Source: Candidatus Saccharimonadota bacterium (lineage in GTDB: Bacteria > Bacteroidota > Bacteroidia > Cytophagales > Amoebophilaceae). From it: 32,000 bases of DNA. The stretch lies in NCBI RefSeq assembly GCF_003351905.1, contig NZ_CP022339.1, forward strand, positions 270,001 through 302,000, given 5' to 3'. Both the position numbers and the translations under genes were made by a program. Positions within the stretch are counted from its first letter, which is position 1, and each line of letters opens with the position of its first letter. Of the stretch, positions 1-32,000 are shown piece by piece. The notes beneath the pieces were generated by a model. The model worked only from the letters and a program-made list of their open reading frames with translations. It did no database searches and was not told the DNA's origin.

Positions 1-9391: not shown

Positions 9392-10378
9392 ATGAAAAAA
9401 GTTGCAATTAATGGATTTGGTCGTATTGGTCGATTGGCCTTACGGAATCTTTTATCCTGTAGTGATCTACAGGTAGTAGCGCTGAATGACCTGGCCAACA
9501 GTGCTACTTTAGCCCATTTATTTAAATATGACTCTAACTACGGTCCTTTTAGGGGGCAAGTCACATGTGATGATACGAGTATAACCATAGATAACCAGCG
9601 CATCCATGTCTATGCCTCAGCGCATCCATCTGCATTGCCCTGGAAGACACTAGGTGTAGATATAGTCATAGAGGCTACAGGCCGTTTCTTAGACCAAGCA
9701 GGCGCCAGTAGCCATTTAACAGCAGGTGCCAAACAAGTAGTACTTTCTGCACCTGCTAAAGATCATACCATTCCCACTGTTGTACTGGGTATTAATGATG
9801 CGATTTTAAAAACCAAACCAGCGATTATATCTAATGCCTCTTGTACAACCAATTGTTTGGCACCCGTTGCTAAGGTATTAGACGACCATTTTGGTATAGC
9901 ACAAGGGGTCATCAATACCATCCATGCCTATACAGCTGACCAATCGTTGCAAGATGCACCACATAATGATTTAAGAAGAGCAAGAGCCGCTGCACTTTCT
10001 ATTATTCCTACTTCTACAGGCGCTGCCCAAGCTATAGGGCTGGTTATGCCCCATTTAGCTGGGAAACTAGATGGTATGGCCATGCGTGTGCCTGTTGCGA
10101 ACGGTTCAGTGGTTGACTTTACCGCTATCCTAAAGCAAGAGGCTACTCAAAAGAGCTTAAATGAAGCAATGTATCAAGCAGCCCAGGGTCCACTTAGGCA
10201 TATATTGGCCTATACAGAAGAACCGATTGTCTCTGTAGATGTAATAGGCACTACCTACTCCTCGATTGTGGATGGGAAACTCACCTATGTGGATGGTAAA
10301 TTGGCAAAAATCATCAGCTGGTATGATAATGAAGGAGGATATGCCCACCGGCTGGTAGATATCATACGGTTGCTCTAA
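9392..10378 (+). CDS. gap: Glyceraldehyde-3-phosphate dehydrogenase
   Basis: INGFGRIGR NAD-binding N-terminus, catalytic SNASCTTNCLAP, and the C-terminal WYDNE block. Confidence 0.96.
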   Translation: MKKVAINGFGRIGRLALRNLLSCSDLQVVALNDLANSATLAHLFKYDSNYGPFRGQVTCDDTSITIDNQRIHVYASAHPSALPWKTLGVDIVIEATGRFLDQAGASSHLTAGAKQVVLSAPAKDHTIPTVVLGINDAILKTKPAIISNASCTTNCLAPVAKVLDDHFGIAQGVINTIHAYTADQSLQDAPHNDLRRARAAALSIIPTSTGAAQAIGLVMPHLAGKLDGMAMRVPVANGSVVDFTAILKQEATQKSLNEAMYQAAQGPLRHILAYTEEPIVSVDVIGTTYSSIVDGKLTYVDGKLAKIISWYDNEGGYAHRLVDIIRLL

Positions 10379-10458
10379 AAAGATTAAACCTTAACTGCTA
10401 CATAGTATACAGTAACAAAAAAACTTTTACACAATCCTTTAGAAAGACCAAAAATTTA

Positions 10459-10717
10459 GTATGTGTTCAGTGCGATGGTTGTTTGCGTTAAAAGAACAAC
10501 GCCCCTGAAAAAAGTCGCGGTGTAGAAAATGGCATTTTACAGATGATTTGGAAAAACAGTTTCCTTTGAAGCCCCCGAAGGGGGCGCTTTCTGTTTTTCC
10601 ATCTGTAAGATGGCAGTTGCAGCGACTTTTTACCAAGGGCTTGATTTTTTGTCCCCTTTTTTATCAAGAAAAAAGGGGGAATAAAATACCTTATTAACCA
10701 GTGACGTGAACAAATAC
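10459..10717 (+). mobile_element. MITE-like palindromic element, copy A1 (reference orientation); non-autonomous
   Basis: The left end is GTATGTGTTCAGTGCGATGGTT. The reverse complement of the right end is GTATTTGTTCACGTCACTGGTT (16/22 identical by hand alignment). The identical octamer AAAATTTA lies immediately outside both ends (10451-10458 and 10718-10725). Internally there is a long imperfect hairpin at about 10501-10640 with its apex at 10577-10579, plus a small hairpin at 10653-10678. Related copies lie at 12373, 20638, 21562 and 27033. Confidence 0.7.
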
Positions 10718-10851
10718 AAAATTTAAGCCATACTCTTACTCCAATGGGTTCTGTCGCGTTTGTTTTAAAGAAATGCTTACTATTTCAGTAACTGTAGTTA
10801 AAAAGTAGTGACCATGTTCAAGATTTCTGTCAAATTCATACCTTATTTTAA

Positions 10852-10873
10852 GTATCTTTTCACGAAACTGGTT
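10852..10873 (-). repeat. Solo copy of the element terminal-repeat motif
   Basis: GTATCTTTTCACGAAACTGGTT matches GTATCTGTTCACATTACTGGTT at 27033-27054 at 18/22 positions by hand alignment. No adjacent hairpin module. Confidence 0.4.
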
Positions 10874-10909
10874 AATAAGCCATTTTTCTTTTAAAGATGG
10901 GTTCTTAAG

Positions 10910-11944
10910 TTAGGGCAACTTACTCGTAAATACCCTGTGAATCCATTTAGGTAGTAAAATAGCCCCTAGTACCAAATAGAGGTAAAAAGTACAGATGCGC
11001 CATAGCAACGCAATCAATAAAGTATAATCACCTAACATAGGTTCAAAAAACTTCTGAAACCAGAATTCTGCAATGCCGCTCCCACCCGGAGAAACAGGTA
11101 GCAACATCAGGGCCCACATCACAATTTGTCTGCCCCAAATGGCTAGGTGCTGACCAAAGGAAATAGGGCAATAAGCAGCCATCAAACAATTCATCAAAAC
11201 ATATCGAACCATCCAGGTTAAAAGGGTACAAAGCAATATTTTAGACCAAAAAATAGGGAACCTTCCTCTAAACTCATGTGAAGTAACGATGATATCTTTA
11301 CTTAACTGATAAGCTGATCGACGCCACCGCTTCAAAAAACCGATACTGGTTATACGCATTAAAATCCATTTTAAGGGCTTGGGATTGACAAACACACCAA
11401 TGGTCATCACCAAGTTATAAAGAAAGAAAAAAGCATAAGTACTAAAAAAAAAGGCTTTGATGCCACTACTCAGTTGACCTGCAATAACAAAAATGGAGTC
11501 ATATGCCCCCCCCAAACCGAATGAACCAGCTAGAAGAAAGAACAGATTATCCACTATCCCGGTCACAATAACATAGGCAATGGACCTACCAAATGATAAT
11601 CCTTCTTTAGATAAGAGAAAAATGGCTACTAGCCCTCCTCCTACCACGGATGGTGTAACAGCAGTGCCAAACTCCCAAAGAATGGTCACATAAAAACAAC
11701 TCGTCCAACTCAAAGTATGGTTGCTCAAGATCCGTAATCTATACATATGGCCCACCTCACGCAATACAATGGCTAATAAAGTCATAAACAGATAATACCA
11801 ATTAGGTGCACTTAATAATGTAATGACCTCAAGTGAAATTTTACCAGATCTATAGAATAAAAAACCAGTAATCGCTAGTCCACATATTATAGGGAACCAT
11901 ACCTTTTTAACATTTAATGTTTTAAGTGCCTCTTGAGCATCCAT
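10910..11944 (-). CDS. Multi-pass membrane protein, flippase-like / lysylphosphatidylglycerol-synthase TM-region family (UPF0104-like)
   Basis: 344 aa with about eight hydrophobic segments. The block REVGHMYRLRIL...FGTAVTPSVVGGGLVAIFLL resembles the conserved R-x-x-R ... TP-x-x-x-GG pattern of this family. It starts 18 nt after the gatC stop, so an operon is likely. Confidence 0.6.
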   Translation of the reverse strand: MDAQEALKTLNVKKVWFPIICGLAITGFLFYRSGKISLEVITLLSAPNWYYLFMTLLAIVLREVGHMYRLRILSNHTLSWTSCFYVTILWEFGTAVTPSVVGGGLVAIFLLSKEGLSFGRSIAYVIVTGIVDNLFFLLAGSFGLGGAYDSIFVIAGQLSSGIKAFFFSTYAFFFLYNLVMTIGVFVNPKPLKWILMRITSIGFLKRWRRSAYQLSKDIIVTSHEFRGRFPIFWSKILLCTLLTWMVRYVLMNCLMAAYCPISFGQHLAIWGRQIVMWALMLLPVSPGGSGIAEFWFQKFFEPMLGDYTLLIALLWRICTFYLYLVLGAILLPKWIHRVFTSKLP

Positions 11945-11962
11945 ATATATCGTATTATTAAT

Positions 11963-12286
11963 TTAACTTGGTTCAGCTAAGTCTGCATGCGCAGCAATCC
12001 CTTTCACAGTAGGAACCCTGAAATAATTTGAATCACTGCTAGGGGCAAGCGCTAGCGCCTGCTCATGTGAAAGCCAATTCGATACCACATCTGACCGTAA
12101 ACTAGTAGATGCCAATCTATAAGATTCTTCTACAACAACACTATTATCCACATCAAGTTCATCTAGCTGATTGACCCAATCTACCATGGCATTTAAGTCA
12201 TGGAGCATAGTGTCCCGCTCATGCGGCGGCAATTCAAGGCGACACAGATAGGCCAATTTATTTAAAAGATCATTATCAATAACCAT
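11963..12286 (-). CDS. gatC: Asp-tRNA(Asn)/Glu-tRNA(Gln) amidotransferase subunit C
   Basis: 107 aa. LAYLCRLELPPHERDTMLHDLNAMVDWVNQLDELDV followed by LRSDVV matches the GatC pattern and size. Confidence 0.85.
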   Translation of the reverse strand: MVIDNDLLNKLAYLCRLELPPHERDTMLHDLNAMVDWVNQLDELDVDNSVVVEESYRLASTSLRSDVVSNWLSHEQALALAPSSDSNYFRVPTVKGIAAHADLAEPS

Positions 12287-12372
12287 ACACAGACTAAATA
12301 AAAAATTTTACCAATCTAAAATTATTTTAAGCAGAACAAAATAGCTGTCAGCGCAGATAAAAAAGATACAAT

Positions 12373-12632
12373 GAGTCTCTCTTCTAGTCACTGATTTTTT
12401 GTATTAAAAACAAAAAACCCTCAAAAAAGTCGCGGTGTAGCAAGTGTCATCTAAGAGATGATTGGGAAAAACAGTTTCCTTTAAATCCCCAAAGGGGGCG
12501 CTTGCTGTTTTTCCATCTCTCAGATGACACCTGCAGCAACTTTTTACCGAGGGCTTGATTTTTTGCTTACTTTTTTATCAAGAAAAAAGTAAAAATAAAA
12601 TTGCTTTACTAACCAGTGGCGTACATAGACAC
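12373..12632 (+). mobile_element. MITE-like palindromic element, copy A2
   Basis: Same module order as A1. The long hairpin has its core at 12465-14 of this region (12465-12514). The small hairpin is TTACTTTTTT-ATCAAG-AAAAAAGTAA at 12567-12592. The right terminal motif is AACCAGTGGCGTACATAGACAC. The left terminal repeat is more degenerate, so the left boundary is approximate. No clean flanking duplication is visible. Confidence 0.6.
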
Positions 12633-12683
12633 TAAAATGAAAGCACACATAAGCTACGTACAGTATGATACCGATTGCATTCT

Positions 12684-13298
12684 TTATAGTTTTGAAGCAA
12701 TAGGATGCAAGGTTACTAAATACAATTTAACAATAACTTCGTTGTTTATAGCATCTTCGTTTTTTATAGCATAGTCAAATGGGACTTTACCAAAGCTATC
12801 CTTCTTATTTGGATCTAAGGACAATGCCAATAATCGCTCCACTATTTTAGGGCTTTCCGTATCGTCTAACGCAGCTGCATAGTGCAATAAGGTTTTACCA
12901 TCTTGACCCCGTATCTTTAGCTTATTCAGATCTATTGCTTTTTGAATCAACTGCTTTACAGCGGATGCATTAGATTCCTTGTGTGCCCAATCTAAGGGTA
13001 TCCATCCAGCGTTATCTTGCTTATCTATCGCTGCACCTGCATCAAGCAACATTTTAATAATAGAACCTTTTCTATCATAACAACAGGCCCAACCTAAAGG
13101 CGGATTGCCATAGAAATCTGGTGCATTAGGATCTGCACCTTGACGCAAACAGCTATCCACTTTTTTAGGGTTACCTTTTTTTATCGCCGTAATCAAATCA
13201 GGCTGTTCTGATTCCTGTTCACTAGACCTACACCTGCTTGCTTGTAGGGAATAAAAGATTAGAATAGCTAAAGCTAGGCATCGCATATCACAAGCCAA
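12684..13298 (-). CDS. Ankyrin-repeat protein (about four repeats) with an N-terminal signal peptide
   Basis: N-terminus MRCLALAILIFYSLQASRC, followed by ANK-like units (GNPPLGWACCYDRKGSIIKMLLDAGAAID, GWIPLDWAHKESNASAVKQLI, GKTLLHYAAALDD..IVERLL). Confidence 0.85.
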   Translation of the reverse strand: MACDMRCLALAILIFYSLQASRCRSSEQESEQPDLITAIKKGNPKKVDSCLRQGADPNAPDFYGNPPLGWACCYDRKGSIIKMLLDAGAAIDKQDNAGWIPLDWAHKESNASAVKQLIQKAIDLNKLKIRGQDGKTLLHYAAALDDTESPKIVERLLALSLDPNKKDSFGKVPFDYAIKNEDAINNEVIVKLYLVTLHPIASKL

Positions 13299-13454
13299 TA
13301 AAATAAATCAGAAAGAGCAACCCAAGCAATAGCCTTATTATATAGATCTTTACATCTGTACCAAAATAGAAGGTAAAAACAGCCAGACCAAAGTATGCAA
13401 CAGGCAATTATCTATAAGGGCATAACCAATGTACCACAATTGGCATGCATCTTA

Positions 13455-14477
13455 TTACTTACCCTTTTTCAAAGTTTTTGACGCATCTACAGTTTTTGAT
13501 GCATCAGACTCGAGCACATCTACCACCTCAACTTCAAACAAGAGAATGGAATTGGCAGGAATAAGCTTTCCTATCGCATTTGGACCATAGGCCAAAGCAG
13601 ATGGTATAAAAAAACGTGCTTTTTCATGCTTCTTGAGCAATAATAAACCTTCATCCCATCCTTTAATCACATAGCCAAGACCTACTTTAAACTCAAATGG
13701 TTGGTAGGGCCTTTGTGCATTATAAATATTGTGCGCCTTAGCTACCTCTTCTACACTGGTATCAAACACCGTACCATCTAATAGCCTACCGGTATAATGG
13801 ACTTTAATGGTCTTGCCCTTACCCACAGGAATGGCATCAGAAACGTGATCAATACTATAAAAAAGACCAGAATCTGTGGTAGATGCTTCAATATGCTGCG
13901 CAGCTAAATAATCAGTAATCAGCTGCTTGTCTTTAGCTAATTGGGTCGTACGACGCGTTTCTAGCATTTGGTGGTATGCTTCGTCAGTCATAATCTCATT
14001 TAATTTAATATCCATTACAAATTCATCCTCTTTATTTAAATCGAGCTGCTTTAAAATCTGCTCTAAACGTTCCGGATCTTTTTCTTCCAGATAGTCTGCA
14101 GGCGCACATTTAAAAACCATATGTTGCTTACCTTGCATCATACCAATCATCTCAGCCAACTTCTTATTTTCCGATTGAAAAGAGGACTCAAACTGCAAGA
14201 AAAAAGGCTCCGGTCGATTGATTAATATTATTTCTTTAGGGTCACTTTTTTTATCTTTTGTTCCTTTTTTAGGGATTGCTTTCATGACAAAAGAGAATTC
14301 AAACCACTCGCCATCCTTTACTTTTCTTCCGTTACCTTTTTTCCCTATCGATTTATAAGAAAGGCCCGATGGGGTAGTAAGAAAAGGATAACCATAACAA
14401 TGGTACTGATGATTATACCAGACAAGTCCTATAACAAGGGTCATAAATATCCAGGCGCATACTACTTTACGTTTCAT
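13455..14477 (-). CDS. FKBP-type peptidyl-prolyl cis-trans isomerase with an N-terminal membrane anchor or signal
   Basis: The C-terminal FKBP domain has VHYTGRLLDGTVFDTS, FEFKVGLGYVIKGWDEGL and IPANSILLFEVEVVDV. The N-terminus VVCAWIFMTLVIGLVWY is hydrophobic. Confidence 0.85.
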   Translation of the reverse strand: MKRKVVCAWIFMTLVIGLVWYNHQYHCYGYPFLTTPSGLSYKSIGKKGNGRKVKDGEWFEFSFVMKAIPKKGTKDKKSDPKEIILINRPEPFFLQFESSFQSENKKLAEMIGMMQGKQHMVFKCAPADYLEEKDPERLEQILKQLDLNKEDEFVMDIKLNEIMTDEAYHQMLETRRTTQLAKDKQLITDYLAAQHIEASTTDSGLFYSIDHVSDAIPVGKGKTIKVHYTGRLLDGTVFDTSVEEVAKAHNIYNAQRPYQPFEFKVGLGYVIKGWDEGLLLLKKHEKARFFIPSALAYGPNAIGKLIPANSILLFEVEVVDVLESDASKTVDASKTLKKGK

Positions 14478-14486
14478 ATAATATAA

Positions 14487-15491
14487 TTAAAAATTAAGGT
14501 GAAGGTCTTGCAATATTTTTTCAAATTGATCCACGGTTTCTGTTAAACTTAAATGAGAAACGCCCCCTGCAGCATTCTTATGGCCCCCACCACTAAAGTA
14601 TTTTTTGGCAATTAAGTTAGCCGGTATGTCACCAACAGATCGCAGAGAAAGGTATACCATCTCATCTTTTTCTTTTAGCACAGCGGCTAACGATATACCT
14701 TTTAAGGAAAGCGCATAATCTACCAAGCCTTCTGTATCCCCACTCTTTAAATCGTACCTTTTATAATCGTCTTTTTGAATCACAAAATAGGCCACATGCA
14801 AGGCAGGCAACACAACCAAACGCTGGCTAACTGCAAAACTAAAAAAATGCAACCTGTTGAGCGACTTATTGTCGTAAATAAGCCGCTGTACCTTAAAAGG
14901 ATCTACCCCATACGCTATCAAATCGGCTGCAATGCGATGCGTAATAGACCGCGTATTGGGATTTTTAAACGAGTTGGTATCGGTTACAATACCCGTATAC
15001 AAACAAGTAGCAACTGGAAGAGTGACCTTTTCTTTCTGCCCCAATGCTTCAAAAATTTGAAACAATACCTCTGCACTAGCAGCTGCTTTAGGATCCCATA
15101 ATAAAAGGTTTGCAAAGTTTTCCGGCTCTATATGATGGTCAATAATAACCTTAAATGCATCAGATTGCTTTAATATATAGGCCCACTCATCCAAACGGCT
15201 GGCAGCAGAGAAGTCTACACAAAAAAGTAAATCGATGGTCTTGATTTGCGCTAATAAAGCTTCCTGTGTGTAATGCGCTGCTACGATCACCGTATCTACC
15301 CCCGGTAGCCAAGAGAGAAAGGTAGGATAGGCTGTGGGCGCAATGACATGAACGGAATGGCCCTGCTCCCTAAGAAACAAAGCCAAAGCTAACGAAGTCC
15401 CAAGTGCATCTCCATCAGGTCTAGCATGCATGACCACTGCAATCTGCTTAGGACTGGCTAACTGCTCTTTTAGAATAGATATATCGTACAT
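14487..15491 (-). CDS. nrnA: DHH/DHHA1 phosphoesterase, NrnA-like oligoribonuclease / pAp phosphatase
   Basis: Motifs HARPDGDALGTS, IIDHH and the C-terminal GGGHKNAAGG. 334 aa. Its stop lies 9 nt from the downstream FKBP gene start. Confidence 0.85.
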   Translation of the reverse strand: MYDISILKEQLASPKQIAVVMHARPDGDALGTSLALALFLREQGHSVHVIAPTAYPTFLSWLPGVDTVIVAAHYTQEALLAQIKTIDLLFCVDFSAASRLDEWAYILKQSDAFKVIIDHHIEPENFANLLLWDPKAAASAEVLFQIFEALGQKEKVTLPVATCLYTGIVTDTNSFKNPNTRSITHRIAADLIAYGVDPFKVQRLIYDNKSLNRLHFFSFAVSQRLVVLPALHVAYFVIQKDDYKRYDLKSGDTEGLVDYALSLKGISLAAVLKEKDEMVYLSLRSVGDIPANLIAKKYFSGGGHKNAAGGVSHLSLTETVDQFEKILQDLHLNF

Positions 15492-15730
15492 ATATAGGCA
15501 ATCTAATAAAAATTTATGATATGGAAAAATATATGGGCCTATAACCAGATGGTTCGTAAAAGCATCCTAGCTAAAATAGGCCACCATCCCTAGGCTATTG
15601 CATGCAATAGATACCAAGTGTACCTATTGCAACCATAGACCTTTTGGTAATGGCATGAGCTATAAGTGGGGTCGCTCTAGGCCAAACTTAGCAGATGTAT
15701 ATGAACCATACCGAGACCTATAGGTAAAAT

Positions 15731-17503
15731 TTATTCAACTTTATACCTTTCATCAGTAACTTGTGCCAATTCTTCCATAGCACTACCTATGTAATAGGGC
15801 TGTATCCACCGTTCTACCTGTCTCGTTTGGTCATTATGCTTGGCTGATGCGGCGGCTGTATCTTTATTGCTTACACAAGCTATAAAAATACCTTGATCAT
15901 CAATAATCGGATCACTTAAAACATTTAACCCTAACCCAAAACATTTTCCTACAAAAACTTGGGCTTTTTTAAGCTGGTGATCATCTTTTTCCAAAAAACA
16001 CAACCGCTCCACCGATTGTATGGTCAGCCCTTCACCATATTGCTCTGCTATACCCTGCAACGTGGTAGCCTTGATGCATTTGAGTTTATCTAAAATTATT
16101 TTGGCTTTTTCTTGATGTAAGACCTTTGCATATACTTTTCGGAAAACCGAATCTAAAGGAACCAAATCACCTGGCTTAACCTGATCCACCATAACCGCCA
16201 ATAGATAGACGTTCCCTAAATCAAACAACGGAGAGACCTTGCCTACCGTGGCCTGATTGTAGAGCCAGCAAACCACCTTTCGAGCAGCTGCATGCGGACC
16301 AATAGAGCCATCAGATGGTGCAACGGTCTCTTTTTGAATGGTTAAGTGCGCATGCGTAGCCAATTGCTCTAAATCAGCCAACCCTTTTACAGAATCAGTA
16401 AGCTGCTGCACCTGCCTAAAATACTTATTACGTGTCTGGTCACTGACCAAAGGCTTTTTCTCAATAACAGCGATTTCATAATGGCCTTTCTCTACTTTAA
16501 TCAGCTTATACAAGGTGTGGAAAGCATCATTTACAACGGGACCTACTACCATACCCGCCTTTAGGGTGTGTTTGATGGTAGTGAAGGCACTAGGCAACGT
16601 ATCCGCTGTACAGACCAAACGTGTATCTTCAAGATGGCCATCGGTATGCTGTTTAGAAAAGGCATATGGATCTGTTGTAGTAGAAAACTGAACAACAAGA
16701 TTATTTAATTCTTTTTGAAAATCATCACTATCAGATTTATTTTGTTGAACAGGGAAAGCAATATAGTGAATGGTTTTGAGCGCTGATAAAGCGGTATACT
16801 GGTTTTTATGAGCAGCCATATAGTCTCGTAATTGCTGATTGGTCAGTCGAACCAAATCATCTTGAATCGAGGAAAAGGGAATATAAAGATAGTCTACCTT
16901 ACAGAACAGGCCAGCCTGTTGTGCAGCGTGCGCCACTTCCAATGTAGTAGTAAAACAACTTTGCACCATGAGTTGATGCAACTTTTTGACCGCTCTTTTT
17001 TGGGCAAGATCTTGTTCAACCTGACACCACCAGACTTGCTCACTTTTAGATAAATTATTGAGATAGTTCAATAATTTTTGCTTATCAAAATCACCTGTTT
17101 TAGGATCTTTAAACGCAGCTCTAAGTTCTGTATCAATATGTTCCCCCTGCACCAAATCGACGAGCTCTTGACTCCCTACCGCAATACCAGCCTGCTTGAG
17201 TTCTTTCCTATAAAGCATGCGCTCAATTAACTGACGCCATGCATAATCCCTTAAACGTAGCTGATCCGCTTCCTTGGGCTGCTTCCCTTGACTAGCCAGA
17301 TTACGACAAATCGTTTCATACATTTTATGGTAATCGACGTAGCTAATTTTTTCACCAGATAACCGACCAATTTGATCTTTACTACTAAAAAGATAGGGGA
17401 TGACACGCGCCAACTCACTACCCAAAAACATAACCACCAAAAAAGAGACCACCATCACAACAAAGGTATTGCCACTCTTTCTAATATTTCCAAGAATTGC
17501 CAT
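15731..17503 (-). CDS. PpiD/SurA-like periplasmic chaperone (membrane-anchored); the parvulin domain appears degenerate
   Basis: 590 aa. The N-terminus ILGNIRKSGNTFVVMVVSFLVVMFLG has the typical PpiD-type anchor, followed by a SurA_N-like helical region. I see only a weak parvulin-like stretch (AGMVVGPVVNDAFHTLYKLIKV). Confidence 0.6.
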   Translation of the reverse strand: MAILGNIRKSGNTFVVMVVSFLVVMFLGSELARVIPYLFSSKDQIGRLSGEKISYVDYHKMYETICRNLASQGKQPKEADQLRLRDYAWRQLIERMLYRKELKQAGIAVGSQELVDLVQGEHIDTELRAAFKDPKTGDFDKQKLLNYLNNLSKSEQVWWCQVEQDLAQKRAVKKLHQLMVQSCFTTTLEVAHAAQQAGLFCKVDYLYIPFSSIQDDLVRLTNQQLRDYMAAHKNQYTALSALKTIHYIAFPVQQNKSDSDDFQKELNNLVVQFSTTTDPYAFSKQHTDGHLEDTRLVCTADTLPSAFTTIKHTLKAGMVVGPVVNDAFHTLYKLIKVEKGHYEIAVIEKKPLVSDQTRNKYFRQVQQLTDSVKGLADLEQLATHAHLTIQKETVAPSDGSIGPHAAARKVVCWLYNQATVGKVSPLFDLGNVYLLAVMVDQVKPGDLVPLDSVFRKVYAKVLHQEKAKIILDKLKCIKATTLQGIAEQYGEGLTIQSVERLCFLEKDDHQLKKAQVFVGKCFGLGLNVLSDPIIDDQGIFIACVSNKDTAAASAKHNDQTRQVERWIQPYYIGSAMEELAQVTDERYKVE

Positions 17504-17741
17504 TTATAGAGATGCTTTAAATGTAAACCCACACCAACCATACTACCCCCTATTGCGAATTTACCGCCTAATCGGATAGGATCAAAATAAGACCATCGAT
17601 TAGGCAGTTTGCGAAATGCTATCGGGCAATTGGTCCGTCGATCCAGTACCTCAATCCTCACCCAGGCCTTGTACGCTGTGGTCTTGCATACCTTTTTTCA
17701 CTCATCAACTTTTTTCGAAAAAAATCTAGGATAAGCCATAG

Positions 17742-18215
17742 TTACTTTAACAGCCCTTTGCGTTGCAAGACAGTTGTAAAAAATTTGATCTCATTATCTC
17801 CATGGAAGATTTTAAATGGAAGATAAAAAAACTGCACCTTAGATAACACCAATAGAAAATATCCTTTCCCTTTATAAGCCTTCCGAATTTCTGTCCATGA
17901 TATGGGCATGGCCTGTTTTGCATTGAGCTGCATGATCAACTGCTGGTTGTTAATTTCATATACGACACGCTCAAAAATAGGACGATTGGTATCTAATTGT
18001 GTAAGTCCATAGAGCTGAACCAGCCAAAAAATCAGATAACAGATAAAACCGATGATACCGACCAACACAAACCAGATCGTCTTGATAAAAAAGGTACTAC
18101 TCATCAAAAGCGCAAGCAGAGGAAAAATCCACCACTGCATGCGTAAAATATTTTGTATCCCTAATTTTACATAAAGACCATTCGACATTTTATATTTTTT
18201 TGTTTTGACAATCAT
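17742..18215 (-). CDS. Small two-TM membrane protein, possibly YcxB-like; function unknown
   Basis: 157-aa ORF with two adjacent hydrophobic helices (WWIFPLLALLMSSTFFI, IWFVLVGIIGFICYLIFWLV) and then a soluble tail. The assignment rests on architecture only. Confidence 0.5.
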   Translation of the reverse strand: MIVKTKKYKMSNGLYVKLGIQNILRMQWWIFPLLALLMSSTFFIKTIWFVLVGIIGFICYLIFWLVQLYGLTQLDTNRPIFERVVYEINNQQLIMQLNAKQAMPISWTEIRKAYKGKGYFLLVLSKVQFFYLPFKIFHGDNEIKFFTTVLQRKGLLK

Positions 18216-18371
18216 AATATTCAGATAATAACTAAATAACGAGCGCTGGATAGCCCAGCCAGCTAGGCTATAGTTTTTTTATTTAAAACACCTGGTGAAT
18301 ATAGTGATTTTACCTATAACTTAACTATATTGCTTGCGCTGAGTGCGTAGGACAGATAAAACCTAAAATCT

Positions 18372-19775
18372 ATGTTTGCTACATTGCCCTTGTTATCTCT
18401 TAAGGCTACTGCCGCTACCCTATCGAATGGCATTCAGTATGGTACGAATGGTAGCCTAACGGTTCCTCCATTTTGGTTGGCCATACCTTTTATCCTTTTA
18501 TTATTGATGATTGCTACTGGTCCGCTTTTCTTTCCTACTTTTTGGCACAAACATTACCCAAAGGTAGCCATATTGTTGGCTACTTTCGTTATGGTATACT
18601 ACTGTACCGTCCTAGAAAACAAACTCAAACCTGTAGAAGCCGCAGCGGAATACGTACAGTTTATGGCTTTGATTACTGCTTTATACATGGCCACTGGCGG
18701 CATTGCCATTAAAGTACACAGACGTGTTACACCATTTATAAACATCATCCTACTTTTCACCGGTGGCTTATTTGCCAACTTAATTGGCACCACGGGGGCT
18801 TCTATGCTGTTTATACGTCCTTATTTAGGCTTAAATAGAGGCCGCATTAAAGTCTATCATATTGTCTTTTTTATCTTTATAGTTAGCAATATAGGGGGCG
18901 CATTAACGCCTATTGGAGACCCCCCCCTATTTTTAGGATTTCTTAAAGGGGTGCCTTTTGCATGGACTTTAATGCACAACAGCCTCCCTTGGCTGATGGC
19001 CCTTGTGCTATTATTGTCTATTTTTTACTTTTTTGAACGCAGCAACAAGGCAGTGCCAACGGATGCGCCCTGCGCAGGTATCGTTTCCATTGCAGGTAGT
19101 AAAAATTTCATTTGGTTGGTGCTGATTATTGGTGCCGTCTTTTTAGATCCAACCATTTGCACATGGTTGCCTACCATTGATTACCATGGCCATCCTATTT
19201 CTTTTGTACGTGAGTTGATTATGCTGACCATAGCTACGCTTGCCTTTTATACTGCCAACAAACAAGTACTTCTATCCAATGGATTTAGTCTTGCACCTTT
19301 AAATGAGGTCTGTTTAATCTTTATAGGTATCTTTGGTACCATGATCCCCGCACTTGAATTAATTGGCAGCTTTGCGGCATCCGAAGTGGGTAAACAGCTG
19401 ATTACACCTACTACTTTATATTGGGGAACGGGATTTTTTTCCTCTGTTTTGGATAACGCACCTACCTACCTTAACTTTGTAGCGGCCAGTATGGCTGCAC
19501 AAGGGGGCAGTATTGAACAGTTAGCCGATGTGCAAGCCTATGCAGCAGGAGGCATCTACCCTGACTCAGTCACTAAATTAAGCGCCATTGCTTTAGCTTC
19601 GGTTTTTTTTGGTGCCATGACCTATATTGGCAATGGCCCTAACTTTATGGTTAAAGCAATTGCTGAACAAGCAGGCGTCACCATGCCTCCCTTTGGACGC
19701 TATATCTTTCGGTTTTCTATGCCTATTTTACTTCCTATACTTTTTATGATTTGGGTATTTTTCTTTGCATTGTAA
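18372..19775 (+). CDS. Multi-pass permease, ArsB/NhaD-superfamily (putative Na+/H+ antiporter or anion transporter)
   Basis: 467 aa with more than 10 hydrophobic segments. The block NIGGALTPIGDPPLFLGFLKGVPF resembles blocks in proteins commonly annotated as sodium:proton antiporter or citrate-transporter-like. This is a family-level call only. Confidence 0.6.
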   Translation: MFATLPLLSLKATAATLSNGIQYGTNGSLTVPPFWLAIPFILLLLMIATGPLFFPTFWHKHYPKVAILLATFVMVYYCTVLENKLKPVEAAAEYVQFMALITALYMATGGIAIKVHRRVTPFINIILLFTGGLFANLIGTTGASMLFIRPYLGLNRGRIKVYHIVFFIFIVSNIGGALTPIGDPPLFLGFLKGVPFAWTLMHNSLPWLMALVLLLSIFYFFERSNKAVPTDAPCAGIVSIAGSKNFIWLVLIIGAVFLDPTICTWLPTIDYHGHPISFVRELIMLTIATLAFYTANKQVLLSNGFSLAPLNEVCLIFIGIFGTMIPALELIGSFAASEVGKQLITPTTLYWGTGFFSSVLDNAPTYLNFVAASMAAQGGSIEQLADVQAYAAGGIYPDSVTKLSAIALASVFFGAMTYIGNGPNFMVKAIAEQAGVTMPPFGRYIFRFSMPILLPILFMIWVFFFAL

Positions 19776-19804
19776 CCCAATAAAGATCATCGCTTATATA
19801 TTCA

Positions 19805-20548
19805 ATGGGTCAAACAGCCAAGAGCGTAGTCTCTTTGTTTTTAACGGTTGGTCTATGCGTATCGCTACTGTTTGTGGGCAAAAAGCATGCTACTTTACTA
19901 TGCGAAGCTATAGAAATCTCCATCAAGGAGGAACCAGGACAATCTTTTATAACCCCTAAAGAAGTCATGAACTGCTTAGCATCTACCTACAAAATCTCAT
20001 TACAAAAAACACCACTCAAAAATATCCACACACATGCCATACAACATCACCTTGCCAGCCACCCATTTATAAAAAATGTATGGGTCTATAAAACCTGGCA
20101 GGGCATCTTAAAAATTTGCTTAGAAACCAAATATTGTATAGCCCGTATCATCAACCGAACGGAGCCCAATGAGGTCTACCTGGATGAAGCCGGCTGCTTG
20201 CTAGAGGCCAAAGGCCTACCCTTACTGCGCCTGCTGATTATAACGGGTCAAAATATAGGTATAGCAAACAACACGCTGCGCGACAAGGGCTTATTAGCGT
20301 TGTTACACTTCATTTATAAGCATCCCTTTTGGAAACGACAGATTACAAGCTTAGAGGTAACAGCCCATGGCAAAATCATACTGGGTACACAAGTAGGTGG
20401 ACACCAAATCACATTCGGAAAGGCAGAAAACATAGACGAAAAATTTGAGAAACTATGGCTTTTCTATACCCAGGTTATTCCTTATAAAGGATGGAAAGCA
20501 TACCATCTTGTAAATGTAGAATTTGACAATCAGCTGATTTGCGAATAA
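19805..20548 (+). CDS. FtsQ/DivIB-like cell-division protein (single N-terminal TM plus a POTRA-like region); tentative
   Basis: 247 aa. It has an N-terminal TM (VVSLFLTVGLCVSLLFV), then I-x-I-x-G-like IEISIKEEP and ...HPFIKNVWVYKTWQGILKICLETKYCIARI. This resembles the FtsQ POTRA pattern (beta strand, V-x-R-x-x-P-x-x-L-x-I-x-V-x-E). Confidence 0.4.
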   Translation: MGQTAKSVVSLFLTVGLCVSLLFVGKKHATLLCEAIEISIKEEPGQSFITPKEVMNCLASTYKISLQKTPLKNIHTHAIQHHLASHPFIKNVWVYKTWQGILKICLETKYCIARIINRTEPNEVYLDEAGCLLEAKGLPLLRLLIITGQNIGIANNTLRDKGLLALLHFIYKHPFWKRQITSLEVTAHGKIILGTQVGGHQITFGKAENIDEKFEKLWLFYTQVIPYKGWKAYHLVNVEFDNQLICE

Positions 20549-20637
20549 GTATAGGTGCCAACAAGGCCATCTCCTTATCTGTATCTGTTCAAAAAATGGC
20601 GTCAACTTAAGGATTTTTTATTGATTTTCAAATAAAA

Positions 20638-21082
20638 ATATCTATTCGCGCCATTGGTTAGCAATGAATTTTATCCCACTTATATTTTAATAAAAAAGTG
20701 GACAAAAAATCAAGCCCTCGGTAAAAAGTCGCTGAAAGTGCCATCCTACAGATGGAAAAACAGAAAGCGCCCCCTTTGGGGGCTTCAAAGCAAACTGTTT
20801 TTCCTAATCATCTGTAACATGCCACTTTCTAAACCGCAACTTTTTACAGGGGCGTTGTTCTTTTTAAGTGAATTGAATAGATATATTTGCTGTTATTTCG
20901 TCAAGTTAAGTCGATTATGTCCGCCGATAAAAAAACTTGGTGGCCATAGGCAACTACCTATACGCATTAGCCATTGCTATCGCTGTGTTAGCATAGATAT
21001 TCTTTAAGATAACGCTACTGGCTGAACACATACTTTTCTTGATAAAAAAAGTAAGCAAAAAACCAGTGACTGGAACAGACAC
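20638..21082 (-). mobile_element. Composite MITE-like element, copy A3 (inverted relative to A1), carrying a collapsed B module and internal terminal-repeat remnants
   Basis: The left end ATATCTATTCGCGCCATTGGTT and the reverse complement of the right end GTGTCTGTTCCAGTCACTGGTT both match the family terminal repeat. The long A hairpin spans about 20711-20860 with its core at 20754-20804. At 20917-20947 (ATGTCCGCCGATAAAAAAACTTGG/TGGCCAT) only the left arm of the B palindrome seen at 26718 is kept. An internal end-like CTGGCTGAACACATAC lies at 21017-21032, and a small hairpin at 21031-21053. Confidence 0.55.
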
Positions 21083-21083
21083 C

Positions 21084-21407
21084 CTAAAAAAGCGTAGGCA
21101 ATGGGTTTTGTTTCGGTAGCTGCTCAGCCAATAGCGCAGACCATGGGGCAATCTTAAAAGTTTTACGACGTGCCGTAGCGCCGCTTACTAAGCTAATATT
21201 GCTTTTGGCTATACGCAACGTTTTAGCCAAAAGTGCCACAATCGCTTGATTGGCTTTACCCCCCTCAGGAGGAGCCATAACACGGAGCTGCAATATATAT
21301 TTCCCTCCTTCCTCTATCCAGTGTTCAATTTTATCTTGATGGCTTTTAGGTTTTGCATAAATATGCAAAAAGTATACAACGTGATCAGATGCGGTCATAG
21401 GGTCCAC
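21084..21407 (-). CDS. YggU/DUF167 (UPF0235) family protein
   Basis: 107 aa. GGKANQAIVALLAKTLRIAKSNISLVSGATARRKTFKI matches the conserved DUF167 C-terminal pattern (G-x-AN...G..SR-x-K). Confidence 0.8.
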   Translation of the reverse strand: MDPMTASDHVVYFLHIYAKPKSHQDKIEHWIEEGGKYILQLRVMAPPEGGKANQAIVALLAKTLRIAKSNISLVSGATARRKTFKIAPWSALLAEQLPKQNPLPTLF

Positions 21408-21561
21408 TTAAAGCATAGATACTACTGATGATTAAACAATATACCACTTTCCCATGGATGATGGATCACTCCCTGGCAATCCCCACCCTATCTTAACTTG
21501 TATCCCCACCTTATTATCTACTGCGTGCCCAATGGCTTCACTTTTACAATGGTACTATCCT

Positions 21562-21640
21562 ATATCTGTTATACGTTCCAGTCACTGGGCGTTTATTGTT
21601 AAAAACAAATGCCTTACGAACCAGTGGCGTGCATAGAAAG
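21562..21640. mobile_element. Minimal (~79 bp) derivative of the same element: two terminal repeats with almost no interior
   Basis: ATATCTGTTATACGTTCCAGTCACTGGG lies at 21562-21589 (inverted-orientation terminal repeat). AACCAGTGGCGTGCATAGAAAG lies at 21619-21640, matching the A2 right end at 19/22. The flanking octamers are ACTATCCT (21554-21561) and GCTATCCC (21641-21648), which share 6/8 positions. Confidence 0.45.
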
Positions 21641-21843
21641 GCTATCCCTAAGTGGATACCATAGGTTAAAGAGCTATAGATTACAAATCAATTATTTATA
21701 TCAAATCTTATGCGTCAACCATCGATGAACAGGCTGCATACATTTTGATATTACTTTAATTTTTCTTAGTATGAAAAAATTAACAACAAATTTTTCAACA
21801 CCTGTTACGAGGAGTCAATTGTGCAGATTATATTAAACTAATT

Positions 21844-22281
21844 ATGATAATGATAATGATTAGACTAATAAAAATCAATCTTTTATTGATTTTGAGCTAC
21901 ACTACTTCTTCATGTAGTCATCTAACTGAACCCATTTTAGTAAATATAAAGCGGACATGGGGCATGAGGAAGCATACCCCCCCCCCCCAGGCCATTAACC
22001 ACTACAATCCTTTAAAAGCCATACGAGATACAGTGCATAAAATCATTCCCTCTGTTATCCCGAATTTAAGGCAAACCTATATCAGGCAGATAAATCAGAC
22101 GCAACCTAGAGAAGACAGGCTACTCCCTAGTAGCATCCATCCATCGCTAAAAGATATAAATCAGGAGCAACCTAGAGGAAACAGGCTACCCACTAGTAGC
22201 ATCCATCCATCACCAAGAGATGAAGCATCAATGGATCACCTAAAGTGGTTGATAGCGATCCATTCAGATGAAATCAAATAA
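21844..22281 (+). CDS. Hypothetical small lipoprotein-like protein with a Pro tract and a 22-aa tandem repeat; possibly the N-terminal remnant of the decayed ankyrin gene downstream
   Basis: 145-aa ORF. It has a hydrophobic N-terminus ending in a Cys (LLLILSYTTSSC). A C12 homopolymer at 21977-21988 encodes PPP. There are two 66-bp tandem units. No recognisable domain. Confidence 0.45.
   Translation: MIMIMIRLIKINLLLILSYTTSSCSHLTEPILVNIKRTWGMRKHTPPPQAINHYNPLKAIRDTVHKIIPSVIPNLRQTYIRQINQTQPREDRLLPSSIHPSLKDINQEQPRGNRLPTSSIHPSPRDEASMDHLKWLIAIHSDEIK
22090..22221 (+). repeat. Tandem direct repeat, 2 x 66 bp, in frame (22 aa each)
   Basis: Unit 1 (22090-22155) is ATAAATCAGACGCAACCTAGAGAAGACAGGCTACTCCCTAGTAGCATCCATCCATCGCTAAAAGAT. 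Unit 2 (22156-22221) is ATAAATCAGGAGCAACCTAGAGGAAACAGGCTACCCACTAGTAGCATCCATCCATCACCAAGAGAT. At protein level these read INQTQPREDRLLPSSIHPSLKD and INQEQPRGNRLPTSSIHPSPRD. Confidence 0.85.
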
Positions 22282-22371
22282 CATAACAAAAAAAAATTAT
22301 AGGTATATACATGATGGCTACATGTTTTCCTATTCACCCAAGGCATATGACAAGCAATCGGGCCGTCATAA

Positions 22372-22795
22372 CGAATTTCATCCGACCATGGGATTACACG
22401 CTGGGCGATAGATTCTGGCCATAAAGAAATGGTAGAAGCACTAATCCGAGAGGCTCCCCTGGTGCATATCGGTAGAAAAAGTAACGCTCTTGACTTGTCT
22501 CTGCTATTAAACTACGCCATAGCGTTTGGAACCACAGCAATAGTAAAAGCTTTACTGGATACAGGCCAACCCAAACCAGATATATGATCGCAATAAGCCA
22601 CTTATATAGGGGAATAGATTGATGCTTGCAGAGATATATGACCGAAAAGATATAGCCAATATTATTCATCATCCATATAACAAACTATATGCGCACCATC
22701 TGCTCGTCGAGGCAGCTAAAGTAGATAACCATGCAGAAGAAGCAATCTATACTATACTAACGGATGCAGGCTGGATACCACCTCAAATCTACTAA
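22372..22795 (+). pseudogene. Decayed ankyrin-repeat gene fragment (no start codon, internal stops and a frame change)
   Basis: Frame 1 from 22372 reads RISSDHGITRWAIDSGHKEMVEALIREAPLVHIGRKSNALDLSLLLNYAIAFGTTAIVKALLDTGQPKPDI then a stop, which is ANK-like (G-x-T-x-x-x-A-x-x-x-GH-x-E-x-V-x-x-LI). After a frame shift it continues NKPLI-stop-GNRLMLAEIYDRKDIANIIHH...LLVEAAKVDNHAEEAIYTILTDAGW and ends at the TAA at 22793-22795. Confidence 0.5.
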
Positions 22796-22992
22796 AATAA
22801 ACCGTTTTAAATCGCACACCCAATCGCCTGCGGGCCATCACAGGGTGCCCAAACCATCCATTTTACGGTAGGACAACAGTGGCTGACGCAAAGAGACAAC
22901 AGATGTCTCTTGCAAAGCAGTATTGGATGCTATGCTATTATTTTCTAAATTCGACTAGTGGTGTAGAGACTAACTATTAAAGATGAAGCATA

Positions 22993-23733
22993 ATGAATGA
23001 TTATATAAAAGATTATACACGCGCTAGGCGAGCTGTGGATGGTGGTTTGCAGCGTTATATGGTTAAGGTATATCTGCATATGACGCTTGGGCTGTTGATT
23101 ACAGCTGTTGCAGCTGCTGCTGCCTTTACTTTTCCCCCTTTAACCAATCTACTTTTTAAATTGGACCAATGGGGAGATATAGTGGGGCGTACTATGTTGG
23201 GCTATGGGTTGATGTTTGCGCCATTTTGCATTGCGATCTATCTATCAGGTAGCTTTTTTAGATCAACCTTTACACGGTCGCGTTTCCTTTTAGGGCTGTA
23301 TGCTATGCTGATGGGTATGTCATTGGCTGAATTAGCTTTTTTTTATACGATTGATTCTTTGCATAAAACGGTCCTTATAACGGCTTTTACCTTTGGAGCG
23401 ATGAGTATCTATGGTTACACGACTAACCGTGATTTAACCTCTGTTGGCTCTTTTTGTATGATGGCTATTTGGGGGTTGATGATCAGTGCTGTAGTAAATA
23501 TTTTTTTTCAGAGCGATCTGATTCATTTTCTAGGCAGCTTTATAGGCGTAATTGTATGCATCGCGCTTATAGCTTATAACACGCAAAAATTAAAAACCCT
23601 CTATTATGAGGTACAGGAAACAGCATTAGCAGAAAAAGCTGCCCTAATGGGTGCCTTTTCACTTTATCTTAGCTTCTTAAACCTGTTTGTATACCTATTG
23701 CGTTTTTTAGGCGCACAAAAAAGAAGAGATTAA
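22993..23733 (+). CDS. Bax inhibitor-1 / YccA family membrane protein
   Basis: 246 aa with seven hydrophobic segments. The N-terminal GLQRYMVKVYLHMTLGLLITA, then GAMSIYGYTTNRDLTSVGSF and LIAYNTQKLK, are typical of the BI-1/YccA (TMBIM) family. Confidence 0.85.
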   Translation: MNDYIKDYTRARRAVDGGLQRYMVKVYLHMTLGLLITAVAAAAAFTFPPLTNLLFKLDQWGDIVGRTMLGYGLMFAPFCIAIYLSGSFFRSTFTRSRFLLGLYAMLMGMSLAELAFFYTIDSLHKTVLITAFTFGAMSIYGYTTNRDLTSVGSFCMMAIWGLMISAVVNIFFQSDLIHFLGSFIGVIVCIALIAYNTQKLKTLYYEVQETALAEKAALMGAFSLYLSFLNLFVYLLRFLGAQKRRD

Positions 23734-23760
23734 CACCCCTACCAAGGGAGGATATTGGTA

Positions 23761-23796
23761 GCCTCAAACCCATTGCACTGACCCTGGGTTTGAGGC
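23761..23796 (+). terminator. Stem-loop just downstream of the BI-1 family gene (candidate terminator or RNA-stabilising hairpin)
   Basis: GCCTCAAACCC (23761-23771) pairs perfectly with GGGTTTGAGGC (23786-23796) across a 14-nt loop. A second 7-bp hairpin, CTACCAA/TTGGTAG, lies at 23739-23761. No U-tract follows, so this is not a canonical intrinsic terminator. Confidence 0.3.
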
Positions 23797-24124
23797 TAAG
23801 ACCTGTCTGCTTCAGGTATCTGTTTTTGCCTTGTTTGTAACATAGGGTGGTCATGCCGGCTAAAAAGATACATTTTAATTGCTGCCTTGTGCAAGCCAAC
23901 CAATTTCATATATTCCGCCCTACGCTTTTTAGTAAGCAAGCAATATCTATCAACTAAATGTGTAGCTAGCCTATGTAGTTTTATACTGACCACTTGGTTG
24001 TATACAAAAACAAAACACCGATCCAACATAAGTTAATGGCAGCCCCTCTTCAACAACTGGCTGCAAAACAATGGTCTATAATAGCGTAATAGGGTTTTAT
24101 AAATAGCTAAAAAAGAAGTCATTC

Positions 24125-25516
24125 ATGCATACCGATAGCAAGATTATTTGGGATAAATGTCTTCTATATATTCAAGGTCAGATCAGTGAACAAACCTATA
24201 AGACCTGGTTTAGCCCTATTATGGCCAAAGACTTCAAAGATGGCATCTTAACCATTCAAGTTCCTAGTCAATTTTTTTATGAGTGGCTAGAAGAACACCA
24301 TTTGCCTTTGTTAAAGCAAGCAGTACTGCAAGAAATAGGTCCACATGGCAAGCTAGCCTATGCTGTTGTGATAGACAAAGGGAATAAAAAGCAGAAACCC
24401 TTGATGGTGAATTTACCTACCTACCCAGGGCCAGCACCAAAAGGCGTACCTGCAATACCACCTACCACTTTAGGGAATGAAATCTTTCAATTAAATCCTA
24501 ATTACCTTTTTGATAACCTCATAGAAGGCAGCTGCAACCAACTTGCTAAGTCTGCAGCACAAGCCGTTGCGCAACAACCAGGCGGTACGGCTTTTAATCC
24601 GCTGATGCTTTATGGAGGTGTAGGGTTAGGCAAAACCCATATTTCTCAAGCCATTGGCAATGCAGTTAAAACATTTTTCCCAGAGAAAAAAGTGGCTTAT
24701 GTTTCCTCAGAAAAGTTTACCACACAGTTTATAGAAGCTTTACGCAACAACTACGTGCAATCTTTTACAGGGCAATACCTAGCCGTCGATTTGCTGATCT
24801 TGGATGACATCCAGTTTCTATCTGGTAAAGAAAAAACACAAGAAATATTTTTTCATATCTTTAACCATCTGCATCAATTAAAAAAACAAATTATCATTAC
24901 CAGTGACTGCGCACCACGTGACTTAAAAGGGTTACAAGAACGGCTGCTTTCTAGGTTCAAATGGGGGTTAACGGCAGACTTGCAGTGCCCGGATTTTGAA
25001 ACCCGCGTAGCGATTATACATAGTAAAGTGGCAGCAGATGGCATCACGCTTTCATCAGATTTGATTGACTATATTGCCCAACACGTCGACACCAATATAC
25101 GAGAATTAGAGGGGGTACTTATTTCACTTATTGCGCATGCTTCGTTGACCAAACGAGACATGAATATAGAATTGGCGCAACAAGTTTTAAAGCATATTGT
25201 GGCGCAGCACCAACCTACGGAAGCTACTATTGACGTACTGCAACAACAAATAGTGGCGCACTATAATATTTCTTTGGATGATCTCAAGGGTAAATCACGT
25301 AAAAAAGAGATTGTAGTTGCACGCCAAATAGCCATGCACCTGACCAAAAAATATACCACACACTCTTTAAAATCAATAGGTAGCTACTTTGGCGGAAGAG
25401 ACCATACCACGGTGATACATGCTCTACAAGTCATAGATAACCTATTGAACAAAGACCCAGAATATGCCCAGTTGTATGCATCACTGGAAAATAAAATCAA
25501 ATCAACTATAAAATAA
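24125..25516 (+). CDS. dnaA: Chromosomal replication initiator protein DnaA
   Basis: 463 aa. The N-terminus is W..CL..I...IS...Y.TWF. AAA+ Walker A is GGVGLGKTHISQAIGN and Walker B is LILDDIQFL. The sensor region is IRELEGVL. The C-terminal DNA-binding domain has VVARQIAMHLTKK...GGRDHTTVIHA. Confidence 0.97.
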   Translation: MHTDSKIIWDKCLLYIQGQISEQTYKTWFSPIMAKDFKDGILTIQVPSQFFYEWLEEHHLPLLKQAVLQEIGPHGKLAYAVVIDKGNKKQKPLMVNLPTYPGPAPKGVPAIPPTTLGNEIFQLNPNYLFDNLIEGSCNQLAKSAAQAVAQQPGGTAFNPLMLYGGVGLGKTHISQAIGNAVKTFFPEKKVAYVSSEKFTTQFIEALRNNYVQSFTGQYLAVDLLILDDIQFLSGKEKTQEIFFHIFNHLHQLKKQIIITSDCAPRDLKGLQERLLSRFKWGLTADLQCPDFETRVAIIHSKVAADGITLSSDLIDYIAQHVDTNIRELEGVLISLIAHASLTKRDMNIELAQQVLKHIVAQHQPTEATIDVLQQQIVAHYNISLDDLKGKSRKKEIVVARQIAMHLTKKYTTHSLKSIGSYFGGRDHTTVIHALQVIDNLLNKDPEYAQLYASLENKIKSTIK

Positions 25517-25879
25517 GGGAGCTATTTGCGCGCTCTGGCACCAAATCACTGCTTTATTCCTCACTATTGTTCGTTCCGATACTTTATAGAAAGGTATATA
25601 AATATTGCTCATAATGAAATATTTTAATATATTTTATAATGCTCTAATATAGAGATCAGCTATAGGAGGCTATTGCTTACAGACTGTTAACGTATAGGTT
25701 ATTTGCGCAGCAGGGAAGAGCTATTGAGTAGCCATAGCCAATCAAAAGAGTAAGCAAGTAACTGAAACAATAGCATACGTAGTCACAAGGTTAGGCTAAA
25801 AGGTTGGCACCATAGCGCTCTATATAGAGCTAGTATTAAGCATCGATCAATTATTACAATCAAAAAAACAGCAAACATT

Positions 25880-26617
25880 ATGCGCACTAAACATTTCACT
25901 ATTTGGGTAGTCTATATTTTATTCAATATGACAGCTTGTTCTTTTCATCAAAAGGATTATGTTGGTGAGGAACCATTCGATAGTGGTTATAAATCTGGCT
26001 ATGAGAATAACTCATACGAAATAGATTATGACTCTCCGCAAGGTAGTAGAAGCAGTAAAAGTGCTAACGGTAAGGATGAGATCCCCAATTTGCACCTTCC
26101 ATCAACTTCAACCGGGGTGTCTGAAACGAATGCTACACAACCAGCGCAAGAAACAAATAAAAAAAAGAAATGGAAAAAAATTCCATTTAATTTCAAAAAA
26201 AACAAGCACAGCAATAATAGTGATAGTGGTTTGGAAGAGAGCGAAGATGAGGATGATGGTGAGGATGATTATCAGGGGTGCAATGAGGTTAAGACATGCC
26301 TAAAATATGAGAGTAGAAAGGAAAAAAAAGAAAAGAAACAGAGAAGTCAAAAAATAAAAACATGTGTGGCATTATCTAATGGAGTCAATGTACCAATCCA
26401 AATAGGAGTGGCACTTGTCACTGGAGGCGCATCAACAATCGTAAGCGCAGGAGGATCAGTTGTTATAACAGCAGGAGCAGCATACTTAAAAAATCCAGAA
26501 AAAGTAAAAGTGAAGATGAAGGCTATGAAAAAAAGTGCTCAGGACCTATACACCAAATCGAAAGAAAAATTCAACAATAAATCTAAATACAATAATCTAG
26601 ACGAATCTAAAGATTAA
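25880..26617 (+). CDS. Hypothetical lipoprotein-like, low-complexity charged protein with a C-terminal Gly/Ala-rich hydrophobic segment
   Basis: 245-aa ORF. The N-terminus FTIWVVYILFNMTAC is signal plus Cys, lipobox-like. Acidic, Ser-rich and Lys-rich tracts follow (DSGYKSGYENNSYEIDYDS; EESEDEDDGEDD; KKEKKQRSQK). Then comes VPIQIGVALVTGGASTIVSAGGSVVITAGAAYL. No recognisable domain. Confidence 0.55.
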   Translation: MRTKHFTIWVVYILFNMTACSFHQKDYVGEEPFDSGYKSGYENNSYEIDYDSPQGSRSSKSANGKDEIPNLHLPSTSTGVSETNATQPAQETNKKKKWKKIPFNFKKNKHSNNSDSGLEESEDEDDGEDDYQGCNEVKTCLKYESRKEKKEKKQRSQKIKTCVALSNGVNVPIQIGVALVTGGASTIVSAGGSVVITAGAAYLKNPEKVKVKMKAMKKSAQDLYTKSKEKFNNKSKYNNLDESKD

Positions 26618-26640
26618 CATAAGGATGTCTTCGATATAAG

Positions 26641-32000: not shown

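Follow-up and report, generated by a model that had tools for sequence, protein, structure and literature searches.

Several families of short, non-coding repeats have been described in bacteria that possess terminal inverted repeats (TIRs) and target-site duplications (TSDs) and occur in multiple, mostly intergenic copies, including Correia/NEMIS in Neisseria, ERIC/IRU and YPAL in enterobacteria and RUP in Streptococcus pneumoniae. Each of these elements can fold as a whole into a long stem-loop if transcribed, is found in either orientation and is associated with rearrangements. Correia and RUP duplicate TA. Palindromic repeats have also proliferated in an obligate intracellular bacterium as the Rickettsia palindromic elements (RPEs), which are known for their in-frame insertion in protein-coding genes and have no clear TIRs or TSDs. 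A further group of imperfect hairpins, asymmetric between strands and with extrahelical bases that are conserved, comprises the REP/REPIN sequences of RAYT systems (REPs, 20–40 nt) and the attC sites of integrons (57–141 nt), both of which are thought to act as folded single strands. Neither REPs nor attC sites have TIRs or an 8-bp TSD, and the IS200/IS605 and REP/RAYT systems are likewise without TIRs and TSDs. In the genus Cardinium, MITECca01 and MITECca02 have been described in cOegibbosus (Halter et al. 2022, PMC9769881); MITECca01 carries the TIRs of ISCca4 (IS982) and was reported to be unique to cOegib, and the only MITEs previously described in this genus were, according to that report, restricted to a single strain (PMC9769881).

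The long hairpin analysed here is located in a 32-kb stretch of DNA (hereafter, the window) and is probably the folded middle of a small non-coding mobile element (MITE) of Candidatus Cardinium, which we designate family A. Family A shares the above features of Correia/NEMIS, ERIC/IRU, YPAL and RUP, but its sequence is unrelated to theirs, and its TSD is 8 bp in length in contrast to the TA of Correia and RUP. Its hairpin is a separate, off-centre foldback of 140 nt that is followed by a second hairpin, and not merely a pair of TIRs as in known bacterial MITEs. Unlike in known hairpin MITEs, moreover, the interior is more conserved than the TIRs. The resemblance established here concerns sequence organisation and not a promoter, an IHF site or RNase III processing. 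The family seems to be undescribed, yet it seems to represent an ordinary kind of element and not a newly found RNA gene.

Family A resembles MITECca01 and MITECca02 in that it belongs to the same genus and is similar in size (~240 bp), intergenic, high in copy number and non-autonomous. However, the probable MITECca01 copies (L007 6243–6487 and L079 4266–4511) start with another TIR (AACGTGAGTTCGGG), are AT-rich (MFE -41 kcal/mol over 245 nt), contain no long hairpin and have no similarity to family A; identity with MITECca01 was therefore rejected. In contrast to RPEs, family A copies are intergenic and possess TIRs and TSDs. The TIRs and the 8-bp TSD also separate the family from REP/REPIN–RAYT and IS200/IS605-type elements, and inspection of the window's ORFs revealed no RAYT, IntI or Y1/HUH gene.

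Termini and copies of family A

Element A1 is 259 bp in length and encloses the imperfect palindrome (Table 1). In an alignment of 50 copies, the family A TIRs (~22 bp, GTATsTGTTCA...ATGG/CCAGT...TGAACAGATAC) terminate at the exact limits of homology, and A1 has such ends (GTATsTGTTCA...TGAACAGATAC) with a perfect 8-bp TSD (AAAATTTA) on both sides. The ends are of the GTATCTGTTCA type. Copies are 253–261 bp in length (typically ~258 bp), with a long form of ~303–315 bp. No ORF that overlaps A1 reaches 80 aa, and no transposase is encoded in the window. Family A shows several of the features by which MITEs are defined: it is short and non-coding, has TIRs and a TSD of fixed length, and is present in many dispersed copies. 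Two findings at the termini argue against this classification. First, a clean TSD, namely a perfect 8-bp direct repeat, is kept in only 7 of the 34 scorable copies, A1 included; two further scorable copies have an 8-bp TSD with two mismatches, and the TSD sequence varies from copy to copy. Second, the TIRs vary more than the interior, which is unusual if the element relies on its ends alone.

Table 1. Coordinates of element A1, its parts and related elements in the window
Feature	Position	Strand	Remarks
Left TSD copy AAAATTTA of A1	10451..10458	.	Identical to 10718-10725
Right TSD copy AAAATTTA of A1	10718..10725	.	
Element A1, probable complete 259-bp MITE (family A)	10459..10717	+	Termini GTATGTGTTCA...TGAACAAATAC; homology to >45 other copies ends at these bases
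Left TIR of A1 GTATGTGTTCAGTGCGATGGTT	10459..10480	+	Inverted match of 10696-10717; termini conserved in alignment
Right TIR of A1 AACCAGTGACGTGAACAAATAC	10696..10717	+	
Small subterminal hairpin GCGTT-AAAAGAAC-AACGC	10485..10502	+	Helix 4 of consensus structure; 72.7% of cells paired
Long imperfect hairpin	10501..10640	+	5' arm 10501-10559, apex region 10560-10590, 3' arm 10591-10640
Conserved 5'-arm bulge, ATTT in A1 (ATTA or ATGT in other copies)	10546..10549	+	Same position in A copies, family B and other species
Core common to families A and B: GGAAAAACAG, asymmetric loop, GC apex hairpin, CTGTTTTTCC	10550..10600	+	Pattern search: 5 window matches vs 0 expected
GC-rich apex stem-loop GCCCCC-GAA-GGGGGC, then GCTTTCTGTTTTT	10571..10585	+	Terminator-like in + orientation only
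Second hairpin (helix 12), interleaved inverted repeats CTTGAT..TCCCC..ATCAAG..GGGGG	10640..10680	+	95.4% of cells pair
Element A2, old diverged copy	12373..12632	+	17.6% from consensus; hairpin 12418-12553
Element A3, long form (A')	20582..20884	-	57-bp extension at right end; hairpin 20714-20853
Left-end fragment of family A (TIR through CCCCTGTAAAAAG)	26641..26693	-	
Element B1 (family B)	26687..26960	+	Hairpin 26724-26894; MFE -98.5 kcal/mol over 271 nt
Family A copy without 5' arm and apex	27033..27190	-	Deletion between two CTGTAA direct repeats
Element B2 (family B)	27217..27440	+	Hairpin 27254-27424
Solo TIR-like remnant of another copy, beside LPG-synthase gene	10842..10886	-	Inverted repeat I9 with 10683-10727
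Short family A left-end fragment at other breakpoint of inversion relative to cTPut	5273..5304	-	Repeat D11; synteny

At least 46 full copies were identified in the window and in loci of the Cardinium of Tyrophagus putrescentiae (cTPut). The loci were gathered with an exact core pattern, so that 21 core bases are conserved by ascertainment. The window contains three full copies and fragments; besides the second copy named in the initial annotation (A2), which does exist, a third (A3) was found. The full cTPut copies, at least 43 in number, are spread over >20 contigs. Diverged copies are present in the Cardinium of Oedothorax, Nabis and Brevipalpus and on plasmid CP101109, and the family spans at least five Cardinium lineages. 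A related family, family B, contains the same asymmetric core of ~75 nt flanked by unrelated arms, and this core is carried by families A and B only. Chimeras of A and B occur at three loci, where both the hairpin and the TSD are missing; they are uninformative on mobility.

The A2 site was the sole orthologous comparison used. In cTPut, this site retains only the right half of the element (L121 3532–3637) after a 213-bp deletion that removed the 5' arm and the apex. Another half-element of cTPut, beside the LPG-synthase gene (L121 5094–5227), was considered as an orthologue of A1, but its flanking 8-mer (TTGATAAA) and spacer differ, and orthology was not established.

Search for a parent transposase

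No autonomous element with family A TIRs was found in the ~430 kb examined, which likewise weighs against the classification as a MITE, and the spacing of TIR-like 11-mers revealed no consistent IS-sized class. Of the candidate parents, ISCca2 (IS6 family) has a TIR (GGTTCTGTCGCG) that matches at only 9 of 13 bases, and an IS256-like element has ends that do not match. A tblastn search with IS6, IS256 and IS5 transposases yielded nothing in the cTPut loci or the window, neither of which contains transposase remnants, and a plasmid search with the long terminal form yielded AT-rich noise only. The subterminal motif GGCGTCAACTTAAGG, which we took to resemble IS231-type ends, found no support in the literature, and the resemblance was set aside.

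Structure and conservation of the hairpin

The initial annotation had described a palindrome of ~140 nt at 10501–10640 with the apex GAA at 10577–10579. The position check agreed with this description and placed the apex between C5 and G5, and both RNA and single-stranded DNA (ssDNA) folds were better than those of shuffled sequences. For 10480–10700, the predicted RNA fold reaches -83.5 kcal/mol (z = -6.83) on the + strand and -74.2 kcal/mol (z = -6.48) on the - strand, and none of 200 shuffles folded as well; for the ssDNA fold of 10501–10640, the value is -39.8 kcal/mol (z = -7.74). The family A consensus pairs at 54 of 54 positions, with the two strands alike (-69.2 vs -68.2 kcal/mol). Among individual copies, the + strand folds better in 42 of 50 family A copies, in all four copies from other species and in five of six family B copies. 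Stem variation is 6.7% in the hairpin compared with 15% in the TIRs, and the hairpin is retained in other Cardinium lineages in which the copies have diverged by 29–36%, including G:C to T:A swaps.

The asymmetries of the hairpin had also been described as conserved. This holds throughout for the 5'-arm bulge (ATTAG, ATTTG or ATGTG before GAAAAACAG), the place of which is the same in other Cardinium species, in family B and in nearly all family A copies. For the asymmetric internal loop TTTCCTTT, conservation extends over the cTPut and window copies and part of the family B copies, whereas other species have a different loop. The apex loop is AAA in ~22 copies and TTT in ~10, with CGCAG or CTGCG in others; these loops are inverted between copies (AAA/TTT, CGCAG/CTGCG) across subfamilies. 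The Oedothorax and Nabis copies have no GC apex but still possess the arms. The hexamer ACAGAT/ATCTGT is common to the TIRs and the hairpin arms, which we judged to be compatible with chance.

Fixed positions of the bulge and mismatches, the sequences of which vary, would be expected if the asymmetric core hairpin were the substrate of an enzyme acting on folded ssDNA, as in attC/IntI, REP/RAYT or IS200/IS605 TnpA, with the TIRs being secondary. The occurrence of one ~75-nt core in two families with unrelated arms, the lower variation of the interior relative to the TIRs, and the strand asymmetry seen in both families and across species point in the same direction. We nevertheless regard this explanation as quite unlikely, because the TIRs and the 8-bp TSD indicate a DDE transposase that works on duplex ends and because no Y1/HUH or integrase gene was seen in a non-exhaustive search of the window and the loci.

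Covariation and strand bias

The proposal that the hairpin is maintained by compensatory changes proved to be only weakly true. In the long hairpin (54 consensus pairs, 50 copies), 92.6% of the cells pair, compared with 91.6% after shuffling of the partners, and 25 of 2662 cells (0.9%) contain double changes. Pairs with a double change number 11, in comparison with 7.0 ± 1.8 in the shuffles (14 of 500 reach 11), but this value lies within the range of the slid-register controls (7–14). Over the whole element, 26 pairs contain double changes versus 17.5 ± 2.7 in the shuffles (1 of 500), and 98 pair types were counted versus 85.5 (0 of 500). In the second hairpin (helix 12), 5 of 11 pairs have changes on both sides. 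Among the types of double change, ~14 keep pairing and ~10 break it, where preservation by chance is 44%. Covariation seems to be real but is small, with no excess of double-change pairs over the slid-register controls, and most of the pairing can be traced to descent from a palindromic master copy.

Two differences between A1 and A2 had been cited as examples of compensation. The first (TACAGATG/CATCTGTA to AAGAGATG/CATCTCTC) includes, at alignment columns 107/173, a true swap of C:G for G:C; at the neighbouring pair 105/175, both bases changed and no longer pair. The second (TGGCAT/ATGGCA versus GTGTCAT/ATGACAC) is a conserved mismatch without covariation: over 50 copies, the position is G.A in 20, G.G in 12, T:A in 5 and G:C in 3 (Fisher p = 1.0).

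A comparison of G-U and A-C pairs per strand, which had been suggested as an indicator of the functional strand, did favour one strand, on which G:T cells outnumber A:C cells by 147 to 56 (2.6:1). At the switching pairs 80/193, 83/190 and 135/158, the ratios of G:T to A:C intermediates are 11:2, 9:3 and 21:3, respectively. However, part of the G:T excess is attributable to a general top-strand transition bias of ~1.4-fold, which is present at unpaired sites too, and private mutations are unbiased for wobble (17 vs 18). The variant states are highly homoplastic on the copy tree, suggesting conversion between copies. The initial annotation had missed that the hairpin is interior to a TIR-bounded mobile element with an 8-bp TSD, that the hairpin's complementarity is mostly inherited and that the G:T excess is partly mutational.

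This homoplasy is also consistent with a palindrome that has no function, having originated by fold-back at the birth of the MITE and owing its complementarity only to the youth of the copies, to gene conversion between them and to template switching inside the palindrome. The scattering of loop inversions over subfamilies and the near-chance level of pair-preserving double-change types agree with such an origin, as do the arms of families A and B, which are unrelated but fully self-complementary around one core, as snap-back copying predicts. We consider a complete lack of function unlikely, however, because template switching should erase bulges and mismatches, whereas the asymmetric loop, the 4–5-nt bulge and, in 32 of 50 copies, the G.A/G.G mismatch have survived. 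In addition, the G:T excess is larger than the general transition bias (2.6:1 vs 1.4:1), and the hairpin has outlasted the divergence between species.

The presence of a common core in two families with unrelated arms, its higher conservation than that of the TIRs and the G:T bias on one strand raise another possibility, namely that the core (CAGnnG, bulge, GAAAAACAG, apex, CTGTTTTTCC, nnCTG) is a strand-specific module, acting either as a folded ssDNA or RNA signal for mobilisation or as a snap-back seed of new palindromic MITE families. Although rather improbable in our estimation, such a module would, if real, imply hairpin-dependent propagation of MITEs in an endosymbiont.

Genomic context and the apex stem-loop

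Of 41 scorable copies, 18 are located between convergent genes, 3 between divergent genes and 10 in each of the two orientations in tandem contexts. The A1 apex resembles intrinsic terminators: a GC stem of 6 bp closes a loop of 3 nt and is followed by a T-rich tail, and an A-tract lies upstream as in bidirectional terminators. In a scan of 19 kb, the apex form GCCCCC-AAA-GGGGGC with GCTTTCTGTTTTT after it came out among the terminator-like sites at the top of the list. Together with the G:U-type wobbles that favour one strand, the placement and the apex would fit a use of the hairpin by the host as an RNA, whether as a terminator, as an insulator between convergent genes or as a stabiliser of 3' ends, with selection on the transcript keeping the stems. 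Other features of the same data make this very unlikely. The T-tract abuts the stem in one orientation only, such that the terminator pattern is present in the + orientation in the window and cTPut copies and absent in the opposite orientation and in the Oedothorax and Nabis copies; despite this one-sided tail, the tandem copies show no orientation bias relative to the flanking genes. The apex is not conserved in other Cardinium species, and the outer stem of the A1 hairpin (60 bp) is not part of any terminator. Termination at the apex would, moreover, stop the transcript before the 3' arm, making the long stem impossible in the same RNA. The wobble bias is missing among private mutations, and selection against insertions that disrupt promoters would also make copies scarce between divergent genes. 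No match to Rfam was obtained in the window at the gathering thresholds; with relaxed thresholds, hits in 10400–10780 were at chance level only (E 0.07–0.95, far below the gathering scores), and no tRNA or tmRNA is present. The unbiased orientation, the half-lost orthologue of A2 in cTPut, the deleted copy at 27033–27190, the flipping and species-variable apex, and the absence of an Rfam match all argue against a host function at the level of individual loci.

The earlier interpretation of the hairpin as a used structure, RNA or ssDNA, is therefore supported in part, by the conserved bulges and mismatches, the persistence at 29–36% divergence and the G:T strand bias, and weakened in part by the location in the interior of a mobile element, the inherited complementarity and the contribution of mutation bias.

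Possible maintenance of the hairpin in source copies

Returning to family A as a probable MITE family, its movement would depend on a DDE-type transposase supplied in trans. Complementarity persists mainly through the descent of all copies from a nearly perfectly palindromic master sequence. The rare compensatory changes, like the conserved bulges and the G:T bias, are found mostly in variants common to copies or lineages and are not seen in private mutations, which suggests that constraint, if any, acts on source copies during propagation. The most likely reason would be the folding of one strand while it is single-stranded, as at a replication fork or in the course of transposition, which would pull the two ends together. 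We infer a role of folding in transposition from these patterns only, and the strand bias could instead reflect selection at the RNA level. Template switching inside the palindrome may correct the arms and flip the loops at the DNA level. Once inserted, copies are unprotected: they decay, are shortened by deletion of an arm, recombine with family B at the shared core and mark the breakpoints of rearrangements. If transcribed through, the element is predicted to form a very stable stem-loop with a terminator-like tip, which would be a by-product with no demonstrated function.

Distribution and association with genome rearrangement

Family A would represent a second, more widely distributed MITE family of Cardinium and is abundant in the mite-associated Cardinium clade. 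It accounts for a set of intergenic hairpins whose high stability might otherwise lead to their annotation as sRNA genes or terminators. The shared core, the higher conservation of the interior than of the TIRs and the wobble bias in shared variants provide a tractable test of whether MITE foldbacks are selected in transposition or are by-products. The window carries an inversion relative to cTPut, the breakpoints of which lie in clusters of elements. The presence of family A at inversion breakpoints near dnaA suggests that it probably contributes to the scrambled synteny and fragmented assemblies of these genomes.

Anatomy and distribution of the element

The long hairpin forms the folded-back core of a mobile element without coding capacity, of which A1 is a 259-bp copy. 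A BLAST search with A1 recovered 50 full-length copies of its family (family A). The homology limits among these copies are fixed (5'-GTAT(C/G)TGTTCA...TGAACAGATAC-3') and thus define inverted termini of ~22 bp and an element length of 253-261 bp. Perfect 8-bp direct repeats, the sequence of which varies by copy, flank 7 of the 34 scorable copies. Between the left and right terminal inverted repeats (TIRs) lie, in this order, a small hairpin, the 140-nt foldback and a second hairpin formed by interleaved inverted repeats. No ORF was found in the A1 element, and the coding content of the window consists of housekeeping genes only. [quoted passage not shown]

A scan for the core pattern (AAAAACAGTTT-N20-40-CTGTTTTTCC; one genome per bacterial species) yielded many loci from Candidatus Cardinium sp. 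TP (cTPut), the symbiont of the mite Tyrophagus putrescentiae, and a few from the Cardinium of Oedothorax gibbosus, Nabis limbatus and Brevipalpus (cBcalN2); the matches outside Cardinium were single and unrelated. The window genes share 90-93% DNA identity with cTPut, indicating that the window genome is distinct from it. Copies of family A and of family B, a second family with the same core, are absent from L122, L123 and L127 (26 kb, Cardinium of Philonthus spinipes). Because this strain (82-91% protein identity) is closer to the window genome than are the copy-bearing Oedothorax and Nabis symbionts, the distribution of the family is patchy. An unannotated, partial and diverged family A copy (71% identity over 146 nt) is located on a 33.8-kb plasmid of the Cardinium from Dermatophagoides farinae, which represents a possible route for between-strain spread.

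A long-form subfamily, seen at the right end of A3 and in many cTPut copies, has an extension of 57 bp that adds a second TIR-like sequence, which is degenerate, and the motif ATGGCGTCAACTTAAGGA immediately internal to the true terminus. This extension may retain more of the end of the parent element.

Positions of element copies and associated features (window positions unless a locus or accession is named)
Feature	Location	Remarks
A1	10459-10717 (+)	family A
A1 direct repeat AAAATTTA	10451-10458 and 10718-10725	8 bp; among the seven perfect cases
Long hairpin of A1	10501-10640	apex GAA at 10577-10579
Interleaved inverted repeats	10640-10680	same position in all A copies
A2	12373-12632 (+)	family A
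A3	20582-20884 (-)	family A, long form; right end 20582-20650
B1	26687-26960	family B
B2	27217-27440	family B
Dense nest	26641-27440	between two convergent genes; A left-end fragment, B1, internally deleted A, B2
Copy lacking 5' arm and apex	27033-27190	deleted between two CTGTAA direct repeats
A/B chimera	L012 ~2290-2560	canonical termini, no target-site duplication
A/B chimera	L076 ~3080-3330	canonical termini, no target-site duplication
A/B chimera	L086 ~5760-6020 (-)	canonical termini, no target-site duplication
Plasmid copy	CP101109.1 17614-17758 (L128 6001-6145)	partial family A
ISCca2 copy	L099 ~1-100 and 158-904	Cardinium of Oedothorax gibbosus
Inverted segment	5315-10411	SHMT, ankyrin gene, gap and others
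Inversion breakpoints	5165-5318 and 10379-10909	intergenic, with element copies or fragments
dnaA	24125-25516	97% protein identity to cTPut DnaA
66-bp tandem duplication	22090-22221	~1.9 kb upstream of dnaA

Hairpin and common core

The hairpin is real and conserved, and its geometry had been described accurately in the initial annotation: it is a long imperfect palindrome with the apex C5-GAA-G5. For 10480-10700, the + strand has a minimum free energy (MFE) of -83.5 kcal/mol (z = -6.83) and the - strand one of -74.2 kcal/mol (z = -6.48), and 0 of 200 shuffles reach the native energy. When the hairpin is folded as single-stranded DNA with DNA parameters, the value is -39.8 kcal/mol (z = -7.74). 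Repeat searches bore out the related copies A2 and A3; B1 and B2 have only the hairpin centre in common with A1.

Approximately 10 B copies (window, cTPut and Nabis) form hairpins of 170-190 nt, with an MFE of -58 to -119 kcal/mol over stretches of ~260-275 nt, the two weakest being degraded or truncated copies. Families A and B, the only carriers of the core, have ~75 nt in common, bulge included; their outer arms, each self-complementary, are unrelated. The adjoining helix differs between them in a compensatory manner (CAGATG/CATCTG versus CAGCGG/CCGCTG). The hairpin stems vary by 6.7% versus 15.5% for the TIRs (46 cTPut and window copies), a difference that is in part due to ascertainment, as 21 core bases are fixed by the search pattern. 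In these respects, the element departs furthest from the ordinary.

The interleaved inverted repeats (CTTGAT..TCCAC..ATCAAG..GTGGG) have a pseudoknot-like topology. The pair CTTGAT/ATCAAG is nearly invariant, and the second stem covaries strongly by copy and species (GTCCCC/GGGGG, GCTTAC/GTAAA, GCACAC/GTGTG and GTGCAC/GTGCA).

Covariation and strand bias

The consensus fold was mapped onto an alignment of the 50 family A copies. Over the whole element, 89.2% of the cells are paired, compared with 88.0% when partners are shuffled and ~50% in slid registers; 26 pairs changed on both sides versus 17.5 +/- 2.7 in shuffles (1/500), and there are 98 pair types versus 85.5 (0/500). For the long hairpin alone, the covariation signal is thin: 92.6% of the cells are paired versus 91.6% shuffled, double changes occupy 25 of 2662 cells, and 11 pairs show them versus 7.0 +/- 1.8 in shuffles (14/500) and 7-14 in slid controls. 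The distinct double changes comprise ~14 pair-keeping and ~10 pair-breaking types, near the 44% chance expectation. The consensus is an almost perfect Watson-Crick palindrome (54/54 pairs; -69.2 and -68.2 kcal/mol, one value per strand), so that the copies owe most of their complementarity to inheritance.

Two compensatory changes in A2 had been cited as maintaining the stem. The first, C:G to G:C, was recovered at columns 107/173; at the position of the second, 32 of the 50 copies have a conserved mismatch (G.A or G.G), and there is no association. Genuine compensatory differences occur between lineages, such as G:C in Nabis versus T:A in cTPut, and CAGCTG versus CAGATG in Oedothorax. Copies from other species, although 29-36% diverged, retain folds of -73 to -90 kcal/mol.

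The bulge before GAAAAACAG in the 5' arm, the conserved mismatch and an asymmetric loop beside the apex are each found at a constant position. Family B and other species retain the bulge, and the loop sequence is species-dependent. The long hairpin contains 147 G:T versus 56 A:C cells, favouring the + strand of A1, which is also the better RNA folder in 42 of the 50 A copies (mean difference, -7.2 kcal/mol), in 4/4 copies from other species (-10 to -18 kcal/mol) and in 5/6 B copies, although family copies are not independent of one another in these counts. There is also a general, ~1.4-fold excess of C>T plus A>G over G>A plus T>C on the top strand, unpaired positions included. Private (singleton) transitions are unbiased (17 versus 18), and the bias resides in variants common to several copies. 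These data give a hint of selection on one single strand that operates while source copies propagate and not once a copy is in place. The complementarity is chiefly inherited, and the evidence for the earlier proposal of a structure that is used is confined to such hints of element-level single-strand constraint.

Tests for a host-level function

With orientation taken relative to the element, convergent genes flank 18 of 41 copies and divergent genes 3, and tandem contexts contain 10 copies in each orientation, indicating that promoter regions are avoided and that strand preference is absent. The apex with GCTTTCTGTTTTT scored as terminator-like, which would be compatible with a transcription terminator of the host. 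However, this score was obtained in a single orientation, RNA terminated at the apex would stop before the 3' arm, and the Oedothorax and Nabis copies lack the GC apex. Family A copies have, moreover, suffered loss or damage with no apparent penalty. Where cTPut orthology is clear, which is so only for the A2 site between an ankyrin gene and gatC, cTPut lacks 213 bp, and with them the left TIR, 5' arm and apex; another window copy has lost its 5' arm and apex. No Rfam family matches the element. Taken together, the unbiased orientation, the problems of the terminator, the copy damage and the lack of an Rfam match leave a maintained role at individual loci unsupported.

Signs of palindrome instability and recombination

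The apex loops occur as mutual reverse complements (AAA in ~22 copies, TTT in ~10, CGCAG in 3 and CTGCG in 1). These inverted loops are spread across subfamilies, a pattern that template switching or an inversion inside a palindrome would be expected to leave. Variant states are also highly homoplastic on the copy tree. At three loci, a B right part is joined to an A right half near the common core; because target-site duplications (TSDs) are lacking, these chimeras probably originated by recombination between A and B copies. Finally, the window segment 5315-10411 is inverted relative to cTPut (compare L121 and L125). The loop inversion, homoplasy, chimeras and inversion at element-bearing breakpoints point to palindrome instability and recombination among copies.

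Relationship to known elements

The IS6, IS256, ISL3 and IS66 families duplicate 8 bp, and the 8-bp TSD of family A fits families of this type. The TIR of ISCca2 (IS6 family) resembles that of family A only partially. One ISCca2 copy, with the TIR GGTTCTGTCGCG, abuts a family A copy, into which it was apparently inserted. No autonomous partner of family A was found in the ~430 kb examined.

MITECca01 and MITECca02 (~240 bp) originate from ISCca4, an element of the IS982 family, and were reported to be unique to the Oedothorax symbiont (PMC9769881). No other Cardinium MITEs were found in the accessible literature. Probable MITECca01 copies in the collected loci have TIRs unlike those of family A and no long hairpin, and in a later cTPut paper, 'MITE' denotes transposase fragments, not family A. 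Family A therefore appears to be undescribed; it is akin in kind to bacterial MITEs that form hairpins, for example Correia, ERIC and RUP.

Surroundings of dnaA

Cumulative GC skew declines steadily from one end of the window to the other, without a turning point; thus, no origin signature is visible within it. The window contains dnaA and, upstream of it, a 66-bp tandem duplication, and the dnaA-adjacent gene has a different neighbour in cTPut.
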